Shown here piece by piece: positions 1-64,000 of a stretch of 64,000 nucleotides of DNA. This stretch comes from a virus. The DNA lies in IMG/VR virus record IMGVR_UViG_3300034102_001457, positions 1 to 64,000 of that record, one strand, 5' to 3'. Position numbers and translations under genes: made by a program. The notes under the pieces are model-generated. The model was not told the DNA's origin. It ran no database searches and was given only the letters and a program-made list of their open reading frames with translations. The first letter of the stretch is position 1, and the number at the start of each line of letters is the position of its first letter.

Positions 1-47
1 TTGATTACTTTGCTTGTTGCTACCTTTACTGTGATTTGTCTGCTCAT
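1..47 (-). CDS. Partial small early gene (MSRQITVKVATSKVI...), runs off the window
   Basis: ATG at 47, GAAAGG RBS at 55-60 and a conserved promoter upstream. Confidence 0.6.
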   Translation of the reverse strand, partial: MSRQITVKVATSKVI

Positions 48-75
48 TGTATTTCCTTTCGTTGGTTGGTTGATT

Positions 76-97
76 AGTATAGCAGGGGGGTCTGACA
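76..97 (-). promoter_or_regulatory. PafBC/RecA-NDp-type promoter P1
   Basis: Minus strand reads TGTCAG-acccccctgc-TATACT. Confidence 0.75.
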
Positions 98-179
98 TTT
101 CCACCCGAAGGTGGAGAGTTCTTACTTACGACATTGGACTAGAACACTCTCTAAACTGTCCCTGTTTCGTTATGCTTAT

Positions 180-338
180 TTAGTTAGCAGTTGCGCTTGT
201 CCAGCGTTCCTTGCCTTCTACATCAAGCAGAATACGATTTACTCCGCTAGGGTGGTTATCAACGGCTTTGATAACTCCTGTGATACCGCTTGTTGTTGTT
301 GTGTAGGTTTGACCTACTTCTAGTGTTGCGTTTGTCAT
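180..338 (-). CDS. Hypothetical 52-aa protein (MTNATLEVGQTY...)
   Basis: Translated by hand; AACGAAAGG RBS and promoter P2 upstream. Confidence 0.7.
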   Translation of the reverse strand: MTNATLEVGQTYTTTTSGITGVIKAVDNHPSGVNRILLDVEGKERWTSATAN

Positions 339-367
339 TTGTTTCCTTTCGTTTGGTTGGTAGTAGT

Positions 368-389
368 ATTATAGCGGATACCACCGACA
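368..389 (-). promoter_or_regulatory. PafBC/RecA-NDp-type promoter P2
   Basis: TGTCGG-tggtatccgc-TATAAT. Confidence 0.8.
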
Positions 390-417
390 TTTCCCCCCAT
401 TTCTAGGGGGAGTGTCG

Positions 418-433
418 TGTGATACTAGTCACA
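418..433. promoter_or_regulatory. CRP/GlxR-type site
   Basis: TGTGA-tactag-TCACA, perfect consensus. Confidence 0.75.
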
Positions 434-694
434 CTCAGGTAGCCAAAATCCTAAGTGGTGTTGGTCAATAATAGCGGAGGCAGGTGCTGTATCTAATCCT
501 TTATAAGATACGCCTTCAGGCATCTTTATCTGTCGATCAAAATCCTCATCATAGTATGCGTCAATAGCATCTATGCAAGGTTGCACCATAGAAAGTGGAA
601 CGGGTGGGTAATGATTACCCTGTAAGTGATAGGCTAATTGTGTTTCTAAATCTAACACGCTATCCTGAATACCTAGTGCAGTTATGCTTCCCAT
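425..694 (-). CDS. Hypothetical phage protein (HLQGNHYPPVP motif)
   Basis: ORF track; GAAGGT RBS; same strand as neighbours. Confidence 0.75.
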   Translation of the reverse strand: MGSITALGIQDSVLDLETQLAYHLQGNHYPPVPLSMVQPCIDAIDAYYDEDFDRQIKMPEGVSYKGLDTAPASAIIDQHHLGFWLPECD

Positions 695-696
695 TG

Positions 697-921
697 TTAG
701 TTACCTTCCTTGATAGTCATTTCAGCCCAAGTGTTAAACTCATTAGCAGTTTTTAATACATTAGATTGAGCAAGGGCGTGTAGCGTTGCTTCCTTGCACA
801 TCTCTGTCATTGTTTTTTCATCAAGAGCAATTAAGCGTGGCAATAAGTTTGCAGGGATAGTATCAAGGTTAATGATAGCCTCGAAAGTTATTGTGTGTGG
901 AACTTTGATTAGATTAGACAT
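697..921 (-). CDS. Hypothetical protein
   Basis: ORF with GAAAGG RBS downstream of P3. Confidence 0.7.
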   Translation of the reverse strand: MSNLIKVPHTITFEAIINLDTIPANLLPRLIALDEKTMTEMCKEATLHALAQSNVLKTANEFNTWAEMTIKEGN

Positions 922-950
922 TTGTTACCTTTCGTTGTTGGAATAAGAGT

Positions 951-972
951 ATTTTAGCATACCCCACTGACA
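951..972 (-). promoter_or_regulatory. PafBC/RecA-NDp-type promoter P3
   Basis: TGTCAG-tggggtatgc-TAAAAT. Confidence 0.8.
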
Positions 973-1000
973 TTACCTAATCTATTCCCCGCATAAGCCT

Positions 1001-1016
1001 TGTGATAAATCTCACA
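1001..1016. promoter_or_regulatory. CRP/GlxR-type site
   Basis: TGTGA-taaatc-TCACA. Confidence 0.75.
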
Positions 1017-1029
1017 AATTTCCAGGGTT

Positions 1030-1059
1030 TGTGGATAACTCCCGTAAACCTGTGGATAA
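1030..1059 (-). promoter_or_regulatory. Two tandem DnaA boxes
   Basis: TGTGGATAA (reverse complement TTATCCACA) at 1030-1038 and 1051-1059. Confidence 0.7.
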
Positions 1060-1080
1060 CCCCGTAGTATTGCGGGCCTT

Positions 1081-1203
1081 TTATTCCTCCTGGCCCCATA
1101 TGTCGGGATCTATTTCTGCTAAGTACTCTTTAGCAGCTTTTTTCTGATCTTGATCACCAACAACAGAATTTATTAATGCATTAAAATAATTAAGCTCCGC
1201 CAT
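1081..1203 (-). CDS. Hypothetical 40-aa protein (MAELNYFNAL...)
   Basis: Translated by hand; AAGGAG RBS. Confidence 0.6.
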   Translation of the reverse strand: MAELNYFNALINSVVGDQDQKKAAKEYLAEIDPDIWGQEE

Positions 1204-1215
1204 TTTTATTTCTCC

Positions 1216-1935
1216 TTATTTTTTAGTTGCGCTAAATCTAATATCTGCTTTACCATAAACACATAACCCACACGATACACACGCAGAACCTGCATTGCTA
1301 ATTAGTGGAATTGATTTCATATTTTCAGGGCACTTAGCACCAGGCTTGCCCGTCAATTCTTTCATTGTGCTTTCGGTGACGGCGAATGTCTTCCCTAAAT
1401 ATGCAAGGCGAATTCCCTCATTTACTTTTAGTTCGTGGCCGATTTCTTTATTCTCATCGTCGGTAGAATAGTAAAGAGATAAATTAGATACATCCTTTAG
1501 AATAAGCGCTGCAGACTTTACACGTGTGTAAACCCAGAATTGAACATCGGTGTGCTCATTGATTACATTCTTCCAGGCATAAGTATAGAAATCATTGAAG
1601 AAATCTCCGTCCCAGTGGATACGGAATAGCATAGGAGCGTCTTTCTTTACACAATCAGCCTTGAAATCAATAATCATTTCATTTAGCAATTGATACATTG
1701 TTTCCATATCGGCATTGCGTAGCAATTCCCAATTGTGTAGCAGATTAGTTTTTACTCCCTTGAAGAGTTTTTCCAATTTGCCTGCATAGCAAACAGTCTC
1801 GCAGATAGACGTAGCGCCAGGACATGAGAAATCTTTTCCTGCGGGTAATCCGAACGTGTTAGCAATTGCGGCTTGCTTTCCATTTTTTGTGACAAGGTTA
1901 GCCACCTTTCTATCATTAGAGCGTTTCAATTTCAT
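1216..1935 (-). CDS. GP88-like Cys-rich (radical-SAM-like) protein
   Basis: CPGATSICETVCYA, RIHWDGDF, WVYTR and C-terminal CxxCxxC motifs; start moved to 1935 on the basis of the RBS and P4. Confidence 0.75.
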   Translation of the reverse strand: MKLKRSNDRKVANLVTKNGKQAAIANTFGLPAGKDFSCPGATSICETVCYAGKLEKLFKGVKTNLLHNWELLRNADMETMYQLLNEMIIDFKADCVKKDAPMLFRIHWDGDFFNDFYTYAWKNVINEHTDVQFWVYTRVKSAALILKDVSNLSLYYSTDDENKEIGHELKVNEGIRLAYLGKTFAVTESTMKELTGKPGAKCPENMKSIPLISNAGSACVSCGLCVYGKADIRFSATKK

Positions 1936-1963
1936 TAGTTGGCCTTTCGTTGGTAAGGTTGTA

Positions 1964-1985
1964 AGTATAGCAGAATGGACCGACA
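1964..1985 (-). promoter_or_regulatory. PafBC/RecA-NDp-type promoter P4
   Basis: TGTCGG-tccattctgc-TATACT. Confidence 0.8.
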
Positions 1986-2012
1986 TTTTACGCAACACGC
2001 TGCAAATTCCAG

Positions 2013-2028
2013 GGTGTTTTAGATCACA
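2013..2028. promoter_or_regulatory. Degenerate CRP-type site
   Basis: GGTGT-tttaga-TCACA keeps the GTG-N8-CAC core and lies at the conserved distance from P4. Confidence 0.5.
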
Positions 2029-2055
2029 GTCGTAACGACACGCCCGACTCCGCAG
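2029..2055. repeat. 27-bp exact repeat, copy 1 (copy 2 at 3485-3511)
   Basis: GTCGTAACGACACGCCCGACTCCGCAG. Confidence 0.9.
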
Positions 2056-2067
2056 CTCTGCGGGCTT

Positions 2068-2083
2068 TCGAACACCTGTTCTA
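2068..2083. promoter_or_regulatory. Actinobacterial LexA (SOS) box
   Basis: TCGAAC-acct-GTTCTA, one mismatch from TCGAAC-N4-GTTCGA. Confidence 0.6.
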
Positions 2084-2088
2084 ATTAA

Positions 2089-2220
2089 TTATTGATCGAA
2101 TTTATTTTTATGTTTTATTTTGCGTGTGTATTTTTTTTTATTGCGAACAGGTTGCGCCGCATTACTGCGACGCAATTCCTGAATGCGTTTTACTTTATCT
2201 TGAAGAGAAGTTAGGAACAT
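2089..2220 (-). CDS. 43-aa highly basic protein (ELRRSNAAQPVRNKKKYTRKIKHK)
   Basis: Translated by hand; overlaps the end of the upstream gene. Confidence 0.6.
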   Translation of the reverse strand: MFLTSLQDKVKRIQELRRSNAAQPVRNKKKYTRKIKHKNKFDQ

Positions 2221-2386
2221 TATACCCACTCGCTTCGTGAAATCGTTTTACATCAAATCGCTCATTATCTTTCGCAAACATTTCAGCGAAATCATTTACA
2301 ATTTTAGAAAATACAGCAGGGTGAGTTTTGTTGCTAGCATACTTTAGAATTTCTGCGGTTGCTATGTAGTCTTTTCTAGTCATCAT
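2195..2386 (-). CDS. Hypothetical protein (MMTRKDY...DNERFDVKRF)
   Basis: ORF track; start trimmed to the ATG overlapping the upstream stop. Confidence 0.7.
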   Translation of the reverse strand: MMTRKDYIATAEILKYASNKTHPAVFSKIVNDFAEMFAKDNERFDVKRFHEASGYNVPNFSSR

Positions 2387-2586
2387 TTTACTACGACCTC
2401 TCCTGTGCGATAAAATAGTTTTGTATAGCATTTGCCAGTTGGTGTAAATAAATTTACAGTTGAGTATTCATTAGCAGAACCCCAATCGGTAAAACGGAAA
2501 AAGTTTTCCCACGCACCAAATTCATTTTCGTATTCGGCAGACCAGTGGGGGGCGTTGCTATCATAGGCGCAAGTTAGTTTATACAT
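2383..2586 (-). CDS. Hypothetical protein
   Basis: ORF with GAAAGG RBS, downstream of P5. Confidence 0.7.
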   Translation of the reverse strand: MYKLTCAYDSNAPHWSAEYENEFGAWENFFRFTDWGSANEYSTVNLFTPTGKCYTKLFYRTGEVVVK

Positions 2587-2630
2587 TAGTTTCCCTTTCG
2601 TTAGTTATACATTTACATTGTGTTATTACT

Positions 2631-2652
2631 ATTGTATCAGTTGCCACCGACA
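2631..2652 (-). promoter_or_regulatory. PafBC/RecA-NDp-type promoter P5
   Basis: TGTCGG-tggcaactga-TACAAT. Confidence 0.75.
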
Positions 2653-2704
2653 CAATAGCGAGAGTATCGCAATTATCGCAAATCCACATTTCAGCAATTT
2701 TCAT

Positions 2705-2851
2705 TTATTTATTCTCCTGAAAAAAACTGAGCGGATTACATTGGCAAGCCTCTACATCATAATTATTTTCATCTCCGTAGTATAGCCAGCCATTTCCGTA
2801 GCAGGTATCACACTCTAAAATCTGAGTGTATAATTCTTTCATTCTACCCAT
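2705..2851 (-). CDS. 48-aa Zn-finger-like protein (CDTCYG...CQC)
   Basis: Translated by hand; GAAAGG RBS; downstream of P6. Confidence 0.65.
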   Translation of the reverse strand: MGRMKELYTQILECDTCYGNGWLYYGDENNYDVEACQCNPLSFFQENK

Positions 2852-2883
2852 TTAGGTTTTCCCTTTCGTTTGTTGATTTTGTA

Positions 2884-2905
2884 ATTGTAGCAGATAGCAC
2901 TGACA
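2884..2905 (-). promoter_or_regulatory. PafBC/RecA-NDp-type promoter P6
   Basis: TGTCAG-tgctatctgc-TACAAT. Confidence 0.75.
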
Positions 2906-2965
2906 AGGCTTGCGCCTTGCTTGCCTCACGTTGTGCGATAACGTGTTGTTTGAATTCGTCTAAGT

Positions 2966-3091
2966 TCATTCGAACGCACCTTCCTCTAATAATCCTAATT
3001 CGATGTTGAATAATTCATCGGGTGTTGCTTCGGATAAATCTACCCAGCCAGCACCCTCGTTGTCCATTCGGAAAATTTCGATGTATCCCAT
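2966..3091 (-). CDS. 41-aa acidic protein (MGYIEIFRMDNEGAGWVD...)
   Basis: Translated by hand; tightly packed with neighbours. Confidence 0.6.
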   Translation of the reverse strand: MGYIEIFRMDNEGAGWVDLSEATPDELFNIELGLLEEGAFE

Positions 3092-3093
3092 TA

Positions 3094-3300
3094 TTATTCA
3101 CCAACCTTTACTGCGATTGTTGCGAATTTATTTCGCAGACCGCCCGCATTTATTTCGATTAGATACGCTTCAGTTTTTTCACCATACCAAATTTCTGGGC
3201 GGTGTTCGGCAGATACAATTTCGCCAGAAAAGTGGCGATTGCGTGAGCGATAGTTTTTCCCTACAAGTAGGCTTTCGATTGTGTATAGTTTGGTAGCCAT
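3094..3300 (-). CDS. Hypothetical protein
   Basis: ORF track; RBS; downstream of P7. Confidence 0.7.
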   Translation of the reverse strand: MATKLYTIESLLVGKNYRSRNRHFSGEIVSAEHRPEIWYGEKTEAYLIEINAGGLRNKFATIAVKVGE

Positions 3301-3335
3301 TGGCAGACCTTCTTTCGTTTGTTGTTATGTATGGA

Positions 3336-3357
3336 ATTATACACGAACCCACTGACA
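3336..3357 (-). promoter_or_regulatory. PafBC/RecA-NDp-type promoter P7
   Basis: TGTCAG-tgggttcgtg-TATAAT. Confidence 0.8.
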
Positions 3358-3405
3358 TTTTCACATTACTAGCCAGTAAATCCAAATAGTGAGACGCTCA
3401 AGCCG

Positions 3406-3421
3406 TGTGATACTAATCACA
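3406..3421. promoter_or_regulatory. CRP/GlxR-type site
   Basis: TGTGA-tactaa-TCACA. Confidence 0.75.
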
Positions 3422-3484
3422 TCAAAATGTCCGATTTGTCTGTCAAATCGACACGCCGTAGAATTCAGGGATTTTTATAACAAT

Positions 3485-3511
3485 GTCGTAACGACACGCC
3501 CGACTCCGCAG
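3485..3511. repeat. 27-bp exact repeat, copy 2
   Basis: Identical to 2029-2055. Confidence 0.9.
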
Positions 3512-3559
3512 TAGTTGCGGGCCAGCTTGATTTTGTCAAGCCGACACGCCGTTATTTAT

Positions 3560-3757
3560 TTATTCATTTTCTAATTCCGCTAAATAATCTTCGTGTTCTA
3601 CTAAACCAATCGCAAACGCAACGGGATCGCAACACTCTAAGATTTCGGCGGGTGTAAAAGTTGAGTAACCAATTTTTACAGTTGGATAAATGTCATTTAG
3701 TAAATCTATAAAACTTTCTTTGATTTCTAAATCTTTTTCTAATTGTGATTTACTCAT
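3560..3757 (-). CDS. Hypothetical acidic protein
   Basis: ORF track. Confidence 0.7.
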   Translation of the reverse strand: MSKSQLEKDLEIKESFIDLLNDIYPTVKIGYSTFTPAEILECCDPVAFAIGLVEHEDYLAELENE

Positions 3758-4337
3758 TTAGTCCCCCATTTTTTATGTCTTTGATTACTGCGATTAGTAG
3801 CGGGATAGTTACGCCCGCTAGTAGTAATTGGACGGCGGTAGTTAGTAAGCGATTAGTAGTCATTACTTATTCTTCTTTCTCTTGTAAATCTTATAGGCGA
3901 TTAGTAGGGCGGTAGTAATTAGGATAGTGTGCCAAGGTAAGTAGATAGCCCCTAAGAAACTATCAAACTCTAATCCGTAGTCGCTAGTTATGTATAACTC
4001 AAATCCGTTTATAGTCATTATTAGTTATCCCAATCTAATGTTAGTGCGGACATTTCTTCTTCTTCGTATTCGCTAAGGCGCAAATCTAAGCCCTCTGCTA
4101 GTGCCTTGTTATAGGCTTCTTCTTCTTCTAGATAGACATAAGCGTCTGCTACATCTGCCTGAATAGTATCCCATTTAGTCATCATTACTTTACCTCTACT
4201 TCTCTAATGTTGTAAGTGAAACCCTTACCTAGTTTTTCTAATTCTTTTATTACGGCTAAGATTTCTTCGGGCTTGTTAGCCTTTTGATTTACGGCTAATA
4301 GTTGAGAGCCTTGCCATAGTGTATAAGTGATAGTCAT
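3750..4337 (-). CDS. Four tiny coupled ORFs (4337-4185, 4185-4021, 4018-3863, 3863-3750); the last two are membrane peptides
   Basis: Translated by hand; stop/start junctions overlap or abut; downstream of P8. Confidence 0.55.
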
Positions 4338-4372
4338 TATCTGTTCTTCTTTCGTTAGTAGTTATAGTAGGA

Positions 4373-4394
4373 ATTGTAGCGCATAGCGCCGACA
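4373..4394 (-). promoter_or_regulatory. PafBC/RecA-NDp-type promoter P8
   Basis: TGTCGG-cgctatgcgc-TACAAT. Confidence 0.8.
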
Positions 4395-4423
4395 TTGTAT
4401 AGCGACACGCCGTTAGGCGTTAG

Positions 4424-4439
4424 TGTGATTATGGTCACA
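4424..4439. promoter_or_regulatory. CRP/GlxR-type site
   Basis: TGTGA-ttatgg-TCACA. Confidence 0.75.
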
Positions 4440-4521
4440 CACGGACTCGATTTCGTGTCCGAACTCCTCTACGAGTTCCTCGTAGATTTCGTCCATATAA
4501 TCAAGATAATCGTTCATTAGA

Positions 4522-4728
4522 TTACTCCCAACTTCTAGTAGTAGCATAAACCTTGCGAGTGCTAGGCTTGTAATTTTCTAACTCTCTTAGATTAGTTTCT
4601 AAGATAGTGCCTCTTAGGGCTAGTAGGTCAAGATACTCATTAGCATCTTGTTCGGTATTCATTAGAACACCTAAGCAAGTAGAAAACTCGGTGTCCGAGT
4701 ATTGGACTTTATAACTTAGTGAAAACAT
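4522..4728 (-). CDS. Hypothetical protein
   Basis: ORF track; GAAGGA RBS; downstream of P9. Confidence 0.7.
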   Translation of the reverse strand: MFSLSYKVQYSDTEFSTCLGVLMNTEQDANEYLDLLALRGTILETNLRELENYKPSTRKVYATTRSWE

Positions 4729-4779
4729 TTTGTTTTCCTTTCTTTATCAAGAACCTTTCTTGATTTTCTTTATAGTATA

Positions 4780-4801
4780 ACTCTAGCAGGGGGGACTGAC
4801 A
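4780..4801 (-). promoter_or_regulatory. PafBC/RecA-NDp-type promoter P9
   Basis: TGTCAG-tcccccctgc-TAGAGT. Confidence 0.7.
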
Positions 4802-4839
4802 AAAAGGGGGGTTACTGGCAAGTATTCTCAAACTATTTT

Positions 4840-4855
4840 TGTGATTAGCATCACA
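4840..4855. promoter_or_regulatory. CRP/GlxR-type site
   Basis: TGTGA-ttagca-TCACA. Confidence 0.75.
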
Positions 4856-4967
4856 CTCACGCTCAAAGTTAGTAGCCTATGGGCGCACTAAATAGACAAA
4901 ACGGACATTTATTTATTCGTGATCATACATGATAAAAATATATTAACATTTTGTGAAATATGAAATG

Positions 4968-5318
4968 CTAGTCGACTGAGATTTTATTCCTAAGTTTTTT
5001 TCTATACGAAGTATCGACGGGTGCATACCTAGGATGTTTCTTTGGCTCATTTGTTCTATTACCTTTAGTAAGGTTGCAGATACCGTGAGAAGGCTTTACG
5101 TTTATAAGCTCGTCAGATCCTCCTTTGGTTAAAGGGATTACATGATCTAGCTGTAGTCCATACTTCCATCCAGGTACAAAAGCTTGGCGGGGTGCAGAGT
5201 AATCTATCTGCATACCACATATGTGACAATTACCCCCATGTATAATAAAAATTTCATAGAAGGAGTATAGGTGTGGATCCGTATATCTCTCTATGTTTGC
5301 TTTATTGTTTACTGGCAT
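4968..5318 (-). CDS. HNH endonuclease
   Basis: CHICG...LDHVIPLTKGG...N...HGICNLTKG. Confidence 0.9.
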   Translation of the reverse strand: MPVNNKANIERYTDPHLYSFYEIFIIHGGNCHICGMQIDYSAPRQAFVPGWKYGLQLDHVIPLTKGGSDELINVKPSHGICNLTKGNRTNEPKKHPRYAPVDTSYRKKLRNKISVD

Positions 5319-5393
5319 AACAAAATATTATCAAATAAAAAAAGTTTCGTCAACCCCTTGACCTTAGAATATTTCAAATGTTATACTTCCATA

Positions 5394-5487
5394 GGGGGGT
5401 CGGGGGGTCAGAAAATACAGAAAATACAAAAAATACAAAATATAAAACATATAACATATAACATATATAACATATATAACATATATA
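5394..5487 (+). repeat. G-runs followed by degenerate ~9-bp AT-rich tandem repeats
   Basis: GGGGGGTC x2, then CAGAAAATA/CAAAAAATA/ACATATATA units. Confidence 0.85.
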
Positions 5488-5488
5488 G

Positions 5489-5517
5489 TTGACTAGAATG
5501 TATAGATAGTATATAAT
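5489..5517 (+). promoter_or_regulatory. Sigma70/SigA-type promoter
   Basis: TTGACT-17bp-TATAAT; ATG 6 nt after the -10 (leaderless). Confidence 0.8.
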
Positions 5518-5523
5518 AAATTA

Positions 5524-5631
5524 ATGGCATCGTCAAGATTAGTAAAATGTGATAAATGTGGGCGGGAGATTGAAGTAAGATCTGGGTTTGCACATATGAC
5601 ACTTAATAATCATCAGAAAAGCTGTAAATAA
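5524..5631 (+). CDS. 35-aa C2HC zinc-finger peptide
   Basis: CDKC...HQKSC; leaderless start. Confidence 0.6.
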   Translation: MASSRLVKCDKCGREIEVRSGFAHMTLNNHQKSCK

Positions 5632-5677
5632 AATTTTATTAACATTTAATAGAATCCAAAAGTAGATTAGGCATAAA

Positions 5678-5827
5678 ATGACAATCAAAGCATTTATTTA
5701 TGACATTGCAATCAAGGTAGCTGTAATGGCTGAAACCGAAGAAGAAGCAAATGAAAAAATGGACCAGGGACAAGCTTCACAGATCTCAATGGAGAAGAAG
5801 CTGGTCAATACTGTAGATATTGCGTAA
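5678..5827 (+). CDS. Hypothetical 49-aa protein
   Basis: Translated by hand. Confidence 0.55.
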   Translation: MTIKAFIYDIAIKVAVMAETEEEANEKMDQGQASQISMEKKLVNTVDIA

Positions 5828-5835
5828 CCCATAGC

Positions 5836-6030
5836 ATGTCTGTCAAACCTTGGGATATGTTAAATCCTAATGAACCTAGAGCTAGCGAAGAGCTATTTCA
5901 GGAACGATGGGAGATATGCAAATTTTGTCCAGAATTAATTTCGCTCACTTCACAATGTAAAAAATGCGGGTGCGTAATGAACTGGAAAGCCAAGTTAGAA
6001 AAAGCCACATGCCCAATAGGCAAATGGTGA
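5836..6030 (+). CDS. Small Cys-rich protein (DUF6171-like)
   Basis: CxxC...CxxCGC...CPxGKW. Confidence 0.75.
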   Translation: MSVKPWDMLNPNEPRASEELFQERWEICKFCPELISLTSQCKKCGCVMNWKAKLEKATCPIGKW

Positions 6031-6042
6031 TATAATTAAATA

Positions 6043-6186
6043 ATGCACGATCATAACAATATGACATTGACCCCAGGTGGATCCATTGATGAGATGACTC
6101 TGATGTGGATCCTAATGGGCTTGATGGCTATTCACCATGCATGGATGTGGTGGAAGATGAAGAAGAAAAACTGTAGCTGTAAGTGA
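6043..6186 (+). CDS. 47-aa Met/His-rich membrane peptide
   Basis: MHDHNNM...MWILMGLMAIHHAWMWW; TATAAT 6 nt upstream. Confidence 0.6.
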   Translation: MHDHNNMTLTPGGSIDEMTLMWILMGLMAIHHAWMWWKMKKKNCSCK

Positions 6187-6275
6187 AACTTATTGCACTT
6201 ATCACTATAGTAATAGTTCTCACTTTCTTTGCTGGAATAATATTTCAAGTAATATCTTAGTCGACTGGGATTAAT

Positions 6276-6992
6276 ATGTATAATTTTGATGTATACGAAC
6301 TTCCAGGACCTACTGCAATTTTAGAACCTTTACCAACGAAAAGACAATGGGCTACAGATCTGCCTTATCCTCACGCATATAAATGTTTTCCAATGACCCT
6401 TGCTAATCAAATGGGTTATGGCATATCTTTTCCAGATGATATCATTCTTGAGTGGGACGGAAACATGAATGTGTTGCCATCTAGCGTTAAAGTAACTTCA
6501 GGACATAAATGGGTTAATATGGATAGAGGTTGGGGCACTGTTAGCTTTAACACAGGACTAGTATTTAAAACAGATGAAGATGTAAGTATGCTTTCATACC
6601 CAGTGCCAAACCTATTCGTAGAAGGATTTCAACTTTTTACAACACTGATATCTACTTCTTTCTTTGAAAGCCCTTGGCAAGTTGCAGGACAAATTACAAG
6701 ATCAAATTATAAGATAGTTCTACCAGCAAGAACTCCAGTATCTGCTGTTATGCCAATATCGCTTGGTCAGCTAAATGATTCTGTAGCAACCAAAAAGCCA
6801 TTTGAAGAATTAGAGTATAATAAGAATACAGGATATGAGTATCATAAATATAATGCTATGATGCAAAAGCTAGGCAAGACTACTGGTAATTACAGAAATG
6901 GTGTAAACCATAAAGGTGTAGTTTACGGTAAACATGAAGTTAAATCTATTAAGTTGAGGTATGATAATGGTAACTTACCACTGGATGAATAG
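6276..6992 (+). CDS. DUF6065-like protein
   Basis: HAYKCFPMTLANQMGY motif. Confidence 0.7.
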   Translation: MYNFDVYELPGPTAILEPLPTKRQWATDLPYPHAYKCFPMTLANQMGYGISFPDDIILEWDGNMNVLPSSVKVTSGHKWVNMDRGWGTVSFNTGLVFKTDEDVSMLSYPVPNLFVEGFQLFTTLISTSFFESPWQVAGQITRSNYKIVLPARTPVSAVMPISLGQLNDSVATKKPFEELEYNKNTGYEYHKYNAMMQKLGKTTGNYRNGVNHKGVVYGKHEVKSIKLRYDNGNLPLDE

Positions 6993-7800
6993 AGCTGACG
7001 CAGCTTTAAGTATATTTACAATGAAAAGAATGTTTGCTCATAAAGAAAAGTTTGGGTATGACTCAATTCTTTTAACATCTAAAGGTAGCAACTCTGATAA
7101 CTGGATAAAAGCTGCTCACATTGTAGATCCCAGTAAAAAAATTAAATTTATGATAGCAGTTAGACCATATCAGCAGACTGCTCAAATTGTAAATCAAATG
7201 GCAGCAGCATTTGCTGAAATTGCTCCACATAGATTAATGCTTAATGTTGTTTCTGGAGAAATGGGTGGAAACGAAATTGGTCTTATCCCAGAAGGAAGCT
7301 ATGAAGTAAATACTGACATAACTACTCCACTGGGAAGACTTGAGTTTATTCCTGAATGGATGGAAAGACTTTCTAAAACATATGTAATGGGAAGAAAACC
7401 AATTATTCTACTAGGAACAAGAAATAAAGATGTAATCCTTAAGGCTGCTAAATATGCAGATATTGGGCTAGTAATGCTAGATGATTTTTTGGCAGATCCT
7501 GATCTATTTTTGTCAAATTATAAGAGGGTAATGGTTAGTGCTCAAATTGTTATAAGAAATACATATGAAGAAGCTCACTATGAATTAGAAAATAGTTTTT
7601 CTACACATATAAGAATCAAGAGATGGGCTATATATGGAAGTAGAGAAGATATAAAGAAAAAGTTATTAGAATTAGAAGCAATGGGAGTAACTGATATTTT
7701 ACTTAGCAACGGTACAGATGTTGTTAGTCAATCAGATGGTCCTGTAGATGAATTAGTTTGGGAAATAATTCAGGAAAGAAAAAATAAAGTAGTTGACTAA
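6961..7800 (+). CDS. Luciferase-like (LLM-class, SsuD-like) flavin-dependent monooxygenase
   Basis: GYDSILL, KFMIAVRP and RLMLNVVSG motifs. Confidence 0.8.
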   Translation: MIMVTYHWMNRADAALSIFTMKRMFAHKEKFGYDSILLTSKGSNSDNWIKAAHIVDPSKKIKFMIAVRPYQQTAQIVNQMAAAFAEIAPHRLMLNVVSGEMGGNEIGLIPEGSYEVNTDITTPLGRLEFIPEWMERLSKTYVMGRKPIILLGTRNKDVILKAAKYADIGLVMLDDFLADPDLFLSNYKRVMVSAQIVIRNTYEEAHYELENSFSTHIRIKRWAIYGSREDIKKKLLELEAMGVTDILLSNGTDVVSQSDGPVDELVWEIIQERKNKVVD

Positions 7801-7882
7801 GATATAAAAAAGCGGGATAGGCTAAGAAGCATTCTTTGCTACAATTAAGCCATAATGATCTATATCTCAGGCATTATCTAGC

Positions 7883-8164
7883 ATGAAGAGTGAAAAGCTC
7901 TCTATAGCCAAACAGAAGGCTCATTTGGCGCAATACATTAGAGACCTTAAAGAAGCATCCCCTTGTATGGACTGTAAGGAATATTATCCATACTATGTCA
8001 TGGACTTTGACCACGTACGTGGTAAGAAGCATGCAAATGTTATGGAACTTATTCCTACTCTGGATAAAAAGAAGATTGATTTAGAAATCGCTAAATGTGA
8101 AATAGTATGTTCTAATTGTCATCGTATTAGGACTCATATGAGACGTATAGCTAAAATTAAGTAG
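7883..8164 (+). CDS. HNH-like protein
   Basis: CMDC...MDFDH...CSNCHRIRT. Confidence 0.8.
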   Translation: MKSEKLSIAKQKAHLAQYIRDLKEASPCMDCKEYYPYYVMDFDHVRGKKHANVMELIPTLDKKKIDLEIAKCEIVCSNCHRIRTHMRRIAKIK

Positions 8165-8192
8165 CTCTTCTTCCGCCGACGCACTTTCGCTG

Positions 8193-8324
8193 CTATCTTC
8201 TAAATATAAACCAAAGCTTAAATCTAATAGACTGGATAATTCTCTCTATTTTCTGCTCGACTTTAATATCCTTCTGATTGTAGCTTTTAGGACTATTACT
8301 TAGATTAAAGAAGTGTCTGGGCAT
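8193..8324 (-). CDS. Hypothetical 43-aa protein (MPRHFF...)
   Basis: Translated by hand. Confidence 0.45.
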   Translation of the reverse strand: MPRHFFNLSNSPKSYNQKDIKVEQKIERIIQSIRFKLWFIFRR

Positions 8325-8367
8325 ATAATAATTATATCTTATATTTGTATAAGGCTTCTAGTTCCGC

Positions 8368-8403
8368 CGCACTTTTTCGGGCGCACTTTTCAATTCGCAC
8401 TTT
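8368..8403. repeat. Three CGCACTTT direct repeats with 14-bp period (fourth copy at 8180-8187)
   Basis: Copies start at 8368, 8382 and 8396. Confidence 0.85.
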
Positions 8404-8423
8404 ATTTAGTATAATAGAATTAT

Positions 8424-8496
8424 TGGACCATAGCTCAGTTGGCAGAGCGGGAAGCTGTTAACTTCTAGGTCCCTGGTTCGAGTCCAGGTGGTCCAG
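8424..8496 (+). tRNA. tRNA-Asn(GTT)
   Basis: TGGACCA/TGGTCCA acceptor stem; GGAAG-CTGTTAA-CTTCT anticodon arm; TTCGAGT T-loop. Confidence 0.95.
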
Positions 8497-8500
8497 CGAT

Positions 8501-8574
8501 GCGAGTGTTACATAATGGTAGTGTCTCTGCCTTCCAAGCAGATAGTGCCAGTTCGATTCTGGTCACTCGCTCCA
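8501..8574 (+). tRNA. tRNA-Gly(TCC)
   Basis: GCGAGTG/CACTCGC acceptor stem; TCTGC-CTTCCAA-GCAGA; encoded CCA. Confidence 0.95.
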
Positions 8575-8575
8575 T

Positions 8576-8647
8576 ATCTCTATAGCTCAGCGGAAGAGCA
8601 ACAGGTTTCTACCCTGTGTGTCGGGAGTTCGAATCTCTCTAGGGATA
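8576..8647 (+). tRNA. tRNA-Arg(TCT)
   Basis: ATCTCTA/TAGGGAT acceptor stem; ACAGG-TTTCTAC-CCTGT; GGA in the D-loop (A20). Confidence 0.9.
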
Positions 8648-8650
8648 CAA

Positions 8651-8750
8651 AGAAAAAACCCCAATCAGAGGCGGATCCGATTGGGGTTTTCTAGTGTATT
8701 GCTACACGTTATACTGGGAGCTTAATCTGTGGGATGCTACAACCAGTACT
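8651..8750 (-). ncRNA. Candidate ~100-nt structured sRNA
   Basis: Own promoter TTGACA-17-TATACT (8756-8784); no ORF; internal stems; ends in a U-tailed hairpin. Confidence 0.55.
8655..8690. terminator. Bidirectional intrinsic terminator
   Basis: AAAACCCCAATC ... GATTGGGGTTTT. Confidence 0.8.
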
Positions 8751-8788
8751 TATGAAGTATAAAATAGCTTAAATTATATGTCAAGGGT

Positions 8789-8989
8789 TTATTCCCAGAG
8801 AAGTTTCTTTCCTGGATCAAATAGCCACTCTTCTTCTTTGTACTTGTTGTCTTCTGTCATTTCGTAGAGTATATCCATAAGTACTTTGCAGTCTTCATGT
8901 TTCCAGGTTAAGTTACACCTGCCATCTTTTACATTTAAGCACTTATTTAAATAAGACTCTACAACATTAATGCTTTGAGGGCTATGCAT
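8789..8989 (-). CDS. Hypothetical protein
   Basis: ORF track; start trimmed to MHSPQ. Confidence 0.6.
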   Translation of the reverse strand: MHSPQSINVVESYLNKCLNVKDGRCNLTWKHEDCKVLMDILYEMTEDNKYKEEEWLFDPGKKLLWE

Positions 8990-9194
8990 TGTCTTCTTGT
9001 TCTCCAGGGCTAAATGATGGGGCAGGGCCCAATAGGTATCCCTGATCATGATATTCAACCATCTTAGATACATCTTCTGGGCCAACTAGCTTATTAGCAA
9101 TAAGTGTTAAAAGGTCATATATTCTATGTAGCATAATATAATTAACCATAGGCAGGTTATCTTCTAAATTTTGTGGCTTTTCATCCTCGATCAT
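8982..9194 (-). CDS. Hypothetical protein
   Basis: ORF track. Confidence 0.7.
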   Translation of the reverse strand: MIEDEKPQNLEDNLPMVNYIMLHRIYDLLTLIANKLVGPEDVSKMVEYHDQGYLLGPAPSFSPGEQEDNA

Positions 9195-9268
9195 TTGGTC
9201 GTCCTAAATCTTCCCAAAACTTTTCTCGACCCATTTGGTCTGTTTCTATTATTTGTCCGCCATCGGTA

Positions 9269-9475
9269 TTAATTTGAATCGACGGCTCTTTTGAGTCTTT
9301 CATACATCTCCAGCCCAATATTGTTTTTATACTGACAAGATAAGCAGTATAGATAAATTATACCCTCATTTGTTTCGTTGCACATTAAAGGGCCCTGATC
9401 CATGGGACATTCAAGTCTAGGAACAAGGCCCTTCTCTGCGAGTTGAAGGTACTTAGACACGTACTGTATCTTCAT
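9269..9475 (-). CDS. Zn-ribbon-like protein
   Basis: CPMD...CLSC. Confidence 0.7.
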   Translation of the reverse strand: MKIQYVSKYLQLAEKGLVPRLECPMDQGPLMCNETNEGIIYLYCLSCQYKNNIGLEMYERLKRAVDSN

Positions 9476-9487
9476 GTACCTTCCTCT

Positions 9488-10045
9488 CTAATCTTTGAAT
9501 TCGGTTAGGAACTCTTTGTATCTTGCCCCATTCAGGGAAGACCACGATGACCAATCATTACCGCCTTTAGTCATATAATACGTTATCTCTGCATTTATTA
9601 CGGGGTCAAACAATAAAATGTTTGACCTTAGATCAAATTTTTCTTTACGATCAATGCCGAGTTCACCCAACATATTAATCTGAAAAATTCCGTAGGAACT
9701 GTCTCCAGTTTTCCTGTTACCATTGTAAGCCAGAGGTCTTGAATTAGACTCTGCCTTAGCAATAGCCCAAGCCTGTTTAAGGGCTTTTCCTTCAAAACCA
9801 ACAGCTGATAGGAGTTCTTTTAGTTCTCCGTCTGTTAGCATCTCAGAAGGCTTGTACACAGTAGTGCTGTACTTCTCTAAGGTTTCTTTCTTTAGTTGTA
9901 CTGTTGATTTAGGTGTTTCCACCTGCAATGCTTGTGTAATTGTTGGTCCAGGCTGGACAGTAAATAAAAATAATGTTATCATTCCTATATACGACCAGTT
10001 ATGAGCAACATCACTCAAGCGCTGTTTTATATTCTCCATTGGCAT
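9488..10045 (-). CDS. Lysozyme-like/lytic transglycosylase protein with N-terminal hydrophobic anchor
   Basis: AIAKAES...SYGIFQIN...DWSSW. Confidence 0.85.
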   Translation of the reverse strand: MPMENIKQRLSDVAHNWSYIGMITLFLFTVQPGPTITQALQVETPKSTVQLKKETLEKYSTTVYKPSEMLTDGELKELLSAVGFEGKALKQAWAIAKAESNSRPLAYNGNRKTGDSSYGIFQINMLGELGIDRKEKFDLRSNILLFDPVINAEITYYMTKGGNDWSSWSSLNGARYKEFLTEFKD

Positions 10046-10125
10046 TTCCTCCTTTAGAGATAACGAACTATAATAATAACATTACTTGATAGTAGCTGTC
10101 AAGTTAGTCAACCAGAAAGAAATAC

Positions 10126-11121
10126 ATGAACATATCTCTTTATACGCCAAGATCAGGATTAAATCCTGCTGTAGGCTTTGGATATGCTTCACAACATATA
10201 GTTAAATCATTACAACAATTAGGTCATACCGTAACTTGGTCAAATCCAAAAGCTCCAGTACAAATAAACTTTACTCAACCTCATTTATATAAATTACATA
10301 AGGGGCAATATCAAATTGGATATACTCCCTGGGAGTCTACTGGGATGCGACCAGACTGGGTAGATAGATTTAATTTATGCGACGAAGTTTGGGCAACATC
10401 AACTTGGAACTCAGAAGTATTTAAAGAAAACGGCGTTAATAAAGATATAAAGGTTTATCCTCATGGTATCGAAGATGTTTGGAAACCAAGGCGAAGAGTT
10501 GTTAAAGATGTCTTTAAATTTTTGCATATTGGAGAGCCTTCTCCCAGAAAAGACGGGCAATTAGTTTTAGATACTTTTATTAAAATGTTTGGCAATGATC
10601 CAAAATATCATTTAACCATTAAAGCTCATTTAACAACTTCAATTAGAATTTATGATAAAGTTGGAAACCTTGTTTCTCCATCATCTGTTTATAATAACAT
10701 TACTATAATTACAGACGAATATAACATAAATGAATTGGTAAGCCTTTATCATAGACACCACGTTCTTATCTATCCTACTTGGGGAGAAGGCTTTGGATTT
10801 ATTCCGCTACAGGCACTTGCATCAGGCATGCCAACAATAACAACTTATCCATGGGCGGAGTATAAAGAGTTTATCGGACCCCTTGCATTAAAGTCTAGAC
10901 TTACAGATGAGACTCTTCCAAAAGCAGTAGGTGATCCGCATATTGGTAAAATGTTTAAACCAGATGCAAAACATTTAGAGGATTTAATGTATGATTCAGT
11001 TATAAACTTTAAAGCATATTCAGGTTACTATTTTGCTCAGTCGACTAGGATACATGAAAAGTATAACTGGATTAAGTTGACCAAGAATGCTTTTAGCGAT
11101 TTAGATAAAAAATTTTCTTAG
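10126..11121 (+). CDS. GT4-family glycosyltransferase
   Basis: RKDG and GEGFGFIPLQALASGMP motifs. Confidence 0.9.
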   Translation: MNISLYTPRSGLNPAVGFGYASQHIVKSLQQLGHTVTWSNPKAPVQINFTQPHLYKLHKGQYQIGYTPWESTGMRPDWVDRFNLCDEVWATSTWNSEVFKENGVNKDIKVYPHGIEDVWKPRRRVVKDVFKFLHIGEPSPRKDGQLVLDTFIKMFGNDPKYHLTIKAHLTTSIRIYDKVGNLVSPSSVYNNITIITDEYNINELVSLYHRHHVLIYPTWGEGFGFIPLQALASGMPTITTYPWAEYKEFIGPLALKSRLTDETLPKAVGDPHIGKMFKPDAKHLEDLMYDSVINFKAYSGYYFAQSTRIHEKYNWIKLTKNAFSDLDKKFS

Positions 11122-11209
11122 CCCTTCCCCTTTTAATTAAACTTTGGTAGAATTGAGCTTCAACTAAAAAATCATATACCGCAAGGCGGAGAAAAGGTGT
11201 CATTTAAAA

Positions 11210-13144
11210 ATGTCAAAAACTATTGAAAACCCATACGAAAACTTTATTGCTTTATCTAGATATGCACGATGGATTCCAGAGGATAACCGTCGTGAGACAT
11301 GGGGAGAGACAGTAGATAGATACTTTGATTTTATGCTGAATCACCTTTTTAAAGAATACTCATATGAGCCAGAATCAAAACTAGTTGAAGAACTAAAGTC
11401 TGCTGTGTTCAATAGAAATGTAATGCCATCAATGAGATCCGTAATGACTGCAGGTGCTGCCCTAGACAGAGATAATGTTGCAGGATACAATTGTTCATTT
11501 GTACCAGTAGACAATCCAAGATCATTTGATGAAACAATGTATATTCTTATGTGTGGCACAGGTGTTGGCTTTTCTGTTGAGTACAAGTATGTTAATAAAC
11601 TTCCCGCAGTGCCAGAATCATTTGAAAAGTCTGATACAGTAATAGTTGTAGAAGATTCTAAGCAAGGTTGGGCAAAGTCATACCGTGAACTACTTGCATT
11701 GCTTTGGTCTGGACAAATTCCAGCAATTGATGTATCTAAAGTTCGTCCCGCAGGCGCAAGACTTAAAACAATGGGTGGCAGATCATCTGGTCCACAACCA
11801 TTAGTTAATTTATTTGATTTTACTATTGCAAAGTTTAAGTCAGCAGCAGGACGCCAGTTAAAGCCTATTGAAGCGCATGACATTATGTGCAAGATTGGCG
11901 AAGTAGTTGTAGTCGGAGGAGTTCGTCGCTCAGCAATGATTTCTCTTTCTAATATTAATGATATTGAAATGGCTGCAGCAAAGTCTGGTAATTGGTGGGA
12001 GAATAACACACAACGTGCATTATCAAATAATTCTGTTGCGTATTCACGCAAGCCAGATATGGAGCAGTTTATTGCAGAATGGAAATCTTTGTATGACTCA
12101 AAGTCAGGAGAACGAGGTATATACAACGTGGCCGCAGCTCAGGCCCAAGCAGCCAAGTATGGAAGAAGAGATCCAGATATTCACTACGGAACTAACCCGT
12201 GCTCAGAGATTATTCTACGTCCTTACCAGTTTTGTAATCTTTCAGAAGTCGTATTACGTGAAAATGATACAAAGAAAGATATCGAACGTAAGGTTCAATT
12301 AGCTACAATCCTTGGAACATGGCAGTCTACTCTTACAGACTTTAAGTACCTACGTAAAATCTGGAAAGATAACACAGAAGAAGAGCGTCTGCTAGGAGTA
12401 TCTTTAACTGGACAATTTGGACATAAGTTTATGTCAGGCAAAGAAGATTTGGTTTCCCTAGAAGAATTCTTGATGACTCTTAGAGAATCAGCAAGAGCAA
12501 AGAATAAAGATGAGGCTGGGAAAATTGGGATTCCTGAGTCTGCCGCTATTACTTGTGTAAAGCCATCTGGAACAGTATCTCAATTGGTCGGGGTATCTTC
12601 AGGAATGCATGCATGGCATTCTCCATATTACATTCGTACAGTACGTGGTTCAAAGGGAGATCCTATTTCTACATTTTTGAAAGAAGTTGGAATTCCAGTA
12701 GAAGACGACGTAATGAAGCCAAACGAGACTTACGTATTTTCGTTTCCAGTAAAGGCACCAGAAGGTGCAATTGTTAGAAATGATTTAACAGCTATCGAAC
12801 ACCTAAACATTTGGTTAGTTTATCAACGTGCATGGTGTGAGCATAAGCCATCTATTACAGTTTCTGTAAAAGAAGATGAGTGGATGGAAGTTGGAGCATG
12901 GGTCTATAAGCATTTTGACGAAGTCTCTGGAATTTCATTCCTGCCACATTCTGACCACTCATACAAGCAGGCTCCATACCAAGAAGTTAGCAAAGAAGAT
13001 TACGAGGCACTTGTTGCAAAGATGCCAAAAGAAATTCGCTGGGAAGATTTGTCTTTTTATGAAACAGAGGATGGAACTTCTACAAATGCTACGCTTGCCT
13101 GCAGTTCAGACGGTAATTGCGAGCTTGTAGACATTTCTGCCTAA
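11210..13144 (+). CDS. nrdJ: Class II (adenosylcobalamin-dependent) ribonucleotide reductase
   Basis: YNCSF, GGVRRSA, NPCSEI, KPSGT and a C-terminal Cys pair; no beta-subunit gene adjacent. Confidence 0.93.
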   Translation: MSKTIENPYENFIALSRYARWIPEDNRRETWGETVDRYFDFMLNHLFKEYSYEPESKLVEELKSAVFNRNVMPSMRSVMTAGAALDRDNVAGYNCSFVPVDNPRSFDETMYILMCGTGVGFSVEYKYVNKLPAVPESFEKSDTVIVVEDSKQGWAKSYRELLALLWSGQIPAIDVSKVRPAGARLKTMGGRSSGPQPLVNLFDFTIAKFKSAAGRQLKPIEAHDIMCKIGEVVVVGGVRRSAMISLSNINDIEMAAAKSGNWWENNTQRALSNNSVAYSRKPDMEQFIAEWKSLYDSKSGERGIYNVAAAQAQAAKYGRRDPDIHYGTNPCSEIILRPYQFCNLSEVVLRENDTKKDIERKVQLATILGTWQSTLTDFKYLRKIWKDNTEEERLLGVSLTGQFGHKFMSGKEDLVSLEEFLMTLRESARAKNKDEAGKIGIPESAAITCVKPSGTVSQLVGVSSGMHAWHSPYYIRTVRGSKGDPISTFLKEVGIPVEDDVMKPNETYVFSFPVKAPEGAIVRNDLTAIEHLNIWLVYQRAWCEHKPSITVSVKEDEWMEVGAWVYKHFDEVSGISFLPHSDHSYKQAPYQEVSKEDYEALVAKMPKEIRWEDLSFYETEDGTSTNATLACSSDGNCELVDISA

Positions 13145-13214
13145 ACGGTATATAATAAATATTGGGGGAAACCCCAAAATTCCTGGGCACAATGCCCAGA
13201 AATAGGAGGATCTA

Positions 13215-13439
13215 ATGAAACAAGATCTAAACAATGATGGAAAGGTAACCATGCAAGAGAAAATTCTAGCAGCGTTAGCAAGTTATGGTCGTCACTTTTT
13301 GGGTGCAGCCATTGCTCTTTACATGACTGGAAATACTGACCCAGGAGACTTAATCAAGGGTGGTATTGCGGCTTGTCTACCAGTTATTTTGAAGGCACTT
13401 AATCCAAATGAAAGCTCATTTGGCTTTACAAAGAAGTAA
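13215..13439 (+). CDS. Holin-like small membrane protein
   Basis: Two hydrophobic segments and an LNPN...FG tail; AGGAGG RBS. Confidence 0.55.
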   Translation: MKQDLNNDGKVTMQEKILAALASYGRHFLGAAIALYMTGNTDPGDLIKGGIAACLPVILKALNPNESSFGFTKK

Positions 13440-13507
13440 AATTAAGAAAGTAATTAGGACGGCTCCTGTGCTAAAATAAGCATAGGAGTCTTCCTATTAG
13501 GAGAGAA

Positions 13508-13855
13508 ATGTCAGCCCAAAAAAACTTTCAAGTTGATCAAAACACAACCTTCAGGTTTGTTGTTGAATATAAAGATAGCCAAGACAATCCTATTAATCTG
13601 ACTGGATCTTCTGCAAAAATGCAGGTAAGAGATGGAACATCTGCTTCTAAGCTAGCAGCAACTCTAACATCACCATTGGGTGGAATTGTGATAGACCCTC
13701 TTCTGGGCAAGATAACAGTCACGATGACGCCAACTCAAACAAATAAATTATTTTATCCAAAGTCTGCTTACGATTTAATCTTGGTAGACAGCAATTCAAA
13801 CAGAATAAAAATTATTGAGGGATTTTTAACCCTTAATAAAACGGTGACCATCTAA
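13508..13855 (+). CDS. Virion accessory protein (BppU-like beta domain)
   Basis: INLTG..AKMQVR...YDL motifs. Confidence 0.6.
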   Translation: MSAQKNFQVDQNTTFRFVVEYKDSQDNPINLTGSSAKMQVRDGTSASKLAATLTSPLGGIVIDPLLGKITVTMTPTQTNKLFYPKSAYDLILVDSNSNRIKIIEGFLTLNKTVTI

Positions 13856-14304
13856 TGCCAACTAATAATAGTAATAACATCGTAGTAACCGAAGAAGTTC
13901 ACAAGGTCGTAGTTCCTAATGTTGGAATTCAAGGACCTAGAGGAAAGAGCATACTCAACGGTCTTGGAGAGCCCGCAGCCAATTTTGGTGTCGAAGGAGA
14001 TTTCTACTACGACAAAAATACAACAAGATTCTATGGCCCAAAGCCAAACGATCTTTCTTGGGCGGGAGCAACAAATTACCTTTTAAGCACAGCAACCCTA
14101 ACTTACCCATTTTCAATAAGTCAGGTCATAGATCAAGGATCTTATTGGGCGCTTGAAATAACTCACAACATGGGATACAACCCAAATGTCACTGTTAAAA
14201 ATAGCGCAGGAGACATATTAGAAACAGGAATAGACTATAATAGTAACATGAAGATTACGCTGACAATGGCTCAACCATTCGGCGGGACAGCATACCTGTC
14301 TTAA
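13855..14304 (+). CDS. Fibre-associated structural protein
   Basis: GIQGPRG, GDFYYD and THNMG motifs. Confidence 0.6.
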   Translation: MPTNNSNNIVVTEEVHKVVVPNVGIQGPRGKSILNGLGEPAANFGVEGDFYYDKNTTRFYGPKPNDLSWAGATNYLLSTATLTYPFSISQVIDQGSYWALEITHNMGYNPNVTVKNSAGDILETGIDYNSNMKITLTMAQPFGGTAYLS

Positions 14305-14317
14305 AGGAGAATAGAAA

Positions 14318-15703
14318 ATGGCAAGATTATTTGTAACTGATATCAATCTGAATAAGAATGAACTTCAGAATGCCAGAATTCAGGGGCTTACAGCAAATCC
14401 ATCAGCTCCTGTAACTGGACAGATTTACTACAACACAGTAGAAAATGTAATGTACTACTACAATGGACTTGCATCACCTAATGGTCCATGGATGCCAATG
14501 TCTGGCTCCCAAGAAGTCATTCAAGATGTTATCGGTTCATCAGTTCTTGGCGGAACAGCATTAACTGCTACATATAACGATACAGCAGGAACAACAACTC
14601 TTAAACTTAATGATACTACAGTAACACCAGGATCATATGGATCACAAACACAGATTCCTACTTTTACAGTAGATGCACAAGGTCGCTTAACAGCAGCAGG
14701 AACAGTAGATGTTGCAACAACACTTACAGTTTCAGGCGATGGAGCAGATTCAACATCAATCAATTTATTGACAGAAACACTAGAGGTTAACGGCGGAGAA
14801 GGAATTGATGTTCTTGTAACAGATAACACAATTACAATATCAGCAGAAGATGCAACCTCATCAAATAAGGGTGTTGCAAGCTTTGACGCAACAGACTTTA
14901 CAGTAACATCAGGCGCAGTAACATTAAATGCTGAGCGTGTACAAGATATTGTTGGCGGACAAATTGTTGCAGGCGAAGGCATCGATGTAACATACGATGA
15001 TGCAGCAGGAACCCTAACAGTAGATGCAGAAATTGCAACAACTACAAACCGTGGTGTTGCTTCTTTTGCTACAGCAGATTTTACCGTAACAGATGGCGCA
15101 GTATCTGTTAAGAACGTAAACCTTGGAACACAAACCACTGGTGATTACGTTGCAAATATCACAGGAACAGCTAACGAAGTAACAGTTAGCCCTACATCTG
15201 GAGAAGGAACCACAGTAACAATTGGTTTACCAGATGATGTAACAATTACCAACAACTTAAATGTTGGCGGAAACCTTAATGTAACTGGAACAATTAACTC
15301 AGTAAATACCACTCAGGTAAATATTGTTGATAATAAGATTAACCTTAATACTGACTTTACTGGAACTCCAACAGCAGATGCTGGAATTCGTGTAGAGCGT
15401 GGCGAAGGTGCAGATGTAGAAATTCTATGGAACGAGTCTGATGATCGCTGGACCCTTACAAATAATGGTACAAATTATCACGCAATTACAAGAAAGTTTT
15501 CAGGAACAATTGGAAACGGTGTTTTAACACAGATACCTGTAACCCACAACCTTGGAGCAAGAGATGTCTCTGTTCAAGTTTATGATTCTAATACATACGA
15601 AACCGTAGAGTGCGATGTAGTTAGAACTTCTACAAGTGTTGTAACACTAGGATTCACAGTAGCACCAGCCGCTGGAGCATATACGGTAGTAATCGTAGGA
15701 TAA
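14318..15703 (+). CDS. Tail-fibre-like structural protein
   Basis: Repeated QD.VG and KGVASF units; Thr-rich. Confidence 0.7.
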   Translation: MARLFVTDINLNKNELQNARIQGLTANPSAPVTGQIYYNTVENVMYYYNGLASPNGPWMPMSGSQEVIQDVIGSSVLGGTALTATYNDTAGTTTLKLNDTTVTPGSYGSQTQIPTFTVDAQGRLTAAGTVDVATTLTVSGDGADSTSINLLTETLEVNGGEGIDVLVTDNTITISAEDATSSNKGVASFDATDFTVTSGAVTLNAERVQDIVGGQIVAGEGIDVTYDDAAGTLTVDAEIATTTNRGVASFATADFTVTDGAVSVKNVNLGTQTTGDYVANITGTANEVTVSPTSGEGTTVTIGLPDDVTITNNLNVGGNLNVTGTINSVNTTQVNIVDNKINLNTDFTGTPTADAGIRVERGEGADVEILWNESDDRWTLTNNGTNYHAITRKFSGTIGNGVLTQIPVTHNLGARDVSVQVYDSNTYETVECDVVRTSTSVVTLGFTVAPAAGAYTVVIVG

Positions 15704-15714
15704 GGGGGCATTAA

Positions 15715-16017
15715 GTGTCTGTAAAAAGATTAGTCCCTTTACATGCAGTAGCATTAGAATCAGATCCAGTTGTAGGTAGAATTGGTGATCTTTATTATAA
15801 TGTAACAGAATCAGAGCTAAGATACTATGATGGTACCACCTGGAATCCAATCGGTGGCGGAGCAATTACTGGCTTATTAGACCATGTTCATACTTACGAC
15901 GGAAATGTTTTTTCTGTTTCGGAATCTACAGTTGCATCAACTGGAACCTTAGATGGAGGAAATCCATTTTCAGAGTTTGGAAACTTACCAGGAAATCTTG
16001 ATGCAGGTGAAGCGTAA
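15715..16017 (+). CDS. Small fibre-associated protein
   Basis: GDLYYN...YYDGTTW. Confidence 0.6.
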
Positions 16018-16973
16018 TGGCTATTGTACAAATAAGACGTGGCACTACATCTCAATGGTCTCAATCTACTAAAATATTAAAAGTAGGCGAGCTTGGAATA
16101 GATACAACTCTTAATAGATTAAAAATTGGTAACGGTACAAGTCTTTGGAGTAACCTTCCTTTTATTATAGGAGATAGAGGTGCAGATAGTACAGTTCCAG
16201 GTCCAAAGGGCGATACTGGAGATCAGGGCCCAGTTGGCCCAACAGGTGCAGCAAGTACTGTGCCTGGACCACAAGGTCCAGCAGGGCCGCAAGGGCCACA
16301 AGGACTAAAAGGCGATACAGGATTAACAGGACCAAAAGGCGATACAGGATTAACTGGCGCAGCAGGTGCACAAGGAATTCAAGGTTTAACAGGTCCACAA
16401 GGTTTAAGAGGAGAAACAGGTTTAACAGGTGCAGCAGGTGCAGCAAGCACCGTACCTGGGCCACAGGGTTTAAAGGGAGATACTGGTGACACAGGACCAC
16501 AAGGTCCACAAGGATTAAAGGGCGATACTGGAGATCAGGGCCCAGCAGGCGCAGCAACTTTTAATGGACAAACAGATGTAACAAACGCTGGTCTTACAAT
16601 TGATAAAATTGCTTATCCTGCAATTACTAGGTTAGATGTAACAAATAGTGGATCTTCAGCATATCTATTTATGAATCAATATGGCGGAAGCAATCCAACA
16701 ATATATGCAATTTCAGGTACAACCATAGCATTTAATTTAAATGTTTCTGGACACCCATTTTTGATTAGATTTTCTGGAGCAAATTACAACACAGGGCTGA
16801 TTCACGTTTCAACAACAGGAGTCATATCTACTGGTACCGATGCTCAAGGCAAAACTAGCGGAACCCTATATTGGCAAATTCCTCAAGGTATAAACGGAAA
16901 TTACGGATACCTTTGCTCGTTTCATAGTGGAATGACTGGTACCATAACTATTAAGGATATAGCAACAATATGA
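16017..16973 (+). CDS. Fibre protein: Mtd_N-like head, collagen repeats, cupredoxin-like tip
   Basis: IRRGT...GELG; long (GXY)n run; GHPF...CSFHSGM. Confidence 0.8.
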
Positions 16974-17200
16974 CAATAGAGACCGTAGGTAATTGGGAAT
17001 GGGAAGTAGAGGAAAGCGATACAGCGCCTCTGCTTAATTTGACTATCAAAAATATTTCTGAAAATAAAACAGTAAAACTACTTAATATTAATTGGGCTAC
17101 TGGAAGAGAAGACTTTTTAGAGCACTCTTACAATATGGCAATTGAAACTCTGAGCGGAGGAGACAACTGCTGTCTTGAAGGAAAGGTTGTGATGATATAA
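16970..17200 (+). CDS. Hypothetical protein
   Basis: ORF track; ATGA coupling. Confidence 0.6.
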
Positions 17201-18673
17201 ATGGCATCTAGAATAAGAATAAGAAGAGGCACAACAACTCAATGGAACTCTTCTACCAAAATTTTGGAGTCTGGCGAACTTGGTATTGACACAACTTTAA
17301 ACAAGGTAAAAGCAGGAAACGGAATTAATATCTGGTCAGCCTTGCCTTATCTAACACCACCAGTTGCAGAAGTACAAGAAATGGCACAAGATGGAGTAGC
17401 CGCAGCTTTATCTGCTGGAACGCATTCAAATATAGTTGTATCTTACAGTGATGAGAATAACAGCATAAGTCTTTCAACTGGTCCAGATGTAGTAACAACA
17501 ACTAGTCTTTCAACAACTTTAACAGATTCAACAACTGGATATGTTCCATACGGAGATATTGGTCAGCCAGATGGAGTGGCTTCACTAGATTCAAGTGGTA
17601 AGATTCCAGACTCAGAAATTCCAGCCACTATTGCTAGAGATACAGAAATTCCATCATCAACATCTTCTCTATCAGAAGGAACAAATCTTTATTTTACAGA
17701 TGAGAGAGCACAAGATGCGGTAGGTAACAGCCTTGGATCTGGATTATCATACAATGATACAACTGGTGCAATATCTGTAGATACTTCAATTATATCTACT
17801 AAGACATATGCTGAGACAACAGCTACTACAGCAGCTACTACAGTATTTAATAATATATTGGATTCTGCTCCGACAGCTTTAAATACTTTAAATGAACTTG
17901 CAGCAGCAATAAATGATGATCAAAACTTTGCAACCACTATTACAACAGCATTAGGAACAAAATTAAATACAGCAACGGCAGCTTCTGACTATTTAAAGAT
18001 AACTGATGCTGCTTCTACATATTTATCACAAACAGCAGCTACAACAACCTACCTAGCTAAAACTCAGCCAGCTTTAGACTATCAGATTTTTAATAGTGGA
18101 ACAGGTGGATACGTAGTAAATGGAACTATAAATGGACCAATTACTTTAATTCCTGGAAAGCCTGCCAGAATTTCTATACAAGCACCAGGACATCCGTTTT
18201 GGTTTCAAACTTCATATGGAGCATACAATCAAGCAAATGTTTATGAGACTGGTATAGCAGGATCTGGAACAGCTACTGGACAAATAGAAATTTTACTTCC
18301 ACTAGATGCTCCACAGCTTTACTATGCATGTCAATTCCATGAGCCAATGAAGGGTGTTGTTTTATTTGAAAAAGATAGCAGCCTTCAAACATTTGCCGCC
18401 AAGACTGGGTCTTATACTGCAGTTTTAATGGATATGGGAAAGATTATTGAAATGTCAGGTGGCGGAACCTTTACAATAACAGATTCAACATCATTCCCAG
18501 TAGGAACAACATTTGAAGTTCTTCAAACTGGATCTTCTCAGGTAACAATAGCTGGAGATGGTTTTACTATTAATGCTACACCAGGTTTAAAGCTCAGAAC
18601 ACAGTGGTCTGCCGCAACTATAATCAAAAGAGGCACGAATAGCTGGGTCGCTTTTGGAGACTTGGTAGCTTGA
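17201..18673 (+). CDS. Fibre protein: Mtd_N-like head with internal cupredoxin-like domain
   Basis: IRRGT...GELG; LNTLNELAAA; GHPFW...CQFHEPM. Confidence 0.8.
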   Translation: MASRIRIRRGTTTQWNSSTKILESGELGIDTTLNKVKAGNGINIWSALPYLTPPVAEVQEMAQDGVAAALSAGTHSNIVVSYSDENNSISLSTGPDVVTTTSLSTTLTDSTTGYVPYGDIGQPDGVASLDSSGKIPDSEIPATIARDTEIPSSTSSLSEGTNLYFTDERAQDAVGNSLGSGLSYNDTTGAISVDTSIISTKTYAETTATTAATTVFNNILDSAPTALNTLNELAAAINDDQNFATTITTALGTKLNTATAASDYLKITDAASTYLSQTAATTTYLAKTQPALDYQIFNSGTGGYVVNGTINGPITLIPGKPARISIQAPGHPFWFQTSYGAYNQANVYETGIAGSGTATGQIEILLPLDAPQLYYACQFHEPMKGVVLFEKDSSLQTFAAKTGSYTAVLMDMGKIIEMSGGGTFTITDSTSFPVGTTFEVLQTGSSQVTIAGDGFTINATPGLKLRTQWSAATIIKRGTNSWVAFGDLVA

Positions 18674-18676
18674 TAA

Positions 18677-19759
18677 ATGTCAAGACTCAATAAAAAATTT
18701 TTTAGCCGATTAGGTATCAGAAAAGTAGATGTACCCAACCTATCTGGATTAAATAGAGACCAGGCAATAGCTGTATTAAATGCCGTTGGCTTAGTGCCAG
18801 TAGATACTCCAACAAATACAGAAAATATTAATTTAAATCTAGGAATTGTTTCTCAATCGCAAGCTGCAGGATCTACGGTTTTAATTGGTTCACAAGTTTC
18901 TTTTAATTATTATAATTATGTAGCTCCACCAAACTTTAACCCAGGATTTAACCCAGGATTCAACCCAGGATTTGCTAACCCAGGATTTAACCCAGGATTT
19001 GGTGTTGTTTGTGATTATGTTGATGCACCAACTTACTGTACTGGTGTAGACTCTCAAGGCTACGGAGATGCTTATCAGCGGTCATGGACAGCTGGATGTC
19101 CAGATGTTTATTTAGGAAGAAGTTTCTGTGGTGTTCCTAACCCAGGATTTAACCCAGGATTCAACGAACCAGCATTCAACGAACCAGCATTCAACGAACC
19201 AGCATTTGACACACCGCTCTTTGGAGGATCTGGAGATCTGACTAATCTTGATCTTAGCGCACTATTTAGTTTTGGTGGCAAAAGCGTTGGCATTACAACT
19301 TTAGTTAGAACTACCGATGGTCTTGTTAAAGCAGGAGATTTACGAGTCGGAGACACTCTTTTATCTGCAAATATTGAAGGATTCCCTTATGAAGGAGATG
19401 AAGGAATAACTGCTCAAGCGATTGCTTGGTCAGATAATAATCCTAGCATAATCCCAGAAGTTACAACTATAGCTAATATCTATAAAACACAATCTGCATA
19501 TGCGGTTGTAATTAATGAAGATATATTTTCTCAATACCACTATATTTTAATTAAAAGAAATGGCGTATCTAAGTTTGAAACTTCAGTAAATATAGTTAAA
19601 GAAACTGATTTGGTTTATTCATATGACACTAGCAGCTGGGAGCCTATTTATCTTTATGAAATAGTTCAGGCTCCACACGATATTATTTCTATCAACTGTG
19701 AGCCATACGATATGTTTTTTACAGAAAGGATGTTAACTCATGATTCAAGCGCAATATAA
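18677..19759 (+). CDS. PASTA domain + NPGF/NEPAF repeats + C-terminal Hint domain protein
   Basis: VPNLSGL...IVSQS (PASTA); 7x NPGF and 3x NEPAF; SVGITTLV..DG...DLRVGD...INCEPYDMFF...LTHDS (Hint). Confidence 0.75.
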   Translation: MSRLNKKFFSRLGIRKVDVPNLSGLNRDQAIAVLNAVGLVPVDTPTNTENINLNLGIVSQSQAAGSTVLIGSQVSFNYYNYVAPPNFNPGFNPGFNPGFANPGFNPGFGVVCDYVDAPTYCTGVDSQGYGDAYQRSWTAGCPDVYLGRSFCGVPNPGFNPGFNEPAFNEPAFNEPAFDTPLFGGSGDLTNLDLSALFSFGGKSVGITTLVRTTDGLVKAGDLRVGDTLLSANIEGFPYEGDEGITAQAIAWSDNNPSIIPEVTTIANIYKTQSAYAVVINEDIFSQYHYILIKRNGVSKFETSVNIVKETDLVYSYDTSSWEPIYLYEIVQAPHDIISINCEPYDMFFTERMLTHDSSAI

Positions 19760-20285
19760 TATTATAGAGATGAAAATGGTCGGAGAAAACCTTGTGCCCG
19801 TATTTTCTGCAATGCCTAATGAACTAAAGGGCTCCTGGATACATGTTACAAAATTAAACCATTCATCTATAAAATATGTAAGCGCAATTTATTTTAATGA
19901 TGTGCATCCCGAAAACACTGTCGTTATTTCAGATTATTTTCCTACAGAATACCCAGACTTGTATTGCACCGTTAATAAAAATGGAAGAAATGAAAGAGTT
20001 TATGTAAATCCAAAATATAGAAAAATGGGGTTGCTGGGAGTTTCTGGATTAGTTGCTAGAGCAATATTTAATGATTATTTAAATATAATTATGGATGTGC
20101 CTTTAGATAGAAGCGAAAAAACTGAAAAAGCTACTAAATTAGTTAAAGATGTATGGCAAGAAAAAATAGAAAGCATTCCTCTAGAACAAAAATCATCAAT
20201 ATCAGTATTTGATATTGACCCGCCAAGAGATCCAGCTTATCCAGATGTTTGGCATGGCCACAGACCAGGAGGAAAAAATGGTTAA
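19740..20285 (+). CDS. GNAT-like acetyltransferase-fold protein
   Basis: VYVNPKYRKMG resembles acetyl-CoA-binding motif A. Confidence 0.55.
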   Translation: MIQAQYNIIEMKMVGENLVPVFSAMPNELKGSWIHVTKLNHSSIKYVSAIYFNDVHPENTVVISDYFPTEYPDLYCTVNKNGRNERVYVNPKYRKMGLLGVSGLVARAIFNDYLNIIMDVPLDRSEKTEKATKLVKDVWQEKIESIPLEQKSSISVFDIDPPRDPAYPDVWHGHRPGGKNG

Positions 20286-20808
20286 TAAAATATTTTCAGA
20301 ACAGGATATAAGTGTTTACAGTTTTTCATATATAAGAGACACAGAGCTTCAAGTTATGCTTTCAAGCTTTGAAGAGATTTCATGGATAGAAAGAGTAAAT
20401 GGTTTTAAAGAAGGAATAATTAAAACAACAAACTTTAAAAATTTAAATTTAGAAAATAGGAGGCTATATATTAGCTATATTTCTGAAATAAATTCTTATC
20501 TTCATGACAGATCCCTTGCATTTGTTTATCCAATAGAGAATGTGTTTTTAAAAATAATTCCAGAAACATCATACATGCAAGAGTTTTTAAACCCAGGACT
20601 AATAGATACCATATCAATTATTTATATAGTAAATAGCAATCACACGGGATCTAATATTACATTCTTAAACAAAGATATTTCTATACCACTATCAAAAGGT
20701 AATTTAATAATTTTCCCATCTTCAGAAGAATATAGGTATAAGATTTCTGAAGTTTCTTCTGGAGAAATGATTGTTGGAGTTTCTTACGTAGAGGTTAAGA
20801 ATGATTAA
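20278..20808 (+). CDS. Degenerate 2OG-Fe(II) oxygenase-fold protein
   Basis: SIIYIVN...G.ITF...GNLIIFPS...VSSG pattern, but Fe ligands not evident. Confidence 0.6.
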   Translation: MVNKIFSEQDISVYSFSYIRDTELQVMLSSFEEISWIERVNGFKEGIIKTTNFKNLNLENRRLYISYISEINSYLHDRSLAFVYPIENVFLKIIPETSYMQEFLNPGLIDTISIIYIVNSNHTGSNITFLNKDISIPLSKGNLIIFPSSEEYRYKISEVSSGEMIVGVSYVEVKND

Positions 20809-21391
20809 TACAGAAAGTCAAAATAAAAACGAAAACGTTATATACAGAGAAAAAAGAAAAACAATCTCAGTTAAAGATAAATTTGATACACTGGGCCTAT
20901 ATGAAAAAATAATAAATGAATTAGATAAATCTGAAAAATTCTATGATTTCCCACATTCTAATGAAAAAGATATCAAGGTATACGATAAAAATAATTACAA
21001 TCCATTTTTTATGCATGACGAACAAATGTATTTTCTTTTTCAAAAAGTATCTCTATTAATAAAAAATGCATGTGAAAAATATCAATTTAGCTACTTAAAA
21101 AATAAATATTTTATTTACTCTTCATTAATTGAAGACCAGGACCCGTCTTTATGGTATGATGCTGGTGGTACATCAAGACCCTCAATGTTTGGAATAATTT
21201 CTCTAGACTCAGAAAAAACAAGATTACTAATTAATGAAGAAGAGTTTGAGATAGAGCCTGGAGAAATTATTGTTTCGGAAGCGGGCAATAAAATTGTTTA
21301 TTCTAATAGATTTAAATCAATAGTGTTTTATGTAAGCCCATTATCAGAAATAAAAAATCAGTATTCACAAAAGTGGATACCTTTAGTCTAA
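20801..21391 (+). CDS. Hypothetical protein, possibly a degenerate cupin/2OG fold
   Basis: C-terminal beta-rich EPGEIIV pattern; gene context. Confidence 0.45.
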   Translation: MINTESQNKNENVIYREKRKTISVKDKFDTLGLYEKIINELDKSEKFYDFPHSNEKDIKVYDKNNYNPFFMHDEQMYFLFQKVSLLIKNACEKYQFSYLKNKYFIYSSLIEDQDPSLWYDAGGTSRPSMFGIISLDSEKTRLLINEEEFEIEPGEIIVSEAGNKIVYSNRFKSIVFYVSPLSEIKNQYSQKWIPLV

Positions 21392-21407
21392 AATAAAAGG
21401 AGATATT

Positions 21408-22058
21408 ATGATAATTGACACCCCAGCAATTGGAATAAAAATATATAGAAACGCTTTGCCAGAAGCAATGAACATTCCAGCAAGGCTAGAAAAGGTCTTA
21501 AGTTCAGGTAAAAGCTCAATGTTTAAGTGGTCGATTGCCACAGTTGGAGACCACGTACAAAAATTAGATTACAGAGATTGTGTCGATTTTAAAATCAAAA
21601 GAGATTCTTTGAGGCCAGGGAATGAACTATCTGACGAAATAATATCTGTTCATGATCAAATAACAGAAAAGCTTCAAGAGTGTTTAAAGGATTACATGAG
21701 AGCATACAATACGAACACACTGCACTACATGGAAGCTATAAACTTTGTTCGTTATGGAGAAGGACAGCATTTTAAAACACACCCAGACAGCGGCCCAAGC
21801 TATTCATGCGACGTATCTACTGTTATGTATTTAAATAGCGACTATGAGGGTGGAGAGCTGTACTTCCCCCATTTTGACTATACCTATGTTCCTCAATATG
21901 GCGACATTGTGCTATTCCCATCTAGCTATCTTTTTTCACATGCCGCCTTACCAGTAAAGTCTGGAATAAAGTATTCTGCAGTAACTATGTTTTCATATAA
22001 CGATAGAAACCATCAAGATCATGGTAGGTATCAGGGCCAGGTTTCTAAAGTTCTATAG
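21408..22058 (+). CDS. Prolyl-4-hydroxylase-like 2OG-Fe(II) oxygenase
   Basis: HPD...YLNSDYEGGEL...FPS...H...V.SG.KY. Confidence 0.9.
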   Translation: MIIDTPAIGIKIYRNALPEAMNIPARLEKVLSSGKSSMFKWSIATVGDHVQKLDYRDCVDFKIKRDSLRPGNELSDEIISVHDQITEKLQECLKDYMRAYNTNTLHYMEAINFVRYGEGQHFKTHPDSGPSYSCDVSTVMYLNSDYEGGELYFPHFDYTYVPQYGDIVLFPSSYLFSHAALPVKSGIKYSAVTMFSYNDRNHQDHGRYQGQVSKVL

Positions 22059-22106
22059 ATAGGTAAAGAAACATTTAAGGTATAATTAGGGAAGAGGTGT
22101 AAGCAA

Positions 22107-23873
22107 ATGGCAACAAATTTCCCAGCGTCTTTAGACGTTCTAGTTAACCCACAGCCGAATGATTCGGTTGAGGAAGTTTCCCATTCCGCCCAACATGCAA
22201 ATGCCAACGATGCAATTGAGGCATTGGAGTCTAAGGTCGGTGCCAATAACTCTACCGACCCAAACTCTTTAGACTATAAGGTCAAAACACTTGAAACAAA
22301 TATCCTAGATATTGAAGAGGTGGAAGATCTTGTCGGCGGCTTGCTTACCACTGGAACCCATAACAATATTACAGTAGCATACGACGATGTTGCTAGAAAA
22401 ATAAATTTAACTGCTACCTATGACGATGAAGAGGTCATGGATGCAATTGCTACTTCTTTGACAGCAGGCAACGGAATAACAAAAACTTATGATGATGTTG
22501 CAAACACAATAACTTTAGCGGTAGATACCTCAGTTATGGCAGATAAGACCTACGTAAATACCGCAATATCAAACCTTGTAGATTCAGCACCAGGACTGCT
22601 AGACACTCTAAATGAAATTGCGGCAGCAATAGGAGACGATGCAAATTTTGCAACAACAATAACATCCGCTCTAGCAACAAAGTTAAATATTACAACAGCA
22701 GCAAGCACATACCTTTCAATAGCTGATGCCCCAGAGACAATATCAGATACAACAGGAGCAATGTTTGCACATAATGGGCATACAAATGTAGTTGCAACTT
22801 ATGATGATACAACTAATAGGGTAAACCTTTCAGTAATTGCTCAATTAACACAAGAACAGGCTCAAGACTATATCGCTCCTCTTTTTGTACATAATTTAAA
22901 TCCAAACATTACAGCAACCTATGATGATGAAGCAAACAAGCTAATACTAGAAACAATAATCCCTCCGTCTAAAGCTATTATGTCAGCTTCTGCCCCATCA
23001 TCTCCGTCAGACGGTCAATTCTGGCTGGACACTGATGAATTTAGAAGTGGCACAACTAGAGCCCTCAAAGTATGGAATGCTTTAACTTCAACTTGGGAAT
23101 ACATAAGCTCAGACCTATCTCTTTCTACTACAAATACCTGGACCTCAAAGAATACTTATACAAACGGTATTATTATTGGTTTAGATGCCGCACCAACTAC
23201 TCCAGTACACGGACAAATTTACTACAATAAAATTCTTAACAAGCTAAATGTTTGGGACGGCTTATTGTGGAAGGAAGTATCTGGTTCTGGCGGTGGTGGA
23301 GGCGGACTCACATTAATTCCAACAGATGCTTCTGCACCAGCAAGTACATTTTTCGTAGGTCTTATCGAGCCACCAGCGGGAGCAACAACTCTAGGAGATT
23401 TGTGGATAGACGTTGATGATGATGCTGGCGCAACAGAATTTATTTATGCTGGACCAGAAGCCCCAGCAAATTATAATACAGATACTCTTTGGATTGACAC
23501 AGATGAACCGATAACAGAATTAATATATAGTGCAAATGAGCCAGCAACCCCTTCTTACACAGGAGAGCTTTGGATAGACTTAGATGATACTTCAGGACAG
23601 TCTATTGTCTCCTCTTTGACCCCTCCAACGCCTGCAGAAACAGATCTTTGGATAGACCTAGCAAACGAAGAGGGATACTTAGAGTATAAAGATTTATTTA
23701 AAAATGGAGCAGCGTCAGTTCAAGCTTTTTCAAATTTGCCTACTGCTTCTCTTTATCCAGGGGCAATGATATACGTAGTTTCACAAAAAACAATATATGT
23801 ATCTGTTGATAATCAATGGAAAAAGATGTACCCAAACTCAGATTCAGAAGTCCTGTCTTGGATAGGATTTTGA
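22107..23873 (+). CDS. Fibre/decoration protein
   Basis: LDTLNEIAAA, YDD repeats and LWID repeats. Confidence 0.7.
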   Translation: MATNFPASLDVLVNPQPNDSVEEVSHSAQHANANDAIEALESKVGANNSTDPNSLDYKVKTLETNILDIEEVEDLVGGLLTTGTHNNITVAYDDVARKINLTATYDDEEVMDAIATSLTAGNGITKTYDDVANTITLAVDTSVMADKTYVNTAISNLVDSAPGLLDTLNEIAAAIGDDANFATTITSALATKLNITTAASTYLSIADAPETISDTTGAMFAHNGHTNVVATYDDTTNRVNLSVIAQLTQEQAQDYIAPLFVHNLNPNITATYDDEANKLILETIIPPSKAIMSASAPSSPSDGQFWLDTDEFRSGTTRALKVWNALTSTWEYISSDLSLSTTNTWTSKNTYTNGIIIGLDAAPTTPVHGQIYYNKILNKLNVWDGLLWKEVSGSGGGGGGLTLIPTDASAPASTFFVGLIEPPAGATTLGDLWIDVDDDAGATEFIYAGPEAPANYNTDTLWIDTDEPITELIYSANEPATPSYTGELWIDLDDTSGQSIVSSLTPPTPAETDLWIDLANEEGYLEYKDLFKNGAASVQAFSNLPTASLYPGAMIYVVSQKTIYVSVDNQWKKMYPNSDSEVLSWIGF

Positions 23874-23912
23874 ACAAATTTATAGTATAATGACACTTGG
23901 AGGAATTATAAT

Positions 23913-24533
23913 ATGTCACTAAAGCGTTGGAATGGAACGGCCTGGGTTGTAGTAGCAGGATCACGACCAGGAGCACAAGGTCCTCAAGGTTTACCTGGAC
24001 AAGCAGCAACAATATCTGTAGGCGCAGTAAACACATTACCTTCAGGATCAGCACCGACTGTTACAAATAGCGGAACATCTTCAGCGGCAATATTAAATTT
24101 TAGTCTTCCTACTGGAACGCAGGGCCCAGCGGGTGCTGCAGGTGCAGCGGGACCTCAAGGAACAGCTGGACAAAGAGGTTCATATAATTTCACTGGAATT
24201 GCAGATCCAACAGCACAAAACCCAGCAAACAAATTAGGTTTAGATAATTATTTAAATACAACAACGGGCGATTGGTTCCAATATAATTCAACTACATCGA
24301 CATGGACATTACAGGGAAATATTAGAGGCCCACAAGGACAGCAGGGATTAACTGGAGCAACAGGTGCAGTTGGACCTTCTGGTAATGAACTAGCTAATGA
24401 TATACTTAAGGAAACAACGGTAGCTAGGGTAGATGCAATGCTAAACCTAGGTCTATATTATCCAAAGTATACAAGTACTTTGACTCAAACAGAGTTGAAC
24501 AGTAAATTTGCAGCAACAAGTTATTTATTTTAG
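23913..24533 (+). CDS. Collagen-repeat structural protein
   Basis: GXY tracts. Confidence 0.7.
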   Translation: MSLKRWNGTAWVVVAGSRPGAQGPQGLPGQAATISVGAVNTLPSGSAPTVTNSGTSSAAILNFSLPTGTQGPAGAAGAAGPQGTAGQRGSYNFTGIADPTAQNPANKLGLDNYLNTTTGDWFQYNSTTSTWTLQGNIRGPQGQQGLTGATGAVGPSGNELANDILKETTVARVDAMLNLGLYYPKYTSTLTQTELNSKFAATSYLF

Positions 24534-24542
24534 GAGAATATA

Positions 24543-27500
24543 ATGTCAAGAAGACAAATAGAACACGCATACTACGTATTTAAGCCAGAATTAGATCAGA
24601 TTATTATTCCAAGAATAGTAAGACAAGATCGATTGATGCTTATCACAAATACGACACAAGGTAAGGTCATCTACAACTTCTCCGATCCTAATTTAACTGC
24701 AATATCTTTTTCAGTAGACAATGAAGTTGGCTATGAGCCAAAGACAATTATTACTCTTAAGTACAACTGTGCATCAATGGCTGCTACCGATCAACTTGCA
24801 ATCATTGTTGACGAGCCAGCAGAAACAGTAACATTTACAGAGCCGCTTATGGATGCGGTAAATAAACTTAGAGTCGCCCCACCACAATCTTTAATGGATA
24901 CAGACTTTGAATATGGTATTCAGAGCTCTAAGTGGGAAGCCTTGGTATTAACATCAAATTACCCATCATTCTTTTCTAGAGCAACAGGCGGAAACTCATT
25001 TGACGTAGTAAGCGTAACTGGCGATGGCGCAGCGCCAAGATCTACAGTTACTGTAGTTGTTTCTAGCCCAGCAACAGAACTTGTTGCAGGAGATGTTGTT
25101 TCACTTCAAGATACAAAAAATCCTTTAGCTGAAGGAACTTTCCCAGTTGAAACAGTAAGCGCAGACGGATTTACATTTACATATTTAGCAAGCGGAATTG
25201 TTTCTGGATCAATTTCAGATGGAAGCCTTACATCAGTTACTGGTGGAGGAATCTTCGATAACGCACACATTCCAGGCGGAAACGATTCTCTCGGACTTCA
25301 AGGATGGTCTGCAAACTCAGACGGAGCAGCACAATCTACAATTACAATTACAACAAGCACAGCTCATGGACTTCTTCCAGGAACACCAATTCTAATCGGA
25401 AGCCAGAATGCAAATTGCTCAATCAAGGGATCTTGGAGAATATTTAACGTCTCAAGTCCAAATCAAATGAAGTTTAAAATGGATTCACAGGTTTCTAACC
25501 CAATTGTCACAAATGGCGTAGGACTTTATGCAAAGCCAAATGGTTATGTTCAGCACAGACCACACGATGGAGGAGTTATTCTTTCAACAACAGACAATGT
25601 CTGTGGAGTAAGAGTTATTCGTCAAACACGTCGTCACTTTAGATATCAGTCAGGAAAGTCAATTCAGTTCTCAACTGGTGTAAAGTTTACCCCTACGTTT
25701 GACGTAGATCAGATATCTGTAGCTGGAGTTTTGATTGGAAATCAGGTTGTAACAGTCCGTACAATTCAAGATCACGGAATGCAACCAGGAGCAAAAATTA
25801 AGGTAGACGGAGTTCAAACAGCAGGAACTTACAACCCATGGAATGGCAAGTTTACGGTTACAAATGTTTTAGGAACAAATGAGTTCCAATATATAATGCC
25901 TATTACACAAAATTTAACTGCTACTGATCAGTTCCCAGGAGGAGTTGACGTAACAATTACTGTTTACAAGTGGGAAGGTGCTGCAACAAGAACTGGTATG
26001 TACAATGACCAAAACGGATTCTTCCTTGAATACGATGGCACATACCTATATGCGGTTAGAAGATTCTCTAAGAAAGATCTTTTTGGTAAAATTGCTGCAA
26101 CTAAGTTTTCAAACACAATTACTGGTATAAATACAAGATTCAGAAAGCAGTTGCTGGTCGGAGACCAGATTGTTATTAAGGGAGCAAACTACACAGTTAT
26201 TGAAATTGCATCAGACACTAATATGAAGGTTAGCCCTGCATATAAGGGAGATTCTCTAACAAACTCATCTTATGTTATAACTCAAGAAATTAGAGTTCCT
26301 CAGACCGAGTGGAACGTAGACAAGCTAGATGGTAAGGGACCTTCAGGATACACATTGGACCCAGCATTGATGCAGATGGCCTACATTGACTACACATGGT
26401 ATGGTGCGGGATTTATTAGATTCGGATTTAGAGGCACAGAAGGAAATATTGTTTATTGCCACAAGATGCCTAACAACAATAGAAACACAGAAGCTTACAT
26501 GCGTTCTGGAAACCTTCCAGCAAGATATGAAGCTATTAACTCACCATTCTTTAGCACAAAGCTAAAGGCGGGATCATCAGGAATTGTTGGATCTCCATTA
26601 TCCCCAACAATGATTGTTATGTATGTTGATAGTGTTAAATTCTGGCCAGACCAAGGATTCTTGGTTATAAAAGACGACACCAATTTTGAAATTTGTTCTT
26701 ATACAATTACTAATAGAGAATATAATGCAATTGCACAAGGATATCCTGTTAATATTAACAGAAGACAGCCAATGACCTCTTATCTACAGGGTCAGGCAGT
26801 TCAGCTATCAGGATCTTCTAGCAATGCAACATATCTTCCAGATAATACTATTACAAATGGAACTGGAACTGCACAAGTTTCTGTTCAAACAATTACAAAT
26901 ACCTGTGCTCCAGTAATTAGCCACTGGGGATCATCTGTTATCATGGACGGTAAGTTTGATGATGATAAGAACTTTATCTTTACCGCTGGTATGCAGAGAT
27001 TCGTAAACGTTGCAGGTTCTGGTGAAGTTATTGCAAAGATTGCTTCAAAGTCTGCTACATCAGGTGTTGCAACAGTAACAACTGCTGCACCGCACCAGTT
27101 GCAGGTTGGATATCCAATTAGAATTTCTGACGTAAATACTTCAGCATCAATAACAAGTATTGTAAGAACTTCTGCATCTACAATAAGAGTTACAACTCAG
27201 GGTTCTCACAACTTTGTTCAAGACCAAAACGTAACTATATCAAATTCAGTTCTTTCTAGAAACCTTCAAAATGGACAGATTCAAACTACCGCAATAGTTG
27301 GTGTCTTGAACGGGATTAGAACAATATCTGCAGTGCCATCGTCAAACCAGTTCGATGTAATCCTTGCAGGTGTATATGGATACACTGCTCAGCCTCAAAC
27401 AAATTCAAGCGCTGTAGAAAGTTCAACATTTAATGGAACATTTACAGTAAGCGCAGTAACAAGCAATACAATTCAGTACACGATACCATTTGGAACTACA

Positions 27501-28103
27501 ATTCCAACAAGTATTGTTACCCCTCAAGGATCCGCTTCACAGAGCTTTGGTTCTTCAGCAATTGCAAGACCACTTCTTTCAATCAGAATTGCTCCTTCAG
27601 CAGATAATGGAATTGGAAGAAATTACGGTAAGAGAGAAACTCTTAACACTATGCAGCTAGCACTAAGTTCGCTTGGTATTCTTGCTCAGGGAGCATTCTT
27701 GATTCAGGGTATATATAACCCATCAGCTTTCCCTACTGGAGTAAACCTTCCAGGCGATTGGGAAACTATTAGAATCCCTGGTGGATCTCTAGCACAGGTT
27801 ATCTACCATGATAATACTGGTAGAACAGGTTCTACTGTAACCAACCCTATAACAACAATCAGAGGTGGAGATCAGGCGTTTGCTTTCTACACCGACGGTA
27901 CTGGTGGTACAAACTACTCAGCTACAACATTTGATTTGTCAAAGGTTAAGGATCTTGGAACATCAATTCTTTCTGGTGATGGAAACTTTAAAGCACCAGG
28001 ATTCCCAAATGGTCCAGATATTTTAACAATCGTCGCAACAAACCTAGGATTAACATCTGGAGATATTTCAGCCCGTTTATCTTGGACAGAAGCTCAGGCA
28101 TAA
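24543..28103 (+). CDS. Large virion structural protein (beta-rich repeats)
   Basis: 1186 aa with repeated T...HG/L..G...I modules. Confidence 0.7.
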   Translation: MSRRQIEHAYYVFKPELDQIIIPRIVRQDRLMLITNTTQGKVIYNFSDPNLTAISFSVDNEVGYEPKTIITLKYNCASMAATDQLAIIVDEPAETVTFTEPLMDAVNKLRVAPPQSLMDTDFEYGIQSSKWEALVLTSNYPSFFSRATGGNSFDVVSVTGDGAAPRSTVTVVVSSPATELVAGDVVSLQDTKNPLAEGTFPVETVSADGFTFTYLASGIVSGSISDGSLTSVTGGGIFDNAHIPGGNDSLGLQGWSANSDGAAQSTITITTSTAHGLLPGTPILIGSQNANCSIKGSWRIFNVSSPNQMKFKMDSQVSNPIVTNGVGLYAKPNGYVQHRPHDGGVILSTTDNVCGVRVIRQTRRHFRYQSGKSIQFSTGVKFTPTFDVDQISVAGVLIGNQVVTVRTIQDHGMQPGAKIKVDGVQTAGTYNPWNGKFTVTNVLGTNEFQYIMPITQNLTATDQFPGGVDVTITVYKWEGAATRTGMYNDQNGFFLEYDGTYLYAVRRFSKKDLFGKIAATKFSNTITGINTRFRKQLLVGDQIVIKGANYTVIEIASDTNMKVSPAYKGDSLTNSSYVITQEIRVPQTEWNVDKLDGKGPSGYTLDPALMQMAYIDYTWYGAGFIRFGFRGTEGNIVYCHKMPNNNRNTEAYMRSGNLPARYEAINSPFFSTKLKAGSSGIVGSPLSPTMIVMYVDSVKFWPDQGFLVIKDDTNFEICSYTITNREYNAIAQGYPVNINRRQPMTSYLQGQAVQLSGSSSNATYLPDNTITNGTGTAQVSVQTITNTCAPVISHWGSSVIMDGKFDDDKNFIFTAGMQRFVNVAGSGEVIAKIASKSATSGVATVTTAAPHQLQVGYPIRISDVNTSASITSIVRTSASTIRVTTQGSHNFVQDQNVTISNSVLSRNLQNGQIQTTAIVGVLNGIRTISAVPSSNQFDVILAGVYGYTAQPQTNSSAVESSTFNGTFTVSAVTSNTIQYTIPFGTTIPTSIVTPQGSASQSFGSSAIARPLLSIRIAPSADNGIGRNYGKRETLNTMQLALSSLGILAQGAFLIQGIYNPSAFPTGVNLPGDWETIRIPGGSLAQVIYHDNTGRTGSTVTNPITTIRGGDQAFAFYTDGTGGTNYSATTFDLSKVKDLGTSILSGDGNFKAPGFPNGPDILTIVATNLGLTSGDISARLSWTEAQA

Positions 28104-28115
28104 AAGGAGTATAAA

Positions 28116-30767
28116 ATGGCAGTATCAGATGTCCCAATAATTGGCACGGCTACCAAAACTGGATCGACAACAGCAACAGTAGCATTTGCGGCACCACTTA
28201 ATGATGGTGGCTCTACAATTACTAACTATACTGCCTTATCAACTCCTGGCAGTATAACTGCATCATCGGCAACATCTCCAATTACAGTCACAGGATTAAA
28301 CCCTGGAACAGAATATACTTTTACTGTAACGGCTACAAATGGAGATGGCGTATCTGGTCCTTCTGCTCCAAGTAATAGCATTACAACAGATGCTGTTGTT
28401 CCTGATGCTCCAACTGTTGGAACAGCTACAAAAACTGGAACAACAACTGCAACTTTAGCATTTCTCCCACCAACTTCTAATGGTGGTAGGCCAGTTACTA
28501 GTTATACAGTAACTTCTCTTCCTGGTAGCATTACAGCTACTGGAACATCTTCTCCAGTTTCAATTACGGGACTGACTTCAGGAACACAATATACATTTAC
28601 GGTAACAGCTACAAACTCTATTGGTACCTCTAGCCCCTCACAGGCAAGTAATGCTGTAACTACAGATTACGTAAATCCTAACAGCCCAGGTGCACCAACA
28701 ATTGGAACTGCTGCAAAGACTGGTTCAACAACAGCAAATGTTCCATTCACAGCGCCAGCATCAGATGGCGGATATGCAATTACTACATACACTGCCATAT
28801 CAACTCCTGGTGGTATTACTGGAACACTTTCTCAAGCAGGCAGCGGAACAGTTCCCGTTACTGGACTAACCCCTGGAACAGATTATACATTCGTAGTATT
28901 TGCAACAAACTCACAAGGCGCTGGTAGTAACTCATCTGCAAGTAATACAATTACAACAGATGCAGCAGCACCTAGCGCCCCTTTAAATCCTGTAGCTACT
29001 AAATTAAGCTCAACAACTGCAAGAGTTACGTTTAATGAGCCAGCTACAAGCAATGGAGCAGCAGTAACTACTTACACAGTTACATCAACTCCTGGAAATG
29101 TCACTGCCACTGGATCAGGATCTCCTATTACAGTTACAGGACTAACTGCTGCAACAGCCTATTCATTTACAGTAACAGCTACAAACTCCGCTGGCACATC
29201 TGTTGCCTCAGCGCCAAGTAATCAGATTGTTTCAGATGCCACAGTTCCTGGAGTACCAACTGTTGGTACAGCAGTAAAGCTAACATCAACATCAGCACGG
29301 ATTCCATTTACGCCACCAGCTTCAAATGGTGGAGCAGCAATTTCTAACTACACAGTTACATCAACTCCTGGCAACATCGTTGCCTCATCAACAACATCAC
29401 CTATTACTATTACAGGATTAACTCCTGCGACATCATACACATTTACCGTAAAGGCAACTAACTTTGTTGGAGACGGAAACGCTTCCGCTTCAAGTAACAG
29501 CATAACAACAGACGCAGCAGACGTATTTGCACCAGATGCCCCAACAATAGGAACAGCAACAAAAACAGGATCTACAACAGCAACTGCTGCGTTTACTGCT
29601 CCAGCTTCAAATGGTGGCGCAGCAATCATTGGATACATTGGTACATCAACCCCTGGTGGCATTATTGCTTCATCAACAACATCGCCAATGACTTTCACAG
29701 GATTAACTCCTGCTACACACTATACATTTAAGGTAAGAGCAGTTAACTCTGTTGGCACTGGACCTGAATCAGCTGCAAGTAATATTGTAAATACAGACAG
29801 TGCTCCTCCTGGACCACCAACTGTTGGAATTGCTTCAAAAACTGGAGCAACAACTGCAGTACTTGCATTTACTCCACCAACCGTAACTAACGGTCAGACA
29901 ATTACTGGATACACTGTTTCATCAACCCCAATCGGTGGATCAGGTGCAGGAGCCACATCCCCAATACTTGTGACAGGTCTTACTCCAGCAACAGCCTACA
30001 CCTTTAAGGTTAGAGCGATTACAAGCTCTTCTGAGGGTGAGCAATCAAATTCAAGTAATATTATTACAACTGACTTTGGAAGCTCAGCTAACTACGCTAC
30101 ATTGTCAAATCAAATTGAGACAATCAAGACAAAAATTAATGCTTTAACATCTACAAACTTAAATGCAGAGCAGATTTTGTATGTGTCAAAGTCTTTAGTT
30201 ACTTTATCTGAGGCACTAGGCGTAGAAGATGTTGTTGAAGCCACCGCAAATGCAATTGAAAGAATTGATGATGCTGGAGCGGCAGCAATTACGCTTGTTA
30301 GCGGAACAGCTAATGGGGCAGCAGTTGCAAATCTAAGCAATAAGTATACTGCACTACAGGCAACATATGACAATATTAATCCTAGAGTAACCTCTCTTGA
30401 AGGAGTGATTACAAATCAAGAATCAAATATTGCATCAGCATCAGCCCTAGCAGTAAGCGCTGGATATAATCCATGGCAAATTTTAACAGCTAACAAGCTT
30501 CTAGTAAATAGAGATAGAGTTTTTGTTAACACACCAGCACTTGGCGGTGGAGTAGGTGGATTAACATTAACACTTCCAGCAGGACCTGCAATAGGACATG
30601 TTGTAGAGATAGTAGATATTTCTGGAAATGCATCAACAAACTTCTTTACTATAGCTAGAAATGGCGAAAGAATTCAAGGAGTAGAGGAAGACCTTATCTT
30701 CAACGTAAACAATAAGGCTATGAAATTAATATATTCAAATACTGCAAAAGGATGGAGAATCGCATAA
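28116..30767 (+). CDS. Seven-FN3-repeat virion protein
   Basis: 7x P.APT.GTA...F..P..NGG..IT.Y...GL.P.T.Y.F.V.A.N. Confidence 0.85.
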   Translation: MAVSDVPIIGTATKTGSTTATVAFAAPLNDGGSTITNYTALSTPGSITASSATSPITVTGLNPGTEYTFTVTATNGDGVSGPSAPSNSITTDAVVPDAPTVGTATKTGTTTATLAFLPPTSNGGRPVTSYTVTSLPGSITATGTSSPVSITGLTSGTQYTFTVTATNSIGTSSPSQASNAVTTDYVNPNSPGAPTIGTAAKTGSTTANVPFTAPASDGGYAITTYTAISTPGGITGTLSQAGSGTVPVTGLTPGTDYTFVVFATNSQGAGSNSSASNTITTDAAAPSAPLNPVATKLSSTTARVTFNEPATSNGAAVTTYTVTSTPGNVTATGSGSPITVTGLTAATAYSFTVTATNSAGTSVASAPSNQIVSDATVPGVPTVGTAVKLTSTSARIPFTPPASNGGAAISNYTVTSTPGNIVASSTTSPITITGLTPATSYTFTVKATNFVGDGNASASSNSITTDAADVFAPDAPTIGTATKTGSTTATAAFTAPASNGGAAIIGYIGTSTPGGIIASSTTSPMTFTGLTPATHYTFKVRAVNSVGTGPESAASNIVNTDSAPPGPPTVGIASKTGATTAVLAFTPPTVTNGQTITGYTVSSTPIGGSGAGATSPILVTGLTPATAYTFKVRAITSSSEGEQSNSSNIITTDFGSSANYATLSNQIETIKTKINALTSTNLNAEQILYVSKSLVTLSEALGVEDVVEATANAIERIDDAGAAAITLVSGTANGAAVANLSNKYTALQATYDNINPRVTSLEGVITNQESNIASASALAVSAGYNPWQILTANKLLVNRDRVFVNTPALGGGVGGLTLTLPAGPAIGHVVEIVDISGNASTNFFTIARNGERIQGVEEDLIFNVNNKAMKLIYSNTAKGWRIA

Positions 30768-31702
30768 TGGCATCATTAGACACGCTTTTAACATTATCGT
30801 CAGGACTTAAAGCGTCCGAACTAGCAACTCTAGGAGTAACTGGAGCATCGCTAGGAATTACTCCAGCATCTCTTGGAGTGGTAGATGCAGAATCAAGAAT
30901 GAATAGAGAAGTAACTGACGGCACACGTCGTCCTTACATGATCCCTACAATTACAACAGTAAATGAAAGAAACCAGTCATGGTGGCAAATTTGGTCATCT
31001 GGAGACCCATGGACAGGCTACTACAATTATTTAACTGGAACAACGCAGGCGGATTGCGAAAGAGCATTCTGGTTCTCTCTTGGAACAAATACTAGACAGA
31101 ATACCGTAGGCTATGCTACAAGCTCATTTGACAACAATAGATTAATCTATGCAAAGAACTCTGTAGTAGGAAATGACGATGTTCATATTGCTCACGGAAG
31201 AAACTCCGCATACTCACCATTTAGACTAAGAACTATGTTCCTTAGAAATCATCATCCAACCCTACAAAAGACAGTATCGATGTGGGGAAGCTATTCAAAT
31301 TACTGGGCATCTGGTCATGATGGCTCAGGAGTTTGTATTGGAACACCTAATACAAGCGGTAATTATAATACCGTTACTGATATTAGCTGGTCAGTTCCAG
31401 TAAATAGAACTGGTGGAAACTCATACTACCAGTGGTCATGGAACGTAACAATTCCAGCCAAGACAACTGTAGTTGTTGTACAAACTAATACAATGTACTA
31501 CTGGCAGTCAGGGTATGTTCACTGGTACCTAGATCAAAATATGTTCTATGATTTGCATACTACATTTTCTGATTTCTGGATTCAGCCAGATCTTAAAATG
31601 ACTCAAGCAGCACTTCAATATAATGATCAATTAAATGAATTTAACGTAAAAAGCTCCTGGCGCATTTGGGCCAGAACAGCAGAAATGTTTGGTAACCGAT
31701 AA
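30767..31702 (+). CDS. Putative receptor-binding/fibre tip protein
   Basis: Aromatic/Asn-rich; followed by a fibre chaperone gene. Confidence 0.55.
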   Translation: MASLDTLLTLSSGLKASELATLGVTGASLGITPASLGVVDAESRMNREVTDGTRRPYMIPTITTVNERNQSWWQIWSSGDPWTGYYNYLTGTTQADCERAFWFSLGTNTRQNTVGYATSSFDNNRLIYAKNSVVGNDDVHIAHGRNSAYSPFRLRTMFLRNHHPTLQKTVSMWGSYSNYWASGHDGSGVCIGTPNTSGNYNTVTDISWSVPVNRTGGNSYYQWSWNVTIPAKTTVVVVQTNTMYYWQSGYVHWYLDQNMFYDLHTTFSDFWIQPDLKMTQAALQYNDQLNEFNVKSSWRIWARTAEMFGNR

Positions 31703-32079
31703 TGTACTACATTAAATTTGACGCAAATAATATTCAAGAGCAGATGATTCTTTCCGAAGAAAATCCAGGTGCTGGATGGCACGGAGTCGGAGAAGATATT
31801 GATGGCAAGATGTTTAAATTAGTATCTGGAGCACCCATTGCTATGACAGACGAAGAGAAAGATGAATATTATCTTTCACTAAAAACTACATATTCATATG
31901 CTGCTCTAAGGGCAGATAGAAATGAAATGCTAATGAGATCAGACTGGACTCAATTACCAAATTCTGGTTTATCAGAAGCAAAAAGAGCAGAATGGGAAAC
32001 CTATAGACAAGCGCTTAGGGACCTCCCAGAAACAATGACGGAAGACCTTGAATATACTCTTCCAGAGGTTCCAGCATAA
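31702..32079 (+). CDS. Tail fibre assembly chaperone
   Basis: RNEML..SDWTQL...W..YRQALRDLP. Confidence 0.85.
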   Translation: MYYIKFDANNIQEQMILSEENPGAGWHGVGEDIDGKMFKLVSGAPIAMTDEEKDEYYLSLKTTYSYAALRADRNEMLMRSDWTQLPNSGLSEAKRAEWETYRQALRDLPETMTEDLEYTLPEVPA

Positions 32080-32116
32080 TGAATTTTATGATACAATATT
32101 CTAGAGGAGTAACAAA

Positions 32117-32440
32117 ATGACAACACTTACCGCACAAATTGAGCTAGCAAAGACAAAGATCAATGCTTTGTCAGCAGCTACACTTACATCACAAGACATC
32201 GTATTCTTGGCTAAATCCCTTGAGTCCCTTGGATCACTCCTAGGAGTTAATGACATTGTGGCAGTAACAAATACAAAAATTTCAGAGATAACAAATGCAT
32301 CTAGCGGACAGGTTCAAACAATTACTAATGCTGGGTCTTCTCAGGTAAATGCTGTGGTTACTTCTGGAAATCAACAAATCGCATTAGTACAATCAGCAGT
32401 AGATAACTACAATCTATTCGTAAACATGGGAGTAATATAA
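32117..32440 (+). CDS. Helical adaptor protein
   Basis: Paralogous to the post-FN3 segment of 28116-30767 (QIE..KTKINAL). Confidence 0.6.
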   Translation: MTTLTAQIELAKTKINALSAATLTSQDIVFLAKSLESLGSLLGVNDIVAVTNTKISEITNASSGQVQTITNAGSSQVNAVVTSGNQQIALVQSAVDNYNLFVNMGVI

Positions 32441-32441
32441 A

Positions 32442-32759
32442 ATGGCACAAATTAGTTTACCAGCAAGAATATTCGGTGGAACAGTTCCAGTAACTGAATC
32501 TCAGGTGTATACAGTTCCAGCGGGAGAGACAGATGTAATTACATCTATTACCCTATGTAACACTACCGATGTTGCACAACAGTCAAGCGCAAAGTTTGCA
32601 GGAATTTTCTTTTACAAGAACATTGACCTAGCACCTCGTCAGATCACAGTTATAGATGTTAAGCAGGTTCTAAATGCAGGAGATGCAATTATTCTCAGTG
32701 CAGGTTTAGCAAACTCTGTTAACGTCTTTATCTCTGGCGTCAAAATAACAACAATTTAA
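32442..32759 (+). CDS. Small structural protein
   Basis: Paralog of 37633-37965 (ISGV tail). Confidence 0.6.
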   Translation: MAQISLPARIFGGTVPVTESQVYTVPAGETDVITSITLCNTTDVAQQSSAKFAGIFFYKNIDLAPRQITVIDVKQVLNAGDAIILSAGLANSVNVFISGVKITTI

Positions 32760-32785
32760 TTAAAAATATTTAGGAGAAATAAAAA

Positions 32786-34297
32786 ATGGCAGTTGCAAAT
32801 ACAGTTACGCAAATTGTTCTACCTGGCATAGACAAGGTAGTTCAAGATCAGACCACGGCAGCACTGGCTTCAAACCCAACAGTCGCAGCGATCATATCAA
32901 ATCTTGCACAGTCTGGAAGCACAGCGCAACTAAATGCAGCAATTGCAAACGCAAATGCCGTAGTTACAGAGCTTCCTTCTGTAAACGCTCTGCCTACATT
33001 TGCAACGTATTCATGCCGAGACAACAGACCGTTTTGGAATATTTACAACAGTAGATTCAGACCAATCGATGCAGGAAGCCAACACACTGACTCAGAACTT
33101 TGGGCACCATGGGCTGGATGGAACTATACAAACTCACTTATTGGCTCAAGCACAGTAACCACATCTTGGAGTCAAGCAACACCATTTCAGCAGGCAGACG
33201 GACACTGGATGATGAGACTTATGGCGGGTAACAGAACTTATACCGCAGTAAATCCTGATGTTATGCAGTCATACATGCCTTACTTTGGAGTTGTTATTGG
33301 AAAGCGTGGAATCAGACAGAACTTCTCTTTATTTAGCTCAAACAACACATTAAGAATTATGGAACGTGGAATTGCTGAAGGATATTACGAAACTATAAAT
33401 CTTAACCAATCAATATATTCTACATGGACTGGACAGGGAGTAACCTATGGTTCAGCTGGCTACAACGATAGAACTAGAACGCTTGTAGTTATTCAAACAA
33501 TAGATGCAAATAATAACTACAGAATGCACATCTGGAAGAACGAAGGAACAGATAGATCTTTAAATAGCGACAATTACTACCCAGGAACACTGGCTGCTTT
33601 CTTAAGAGAAGCAAAAACAGGCCTACTTGATGCAGGTCAAGGCGCTGGAGCGGTTAGCTATGCATTTAGAGATTTCCAGTGGCAAGCAAGCAACTCTCAG
33701 AGCTATGATGAATCAAGATATCGTATGCGTGTGGTAGTTGGAGATAATGGAATTATTGGAATGGCAAGAATGGTTCCTTCAAATCAAAGTCAATATGCAA
33801 CATATAATCCAGCAACTTCACAACTGGTAACATCTTTTAATGCAATTGGACTTACAACTTCATATGGTATTGAGCAGGGTCAAAGATACGGAATGAGACA
33901 TCAAATATCTTGGGACAATAACTGGGTGGCAGCGTATAACTGCTACTACTACTATGGCTCAGGCATGAATGTTTATTTCATTGATACAAGAGATCCTAGA
34001 AATTACTTTATTGGCCAACATGGAACTACAAGCCACGGATGCCAAATAGTTCCTTACCAAGAAGATAAATTCTTGTTTAACGATTCTACTCACAACGTTG
34101 ACAACAACTACGGGCTAAGACTCTTTATTCAGGAGCCGCAAGCGGCGCTAGAAGGAAGAACTACGTCTTCAACTATAGCTAATGGTGGTAACTTAGGTTT
34201 AGTAAACAATCCACAGTGGGGTCTGTTTGATACAGACTACACAAGCACAAATTACCCAGGGCTCCAATCAATGGCGCACTGGACAAGAAGAGTATAA
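32786..34297 (+). CDS. Putative receptor-binding protein, paralog A
   Basis: Shares DFQWQ...YDESR, TTSYGIEQG and WDNNW with 35050-36603. Confidence 0.65.
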   Translation: MAVANTVTQIVLPGIDKVVQDQTTAALASNPTVAAIISNLAQSGSTAQLNAAIANANAVVTELPSVNALPTFATYSCRDNRPFWNIYNSRFRPIDAGSQHTDSELWAPWAGWNYTNSLIGSSTVTTSWSQATPFQQADGHWMMRLMAGNRTYTAVNPDVMQSYMPYFGVVIGKRGIRQNFSLFSSNNTLRIMERGIAEGYYETINLNQSIYSTWTGQGVTYGSAGYNDRTRTLVVIQTIDANNNYRMHIWKNEGTDRSLNSDNYYPGTLAAFLREAKTGLLDAGQGAGAVSYAFRDFQWQASNSQSYDESRYRMRVVVGDNGIIGMARMVPSNQSQYATYNPATSQLVTSFNAIGLTTSYGIEQGQRYGMRHQISWDNNWVAAYNCYYYYGSGMNVYFIDTRDPRNYFIGQHGTTSHGCQIVPYQEDKFLFNDSTHNVDNNYGLRLFIQEPQAALEGRTTSSTIANGGNLGLVNNPQWGLFDTDYTSTNYPGLQSMAHWTRRV

Positions 34298-34307
34298 GGG
34301 GAAAAAA

Positions 34308-34592
34308 ATGAAATTTAATTACTATGATGGAGTCGCATCCTTCAATGAAAACGGCGAATACGAGACAGACATTGTCACATCTTTGCCACATAGACTATCA
34401 GTTGTTGACGGAGTTGTTGTTGACAAATATCCAGGAATGACAGATAATGAAGTAAGGATTGCAGACCACGAAGCAGCACTTGAGCGTTTAGCACAAGATA
34501 GAGCTGAGTGGGATGAGTTGGATGACGAAATTAAAGCAAAAGTAGAGCGCCCAGCAGATTTGCCTGAGCTAGATCTACCAGAAGAGGAATAA
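34308..34592 (+). CDS. Small acidic protein (possible chaperone)
   Basis: AAGGGG RBS before ATG 34308. Confidence 0.6.
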   Translation: MKFNYYDGVASFNENGEYETDIVTSLPHRLSVVDGVVVDKYPGMTDNEVRIADHEAALERLAQDRAEWDELDDEIKAKVERPADLPELDLPEEE

Positions 34593-34593
34593 A

Positions 34594-35031
34594 ATGCCAA
34601 TTACACAGACCCCTAATTCAGTAGTACCAGCACTTTGGACTTACACATATCTCCAGGCTCCAATCAATGGACAAGGAAAGCCATATTTTAATATCCCAGC
34701 TCAGTTTGTTGATCTAGGAACCAAGTCAAGCGGAACCCTTACCCTAGACTTAGCGGCTTCAAATGTTTTTAGAGTAATTGCTGGAGGTAACTTTACAGTA
34801 GCCTTTTCAAACATTGCAAATACAGCAAGCGTAGCACAATTCTGGCAGATGGAAATAAAGTCTGGCGGAAGCTATACTATCAACTGGCCAGCAGGAATTG
34901 TATGGGATGGTGGCGGTGCTTCAAACATTCAGCCAGTACTATCACTAGATACAACAGTTTTAAATTTTTACACTAGAAATAATGGAACAACAATCTTCGG
35001 ATCATACGCATTCTCAGATTTGAAAATCTAA
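34594..35031 (+). CDS. Fibre-associated protein
   Basis: TINWP..I.W.GG motif. Confidence 0.6.
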   Translation: MPITQTPNSVVPALWTYTYLQAPINGQGKPYFNIPAQFVDLGTKSSGTLTLDLAASNVFRVIAGGNFTVAFSNIANTASVAQFWQMEIKSGGSYTINWPAGIVWDGGGASNIQPVLSLDTTVLNFYTRNNGTTIFGSYAFSDLKI

Positions 35032-35049
35032 CATAAATAGGAGAACAAA

Positions 35050-36603
35050 GTGGCAATATCAACAATAGCATCAAACAGTACCTCGGTAGCATTACCAGAC
35101 TTAGACGTATCGGTTTTTAGCAATCTAAATGCTGGATTGAACACAAGCCCTCAGATGCTGTCTATCCTACTGTCATCTACAGCAGCAGTTAGCTTAAGCG
35201 CTTCTATTGCACAGGTAGACTTAATTGATGATAATATTAAAAATAATGCTGTTACAAAAAACCCACCACTTCCTACATGGGCTACCTATACAAATAGATC
35301 TAACGAGCCAGCATTTGTTACTTACGGCAGCAACATGCAGCCTATGTTTGGCGGATACTTAAGAGATGATACAGAAGGTCAAGACTGGCCTGATAGAGGT
35401 GCAAGATATACAAATACATCTCAAGGATCTAGAAGCACTGGACACTCTTCAGTAAAAGGAACTAACTTCCAGCAAGATGAAGGTAACTGGCTTGTACGTC
35501 TACCAGGACACGCCCCTGCTTCAGGTTCTGACGGTCAATTCTCACACTCAGTTTGGTACAACATGGTTAATGAGTACTGGCCATTCTTTGGAACAATGAT
35601 TCAAAAATCAGGAGTTCGTCCAAGAAATTCAATTTATTACAGAAACAACAACTTAGGAATATATCCTAGAAGCGGAGTTTCTCCACTAGAGCATGTTCCT
35701 ATGAGCAGCACATACGCATCATGGACCAACACTAATACTGGATACACAGCTATTTCTTACAACGTTAGAACTAATACTCTAGCAGTTTTAGAGCCTAGAG
35801 ATAACTCAAACAACTACAGACTTCATGTATGGAAAAACGCAAACCCTAATAGAGATTTAGATTCAGAAAACTATACAGCTGGAACTATGCACAGATTTTT
35901 GTTAGAAGCAAAAACTGCGGGAACACCAACAGCATTGACACAAACAGCTTATTACTACTACAACGATTTTCAGTGGCAAGCTAGCTCATCTCAAAACTAT
36001 GATGAGTCAAGAAGAAAAGCATACATTGTTATGGGAGATAACAACCTTGTTGGAATAGCAAGATTTGTTCCTTCAAACATAACTCACTATGCAACATTCC
36101 AGCCTAACTTTGCTACAACTTCTGGAACCCTAACTACCTTGAATGGTATTGGAAATACAACATCATACGGAATTGAGCAAGGCACTTACTTCGGTATGCG
36201 CTACATGCAGACTTGGGACAATAACTGGTTTGCAGCTTATGCGCCATATTACTACTATCAGTCAGGATTCAACTGTATTTGGTTTAACTCGCAAGACCCT
36301 TCAAAGTATTACATTTCACAATGGGGAAGCACCGACTGGGGAGCACAAATTGTTCCTTTCAAGAAGGATAAATTCCTTTTCCACGCAGGATCTTCTAACA
36401 ACGACGGAAACGTAGGTATGAGACTATACGTTGTTGATTTAGGTGGACTTCTAAAATATGGACGGGACTCTGACGGAACAGCGCAGGCGAATGGTTCAAA
36501 CATCAGCCTTTTCAAGTCAACCTTCACATACTCATTTGATACAAGATATCAGTCTACAAATTATCCACTGATTGTTCCAATGGCTGAATGGACACACGGC
36601 TAA
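35050..36603 (+). CDS. Putative receptor-binding protein, paralog B
   Basis: Paralog of 32786-34297. Confidence 0.65.
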   Translation: MAISTIASNSTSVALPDLDVSVFSNLNAGLNTSPQMLSILLSSTAAVSLSASIAQVDLIDDNIKNNAVTKNPPLPTWATYTNRSNEPAFVTYGSNMQPMFGGYLRDDTEGQDWPDRGARYTNTSQGSRSTGHSSVKGTNFQQDEGNWLVRLPGHAPASGSDGQFSHSVWYNMVNEYWPFFGTMIQKSGVRPRNSIYYRNNNLGIYPRSGVSPLEHVPMSSTYASWTNTNTGYTAISYNVRTNTLAVLEPRDNSNNYRLHVWKNANPNRDLDSENYTAGTMHRFLLEAKTAGTPTALTQTAYYYYNDFQWQASSSQNYDESRRKAYIVMGDNNLVGIARFVPSNITHYATFQPNFATTSGTLTTLNGIGNTTSYGIEQGTYFGMRYMQTWDNNWFAAYAPYYYYQSGFNCIWFNSQDPSKYYISQWGSTDWGAQIVPFKKDKFLFHAGSSNNDGNVGMRLYVVDLGGLLKYGRDSDGTAQANGSNISLFKSTFTYSFDTRYQSTNYPLIVPMAEWTHG

Positions 36604-36604
36604 A

Positions 36605-36901
36605 ATGTATTATGCGATACTTGACGGAGAAACTGTAAAGAGATCTGGAACACTAAACACTTTATTTCCAAATTCCTCTTTTCCACTTTCAGGTCCTAAT
36701 GACGACTTTAAAGAAGAGAATGATCTAGTTGAGGTTTTAGAATATTTAGAGCATGACTCAGAAACACAGAAAATGATATTCTGCGACCCATACTTTTTAG
36801 ATGGATCTGTTTATAGAGTTGAGCTTGTAGATTTTACTTCAGAAGAGCTAGAATCAAATCTGGCTGGTATTGAAGAATTTGAATCCTTACAGGGGGAATA
36901 A
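36605..36901 (+). CDS. Small acidic protein (possible chaperone)
   Basis: LFPN.SFP motif; coupled start. Confidence 0.6.
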   Translation: MYYAILDGETVKRSGTLNTLFPNSSFPLSGPNDDFKEENDLVEVLEYLEHDSETQKMIFCDPYFLDGSVYRVELVDFTSEELESNLAGIEEFESLQGE

Positions 36902-37623
36902 TGTTAGTAAACCAGAGATCAGTATTTAAGAGATCAAGATACAGCCAGTTTGGCTTACAGCTATGGCTAGACGGCACAGCTGTTGATAACTTTGAAGTAA
37001 CTCCTGTTACAAACAAATGCTTCCTAGCAAAAGAAAGATCTCAGTATCTAAGAAATTTTGTGCAGGCAACTCCAGCAAATCAGCCTACTTACGTAATAGC
37101 AGCAATTAACTCATTGCCAGCACTAAGATTTGATGGCGTAAACCAATTCATGACATTCTCAGACCCTACACTATCATGGCTTGCAAATACATCTTTTACA
37201 TTTTTTTATGTTGCAACCAAAACAGCAAAGACTGGCAGCTCATTTGTTATCGGAGGACAAGGAGTGGCAACAAGATCTAACCTAGCTTTTGGTTATACTA
37301 TTCCTACTTCATCCAGAGCTGTTTTTGGAAATGATGATATCAATGCTATTGTTCCAGCGGTAACTCCTGGACAACCAGAGCTTTATGCTATAAGATACGA
37401 TAACACAAATAATAGAAGAGAAGTTAGAAGAAACGGTGTAACTGTAGCCCTTGGAGCCTCAGACGGAGCCCCATCTAACATGACAGGGCAGACAATCGGA
37501 CGATACCTTTCTACATACGGACAGTTTGACCTAGGCGAAATACTTATTTACAACAGAGCAATAAGTGATTATGAAATGGGTCAGGTTGAAAGAGACCTTA
37601 TTTCTAAGTGGACAATCGTCTAA
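36901..37623 (+). CDS. LamG/ConA-like lectin domain protein
   Basis: LWLD...RFDG...EILIYNRAIS..E. Confidence 0.75.
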   Translation: MLVNQRSVFKRSRYSQFGLQLWLDGTAVDNFEVTPVTNKCFLAKERSQYLRNFVQATPANQPTYVIAAINSLPALRFDGVNQFMTFSDPTLSWLANTSFTFFYVATKTAKTGSSFVIGGQGVATRSNLAFGYTIPTSSRAVFGNDDINAIVPAVTPGQPELYAIRYDNTNNRREVRRNGVTVALGASDGAPSNMTGQTIGRYLSTYGQFDLGEILIYNRAISDYEMGQVERDLISKWTIV

Positions 37624-37632
37624 GGATAAAAA

Positions 37633-37965
37633 ATGGCATATGAACCCCAAAGATTTGTTGGCCCTTTAATACTAACTCAATTAGCAACTACCCCACTAGA
37701 GACCTTTGCTAACAAAGCAATTATAAAAAACATTATTGTTTCAAACATTTATAATGGAACATTAAAGTATTCTATCTATGTAGCCCCTGCTGGTGAAGAC
37801 GCTCAAAATTATAACAAGGTTTTCCCAGACATGACAGCCCCAGAAAAATCTATTATCTCTCACGATGTTACAATAGTAGTAAATCCAGGAGACAGAATAT
37901 TTGCTCAGGCTAGCATTCCAGGCGGTATCCTTCTTACCATTTCTGGCGTAGAAGTCATTCCTTAA
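37633..37965 (+). CDS. Small structural protein
   Basis: Paralog of 32442-32759. Confidence 0.6.
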   Translation: MAYEPQRFVGPLILTQLATTPLETFANKAIIKNIIVSNIYNGTLKYSIYVAPAGEDAQNYNKVFPDMTAPEKSIISHDVTIVVNPGDRIFAQASIPGGILLTISGVEVIP

Positions 37966-37997
37966 ACACTTCTTTGTAAGTGTAGTATAATATAATT

Positions 37998-39743
37998 ATG
38001 AGTTATGAACTGAAGGTAATCAAAGATTATCCGATTGGCTTTTGGCCTCTGGATGAGTCTTCGGGTACCACTGCCGCAGATATCTCTGGATGTGGAAATA
38101 ACGCTACTTATGTAGGGTCTCCTGCATCTAATATGCTGCCAATTATTCCAGGCGGCGGGTCAGGAACAAAGATAACCAATACTGCTTATATAACAGTACC
38201 AACATCAAAAGACTTCTATGGTTCATCTGTTTCAAATGGGCTAGGCAACAAATATTCTTCAGACAATGACTTTACATTAGAGCTATGGGTAAGTCCATCT
38301 ATTCAGTCATCTAACCTAACAACCTTATTTGCAGACACTACAGATAAAATTGGTTTGTATTGGGAAAAGGGAGATGTCGTATTTAAGGTTACCGACACAG
38401 AACAAATTAGGTGGGCTACAACTTATACCAAAAAGGCAATGCATATTGTAGGCATATATTCCGTAAGCTCTATTTCTTTATATATCGACGGAACTCAAGT
38501 AGCAAATAAAACCATAGACTCTAATTTTAAATTTACAAATACATCGCTAGATCTACAGATAGGACCAACTTCAGATGCGGGAGACTACCTTGTAGTAGAT
38601 GCTCCAGCAGTTTATCGATATGGACTAAACGAGGCATCTATTAAAAGACATTATAACGATGCTAATTATTACATTCAGCCAATACATGTTGTTAACCCAG
38701 AAGAAGGAGTTTTATTTTCTTGCTCTGACAGAACAAATAGAATAGATTTTAGTTACACCTATGGGGTCGATACCGAATGGGATAGCCTTATAGATTCAAA
38801 TACTTATTATGACGACAAAGGAAAGTATATTGGATTTATCCCAACCTCTACCCCCCAATCAAAATCATATGTAATTGATGACTTTATTTTCATTCCAATG
38901 GAGTCAGGTTTTGTAAATTCTAAAATTGAATGGCGTAATGAATTAGGTATATCCGTTCAGACTAGCACTGATGGGGTAAGCTACCTAAACTGTGTAAATG
39001 GAGAAGCGGTGCCTCAGTATAGAAAGGGAAACTTTAATACAAGCGGTCTTCTATATATTAAAATAACTATGTCTACCACAGACGCCAGCAAGTTCTTGCC
39101 AAGATTATCGTTTTTTTCAATTAAGTTTTATAGCCAGTCTAAAATTTATGCTGATAATTTTAATAGTTATATTGAATCTAGCAATCAATTTGCCATAGGG
39201 TCCTTAAACTACTCTCCCCTGATGAGACATTATAATAATGGGATTAGGCCAAATTCAGGATATGGATTTGATATAAGTCCTAATTCAATTATAAATACAG
39301 TAGAGATGTTTTTTACTCCTAAAACAAATGGAGCCAATACTTTATTCTATGATCCAATAACTGGCACCAAGTATGCCTGGAATGGGTCTGGCGTGGTCTC
39401 TAAGGCCTCTATAAGCAAAGTTTATATCAATGGGGTAGATAAGACCTCACAGACCAATATAAGCAATTTCCTGGTCGCTGGAGAGCCTCACCACGTAGTT
39501 CTTGTATTTGATGGGGCTGTAAATGGACCCATTCAGTTTAATTATGAAAATACAGGCGGCCCAGATAATTTATACAACAACATATCGCTATATAATAGAG
39601 AGCTTACTCAGTCAGACGTTACTACCCATTTTGATTTATATTGCGGAAGACCTGCTTCTACAATAATAGATCCAGTAATGAGCCTGACAGAATTGCCTGC
39701 TGAATACTATGACAATGACTGGGTTGTGGTTCAAAGCGTATAA
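37998..39743 (+). CDS. LamG-domain virion protein
   Basis: FWPLDESSG..A.D.SG; FTLELW; LYIDG. Confidence 0.75.
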   Translation: MSYELKVIKDYPIGFWPLDESSGTTAADISGCGNNATYVGSPASNMLPIIPGGGSGTKITNTAYITVPTSKDFYGSSVSNGLGNKYSSDNDFTLELWVSPSIQSSNLTTLFADTTDKIGLYWEKGDVVFKVTDTEQIRWATTYTKKAMHIVGIYSVSSISLYIDGTQVANKTIDSNFKFTNTSLDLQIGPTSDAGDYLVVDAPAVYRYGLNEASIKRHYNDANYYIQPIHVVNPEEGVLFSCSDRTNRIDFSYTYGVDTEWDSLIDSNTYYDDKGKYIGFIPTSTPQSKSYVIDDFIFIPMESGFVNSKIEWRNELGISVQTSTDGVSYLNCVNGEAVPQYRKGNFNTSGLLYIKITMSTTDASKFLPRLSFFSIKFYSQSKIYADNFNSYIESSNQFAIGSLNYSPLMRHYNNGIRPNSGYGFDISPNSIINTVEMFFTPKTNGANTLFYDPITGTKYAWNGSGVVSKASISKVYINGVDKTSQTNISNFLVAGEPHHVVLVFDGAVNGPIQFNYENTGGPDNLYNNISLYNRELTQSDVTTHFDLYCGRPASTIIDPVMSLTELPAEYYDNDWVVVQSV

Positions 39744-39805
39744 ATTTGTCACATTGAGTGACAAAAAGCTGGACTTAGACAGTAAATAATGGTAAAATAA
39801 AACTT

Positions 39806-40144
39806 ATGGAAATGAATAACATACGTCGTCAAGTAATAGAAGAATCACCACTTGGGATATATGTGTGGGAAATGCCTGATGGCAGATGGATTGGAGATGA
39901 CGATGGGAACTTTCTTTCAGTCACGGCCAAAAAAGGAAATAGATCCCTCATCGATGCTTTGGCTAGAGAAGTTCGCTCATATGGCATATATGAAGGCGGG
40001 CCTAAGTTTCTTTCCGCTAGGCGCAAAATTAACGACGAAGAATTTGCAGAACAAAAGCAAAGACTTGAATGGGGACTAGTTCCAGATCCATTTGATATTG
40101 GAAACTATAAAGACGAAATTAAAAAGTTAGGTAAATTGAAATGA
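39806..40144 (+). CDS. Conserved hypothetical protein upstream of portal
   Basis: ORF track; TGGTAAAAT -10 just upstream. Confidence 0.7.
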   Translation: MEMNNIRRQVIEESPLGIYVWEMPDGRWIGDDDGNFLSVTAKKGNRSLIDALAREVRSYGIYEGGPKFLSARRKINDEEFAEQKQRLEWGLVPDPFDIGNYKDEIKKLGKLK

Positions 40145-41724
40145 CAAAGTATGTAGAAGATGATGACTCTCAGGATATTGTAGTTTCAAACGTAGCGGAC
40201 TGGATGAAGTTTAATACTCCAAGAGAAGAAACAACTACAGATTTATTTAAAGTAAGTGGAGAAGAGCTTACAAAGATTTCAGGGCTTAGCCCAGCATTTC
40301 GTCGCAAGATGAATAGAGACCTTCAAAAAAGATTCCAGGGTATTGATGGAACAGAAACTCAGCAGAACTTATTGCAGCAAGCAGTTACTGGCTACGCAAT
40401 GTTTGATCTTGTTGAGCCTCCATACAACCTAGACTACCTATCAACTATTTACGAAATTTCCCCATACAACTATTCAGCAATTAATGCTAAGGTTTCAAAT
40501 ATTGTGGGTCTTGGACACGACTTTATTGAAACACGTAAGACGCAAGAAGCTTTTGATAATATTACAGATGATAAGTCATTAGAACGTGCCCGTCGTAAAT
40601 TAAATCGTCTTCGCCAAGATCTTTATGACTGGCTAGAAGAATGTAATGAAGAAGAAACATTTACTGAAACTTTAATTAAGGCTTACACAGATGTTGAAGC
40701 AACAGGCAATGGCTACATTGAAATCGGAAGAACGTCAGCAGGTAAGATTGGATATATTGGACATATCCCAGCAAAGACAATGCGTGTGCGCCGCCTACGT
40801 GATGGCTTTATTCAATTGCTTTATGGCAAGGCAGTTTTCTTCCGCACATTTGGAGATCAAGAAACAGAGAATCCAATTGCAGGCGGGCTAGATAGACCGA
40901 ATGAAATTATTCACCTAAAGAAGTATACGCCTACAAATAACTATTACGGTATCCCAGACATTGTGGCCTCATCAAATGCTATGGCAGGAAATGAATTTGC
41001 TGGAAAGTATAACCTAGATTACTTTGAAAACAAAGCAGTCCCTCGCTATATTATTACAGTAAAAGGAGCAAAGCTTTCTACGGAGTCTGAGCGTAAGCTA
41101 CTTGAGTTTTTCCAGGTTGGGTTAAGAGGAAAGAATCACAGATCCCTTTATATTCCGCTTCCACCAGATTCCCCAGATTCTAAAACTGAATTTAAGATGG
41201 AGCCAATTGAGGCAGGAACTCAAGAGTCTTCATTTAACGTATATCGTAAATCAAATAGAGACGAAATCCTTCTATCCCACCGTGTGCCAATTAATAAAAT
41301 TGGAACCCCAGAAGGAGTTAACTTGGCGGTGGCAAGAGATGCCGATAAGACATTTAGAGAGCAAGTATGTCGTCCAGCACAAATGAATTTGGAAAAGAAA
41401 TTAAATAAGATCATTGAAGAGATGACAGATGCCCTTATTCTTAAATTTAATGAGCTTACCCTGACAGATGAAGACACTCAATCTAAAATTGATGAGCGTT
41501 ATTTAAGAATGCAGGTAGTGACTCCTAATGAAATAAGAATTAGAATGGGCATGGTTCCACTTGAGGGTGGAGATAAAGTTGTTGAATTAAAGCCACAGGC
41601 ACAGGCAGAGACCAGAGCACAGGCAGGCAAAACCAGAACTAGAGATTCTGAAAGGTCTGCAAATTCCCCCGATATTTCTGGAGAGGGAAGAAATGCTCAA
41701 GGAGATGGAAGACAAGTCGACTAA
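40141..41724 (+). CDS. Portal protein
   Basis: TGNGY, IIHLK...YYGIP, VTPNEIR. Confidence 0.9.
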   Translation: MTKYVEDDDSQDIVVSNVADWMKFNTPREETTTDLFKVSGEELTKISGLSPAFRRKMNRDLQKRFQGIDGTETQQNLLQQAVTGYAMFDLVEPPYNLDYLSTIYEISPYNYSAINAKVSNIVGLGHDFIETRKTQEAFDNITDDKSLERARRKLNRLRQDLYDWLEECNEEETFTETLIKAYTDVEATGNGYIEIGRTSAGKIGYIGHIPAKTMRVRRLRDGFIQLLYGKAVFFRTFGDQETENPIAGGLDRPNEIIHLKKYTPTNNYYGIPDIVASSNAMAGNEFAGKYNLDYFENKAVPRYIITVKGAKLSTESERKLLEFFQVGLRGKNHRSLYIPLPPDSPDSKTEFKMEPIEAGTQESSFNVYRKSNRDEILLSHRVPINKIGTPEGVNLAVARDADKTFREQVCRPAQMNLEKKLNKIIEEMTDALILKFNELTLTDEDTQSKIDERYLRMQVVTPNEIRIRMGMVPLEGGDKVVELKPQAQAETRAQAGKTRTRDSERSANSPDISGEGRNAQGDGRQVD

Positions 41725-41777
41725 CCCTGCTCAACCATTATTTGCCTTATATACGATAACGTTATAAAATTAAGCAT

Positions 41778-43076
41778 ATGAACATTGAAAAATCCTTATG
41801 GTCTTCCAATGGCGATCAGATAGTTTTATCGGTCCCATTTACAAAAGTCAACCGTGAAAAGCGTACTGTCTCGGGCTTTGCAACACTAGACAACGTTGAT
41901 CAGACAGGTGACGTAGTTACCATGGAAGCAAGCATTAAAGCTTTTGAAAATTTCCGTGGAAACATTCGTGAGATGCACAGCTCAAACGCAGTAGGCAAAA
42001 TGATTTCATTTAAGCCAGAAACATACTATGATGCAAAGTCACAAGAATTTTACAACGGAGTTTATGTAGATGCATATGTTTCAAAAGGCGCTCAGGATAC
42101 CTGGGAAAAAGTTCTAGACGGAACACTAACAGGATTTTCAATCGGCGGAAAGATCATTGAATCAGACAACGAAGTTAACAAGTCAACTGGCAAGACTACA
42201 AGATTTATCAAAGATTACTCATTGATGGAACTTTCAATTGTCGACTCTCCAGCAAACGAACTTTGCAACATCTTGTCTATATCTAAGATGAATGGCGAAC
42301 TAATATTTAAAGGAATAGCAACTGAGGTTAAAGCAGAAAACATTTTTTATTGTGCAGACTCAGACTCAGTATTTATTTCAACAGAAGCATCATACGATTC
42401 CCCAGTTACAGGAAAACCTGCAACACTAATTGGATGGGTAGAGTCAAACGATGTTAACAAAGCAAAAGAAATAAACAAGATTCTTGATTTACATAAAAAA
42501 TCAAGATTGTCCACGCCTGAAACACAAATTGCAAAACAGGCAGACATAGAAGGAGGTAATGAAGTGTCAGAGAATACAGAAAACACAACAGTCGAAGAGA
42601 CTGTAGTAGCAGAAGCACCAGTTGTTGCTGAAGAAGCACCAGCAGTTGAAGAAGCACCAGTAGAAGACGCTCCTGCCGAAACTCTAGAAAAAGCAGCCGA
42701 TGTATCAGAAGTTATGGTTGATGAACCTGATTTTGCTAAAATGCTTGGCGACCTTAAGGGATTTTTCTCAGAGACATTGAATAAAGCTACAGAAGCAAAT
42801 GCAGTACAGGTTTCAACAATTAAAGATACAGTTGAAGCGTTCAGCAAGAGCGTAGATAGCCGAATTTCAGAGTTGGCAGAACAACACACAGCACTCTCAA
42901 CTGCTGTTGAAAATATCAAGAACACGATTGATGGTGTACAGAAGCGTGTCGATGCAGTAGAATCAGAGACTGCAATTAAGAAGTCCTCTGACCTTGGCGG
43001 GTCTCAGGAAGTAATGATCAAAAAATCAAAGTGGAACGGTTCTTTCCTTGGTTCCGTGAACGAAATTTTTAACTAA
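41778..43076 (+). CDS. Prohead protease fused to scaffold
   Basis: D..GD, EMH, GFSIGG and ELSIVDSPAN motifs; acidic coiled-coil C-terminus. Confidence 0.88.
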   Translation: MNIEKSLWSSNGDQIVLSVPFTKVNREKRTVSGFATLDNVDQTGDVVTMEASIKAFENFRGNIREMHSSNAVGKMISFKPETYYDAKSQEFYNGVYVDAYVSKGAQDTWEKVLDGTLTGFSIGGKIIESDNEVNKSTGKTTRFIKDYSLMELSIVDSPANELCNILSISKMNGELIFKGIATEVKAENIFYCADSDSVFISTEASYDSPVTGKPATLIGWVESNDVNKAKEINKILDLHKKSRLSTPETQIAKQADIEGGNEVSENTENTTVEETVVAEAPVVAEEAPAVEEAPVEDAPAETLEKAADVSEVMVDEPDFAKMLGDLKGFFSETLNKATEANAVQVSTIKDTVEAFSKSVDSRISELAEQHTALSTAVENIKNTIDGVQKRVDAVESETAIKKSSDLGGSQEVMIKKSKWNGSFLGSVNEIFN

Positions 43077-43100
43077 AATAAAGGTAGGTGAAAATATAAA

Positions 43101-44150
43101 ATGAGTAATGAAAACTTAGAAAAAGCTATCGCTGCAGGTACAACTGCAACAGGTACTTTTGCAGGAGTTACAGGTGTCGGCGGTCAGCATAAAGCTGGCG
43201 AGTCAGGCAATGCTGGTCTCCTAAACGCAGAACAATCAGCTCGCTTCCTGGACTACATGTTCGACGCTACCGTAATTGGTAAGGTCGCCCGTACAGTTCG
43301 TATGAAGGCAGACACATCTGAGATTGATCGTATGTCCGTTGGTGAGAAGCTTATGAAGCTTGCAACCGAAGGTGACAATACAGCCGTAAATGGCGCAGTA
43401 ACTTTCTCAAAAATCTCTTTGACAACAAAGAAACTCCGCATGGATTGGGAGCTTTCAACAGAGTCTCTAGAAGATAACATCGAAGGTGCAGATCTTGAAG
43501 ATCATATTGCACGTTTGATGGCAACACAGGCAGGTAATGACATTGAAGATGTAATCCTCAATGGAGATACTGCACTAACAGGCGATGCCCTATACAAGTC
43601 ATTTGATGGCGTTGTAAAGAAGGCAAAGGCTAATGCACACGTAGTAGATGCTCTTGGAGCAGGCGTAAGCCGTGAGTTGTTTAACAAGGCACTCAAGGCA
43701 ATGCCACGTAAGTACAAGCAACGTCGTGCAGACCTTCGCTTCCTAGCAGGATCAAACCTGATTCAGGATTTCCTATATGCTAACAGCATTGGAACAAACC
43801 AAACAATTCCACAAGATATCGCATCAAGCGTAATCCGTGGTGGAACTGCACCTCTAGGTGGACCAGCAGGATATGTGGCACCATTCGCATTCGGTATTCC
43901 GATTGTTGAAGTACCACTTCTTAATGAGACACAGACAGGTTCATACACATCTCCATCAGGAGTACACGGCGACGTCCACTTGACATTCCCAAATAACGTA
44001 GTTATTGGTATCAAGCGTGATGTAACAGTTTACCGCTTCTTCGAGCCACGTAAGGACTCAATCGAGTACACATTGTATACTCGTGTTGGCGTTCAAATCG
44101 AGCAGGCAGACGCCTGGGTAGTTGTTCGCAACGTTAAGGTTGCTTCCTAA
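43101..44150 (+). CDS. Major capsid protein (HK97 fold)
   Basis: Position, size and ELSTESLEDNIEG...LNGD motifs. Confidence 0.9.
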   Translation: MSNENLEKAIAAGTTATGTFAGVTGVGGQHKAGESGNAGLLNAEQSARFLDYMFDATVIGKVARTVRMKADTSEIDRMSVGEKLMKLATEGDNTAVNGAVTFSKISLTTKKLRMDWELSTESLEDNIEGADLEDHIARLMATQAGNDIEDVILNGDTALTGDALYKSFDGVVKKAKANAHVVDALGAGVSRELFNKALKAMPRKYKQRRADLRFLAGSNLIQDFLYANSIGTNQTIPQDIASSVIRGGTAPLGGPAGYVAPFAFGIPIVEVPLLNETQTGSYTSPSGVHGDVHLTFPNNVVIGIKRDVTVYRFFEPRKDSIEYTLYTRVGVQIEQADAWVVVRNVKVAS

Positions 44151-44172
44151 TTAATTAGGATTTAACCAGCTG

Positions 44173-44204
44173 GAAAGGCCCCCAATTAATTTTGGGGGCT
44201 TTTC
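44173..44204 (+). terminator. Intrinsic terminator
   Basis: GGCCCCCAA / TTGGGGGC followed by TTTT. Confidence 0.85.
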
Positions 44205-44255
44205 ATTTTAATTTAACAATGCTATAATTGCTTTAAGTAGAAATAGGAGATTTGC

Positions 44256-44657
44256 ATGTCATTTGAGACATTAAAGATATCAGAGCTAAAAAAGATTGCA
44301 GAAGACTTTGCAGTCGATGCCGACGGCCTAAAGACTAAAGCCGACATTGTTGCCGCTCTTGCAGAAGAGGGCGTTACTTGGTCTGTATATAACAGCACTA
44401 TTAAAAAGATAGAAGAAGAGTCAGAAGATATGTCAGTAGAAATATTGCCAAAGTTTGATCCAAAAGCAGCACAGCCAGAAAACACAGTATTAGTAAGAAT
44501 GACAAGAGAGAACTTTAGATTTGATATTATGGGAGTCACCTTCACAAAAGAACACCCATTCGTAGCAGTATCTGAAGATGTAGCACAAGAAATTTTTGAT
44601 AAGGAGGAGGGCTTTAGATTAGCGTCTCCCAGAGAAGTACAGGAGTACTACAGTTAA
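44256..44657 (+). CDS. Protein with N-terminal HeH/Rho-N-like motif
   Basis: LKISELKKIA...KTKADIVAAL. Confidence 0.6.
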   Translation: MSFETLKISELKKIAEDFAVDADGLKTKADIVAALAEEGVTWSVYNSTIKKIEEESEDMSVEILPKFDPKAAQPENTVLVRMTRENFRFDIMGVTFTKEHPFVAVSEDVAQEIFDKEEGFRLASPREVQEYYS

Positions 44658-44671
44658 TCTAAGCCTATAAA

Positions 44672-45652
44672 ATGGCAGAGATATTAATTAATTCACAATC
44701 ACCGATTGTCCATCAGATCTTTTGGAATGGTGACATTGCAGTTGCTGACGCTTTACCTGTTGTAAAAATATATGACGTAACGCTAGATGCAAGAGTTAGC
44801 CCTGCCGTACTCCCAACAACCGTACTTGCAACAATAACCTCTACACTAGACGAAAATAATCCTGGAACGTATGTGGTTAACGTGCCCTATGCTCTTACAA
44901 ATAGAAACAAAACATTAAAGGTAAATTGGGAATACTCCGTAGGAGGGGTGGCGGTAGTAAGATCAGATGATGTACAGGTAGTAACTCCATACATAGACTT
45001 CAACTATATTCAAGATCTTGGATATAGCACAGATTCTTCAGACCCGTCATATAAGTCTTACAAAGAATTAATTAGAGCAGAAAGATATGCTCGTAAACAA
45101 ATAGAAGAATATACAGGTCAGAAGTTTTATCTCTATGACGAGACTTTGACGGTATATGGGTATGAGTATGATACTCTTCCATTGCCAGCTAAAATTTATC
45201 AACTTCACACATTGTCTGTAAACGACATACTTCTCAGAGACAATATTAATAATATTGATAATTGGAACTTCCCAGTTCAAATTTCTGAGAGCGGATATTC
45301 AATTAGAATCAATAGAGCAGGAATGGTAGACAATACCGTATATACTGCTAACGGAATGGTTCCTCCAAGTATTCACGATTATTCAGGAGTGTTTCACTCT
45401 GGAGTTCCTTACAAAGTATTTGCAAGATTTGGCTGGGAGAAAGTTCCTGAGAACGTAGAATTAGCAACAGCTGAATTGATGAAAGATTATTTTTCTAAGG
45501 ATACTATCTGGCGCAACAAGTACGTAAAGTCTATATCTACATTCGATTGGGATTTTGAGTACACTGGAGATGCCTACACTGGCACAGGAAACGCCCTAGC
45601 AGATAATCTTTTAGCCGACTATGTCTTAACAATTAAAGCAGAGATTATATAA
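44672..45652 (+). CDS. Head-tail adaptor
   Basis: IEEYTGQKF and FGW..VP.NV..A motifs; position. Confidence 0.7.
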   Translation: MAEILINSQSPIVHQIFWNGDIAVADALPVVKIYDVTLDARVSPAVLPTTVLATITSTLDENNPGTYVVNVPYALTNRNKTLKVNWEYSVGGVAVVRSDDVQVVTPYIDFNYIQDLGYSTDSSDPSYKSYKELIRAERYARKQIEEYTGQKFYLYDETLTVYGYEYDTLPLPAKIYQLHTLSVNDILLRDNINNIDNWNFPVQISESGYSIRINRAGMVDNTVYTANGMVPPSIHDYSGVFHSGVPYKVFARFGWEKVPENVELATAELMKDYFSKDTIWRNKYVKSISTFDWDFEYTGDAYTGTGNALADNLLADYVLTIKAEII

Positions 45653-46080
45653 TGAGTAGCATCGTAGACTCTGTCTTGTCTATGAATTTAGATGTTTATA
45701 GACAGTTTGAAACTCAGGATCCAGATACTGGAGCAATCGTAAAAGAGTGGAATTACTATAAAACAATTGCATGTCACGCAAAGGGTGTAATTAGCAACTC
45801 TGCAACTACCAGATCTAGCGATAAACAAATTTTTTCAAATAAGTATTTAAATGATCAAGTTATTCAAGTAAGAACTTCTGAAAAATTAACAATCAGAGAA
45901 AAGGTAACTAACGTAAGAGATGTCGAGGGGAATACAATTTGGAATGAAATTAACTATCCAAACGAGACCCCAACAGTATTTGAAGTAATGGGAACAACAC
46001 CAATAACAGATCCATTTGGAAGAGTGATTGCTTATAACTCATCCCTAAAGAGATCGGAGAATCAGCAAATTGGACAATAG
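45652..46080 (+). CDS. Head closure/stopper protein
   Basis: Position and size. Confidence 0.6.
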   Translation: MSSIVDSVLSMNLDVYRQFETQDPDTGAIVKEWNYYKTIACHAKGVISNSATTRSSDKQIFSNKYLNDQVIQVRTSEKLTIREKVTNVRDVEGNTIWNEINYPNETPTVFEVMGTTPITDPFGRVIAYNSSLKRSENQQIGQ

Positions 46081-46852
46081 CGGAATGCTGATTCAAGCAG
46101 CAAGCGGACTTGAAAGAATGATGTACTCTAATCAAAACGGACCATTAAAAGATAGTACAGTAGCTCAAATATCAGCATACGTATATTATGAGGCAGCAGT
46201 TATATCTAAGCTAACCACCAATAGAGCATTTCAAAATTCATTTGGCAAGCTAATGTTTGATCAGATAAATCTTGATTTTGGAAACTATATAGATGCATTG
46301 GCTAGAAGTAAGCCTAAGTCATTACACCACGTTTACGAATGGAAGAAGACGGGCAACAAGTCAGCCAGACTATTTAAATTAAACAAGGGCGTACAGGTAG
46401 GATTATCATTTAGCATCAACTATCAGTTTTTGCCATCCAGAACAATAGTCCCATCATCCAATGGTAAAAGAAGACATATGTTTATTGGCAAGGCTTCAGT
46501 CATGGAAAGAGGAGAGCCTTTGGTAATTAGGCCAAAGAACGCAGAGCGACTTGTTTTTGAGATAGATGGCGAAACGGTATTTATGCCAAAAGGAGCTTCG
46601 GTTACAGTTAAAAGACCTGGAGGCTCAGCGGCACGTAATCAATTTACACTAGCTCATTCAAGATTTTTTAGTGGCAATTTAATAAATGATTCAATCAAAA
46701 GATCTGGCTTTCAAAGACTATTCAACTCAAGCATAACAAAAGCACTAGGAGTACCATCAAACATTAAAAGAGTTCAGTATTCATTTTCAGCAAATACTAT
46801 TAGATCTCAGGCTGACGAAGCCTTGACCCTAGCATTCGGAGGTGCAATGTGA
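46070..46852 (+). CDS. Neck/tail completion protein
   Basis: Position; IRPK...L.F motif. Confidence 0.55.
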   Translation: MDNSGMLIQAASGLERMMYSNQNGPLKDSTVAQISAYVYYEAAVISKLTTNRAFQNSFGKLMFDQINLDFGNYIDALARSKPKSLHHVYEWKKTGNKSARLFKLNKGVQVGLSFSINYQFLPSRTIVPSSNGKRRHMFIGKASVMERGEPLVIRPKNAERLVFEIDGETVFMPKGASVTVKRPGGSAARNQFTLAHSRFFSGNLINDSIKRSGFQRLFNSSITKALGVPSNIKRVQYSFSANTIRSQADEALTLAFGGAM

Positions 46853-47379
46853 CGGCTAACTACAAGTTGGATGCAATGCTAGAATTAAGAAAGTATCTAT
46901 GGGAAGAGTTATCCAGCAGAGAGATATTTGACGCAGATGATTACTGGAGCGATAACCTAAACGAGAATATTGTCCCAATTATTCCAGTTCAGCAGGCTCC
47001 AGAATTAAATCAATTTATGAGCGGAAAGAAGCATATTGTCTATGACAAGATCGGGATGTCCTACGATGATAACTGGCTAATATGCTGTGAGCAGATTCTG
47101 TTTACCGTATATTCAACTGCGGTGGCAGAGATAAATGAGATTAGAAATTACATGACAGATGAGTTTAGAAGAATGGACGAGTCGGCTAGAGATATAAACA
47201 GATGGGCAGGACTTTCAGATAAGTTTAAATTCCATAGCGTACATATAGCCGACATATCCCCAACGGCGCCATCTGAAGAGCTTCAGGGATTCTTCTCTTC
47301 TGAGATTATCCTAGAGATAAAGTACTCAAGAGACACAGATACAAATGGGGCTTCAAGCACACTGGGCAGATTCCTCTAA
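46849..47379 (+). CDS. Tail terminator-like protein
   Basis: Position before the major tail gene. Confidence 0.55.
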   Translation: MTANYKLDAMLELRKYLWEELSSREIFDADDYWSDNLNENIVPIIPVQQAPELNQFMSGKKHIVYDKIGMSYDDNWLICCEQILFTVYSTAVAEINEIRNYMTDEFRRMDESARDINRWAGLSDKFKFHSVHIADISPTAPSEELQGFFSSEIILEIKYSRDTDTNGASSTLGRFL

Positions 47380-47492
47380 GGTTTGCGTTTTTACCCATAC
47401 TAATATAAACTTGGCTTAAGAGGAAAGAAGCCTAGCCAGCTTGAATTTAAGATTTAAATATATATATATTGAAATATAGGAGGAAAAAAACT

Positions 47493-48203
47493 ATGGCACA
47501 ATCCGTAGGTAATGCTAGAAATATTCTAGTCGGTGCATCACCACTGTTCTTGTCAACTATTGACGTTAACGACGCTGATTACATCGAAAACGCAGAAGCA
47601 GGCGTTGCTATTGCAGCAGGCACTAAGACTGTCGGCGTACCAGCATTTGCATCAGGCGTATCATACGCTAACACACTAAATGCCGTCGATCAGACAGCAG
47701 GAAAGTTTGGATACCGTAACGTTGGTTTTACTAACAATGGTCTTCAAATCACATACAACCCAACATTCGACTCAGTAACTGTAGATCAGTTGCTTGATAC
47801 AGCTAAGCTGTTCAAGTCAGCGATGGAAGTTATGATTGCAACAGAAATGTCAGAAGGTACTCTTGAGAACATTGCAACAGTATTCGGACAACCAGCATCA
47901 ACTCTTTCAGACAATGGTTTGGCTGGGGCACAAAATAAGAAGGAACTCGGTCTTGAGGCAGGTGCACTTGGTGCAGCTCCAACAGAGCGTCAGTTAATTG
48001 CAGTTGGACTAGCTCCAACAGCATCTTCAACAGCATCAGAGCGTGTATACTATGCTCGTAGAGTATTGTCTGTACAACAGTCACAATTCTCACTTGCTCG
48101 TACAACACCAACAACATTCCCAGTAACTTTCCGTTTACTCCCAGATGCTAGCTACGCTGGCTCAGAGTACGGCAAGATTATTGACCGTGTTCTAGTAGCA
48201 TAA
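47493..48203 (+). CDS. Major tail protein
   Basis: VGFT..G...Y.P......VDQ motif; AGGAGG RBS; followed by a terminator. Confidence 0.8.
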   Translation: MAQSVGNARNILVGASPLFLSTIDVNDADYIENAEAGVAIAAGTKTVGVPAFASGVSYANTLNAVDQTAGKFGYRNVGFTNNGLQITYNPTFDSVTVDQLLDTAKLFKSAMEVMIATEMSEGTLENIATVFGQPASTLSDNGLAGAQNKKELGLEAGALGAAPTERQLIAVGLAPTASSTASERVYYARRVLSVQQSQFSLARTTPTTFPVTFRLLPDASYAGSEYGKIIDRVLVA

Positions 48204-48232
48204 TAAATTTAATTTATTAACTATACTACAGA

Positions 48233-48257
48233 GGCCCCTAAGAAATTAGGGGCTTTT
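48233..48257 (+). terminator. Intrinsic terminator
   Basis: GGCCCCTAA / TTAGGGGC followed by TTTT. Confidence 0.8.
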
Positions 48258-48320
48258 GTGGTTGTATTAGGATATTTCTTTTAGTATAATGTTTATGAGT
48301 AGATCCTAGGAGGACCTAAA

Positions 48321-48982
48321 TTGGCAACAACAGTATATAGCGTAGAAGAGGTACAGCTTCAAAACGGTCAGACCGTAAAGCTAAAGCCACTATCAATAGC
48401 AGAGCTTCGTAAGTTTATGCTAGCAGTTAAGAGAACAGCAGAATCAGAAACAGAAGATGAGACCCTAAACATCTTGATCGATGCCTGTGCAATTGCAATA
48501 GAAAGACAACTTCCAGAACTAGTAGCAGATAGAGAAGCATTTGAGAACGCCTTAGATGTTCCAACTATGAATCGCATCCTAGAAGTTTGCGGAGGGATTA
48601 AGCTTGACGACCCAAACCTACTAGCGGCAGCGGTTCTGGCTGGTCAGAACTAGACTTAGCCGCTTTAGAGGGGGAAGTTTTTTTACTAGGACATTGGAAG
48701 AATTACCAGGAACTAGAAGAAAATCTTTCAATGCCAGAACTTGTAAATACTTTAAAGGCTTTAAAGAAAAAGGATTACGACAGTAAAAAGTTTCAGGCTT
48801 CTTTAGCTGGAGTAGATATAGGCGAATACGAAGAAGAAAAGAAAACTTCTAGTTTCGACGAGATACAGTTGAGAGCTGCAGGCATAACTGCTAGCGCAGA
48901 CGATGTTGTATCACTTCAAGGAAGATTCGCAGCAGATGCTGGTTTCGGAATTGGAGCAGGACTAGGATACGTTAAGGAGTAA
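48321..48982 (+). CDS. Tail assembly chaperone (short form 48321-48653; -1 frameshift form to 48982)
   Basis: Slippery C CCA AAC at 48611-48617; the -1 frame is open from 48608 to 48982. Confidence 0.8.
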
Positions 48983-48993
48983 TCTGAATACAA

Positions 48994-51900
48994 ATGGCTG
49001 ACGAAACAATCAGTACCAAGATAGTCGCTAATGCCGACTTTTCAGGTCTTATCGCCGATGTGCATAAGGTTACAGCCAGCCTATCAAAACTTCAGGAAAA
49101 ATTAGCTAGCTCTAATAAGATGATGGCAAATCAAATTGCCGTCATGAACAGATCATTTTCTGACACACTAAGAAGTACAGGTCAGTTCTCCACACACTTT
49201 GTAAGTTTAACTTCAGATGTAGAAAAGTTTGGAAAAAATCTAGATAGCGGAAAGTTAAAGTTAAATCAATACTTTAATGCTTTTAGAGATCAGACTAAAA
49301 CATCTGGTGGTCTTATTAGAGATCTAGCAAAACAACAGGTAGCATTACAAAACTCAGTTCTTCAGCCACTTGGAAGAAATGCACAAGGTCTTATGCAGTT
49401 CAATGTTCAGGTTCCAAGAGGACTTGATACAGTAAAGAACGCTGCAGCGCTAGCAAGAACAGAACTTCAAATTATGAATAAGGTTGTCCAGGATGGTGCT
49501 GGTCAGATTATTAACTTTGGTAAAAATACTCAGTGGACAGGTCGTCAGTTAACAGTCGGACTTACCGTACCGCTAGTAGCATTTGGCAACGCCGCTGCAA
49601 AAGCTTTTAGAGAAGCAGATCAAGAATTAGTAAGATTAACAAAGGTTTACGGTGATGTTGCAGGAACTTCTGCAGTAGAGCTTGGCAAAGTAAGAGATGA
49701 TGTTGTTCAGACATCAAAAGAAATTTCACAGGCTATGGGAGTTTCCTTTAAAGAAACAATTGCATTAGCGGCAGATATTGCAGCAACTGGAAAAACTGGA
49801 GACGATCTTTTAGGATCAGTAAGGGAAACAACCAGGCTAGCAGTGCTTGGTGAAGTAGACCGTCAAGAAGCAATGAAAGCAACACTCGCTATTCAATCAG
49901 CTTTTAAGCAAAATACAGATGAGCTTTCAGAATCTATTAACTTCCTTAACGCAGTTGAAAACCAAACTTCAACAACTCTAAATGACCTCGTAGAAGCTAT
50001 TCCAAAAGCAGGTCCAGTTATTCAAGGATTGGGAGGAAGCGTACAAGACTTAGCTCTTTACTTAACTGCTATGCGTGAAGGTGGCATTAATGCATCAGAA
50101 GGTGCAAACGCATTAAAGTCAGCACTAGCGTCTTTGATTAACCCAACAGATGTAGCTGTTAAAAAGTTTCAAGGACTCGGCATAGATTTACTCGGTGTAG
50201 TAAATAACAATGCTGGAAATCTTACTGGCACACTAATGGCATTACAAGGAGCTTTAGATAGTTTAGATCCACTGCAGAAGCAGCAAGCGATTGAACAACT
50301 ATTTGGAAAGTTTCAATTTTCAAGACTAAATGCTCTTTTTGAAAACTTAGGAAGACAAGGAAGTCAGACCTTACAGGTTTTGGATTTAATGAATCAGTCT
50401 ACTGCAGGATTAGCTCAGGTGGCTGATCGAGAATTAACAGCAGTAACAGAGTCAGCATCTGGTAAATATAGAAGAGCTCTAGAAGGGCTAAAGGCTTCTC
50501 TAGCCGAAGTAGGAGAACAATTTTTACAAATTAATACTGTTTTAATTACAGTAATAGATAAGATAGTTCAGTTTGCTATGAACTTGCCTGGCCCAGTTAA
50601 GCAGATACTAGCCCTACTTGGTGGAGTTACAGCAATAGCTGGCCCACTTATTATGTTAACTGGTCTTCTTGCAAACTTCTTTGGTAACATGGCAAAGGGT
50701 GTATTCCATATAAAGGCTTTCCTAAAAGGTGGAGAAGGCTTTAAATATTTAACCCCAGAAATGCTAGCAGCGGAAAAAGCTGGCAAGCTAGTAGAACAAT
50801 CTTTTTATAGTGATGCTAAAGCAGCAGCAGTACTACAACAAGCGCTAAGAAATTTATTAGATGAATTCTCTCTACTAGAAGCAAAGGCAAAATCTGGATC
50901 AATAGCTGTAAATCCAGCAGTCAGCACAATGGCTGGGAATCTTGTTATGGCAAGCGGAAGAGTTGTTAACCCAGCACATCCTCTAGTTGGCGCAATGGGA
51001 TCTCGTGCAAGCACTCATATGGTTCCTAGATCTGGAATGACAGAGACTGAAAGACTTCAGCAAACAATATTTGGAATGGTTCCAGGATCAATCCCAGTAA
51101 ATCAAAAAATTGGTCAAAACCCTCAAATATATATGAATGATAATTTGCCAGATGTTCCTGGACTTACTAAAATAGGTGGAACATCAACTGGAATTGTTGC
51201 AGGCGAAGCTGCAAAGCACCACGCAATGATGGCAACACTTGCAATGCAATCTAAAGCAGAAATAGACGAGCTTAAGAAGCAAATGGTTGCAACTGGATTA
51301 TTAAGTAAAGACTTTATGAATCAATTTGATGACATATTGCCAATTGTTTCAAAGCTAACAGATAACGCTGCAAGAGAGTCTGCGCTAATTGTTTCTGAAT
51401 TACGTGCAGGTAAACTAAACGTTGAGCAAGCTAGAGCAAAAATTATAGCATTAAATCTAGAAACTGAAAGAATGATTTCTTCATCCATGCAGGCTCATGC
51501 AGTTTCAATGGGAAGAACTATAAACCCAACAATGGTTCCTACATTAAACCAGCCTGTAGTAGATGCTACTGGCAAATCTAATATGAGAGAGCTATTCAAA
51601 AAAGGAAAGACTAGAGACTTTATTAATAAAGTAGCTGGAGCCCTAGGAGTGAGAACTTCAGGAGCAGGATATAATATTGAAACAACAGTTCCAAAAAGAT
51701 TAAATAGAGGAAACATTGTTCCAGGAACTGGCAATACAGATACAGTTCCAGCAATGCTTACCCCAGGAGAATTTGTTGTAAATAAAGAAGCAACCGCAGA
51801 AAATCTTCCTTTATTGCATGCAATCAATCAAGGCAACTTCGGAGGATCGGTATCTTCTGAAACTAGAAATTATGGTCCTATAAATCCAGCTCTTATGGCA

Positions 51901-54900
51901 AGTGTTGGAAAGATGTTTTCTAGAACTGGAAGTTTTGCTAGAAGATGGTTCTGGGATACAAGCACAGGATCAAGCCTTGCTGGACAAAGAAGTTCTTTAA
52001 TTAGATCTATTTCTAAAAGACCTATTTTAAATAGAAATGGAGTTCCTTACACAGAAGCAGAATTAAGAAAAGCGCCAAAAGAAGAAATACAATCCTTATG
52101 GGCTAATTATGATAGAGGTCACGTAGCCCCACACAGATCAATCAGCGGAAGCGACAGTTACTTTGCGCCAGGAATACTCATGCCTATGTTTAGGGGCTCT
52201 AATAGATCTATGATTAGCGGTGGAGATCCTGTAGCAATTGCAAAAAGTTTAGAAACCCAATCAATTCATCCAACAGTATTTTTAGATGAAGCGGCAGAAG
52301 CATTTGGATATACGGCTGGTGCAAGAACAGATGCTGCTTATAATGCACTTGTAAAAGCTTTATATGGCAGAGGTAATAAAAAGTTTGATCCAAAGTCTGG
52401 GGACTCTTTTGAAAAATTTGCATTTGACACAATCTCTCCATTTTTAAAAAATATTAAAAACGGTAGTGGCGCAAATCTTCTAGATGATCTTTCAAGAATT
52501 GGAACATTAAGAGGAACTCAATCTAATAGATCTTCTACTGGATCTGGAATAGGTTCTATAGGACCGTATGCAATTGCAGATGATTACTTTAATCTTAAAA
52601 TGAATTCTGGTGGAATGGTTCCAGGTTACAACGCAGGCGGAGTTATAGGAAATGTATTAAAGAGCACTGCATTTAAAAACCTAGGAGCAAAATTTGGTAA
52701 GATAGGAGATAGTTGGGGAGCCACTTCTCTATCTCTTGGCATGGGAAAGAAATTATTTGGAAGTTCAGGGCTTACTCCTAAAGCACAAAACTTAATGTAT
52801 GGAAAGCTCATCAGCAATCTTGAAAAAGAAAGACCGTATGGATATGTGACAAATGCTCAAGGACATCTTCAAAGAGCTTTAGAGCCAGATATTGTAGACA
52901 TACTTCTTAAATCATCAGCTAGCGATGTACTTAGTTCGGGCGGGAAAAGCTTAAGTAAAATTGATAGAGAAATATTGCGAACTAAATATGCAAACTGGGA
53001 CTCAAAATCATGGACTCCATCAACGTCTAAAATAAGAAAACAAATGTTTGGAATGAACAAGGGTGGAATGGTGCCAGGAGTTCAATACCTTAATGAAGGC
53101 GGAATGGTACAGGGCACCCAATATCTGGAAGATGGAGGAGAAGTTGCTCCCCGTAGAGGTGGAATGATAAGAGGTCTAATTGCTGGATCAGCAGTTGGCC
53201 TAGGCGGACAAATGCTTGGATCAAAGGTTGGCGGACCAATTGGAACTGCTATACAAATAGCATCTATGATTGCAAGCATGGGAATGGGCTTTGGCGCAGG
53301 CGGAGGTACAAAAGGTGGCGGGATGGTATCTAGACAAATGGATAAAATTCCTACTCAGTTAAAGCAACCAATAGGTCCATTAAATGGATTGGCACAGGCA
53401 GCAGCAAAAACTGGAGGAAGTCTTTCAGGAATACTAAGAGTATTTGGTCCGCTTCTTAAGGGATTCTCAACATTACTTAAGTTAACTAGTCCTTTAGGAT
53501 TAGCAATTACTGGACTGACCGCAGGCATAGGTTTATTTGTTAAGATAAAAAGAGAACAAGCAAAGGCTTTAGAGACAGGAAGACTTGCATACGGTATGGA
53601 TGCAGAGGCTGCTGAAAAGGCAGGCTTTAAATATACTGACTATAACGCTAAAATTAAAACAGCCATTGAAGATGCAAAAGCATTAAAAGAAAAAAATATA
53701 ATGGTTTATGAAAGCATGACAAGAGCTAACGTTCCAATGACTATGACAATTGAGCAATACAAAAAGCTTAAGGAACAAGTAAAGTCAACAATGGGAAGCT
53801 ATATAGATCTATTTAGCCAAACAGATAGAAAAGATGTTGGCACAGTAGCTGTTCAATTAAAGGCACAGTTTATGGCAGCAGGAGATTCTGCAGAAACTGC
53901 TACAGCTAAAATATTTACAATGATTAAGCAGTCTGAAAATGCTAACATGGCTGCACAGGCAATTAGCACTAATGCCTTCCAAAGCATTCAAAATATGGAG
54001 CAGGCTTCGGCACAGACAGTAAAAACTTTTGAGGCTGCAATGAAAACTGGAGATGCTGAATCGCAAGCCAGAGCATTGCACAGTGTATTCCAAGCAATGG
54101 ATGCAAGCCTACAGTCAACTGTCGATGAGCAAAAGAAGTTGGGAGATACTGGAGAAGATACTGCAAATAGAGTTGCTTCAGCGGTTGAAAATAAGTTAAA
54201 TAAAATCAACCAGCTATTTGGCACTCAGGCAAATCTATCTGAGGATGTTATTAACGAAATAGGAAAGACAGACCCACTTTTGGCTGAGATGCTCAATGAC
54301 ACAGATACACTAAATAGCGCATGGGCTAAGTATAGATTAACTATTAGCGGAGTTGCTATGAATTTCCAATTCATGAGTGGCGAAGCAGCAATTGCCGCAA
54401 ATCAATTAAATGAAATAGTAAAGGCCCAGGTTCAGCTTAATCCTGCTGTTGTAGCCGCAAACAAAACATATAAGGGCATGACTGATGAGATTGCAAGACT
54501 TGAAAAAGCCCAAAAGGGACAATCTGTAAAAGCTCAATATAATGCTAAAGAAGAAACCGATAGATTACAAAAACAAATTGCAGCAATTAAAAAAGCTGCT
54601 CAAGATAAAATTGAAGGAATTCGCAAAGCAACTGATGCAGAAAATACTCAGTTAGAAATTCAGAAGGCTCAGCTAAGAGCTCAACAGCAATTAATCCAAG
54701 GCAATATGTCTGCATATGCTGAAGAGCAAATGACTATTGAGCAGTTAATGAATGAGTCTAATCGTAAAGATGCAGAGGAAGCAATTCTTGCTAAGGCCGA
54801 CATTGACATTAAGCCTCTTCAGGATAAGCTAGATGCTATGGCAGACAAGCAAGAAGCCATGGCCAAGAAGGCGGCTCTTGCTGGGGAAAGCCTAACTGGA

Positions 54901-55797
54901 CTAAGATCTAAAGCTGATACATATAATTCTGGATTAACAGAGTACACAACTAATCTTAATAACCTAATGCTAAAGCTCCAGATAGAGGGAGATAAGTTTA
55001 AGATGACTGATGAGTTTAAGACAACCATGACTGCCCTTGAAAAGCTAGGAACATCTTTAGGCATAAAGACCACACCTCAACAAGTATTAGATCAAATTGG
55101 TGCAGCACTTTCTAAAAATCAAATTTTAGCACAAGAGGTTAATATATTAACTGGTAAGATTAGAGATGGAAGCATAACTGGATCTGGAACATTTAAAGAC
55201 CCATTTAGCTTAGGTGCACAAGGCATTGGAACCAAGGGAGATATTCAGGGTGCAAGCCTTAAGAATTATGGAAACGTATTAAAAGACTTTGGTGAAATAG
55301 GAATTAGCCAGAAGCTTAAGAACTTTGCTTACAAGCAAGGCTTAGTAATGGGAGATTATTTTTCAGCAGAAGACGAAAAGGGACTTGTTTCTGTGTTTAA
55401 GGTAAAAGATGAAGACGGAAATATTGAAAGAGTAAAAAATCCTTATGTAAAGAAATGGGGCGGCGGACCAGTAGTTAAAGGACAAACATATGCTACAAAT
55501 GATAAGCTTAATGCTCTAGGATATCAGCAAGAAGGCTTTATACCGTTTACTCCACAAGTGAGTGGAACTATTTATCCAAATATTGCCACTATGCCGAGAT
55601 ACGATATTGGCTCTAATACTAAAATGACTGGGGTTAATATTAGCAATAGCCCAAGCAGCAACAACGTTTATAATATTGATATAGCGCTAAATGGTACAAC
55701 CGTTACTGCAGAAGATGTAATGCGTAGCTTTAAGAGAGAGCTTGCGTTAGTCAATGCAAAAGAAGGAATTGACAGAAGATTTGGAGGAAGCCACTAA
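48994..55797 (+). CDS. Tape measure protein
   Basis: 2267 aa, helical; TMP core motifs; DTVPAMLTPGEFVV. Confidence 0.92.
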   Translation: MADETISTKIVANADFSGLIADVHKVTASLSKLQEKLASSNKMMANQIAVMNRSFSDTLRSTGQFSTHFVSLTSDVEKFGKNLDSGKLKLNQYFNAFRDQTKTSGGLIRDLAKQQVALQNSVLQPLGRNAQGLMQFNVQVPRGLDTVKNAAALARTELQIMNKVVQDGAGQIINFGKNTQWTGRQLTVGLTVPLVAFGNAAAKAFREADQELVRLTKVYGDVAGTSAVELGKVRDDVVQTSKEISQAMGVSFKETIALAADIAATGKTGDDLLGSVRETTRLAVLGEVDRQEAMKATLAIQSAFKQNTDELSESINFLNAVENQTSTTLNDLVEAIPKAGPVIQGLGGSVQDLALYLTAMREGGINASEGANALKSALASLINPTDVAVKKFQGLGIDLLGVVNNNAGNLTGTLMALQGALDSLDPLQKQQAIEQLFGKFQFSRLNALFENLGRQGSQTLQVLDLMNQSTAGLAQVADRELTAVTESASGKYRRALEGLKASLAEVGEQFLQINTVLITVIDKIVQFAMNLPGPVKQILALLGGVTAIAGPLIMLTGLLANFFGNMAKGVFHIKAFLKGGEGFKYLTPEMLAAEKAGKLVEQSFYSDAKAAAVLQQALRNLLDEFSLLEAKAKSGSIAVNPAVSTMAGNLVMASGRVVNPAHPLVGAMGSRASTHMVPRSGMTETERLQQTIFGMVPGSIPVNQKIGQNPQIYMNDNLPDVPGLTKIGGTSTGIVAGEAAKHHAMMATLAMQSKAEIDELKKQMVATGLLSKDFMNQFDDILPIVSKLTDNAARESALIVSELRAGKLNVEQARAKIIALNLETERMISSSMQAHAVSMGRTINPTMVPTLNQPVVDATGKSNMRELFKKGKTRDFINKVAGALGVRTSGAGYNIETTVPKRLNRGNIVPGTGNTDTVPAMLTPGEFVVNKEATAENLPLLHAINQGNFGGSVSSETRNYGPINPALMASVGKMFSRTGSFARRWFWDTSTGSSLAGQRSSLIRSISKRPILNRNGVPYTEAELRKAPKEEIQSLWANYDRGHVAPHRSISGSDSYFAPGILMPMFRGSNRSMISGGDPVAIAKSLETQSIHPTVFLDEAAEAFGYTAGARTDAAYNALVKALYGRGNKKFDPKSGDSFEKFAFDTISPFLKNIKNGSGANLLDDLSRIGTLRGTQSNRSSTGSGIGSIGPYAIADDYFNLKMNSGGMVPGYNAGGVIGNVLKSTAFKNLGAKFGKIGDSWGATSLSLGMGKKLFGSSGLTPKAQNLMYGKLISNLEKERPYGYVTNAQGHLQRALEPDIVDILLKSSASDVLSSGGKSLSKIDREILRTKYANWDSKSWTPSTSKIRKQMFGMNKGGMVPGVQYLNEGGMVQGTQYLEDGGEVAPRRGGMIRGLIAGSAVGLGGQMLGSKVGGPIGTAIQIASMIASMGMGFGAGGGTKGGGMVSRQMDKIPTQLKQPIGPLNGLAQAAAKTGGSLSGILRVFGPLLKGFSTLLKLTSPLGLAITGLTAGIGLFVKIKREQAKALETGRLAYGMDAEAAEKAGFKYTDYNAKIKTAIEDAKALKEKNIMVYESMTRANVPMTMTIEQYKKLKEQVKSTMGSYIDLFSQTDRKDVGTVAVQLKAQFMAAGDSAETATAKIFTMIKQSENANMAAQAISTNAFQSIQNMEQASAQTVKTFEAAMKTGDAESQARALHSVFQAMDASLQSTVDEQKKLGDTGEDTANRVASAVENKLNKINQLFGTQANLSEDVINEIGKTDPLLAEMLNDTDTLNSAWAKYRLTISGVAMNFQFMSGEAAIAANQLNEIVKAQVQLNPAVVAANKTYKGMTDEIARLEKAQKGQSVKAQYNAKEETDRLQKQIAAIKKAAQDKIEGIRKATDAENTQLEIQKAQLRAQQQLIQGNMSAYAEEQMTIEQLMNESNRKDAEEAILAKADIDIKPLQDKLDAMADKQEAMAKKAALAGESLTGLRSKADTYNSGLTEYTTNLNNLMLKLQIEGDKFKMTDEFKTTMTALEKLGTSLGIKTTPQQVLDQIGAALSKNQILAQEVNILTGKIRDGSITGSGTFKDPFSLGAQGIGTKGDIQGASLKNYGNVLKDFGEIGISQKLKNFAYKQGLVMGDYFSAEDEKGLVSVFKVKDEDGNIERVKNPYVKKWGGGPVVKGQTYATNDKLNALGYQQEGFIPFTPQVSGTIYPNIATMPRYDIGSNTKMTGVNISNSPSSNNVYNIDIALNGTTVTAEDVMRSFKRELALVNAKEGIDRRFGGSH

Positions 55798-56300
55798 TGC
55801 CTATGATTTTACCTAGAGGTTCGGTTTTGAGTATAGAGGCAAAAGACCTTCTAGCAACTCCAGAAGGAACTACTAAAATTTGGAATAAGATTACTGAGCA
55901 CAACAGATCAGACATTGGCATGTCCATAGAAAGAATTGAAAAGGTTGTAAGAACTTCTAACGGAACTTTAAGAAAGAACTATATTGCAGACAAAAGAAGG
56001 TTCTCTATGTCTTGGACAATGCTTCCATCTTATCGCACATTAACAGTTGACGGTGCATGGGGAGCAGAAGATTTAAGATCATTCTATTTAAGCGATGACG
56101 GCAAAAAAGAATTTAATATAAGACTTAACCTGGCAAAGGGTGGGGCAGATACATCTTCTTCAGGTGCCCTATATACGCCAAACATGGCAAAGACATCATC
56201 AGAGCTTTATACGGTGGTATTTGGAGGCTGTAATTTTTCAGTTGTAAAACGTGGTCTACAGCCACACTGGAATGTTTCTATTGAACTGGAAGAGGTATAA
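55797..56300 (+). CDS. Distal tail-like protein
   Basis: Immediately follows the TMP. Confidence 0.6.
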   Translation: MPMILPRGSVLSIEAKDLLATPEGTTKIWNKITEHNRSDIGMSIERIEKVVRTSNGTLRKNYIADKRRFSMSWTMLPSYRTLTVDGAWGAEDLRSFYLSDDGKKEFNIRLNLAKGGADTSSSGALYTPNMAKTSSELYTVVFGGCNFSVVKRGLQPHWNVSIELEEV

Positions 56301-59300
56301 TGATTTCGTCTCCTGCAGTTAAAACATTAATAGAAGAAAATACTACAATCCAAACTAATATTGGTTGTACAATTGAATATAATATGAATTCAATGGTAGA
56401 CAATATTTCAGTTGTTGGAACTGATTATGTTAGAGCAGATGGGGCCAAGCCTTATCAAAAGCTATTTCCAGCATCTTCTGTTGTCAAGGCTTTCAGACCA
56501 CTTGGGGCTGGAATCAAGTACGGTGTATTTGGAGACGTAGCTCTTAATACGTGGAAAGATCCTAAAAAGGTAGAGTACCCTTTAAACTTTAGAACTTATT
56601 ACCCTGGGCTAGATACATACTATAAATACTGGCTATCTCAAAAAGGCGTTGGGGCGAACATAGAGATTACATATAATGGACAAACAATACTAACGAATAA
56701 AATTGTTGTTAGATTTGAGATATCTCATTCTATTCCTGCAACATGGTCTGTGTATAAACAGGGCAACAGTCTTCTTGCAGAAGGAACAAGCGCTGCAATA
56801 AAGCCTTTCCCAACTGGTTCTGCAAAGAGCTATGATGCTGGAACATTAACTCTTTATTATAACGGAACGGCATGGGTAACCACAGAGCCTGCTACTATAT
56901 CCGCACCAGTATCTATTACAGGATTAAAGCTAGTAACGCCAGGTGTTACTAATGCTCACATAGGAGTAATTGAAGTTTCTCCTAGATGGGTTGCCGATAT
57001 AACAGATCACATTGTTGGATTTAGCACAAGCCAAGAATCTTCTACTAGTGCAGATGATATTCTTCCAGTTGGAAAAGTTTCTGCAAATTCATTATCTCTT
57101 GACTTAGTTTCATATGAAGCAGCCAGAAAAATTATTACTTATGATAAGGGTACTGCCTTTAGTTCTTCTAACCTATACATGTATAAGTCCGCAGAATTAA
57201 AACCATACATAAAGGTATATTATTCAGGAGCACCCTATACTGATTCAAAGGGTGCTTACGAGAAGGTAAAGCAAGGAACATACTATATTGATAACTGGAG
57301 CACCTCAGAGTTTGGAGATATTTCTTTAGACGCACTTGATGGAGCAAAGTTTCTTCAAGACATTTCCTGCCCTGGAATGGTTTCTAAAGATACTACTGCA
57401 GTAGGAATTATTAGAAGACTCTTGGACAACGTTGGATTTACAAACTATAACATAAACTATAAAACAGATTCTGCTGGAAAAATAACAGACACCTCTATCC
57501 TCAGCCCGTTCTATTGGTGGACAGACGACGGAGAAACTGTATGGAATGCTATTCAGGAATTATGTAGAGATTCTCAAATGGTAGCGACATTTGATGAAAA
57601 TAATGTTCTGCAATTTTACACAAGAGACTATTTGTTTTCGAGAACAGATGCTCATTGGAATTTTAAATATTCAAAAGATGGCAACATCCTTCCTAATATT
57701 ATTTCTTTTGAAAAGAAAGATTTGCCAGCAGTTAATCAGGTAAAAGTTTTATGGAGCCCAGTAACATCTAGTCAGCTTATTGGAGACGGACAGCCTCTAT
57801 GGAAGTCTGGATCTGCATACCTAGGCGCATATTCTTTATCAACAGATATTCCCGCTAGCACAAGCGGAGGCGGAGCTGGAACGGAAATTAGCCTAGTCCC
57901 TATAACAGTCAATCAAGACCTTAAGCAAATCATATATAACTTCGCTGGCTACTTGGTTATAGATTCTGAAATCATAGAGTATGATGCAATTGAATATCAA
58001 TACATAAATACTACACTGGGTAGAACAAAGGCATGGATAACTCAGATATCTGATTTGCAAAAAATAGCTAATGACATAACTACTACCATTGCAGCAAATA
58101 AAGCAATTGGGCAAACTGGAAAGATTAGGATCAAATCTAGAGGAGCGTTTGGGACAAGTGCTGTAGCTCATGCAAAAACTGGCTCAGTTACTGGATGGAC
58201 TGGATTTGATAATACATTTAGAACTAGTTCTGAAAATACGCAAGGGTCAAGCACTCCTTCAAGCATTTCTCAGGTTACTGCCACAATTCCAGACATAAAT
58301 ATTACTCCTTCAGAATCAGAAGAGGTAGAAGTATCTCCAGTTAAATTAATTCAAAAATCTTTATTCCAGATAACATCTAGCGGGTCGGCTGACAAACAAA
58401 ATAAATATTCTGTTTCTGTAAAAGATATGGAAATAGCAGATACTGGAAACTTCTATAATTTTGGAACAGGTTTATTTTTTAAAGGGGCTAAAAACGATAC
58501 AAAGGGATCTGGCGGTATAGGATTTTTTACAAGCTCAAATGGACTTGATGGATATTATGTTAAATTAGAAACAACAAGTAATCTTCCAGAAAGTGGATCA
58601 GATAGGCCTTTATCTATTTTTAAAGTAAAAAATGGAGTAATCACTCCTCTAAAAGATACTCAAGAAAAGGGAAGCAATAAATCTCTAGCCTATTTAGCTC
58701 AGGGAGTTTCTTATAAGGTTGATATTCGTGTAAAAGTTGAAAGTTCAATTGTTGCAATAGATGTTTTTATTAATAACTTTAAGGTAACAGCAGTTGACTC
58801 AGCAGATATAATTTCTCCAACAAGTAACGTGGCCCTATTCTCAAATGCCAACTCAACATTTTTTGATTATGTTTATTCTATTCCTCTTAACGAAACTCAA
58901 TACAAGGACGGAGTAATTGGAAACCAATACTCTGGAAGATTTGGGTCCACAACCCTAGACTTTTTATATGGGGATAAGCTTTCAAGCGGATTTGATAATA
59001 GTGGAATATCTGGGGGAGCCATAGATGAATTTGGAACTGTAGCCAGAGAACTTTTAAAAGTAAACATTAAATATGATTCTAGACCAGCCTTCCCAATCAT
59101 CACCAGTCTTGGCTTAAATAAGTTTGTAGAGCTTTTAGGATACAGGTTAAACTCCTTTGGCGCTGAGGTTTATGTTCTAAATAATGCTGGTACCTTTATT
59201 CCGCTAGACGATTCGAAGTTTGCCTCATTTAGCATAATTGGAAATACACTAGTTCAGTCTGGTCAAAATGAATACGTTGACAAAACAATAAACGAGTTTA

Positions 59301-59581
59301 CCGTTCCAGAGCAGGTTACATTTGAGTCGGTTTGGATTCAAAAAGAGTCTGATGCCAAGAGCCTTTCAGACTGGATAAAAGCTCAGTGGTCAAAGAAGCA
59401 GTCTGTTTGCGAACTAGAAGTTTTCTCAAACCCCTTGATTTCTGTAGGAGATATTGTTACAATTAACTATCCAGCCAATGGACTAAATGGCACACAAAAA
59501 TTTATAGTATCAAATATTAACAATTCATTTGACGGGGGGCTAAGTACCAGAATAACAACTAGATCTATTTATAGTTCATAA
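56300..59581 (+). CDS. Tail tip/baseplate hub protein
   Basis: Size, position and C-terminal NP.I..GD.V motif. Confidence 0.65.
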   Translation: MISSPAVKTLIEENTTIQTNIGCTIEYNMNSMVDNISVVGTDYVRADGAKPYQKLFPASSVVKAFRPLGAGIKYGVFGDVALNTWKDPKKVEYPLNFRTYYPGLDTYYKYWLSQKGVGANIEITYNGQTILTNKIVVRFEISHSIPATWSVYKQGNSLLAEGTSAAIKPFPTGSAKSYDAGTLTLYYNGTAWVTTEPATISAPVSITGLKLVTPGVTNAHIGVIEVSPRWVADITDHIVGFSTSQESSTSADDILPVGKVSANSLSLDLVSYEAARKIITYDKGTAFSSSNLYMYKSAELKPYIKVYYSGAPYTDSKGAYEKVKQGTYYIDNWSTSEFGDISLDALDGAKFLQDISCPGMVSKDTTAVGIIRRLLDNVGFTNYNINYKTDSAGKITDTSILSPFYWWTDDGETVWNAIQELCRDSQMVATFDENNVLQFYTRDYLFSRTDAHWNFKYSKDGNILPNIISFEKKDLPAVNQVKVLWSPVTSSQLIGDGQPLWKSGSAYLGAYSLSTDIPASTSGGGAGTEISLVPITVNQDLKQIIYNFAGYLVIDSEIIEYDAIEYQYINTTLGRTKAWITQISDLQKIANDITTTIAANKAIGQTGKIRIKSRGAFGTSAVAHAKTGSVTGWTGFDNTFRTSSENTQGSSTPSSISQVTATIPDINITPSESEEVEVSPVKLIQKSLFQITSSGSADKQNKYSVSVKDMEIADTGNFYNFGTGLFFKGAKNDTKGSGGIGFFTSSNGLDGYYVKLETTSNLPESGSDRPLSIFKVKNGVITPLKDTQEKGSNKSLAYLAQGVSYKVDIRVKVESSIVAIDVFINNFKVTAVDSADIISPTSNVALFSNANSTFFDYVYSIPLNETQYKDGVIGNQYSGRFGSTTLDFLYGDKLSSGFDNSGISGGAIDEFGTVARELLKVNIKYDSRPAFPIITSLGLNKFVELLGYRLNSFGAEVYVLNNAGTFIPLDDSKFASFSIIGNTLVQSGQNEYVDKTINEFTVPEQVTFESVWIQKESDAKSLSDWIKAQWSKKQSVCELEVFSNPLISVGDIVTINYPANGLNGTQKFIVSNINNSFDGGLSTRITTRSIYSS

Positions 59582-59597
59582 ATGGTATAATAAAAAA

Positions 59598-60014
59598 ATG
59601 GTATCCTCAAATAAGAAAAAGCCTTCAGTAAGCGGACAGCCGAACACGGCTGCCCTAGTTACCGTTGAGGGATCAGAGCTTGATTTTTATACAAATAAAA
59701 ACTATCTAGCCTATCAGTTAGCTCAATATGCAGCGGCACAAAGAGACGGCAAATTTGCTAATGATAAGATTGGCGACGATGTCCCAGGCGATGAAGAAGA
59801 AGAAGAGACGGGTGAAGGAGAAGAGACTGAAGAGGGAGAAGAAGGCTCAGAAGGAGAAGGAAAAGGGAGACCAAGTCTTTCTGATATTGAAATAGTTTCA
59901 AACGAAGTTGTTCTAGGCGTAGGAGATATCCCTAGTGCAAAAATAGTATTTAAGGTTAAGAACAGTAGTGGGGTAGAATTAAAAGCAATAAATGTAAGAG
60001 TGGAGAAAAAATGA
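59598..60014 (+). CDS. Acidic hypothetical tail-region protein
   Basis: E/G-rich tract. Confidence 0.6.
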   Translation: MVSSNKKKPSVSGQPNTAALVTVEGSELDFYTNKNYLAYQLAQYAAAQRDGKFANDKIGDDVPGDEEEEETGEGEETEEGEEGSEGEGKGRPSLSDIEIVSNEVVLGVGDIPSAKIVFKVKNSSGVELKAINVRVEKK

Positions 60015-60937
60015 TAACTAAATTTGGAAAAAGATTTTTGACAAGTTACCTTTCTGGTGGCAATGACTTTGCCTCAAAGGAATTAGCTCTAGGGATTGGG
60101 TCATCGACCCCTAATGCAAAAGGCAATGACACAAAATTAGATTTCGAGTTTTATCGTTTGCCAGTAGAACTATCTGGTTTTAATATTTTACAGTCTGGAG
60201 TAGACGTAGACGGAGACCCAGTGTACAGCTATTTTGTAACATACAAGTCTACAATACCACAAGATGTCTCTGGGGTAGTTTCTGAGGTAGGACTATATCC
60301 TGAAGGCAGACAATCCTTTAATAATTTTGATAGCAAATTTATTACATCCTTCACAAATGAGTTTAACTGGTTTAGTGGATCTGATAATCCTACATCACAG
60401 GGTAACACTCAAGACGCTAGCGGCAATTATACATTTTTATCAAAGGTTAGCGATAGCATGATAAAGGTTGATGTTGCTTCAGGACAAACAAAAGAATACA
60501 TAAACTCTTTTATTTCTGATGATATATCTGGATACAGTATAAACGACACCATATCTATTGCGTATAAAAAAGCAGACAATAATTTATCTAAGATTAGAGT
60601 AAAATTTTACAGTTCTGATTTAGCATATTATTATGTAGACTTTACACCACTGTCTGGAACTGGAGATCGGATACAGACGCTTACGCTAAACAATCTTTTT
60701 GCAAACTATACAGCTGCACCTAACTTGCCAGACCCATCTTCAATTATAAAAATTGGTGTGGCGACAACTGCATCAGGAGGCAACACAACCGTGTACTTTG
60801 ATGCGATAAGAATAAATGACGAAGATACATTTGACCCAGGGTACGGCTTAATCAGCAGATCTGTTCTGTCAACACCATTAATTAAAAAAGCTGGTAGACC
60901 AGTAGATATTGAATATAAGCTGCAGTTGGATTTCTAA
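60011..60937 (+). CDS. Tail/baseplate protein
   Basis: MIT..G...LALGIG...DT.L..E motif. Confidence 0.6.
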   Translation: MITKFGKRFLTSYLSGGNDFASKELALGIGSSTPNAKGNDTKLDFEFYRLPVELSGFNILQSGVDVDGDPVYSYFVTYKSTIPQDVSGVVSEVGLYPEGRQSFNNFDSKFITSFTNEFNWFSGSDNPTSQGNTQDASGNYTFLSKVSDSMIKVDVASGQTKEYINSFISDDISGYSINDTISIAYKKADNNLSKIRVKFYSSDLAYYYVDFTPLSGTGDRIQTLTLNNLFANYTAAPNLPDPSSIIKIGVATTASGGNTTVYFDAIRINDEDTFDPGYGLISRSVLSTPLIKKAGRPVDIEYKLQLDF

Positions 60938-63898
60938 ATGAGCAAAGACGCACAATACGATGCAAAGAACTTTCCATCTGACTTAAACAAAAACAATAAA
61001 GTCAAAACTGGACAAGACTACTTTACAATACCTGTTGTAGATTTAAACATCGGGCAAACGTATTCTTTTAATTTTCAGTGGGTGTACCCAAATGGCAAAG
61101 TAAGCCCTTGGTCAGACGGATATTCAGTAACAGCAGCATCTTATGTTTCTAAATTAACTAAGCCCACAATTACGGTTACCCCAGCATCACTGGGCTATAC
61201 AGTTTCTTACACTAAACAAACTGATAAAAATTTTGACAACGCTATTATTGAAGAGGCAATCTCTACATCAAATACAGCCCCAACAACTGGATATCAAGAA
61301 GTTGGAGTAACATCTTCAAACCCAATAACAATAACAGTTGGAGATGTTTTAAAAAGATGGGTAAGATTAAAGCTTACAGATAAAATTGCTGGCAACACAG
61401 CCTACTCAGATCCAGTATCAGTTACCCCTATAGACCCAGTAGCAGCATCTCTAGACTCTACTCCTCCCGCATCAGCAAGCAGCGTTGTGGCAATATGGTC
61501 TGGTAACAATATATTAATTACAGCAACAGTTGACGCTGACTCAAAAAAGTTTATTATAAAACTTACAAATGGAGTTAATGATGGTTTCTTTACTAAATTC
61601 CCATCAACATCTGGAACTTCACAATCAATATTAATTACACAATCCGAGCTGTTCAATACTTTTGGAGAGTACTATACTTCATTTACAGGTTTATTTATTT
61701 CAGCAGACTCTTTTGACAATCGTGATTCTGGAGCGTCATTTGTAGTAGGTACAAAAACAAATCCTTTATTGAACGTAGTTCCTTCATTTACACTAACTGG
61801 AATTACAAATGGTTACACTGCAACATGGACATTGCCACCAGGTGCTTCTTATGCAAAAGTTTACGAGTCTGGAACATCCTGGGGCGCAGGAGATCCCTCA
61901 GAATCTGATTTAGTATTTAGTGGTTCAAGCCCCGCAATTATAAAGAAAACTGTTTACACTCAAAGATTTGTTAAGATAAGATTTGTAACTGACGATGGAT
62001 TCACATCATCTTGGTCTGCTCAGCAGACGGTTACCCCTATTGACGCAATTGCAGCAGATGTAAATGCTCCAGATGCCCCAGCAACAATATCTGCTACGGC
62101 TGGAACAGATAATACTGGAACAGTAGGATTTAATGGTTTTGTTAATATAAGTTGGTCGGCAGTATCTGATTCAACTCTTCGTGGATATAGAATTAGATTT
62201 AGGCCATACAAAGCATCAGCCCCATTTGAAAATTATTCTTATGTAGATTCTCCAGGAACAGGAACAACCTACAGACTTGCAGGATTAGCTCTAGGTACTA
62301 CTTATGAAGTAGGTATTGCTTCTTATGATGAATTTAATAACACTTCTTCTGCATACACTGCTCTTTCTCCAAATATTCAGGTGGCTGGAGCACCATTTAT
62401 TGGTACAAACGTTTCGACTACTGGATATTTTGAGGCTGGAGTAAGTGGAACAGATACTGGAACATTTAAGTTTGGTTACGGAGTAGATACGGGTAAGCGA
62501 GGCCTTGTTTTAAATGCAAGCAACTACTGGTACATTGACTCTGCCCAGTCTGCATTATTTAAAATAGGTGGAGCATTAAACAACTTTGTTTCCTGGAATG
62601 GAACTAAGTTATCTATTGATGGAGATTTAGGAGTTGCAGGCGGAACAACTATTGGTGGCAATATTTCTATGGGAGCATCTGGTGCCTCTATTTTTCAAGG
62701 AACATTAAATGGGTCTGGGAATTTAACTAGCGACGGATTTTTGTTAAATAGTGGCGGGCTTGTAATTAAAAAGGGTTCTGTTCAATTAAGACTTGATACT
62801 TCAGACGGTGGAATCTATGCACAATACGGACAAATTGCTGGATGGACAATTGACTCATCTAAACTTGAAAGAGGATCTACTGGAACATACACTGGAATAA
62901 GTTCTTCTGGAACATATGCAATTTGGGCTGGCTCTGATGTATCTGCTGGAAACGCAACGGCTAATTTTTCAGTAACTCCAGCTGGTGCTGTAATAGCAAA
63001 AAATATAACAATTACTGGCGGATCTTTAACAGTAGGAGCTTCTTCAATTGCAGCATCTACTGGAAAGCTTATATCAACAGATGCAGAAATTACTGGTAAG
63101 ATTACGGCAAGCACTGGAAAAATTGGTAATATAAATATTGATAGTGGTGGACTTTATATATCAGATGCAACTCCACCAACATCAAGTACTGGGAATAGAG
63201 TTGTTTTTGCTGGCGGTGGAATCGCTGCATATGCAAGCGGAAGCGGTACTCCAAAATTCCAACTAGCATCGGACGGAACTGCAGTCGTTGGTGGATGGAC
63301 AATCAACGCTACGTCCTTGTCGGCATCGGGAATGACATTAGATTCTGGTTCTCAAACTATAAGCTTTACAAGCGGGTTCATAATAGATAATGATAATTTT
63401 ACATACAATGTAGCTGGCAGCACTCAAGAATCATCTACATATTACGCATCAGATGTAACAAATACAGATGGATCAGTACAGGATTCTTTTGTCTCATCTC
63501 CACCAGGAACAGCTATAGGAAGCTCAATTAGAATCAAGCCTTCTAGTAACTTTAGTGCAACAACATCTCCCGCACTAGTAATGTCAAAAGATGGAACTAG
63601 TTACTCAACACTGCAGGCTGGAGGATCTTATATTAGCTTAAGCAGCACAGGAGTTGTTATTAATACTAATACAACTGGTGGCATTGTGCTTAAAGGATTT
63701 GCAAGCGCATATCACAGAATGTATGATGCCACCAAAGAAGCAGGAGCAGTTTTGCAAATTTTTAGCGATGGAAGAGTTACTGCTGGTAGAGCATTCTATA
63801 GATCTGGTGCTTCAGAAAATTCTATTACAAACATAAATCATAGTACCTGGCCCTACGTTGGGCTCATAGGCGACGTTATATTTAGTACGGCGGATTAA
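60938..63898 (+). CDS. FN3-containing tail fibre/host-specificity protein
   Basis: FN3 modules and G.I.GW.I repeats. Confidence 0.75.
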   Translation: MSKDAQYDAKNFPSDLNKNNKVKTGQDYFTIPVVDLNIGQTYSFNFQWVYPNGKVSPWSDGYSVTAASYVSKLTKPTITVTPASLGYTVSYTKQTDKNFDNAIIEEAISTSNTAPTTGYQEVGVTSSNPITITVGDVLKRWVRLKLTDKIAGNTAYSDPVSVTPIDPVAASLDSTPPASASSVVAIWSGNNILITATVDADSKKFIIKLTNGVNDGFFTKFPSTSGTSQSILITQSELFNTFGEYYTSFTGLFISADSFDNRDSGASFVVGTKTNPLLNVVPSFTLTGITNGYTATWTLPPGASYAKVYESGTSWGAGDPSESDLVFSGSSPAIIKKTVYTQRFVKIRFVTDDGFTSSWSAQQTVTPIDAIAADVNAPDAPATISATAGTDNTGTVGFNGFVNISWSAVSDSTLRGYRIRFRPYKASAPFENYSYVDSPGTGTTYRLAGLALGTTYEVGIASYDEFNNTSSAYTALSPNIQVAGAPFIGTNVSTTGYFEAGVSGTDTGTFKFGYGVDTGKRGLVLNASNYWYIDSAQSALFKIGGALNNFVSWNGTKLSIDGDLGVAGGTTIGGNISMGASGASIFQGTLNGSGNLTSDGFLLNSGGLVIKKGSVQLRLDTSDGGIYAQYGQIAGWTIDSSKLERGSTGTYTGISSSGTYAIWAGSDVSAGNATANFSVTPAGAVIAKNITITGGSLTVGASSIAASTGKLISTDAEITGKITASTGKIGNINIDSGGLYISDATPPTSSTGNRVVFAGGGIAAYASGSGTPKFQLASDGTAVVGGWTINATSLSASGMTLDSGSQTISFTSGFIIDNDNFTYNVAGSTQESSTYYASDVTNTDGSVQDSFVSSPPGTAIGSSIRIKPSSNFSATTSPALVMSKDGTSYSTLQAGGSYISLSSTGVVINTNTTGGIVLKGFASAYHRMYDATKEAGAVLQIFSDGRVTAGRAFYRSGASENSITNINHSTWPYVGLIGDVIFSTAD

Positions 63899-63900
63899 TA

Positions 63901-64000
63901 ATGGCAGGTAAGTCATATATAAAAGTTGGTGCCTACGATTGGGACCGAATAAAAAAAATGTATGTAAAAACTGGTGGACAAACATGGTCTGCAATTAGAA
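63901..64000 (+). CDS. Partial tail-associated gene (MAGKSYIKVG...)
   Basis: Open reading frame to the window end. Confidence 0.55.
   Translation, partial: MAGKSYIKVGAYDWDRIKKMYVKTGGQTWSAIR

What the first reader, a model, noticed from the sequence alone, without database searches (positions are those of the whole stretch)
51700..53145. Tape measure protein carries motif-delimited cargo, including a DRGH nuclease-like segment
Seen: the TMP is interrupted by ~480 aa of non-TMP-like sequence punctuated by a repeated motif: LNRGNIVPG (51700), NFGGSV, MNSGGMVPG-YNAGGV (52600) and MNKGGMVPG-YLNEGGMVQG-YLEDGGEV (53053-53145). The first bracketed segment contains YDRGHVAP (52108) followed by MPMFRGSN. 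Established: DRGH..P...P....N is the active-site signature of NucA/EndoG-type His-Me nucleases, and TMPs are ejected into the host cell. Inference: the TMP is a polymorphic delivery vehicle in which GG-motifs mark processing or shuffling joints. An injected nuclease could degrade host nucleic acid or generate the ssDNA that activates the PafBC-type early promoters (speculative link).
Basis: partly seen in the sequence, partly recalled or inferred. Interest (0 to 1): 0.8.

Follow-up and report, generated by a model that had tools for sequence, protein, structure and literature searches.

The report
Swappable modules inside a phage tape measure
The tail tape measure protein of an uncultured lake siphophage carries two folded domains of unknown fold between conserved glycine-rich linkers. 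Related phages exchange or delete these domains exactly at the linkers. The 'DRGH nuclease' look of one domain is a conserved Arg-x-His...Asn site, not demonstrable membership of the NucA/EndoG nuclease family.

Summary
All motifs lie where stated, in a 2267-aa TP901-type tape measure protein (TMP, 48994-55797). The motif N-x-G-[GN]-x-[VI]-[PQ]-G occurs 4 times against 0.0016 expected.

The 'shuffling joints' idea is supported:
- AlphaFold2 gives two compact domains, A (aa 958-1202, pLDDT 81) and B (core aa 1217-1355, pLDDT about 90).
- The GG motifs around B fall in segments with pLDDT below 50.
- One relative is about 90% identical in DNA on both sides of A but 51-55% identical across A.
- Other relatives lack B, and the deletion ends lie inside two GG motifs.
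- Among about 120 homologues, the A slot holds about five families unrelated to A, plus two distantly related ones.

The nuclease reading is not supported as family membership:
- Pfam, NCBIfam and PDB profiles give no hit, and PF01223 finds nothing at E<=10.
- No nuclease appears in Foldseek or VIA-align searches (best Z 3.9).
- The Asp and Gly of DRGH vary.

However, [RK]-x-His and an Asn 27 residues later are invariant in all 33 A-family members. [RK]-x-His is also kept in two distantly related cassette families. The predicted local structure is strand, strands, then helix. A new His-Me-like enzyme therefore remains possible at about 25-30%.

Both domains are orphans found only in TMPs. The processing and PafBC ideas are untested.

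The parts
48994..55797 (+). Tape measure protein gene, 2267 aa
   Evidence: ORF and translation. PF10145 E 4.9e-31. Matches 12 PHROG tape-measure families, best phrog_10030 at E 7e-119. It lies between an Ig-domain protein gene and minor tail / tail protein genes.
50593..50691 (+). Hydrophobic, transmembrane-like segment 1 (aa 534-566)
   Evidence: Kyte-Doolittle 19-residue mean reaches 2.09, and there is a 23-residue uncharged run.
51700..51864 (+). M1 'leader' (aa 903-957): LNRGNIVPG-TGNTDTVPAMLTPGEFV ... NFGGSV
   Evidence: It is the most widely conserved piece: 117 of about 120 homologues match it, and 65 of those match more than once, up to 6 times. It matches short stretches of several PHROG TMP families. 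The left breakpoint of the module A swap lies at its 3' end.
51865..52599 (+). Module A (aa 958-1202): a replaceable globular domain with no match to a known fold
   Evidence: AF2 model has pLDDT 81.4 and pTM 0.79. Only 5 representatives among 1.84 billion proteins match it, and all are TMPs or TMP fragments. No Pfam, NCBIfam or PDB match. No fold match; best Z is 3.9.
52111..52122 (+). DRGH (aa 1040-1043); His1043 is invariant
   Evidence: Alignment A2. [RK][GSTA]H followed by a hydrophobic residue is present in 33/33 A-family, 11/11 s2 and 8/8 s4 cassettes. It sits at the end of predicted strand 82-86 of the model.
52201..52203 (+). Asn1070, invariant, 27 residues after His1043
   Evidence: Invariant column N113 in A2. 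It lies in predicted helix 110-117, directly after strand 105-109.
52600..52647 (+). GG linker 2 (MNSGGMVPG-YNAGGV, aa 1203-1218)
   Evidence: pLDDT below 50 in the model of aa 1195-1400. It holds both the right breakpoint of the A swap and the left end of the B deletion.
52642..53058 (+). Module B core (aa 1217-1355): an optional alpha/beta domain with no match to a known fold
   Evidence: AF2 residues 23-161 have pLDDT of about 90. It is present in 90 of about 120 homologues and cleanly absent from others. Best fold match is Z 4.9.
53053..53151 (+). GG linker 3: three tandem motifs (MNKGGMVPG, LNEGGMVQG, LEDGGEV)
   Evidence: pLDDT below 50. The right end of the B deletion lies in the second copy.
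53161..53331 (+). Glycine zipper (six GxxxG between aa 1390 and 1417, then a Gly-rich stretch to aa 1446)
   Evidence: Glycine zippers in TMPs and in the T6SS DNase effector Tde1 are discussed in PMC10240207.
53482..53550 (+). Hydrophobic, transmembrane-like segment 2 (aa 1497-1519)
   Evidence: Kyte-Doolittle mean 1.62 and a 20-residue uncharged run.

Best explanation
The centre of this TMP is a modular insert, not a coiled-coil ruler. In order it contains:
- a conserved leader (M1: N-x-G-N-x-V-P-G-x-G-N-T-D-x-V-P-A-M-L-T-P-G-E-F-V);
- a replaceable globular domain of about 245 aa (A);
- a GG linker;
- an optional domain of about 140 aa (B);
- a triple GG linker;
- a glycine zipper and a hydrophobic segment.

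Shown:
- A and B fold on their own in prediction.
- The GG motifs around B are predicted disordered.
- The GG motifs are the places where relatives have exchanged A or lost B.
- A is restricted to TMPs.
- A keeps an invariant [RK]-x-His ... Asn pair on a predicted strand-strands-helix element.

Inferred:
- The motifs are kept at protein level as flexible joints. This may let folded or partly folded domains be packed into and threaded out of the tail tube.
- Their conserved coding sequence gives the microhomology at which cassettes recombine.
- On ejection, the two hydrophobic or glycine-zipper regions (aa 534-566 and 1390-1519) insert into the host membrane, and the modules between them come to lie at or inside the envelope.
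- There, A most likely acts as a small metal-dependent hydrolase. Its substrate (nucleic acid or an envelope polymer) is not established.
- The turnover of cassettes reflects adaptation to different hosts or host defences.
For: TMP identity.

Motif excess.

Domain and linker structure: A has pLDDT 81.4 and pTM 0.79. The B core has pLDDT of about 90, with both flanking motif regions below 50.

Mosaicism at protein level:
- A is found in 30 homologues by direct BLAST and B in 90, and they assort independently.
- For example, P0016 has A at 31% and B at 95% identity, while P0009 has A at 84% and no B.

Mosaicism at DNA level:
- L008 and L009 are about 90% identical from 47.9 to 51.8 kb, 51-55% from 51.9 to 52.5 kb, and 93% again at 52.66 kb.
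- L004 and L007 are about 80% identical throughout but lack B.
- The junctions lie at the end of M1, inside SGG[MI][VI]PGYNAGG, and inside MNSGGMVP / NEGGMVQG.
- The two copies flanking B in the window share GGTGGAATGGTnCCAGG.

Slot diversity:
- The A-family has 33 proteins.
- hhalign links s2 to it (probability 96%, E 2.6e-9) and s4 (91%, E 1e-6).
- s5, s6-like, s7, s16 and class 2 score below 1%.

Conserved site:
- His86 and Asn113 of A (His1043 and Asn1070) are invariant, and R84 is at least 90% conserved.
- [RK][GSTA]H is present in 33/33, 11/11 and 8/8 members of A, s2 and s4.
- Predicted strands 82-86, 91-93, 99-102 and 105-109 are followed by helix 110-117.

Restriction to TMPs.

Hydrophobic segments and glycine zipper. 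Literature context: PMC10240207.
Against: - No biochemical function is shown for A or B. Neither resembles any solved or viral predicted structure.
- An invariant His and Asn could serve binding or folding rather than catalysis.
- The flexible-joint reading rests on low AF2 confidence for a monomer. In the trimeric TMP inside the tube, the motifs could be ordered.
- Membrane insertion and the final location of the modules are inferred from hydropathy alone.
- The cassette classes come from about 120 proteins chosen by similarity to this region, so their frequencies are not population estimates.
Confidence: 0.6

Rival explanations
1. Module A is a His-Me finger (beta-beta-alpha-metal) nuclease of the NucA/EndoG/Serratia type, or a new family with the same active site. 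It is carried into the cell on the ejected TMP, where it cuts host nucleic acid.
For: - The local pattern D-R-G-H-x-A-P ... P-x5-N matches, by my own knowledge, the spacing around His89, Pro113 and Asn119 of Serratia nuclease.
- His1043 and Asn1070 are invariant, and Arg1041 is R or K in all members.
- The same [RK]-x-H strand is kept in the distantly related s2 (ERSH/ERGH) and s4 (QRTH) cassettes.
- In the model, the His ends a strand and the Asn lies in the helix that follows the last strand.
- DRGH is expected 0.0023 times by chance.
Against: - PF01223 finds nothing in the phage at E<=10, while it rings in 4 control genomes.
- Pfam and NCBIfam give no family for A, for divergent A members, or for TMPs of s2 and s4 type.
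- A PDB profile search finds no nuclease.
- VIA-align against 48,161 chains and Foldseek against the PDB and viral models list no nuclease above noise. The best hit is AddB at Z 3.9, and two HNH entries appear only at E above 1.
- The rest of the model is mostly helical, not the six-stranded sheet of the family (own knowledge).
- The Asp varies (D/E/Q/H) and the Gly varies (G/S/T).
Confidence: 0.25
2. A and B act on the cell envelope: hydrolysis or binding of wall polymers. This would be like the Rpf-like and M23 motifs embedded in mycobacteriophage TMPs and the muralytic domain of T5 Pb2. They are swapped because hosts differ in their walls.
For: - TMP-embedded wall hydrolases are established (own knowledge: Pedulla 2003; Piuri and Hatfull 2006; Boulanger 2008; reviewed in PMC6116005, listed).
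- Some long relatives of this TMP carry an OmpA-family (PF00691) peptidoglycan-binding domain.
- Cassette turnover fits host-surface diversity.
Against: - A, B and the whole TMP have no match to any lysozyme, transglycosylase, M23, NlpC/P60 or amidase model.
- Neither model has a structural match to such folds.
Confidence: 0.3
3. The modules are not enzymes. They are structural spacers, assembly plugs or decoys. Their variability is drift, or escape from host defences that sense the TMP. The GG motifs are simply tolerated low-complexity linkers.
For: - Both are orphan folds with no catalytic family match.
- B can be deleted without replacement in natural relatives.
- Defence systems that sense TMPs are reported (papers listed, not read in depth).
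Against: - The GG motifs and M1 are conserved at protein level across TMPs whose flanking sequence has diverged beyond recognition.
- His, Asn and about 20 other positions of A are invariant at about 30% overall identity.
- The [RK]-x-H strand persists in cassettes that share little else.
Confidence: 0.15
4. The GG motifs are proteolytic processing sites, by the prohead or tail protease or by self-cleavage. They would release A and B as free proteins in the virion or the host. This does not exclude the other readings.
For: - The motifs are exposed and predicted disordered.
- They are conserved beyond the needs of a linker.
- TMPs such as lambda gpH are known to be processed (own knowledge).
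Against: - No protease-site consensus or autoprocessing domain was found.
- Proteins that begin at MLTPGEFV (P0124, P0125, P0062) are most simply gene calls starting at an internal Met in a truncated or mis-started TMP gene, not evidence of cleavage.
Confidence: 0.15

Closest known systems
TP901-1-family tail tape measure proteins (Pfam PF10145 / TIGR01760-type)
   Same: - N-terminal PhageMin_Tail domain.
- Position in the tail gene module.
- Hydrophobic segments.
- Long helical C-terminal half.
   Different: It carries a central insert of about 480 aa. The insert consists of two globular domains of unknown fold between repeated N-x-G-G-x-V-P-G linkers. The first slot is exchangeable.
Mycobacteriophage TMPs with embedded Rpf-like and M23 motifs, and phage T5 Pb2
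   Same: A functional non-ruler domain sits inside a TMP and is delivered with it at infection (own knowledge; review PMC6116005 listed).
   Different: Those inserts belong to known wall-hydrolase families. Here no hydrolase family is detectable. Motif-bounded cassette exchange has not, to my knowledge, been described for them.
DNA/RNA non-specific endonucleases (Serratia NucA, Anabaena NucA, EndoG; Pfam PF01223, DRGH His-Me finger)
   Same: - The local string DRGHxAP.
- A Pro six residues before an invariant Asn.
- His at a strand end and Asn in the following helix.
   Different: - No HMM or profile match.
- No fold match.
- The Asp and Gly of the motif vary.
- The rest of the domain is predicted mainly helical.
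Polymorphic toxin systems (Rhs, CdiA, and the phage MuF-toxin fusions of Jamet et al. 2017)
   Same: A conserved delivery scaffold carries alternative, unrelated domains. The domains are exchanged at short conserved motifs.
   Different: - The variable part is internal, not C-terminal.
- No cassette matches a known toxin family.
- There is no adjacent immunity-like gene: the next ORF (55797-56300) starts at the TMP stop codon and gives only a PHROG match of unknown function (phrog_1194).
Glycine-zipper translocation region of the T6SS DNase Tde1 and of Burkholderia TMPs (PMC10240207)
   Same: A run of GxxxG repeats lies next to a delivered domain. Here there are six between aa 1390 and 1417.
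   Different: Here the zipper follows the modules instead of preceding a C-terminal toxin. Its role is inferred only.

Membership tests
NucA/EndoG/Serratia non-specific endonucleases (PF01223, DRGH) | Significant match to the family profile | tested here: not met
   PF01223 searched six-frame in the phage record gives no match at E<=10, while 4 control genomes ring. hmmscan of A, of divergent A members, and of TMPs of s2 and s4 type at E<=10 finds no nuclease family. NCBIfam finds none.
NucA/EndoG/Serratia non-specific endonucleases (PF01223, DRGH) | D-R-G-H motif conserved, with the catalytic His | tested here: inconclusive
   The His is invariant, the Arg is R or K in all members, the Asp is D/E/Q/H and the Gly is G/S (T in s4).
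NucA/EndoG/Serratia non-specific endonucleases (PF01223, DRGH) | Metal-ligand Asn about 30 residues after the His, at the start of a helix | tested here: met
   Asn1070 is invariant, lies 27 residues after the His, and falls in predicted helix 110-117 after strand 105-109.
NucA/EndoG/Serratia non-specific endonucleases (PF01223, DRGH) | Overall fold like solved members | tested here: inconclusive
   No nuclease of this family is listed by Foldseek (PDB or viral models), VIA-align wide, or pdb_via. The best Z is 3.9.
NucA/EndoG/Serratia non-specific endonucleases (PF01223, DRGH) | Mg-dependent nuclease activity | not testable with these tools
   Needs purified protein.
His-Me finger (beta-beta-alpha-metal) superfamily in general | Hairpin with His at the end of strand 1, followed by a helix bearing the metal ligand | tested here: inconclusive
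   The DSSP string of the model fits: strands 82-86 ... 105-109, then helix 110-117. Two HNH entries appear only at E above 1.
TP901-family tape measure protein | PF10145 domain and position in the tail module | tested here: met
   E 4.9e-31. Flanked by an Ig-domain protein gene upstream and minor tail / tail protein genes downstream.
TMP-embedded wall hydrolases (Rpf/lysozyme-like, M23, NlpC/P60) | Match to a muralytic family profile | tested here: not met
   No such family is found for the whole TMP or its segments at E<=1 to 10.
Polymorphic toxin systems | Alternative unrelated domains exchanged at a conserved motif on a conserved scaffold | tested here: met
Polymorphic toxin systems | Variable domain is a recognisable toxin with an adjacent immunity gene | tested here: not met
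   No toxin family was detected. The cassette is internal to the TMP. The next ORF (55797-56300) starts at the TMP stop codon, so there is no room for an immunity gene, and its only family match is a PHROG of unknown function.

The most novel reading that the evidence does not exclude
The TMPs of this lineage of large lake siphophages are polymorphic effector carriers. Each M1 leader introduces an exchangeable effector domain, with up to six leader-cassette units in relatives of 3000-4000 aa. The A/s2/s4 cassettes form a previously unrecognised His-Me-type nuclease family that is injected ahead of the DNA.
Probability: 0.2. Interest if true: 0.8.

Novelty: new variant of a known kind. Interest (0 to 1): 0.55.

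Why it matters
TMPs are usually treated as rulers that also open the membrane. Here part of a TMP behaves like a cassette holder. It has conserved glycine-rich joints, a conserved leader, and alternative domains of unknown fold that recombine between otherwise near-identical genes. If the cassettes are enzymes or effectors, these phages deliver a variable set of proteins into the host before their DNA. That bears on host range, on defences that sense TMPs, and on how folded domains travel through a tail tube. The A, B and other cassette families are also a source of protein folds with no solved relative.

Tried and rejected
- Sequence family searches for A and B found no family: Pfam, PHROGs and NCBIfam. 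Only M1 hits short stretches of PHROG TMP families.
- PDB searches by sequence and by profile found no nuclease. The best hits are designed armadillo repeats at E 0.03.
- The Endonuclease_NS profile found nothing in the phage record.
- Fold searches for A found nothing above Z 3.9: Foldseek PDB, Foldseek viral, VIA-align wide and pdb_via.
- Fold searches for B gave a best Z of 4.9, to a helical part of phenylalanine ammonia-lyase. I treat this as noise.
- ESM Atlas returned only unnamed viral clusters below 0.9 for A and B.
- GenBank phages gave no match, by megablast of the gene or by tblastn of A.
- Two genome-contig scans, with the A alignment and the B core, found no relative. No prophage and no host assignment came from this route.
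I therefore could not fetch genuine Endonuclease_NS sequences for a profile-profile comparison.
I therefore aligned distant homologues as whole proteins and checked the region by eye.
- Single-linkage clustering first merged most cassettes into one class through a shared leader of about 50 aa. I rejected that grouping after sub-clustering and hhalign.
- A full-text search for the PGEFV motif found nothing relevant.

Full report
**What is there.** The window is the first 64 kb of a 79.9-kb IMG/VR virus record, estimated 63% complete. It has about 39% G+C.

The ORF 48994-55797 encodes a 2267-aa protein:
- It has a PhageMin_Tail domain (PF10145, aa 240-438, E 4.9e-31).
- It matches 12 PHROG tape-measure families over its first 650-950 residues.
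- It lies downstream of the portal, head protease and a virion structural (head-category) protein gene, and of an Ig-domain protein gene, and upstream of minor tail and tail protein genes.

It is the tape measure protein (TMP) of a siphophage.

**The observation.**
- LNRGNIVPG at aa 903.
- NFGGSV at aa 949.
- DRGH at aa 1040-1043.
- MNSGGMVPG-YNAGGV at aa 1203.
- MNKGGMVPG, LNEGGMVQG and LEDGGEV at aa 1354-1385.

The pattern N.G[GN].[VI][PQ]G occurs four times, against 0.0016 expected. No shuffle out of 20000 reaches four, even when only the Gly-rich centre is shuffled. DRGH is expected 0.0023 times.

**Anatomy of the insert.** I predicted two structures from alignments that include distant homologues.

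- Module A (aa 958-1202) gives a confident model, with pLDDT 81.4 and pTM 0.79. It has an N-terminal helical part, four short strands (model residues 82-86, 91-93, 99-102, 105-109), a helix at 110-117, five further helices and a C-terminal hairpin.
- The stretch aa 1195-1400 gives a compact alpha/beta core at aa 1217-1355 (module B, pLDDT about 90). Both motif regions, aa 1195-1216 and 1356-1400, fall below pLDDT 50.

For B, then, the GG motifs sit in predicted flexible linkers next to a folded domain.

Hydropathy finds a strong transmembrane-like segment at aa 534-566 and another at aa 1497-1519. Six GxxxG repeats (a glycine zipper) lie at aa 1390-1417, directly after the last GG motif. Glycine zippers next to delivered domains have been discussed for TMPs and for the T6SS DNase Tde1 (PMC10240207).

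**Relatives and mosaicism.** A word-indexed search with aa 880-1400 found 1632 proteins. The best 120 are almost all TMPs of 2000-4000 aa from metagenomes.

- Against these, the first ~950 residues and the C-terminal half are widely shared, but the centre is patchy.
- By direct BLAST, A occurs in 30 and B in 90.
- The two assort independently. P0016 has A at 31% and B at 95% identity. P0009 has A at 84% and no B.

The DNA shows this directly:
- Loci L008 and L009 are about 90% identical to the window from 47.9 to 51.8 kb.
- They fall to 51-55% across 51.9-52.5 kb, which is module A.
- They return to 93% at 52.66 kb.
- Loci L004 and L007 are about 80% identical throughout, A included, but lack B.

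At base resolution:
- The left edge of the A swap lies at the 3' end of the M1 leader.
- The right edge lies inside the codons for SGG[MI][VI]PGYNAGG.
- The B deletion runs from inside MNSGGMVP to inside NEGGMVQG.
- The two copies that flank B in the window share GGTGGAATGGTnCCAGG.

**How many kinds of cassette.** I cut out the piece between each M1 leader and the next GG motif in all homologues. I then clustered the pieces and compared the classes by hhalign.

| Class | Proteins | Relation to A by hhalign |
|---|---|---|
| A-family | 33 | - |
| s2 | 11 | probability 96%, E 2.6e-9, over 130 columns |
| s4 | 8 | probability 91%, E 1e-6 |
| s5, s6-like, s7, s16, class 2 | 52 together | below 1% |

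The slot thus holds about five families unrelated to A, plus a superfamily made of A, s2 and s4.

In the 3000-4000-aa relatives the M1 leader recurs up to six times, each time followed by a different piece. Some of these relatives carry an OmpA-family domain.

**Is A a DRGH nuclease?**

Evidence against family membership:
- Pfam gives no family at E<=10 for A, for A members only about 30% identical to it, or for whole TMPs of s2 and s4 type.
- NCBIfam gives none.
- The Endonuclease_NS profile finds nothing in the phage record at E<=10, although it rings in four control genomes.
- A profile of A against all PDB sequences finds no nuclease.
- Foldseek against the PDB and viral models, VIA-align against 48,161 representative chains, and a second look at Foldseek's list show nothing above Z 3.9. 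No member of the family is listed.
- A full HMMER pass over 1.84 billion representatives finds only five proteins, all TMPs or TMP fragments.
- In the alignment, the Asp of DRGH is D, E, Q or H, and the Gly is G or S.

Evidence that the site matters:
- His1043 and Asn1070 are invariant in the 25-row alignment A2, and the [RK]-x-His motif is present in all 33 A-family proteins. The preceding Arg is R or K throughout. Two prolines between His and Asn are invariant.
- The s2 cassettes have ERSH or ERGH and the s4 cassettes have QRTH, on a similar hydrophobic strand directly after the GG linker. The counts are 11/11 and 8/8. The unrelated classes s5, s7, s16 and class 2 have no such motif, and only 5 of 19 s6-like cassettes do.
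- The His ends a predicted strand, and the Asn lies in the helix after the last strand.
- By my own knowledge of Serratia nuclease (His89 as general base, Asn119 as Mg ligand, Pro113 six residues before it), the local spacing is a good match.

My reading is that A is not a demonstrable member of the NucA/EndoG family, and its overall fold looks different. A new scaffold carrying a His-Me-like site is not excluded. I put that at about 25%. I had no access to model coordinates and no prediction jobs left, so I could not test the local geometry.

**Module B.** B is more widespread than A and is dispensable in nature. It has no family, no fold match (best Z 4.9) and no informative Atlas neighbour. 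Its function is open.

**Most likely mechanism.**

Shown:
- Two modules predicted to fold independently.
- Linkers flanking B that are predicted disordered.
- Exchange and deletion at those motifs.
- A conserved His/Asn site.
- Restriction of A to TMPs.

Inferred:
- The motifs are kept at protein level as joints that allow globular domains to be carried in, and threaded out of, the tail tube.
- Their conserved codons supply microhomology for cassette exchange.
- After ejection, the hydrophobic and glycine-zipper regions insert into the membrane.
- The modules between them then act at or inside the envelope.
- A acts as a small metal-dependent hydrolase whose substrate is not known.

The main rivals are:
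- an envelope-directed role, as in mycobacteriophage TMPs and T5 Pb2;
- a non-enzymatic structural or decoy role;
- processing at the motifs, which would be compatible with any of the others.

The proposed link to ssDNA and PafBC-type promoters was not examined, and nothing found here bears on it.

**Novelty.** TMPs with embedded functional motifs are known. Motif-bounded exchange of domains is known from polymorphic toxins, including phage MuF fusions. What I did not find described is a TMP with a conserved leader and glycine-rich joints that delimit exchangeable internal domains of unknown fold. I class it as a new variant of a known kind. The same stretch was noted once more in this scan, from an overlapping window.

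**Limits.**
- Relatives cannot be drawn for virus records.
- The host is not identified.
- The cassette census rests on about 120 proteins selected by similarity to this region.

Noticed in passing
relatives P0066, P0074, P0093, P0110-P0114 (protein ids): In TMPs of 3000-4000 aa, the M1 leader (..VPG.G..D.VPA.L.PGEFV..) recurs 3 to 6 times. Each copy is followed by a different piece of 200-700 aa. The protein therefore looks like an array of leader-cassette units.
   Followed up: partly
relatives P0084, P0092, P0095, P0096, P0099, P0104; P0074: Some long relatives carry an OmpA-family peptidoglycan-binding domain (PF00691) inside the TMP. One carries an EF-hand-type match (PF13202). Both come from the precomputed Pfam column.
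   Followed up: no
window 53161-53331 and 53482-53550: Directly after the last GG motif come six consecutive GxxxG repeats (aa 1390-1417) and then a transmembrane-like segment (aa 1497-1519). With the segment at aa 534-566, they bracket the whole modular insert.
   Followed up: partly
window 8424-8648: Three adjacent tRNA genes on the + strand: Asn-GTT, Gly-TCC and Arg-TCT.
   Followed up: no
window 24543-28103: A 1186-aa ORF matches PHROG 'virion structural protein' families (phrog_5838, E 5e-228). It lies far upstream of the head and tail modules.
   Followed up: no
relatives P0072, P0073 (cassette residues ~213 onward): A further cassette class (s6-like) carries FDRAHTKP. This resembles the DRGHVAP strand of module A, although hhalign does not link the classes.
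   Followed up: no
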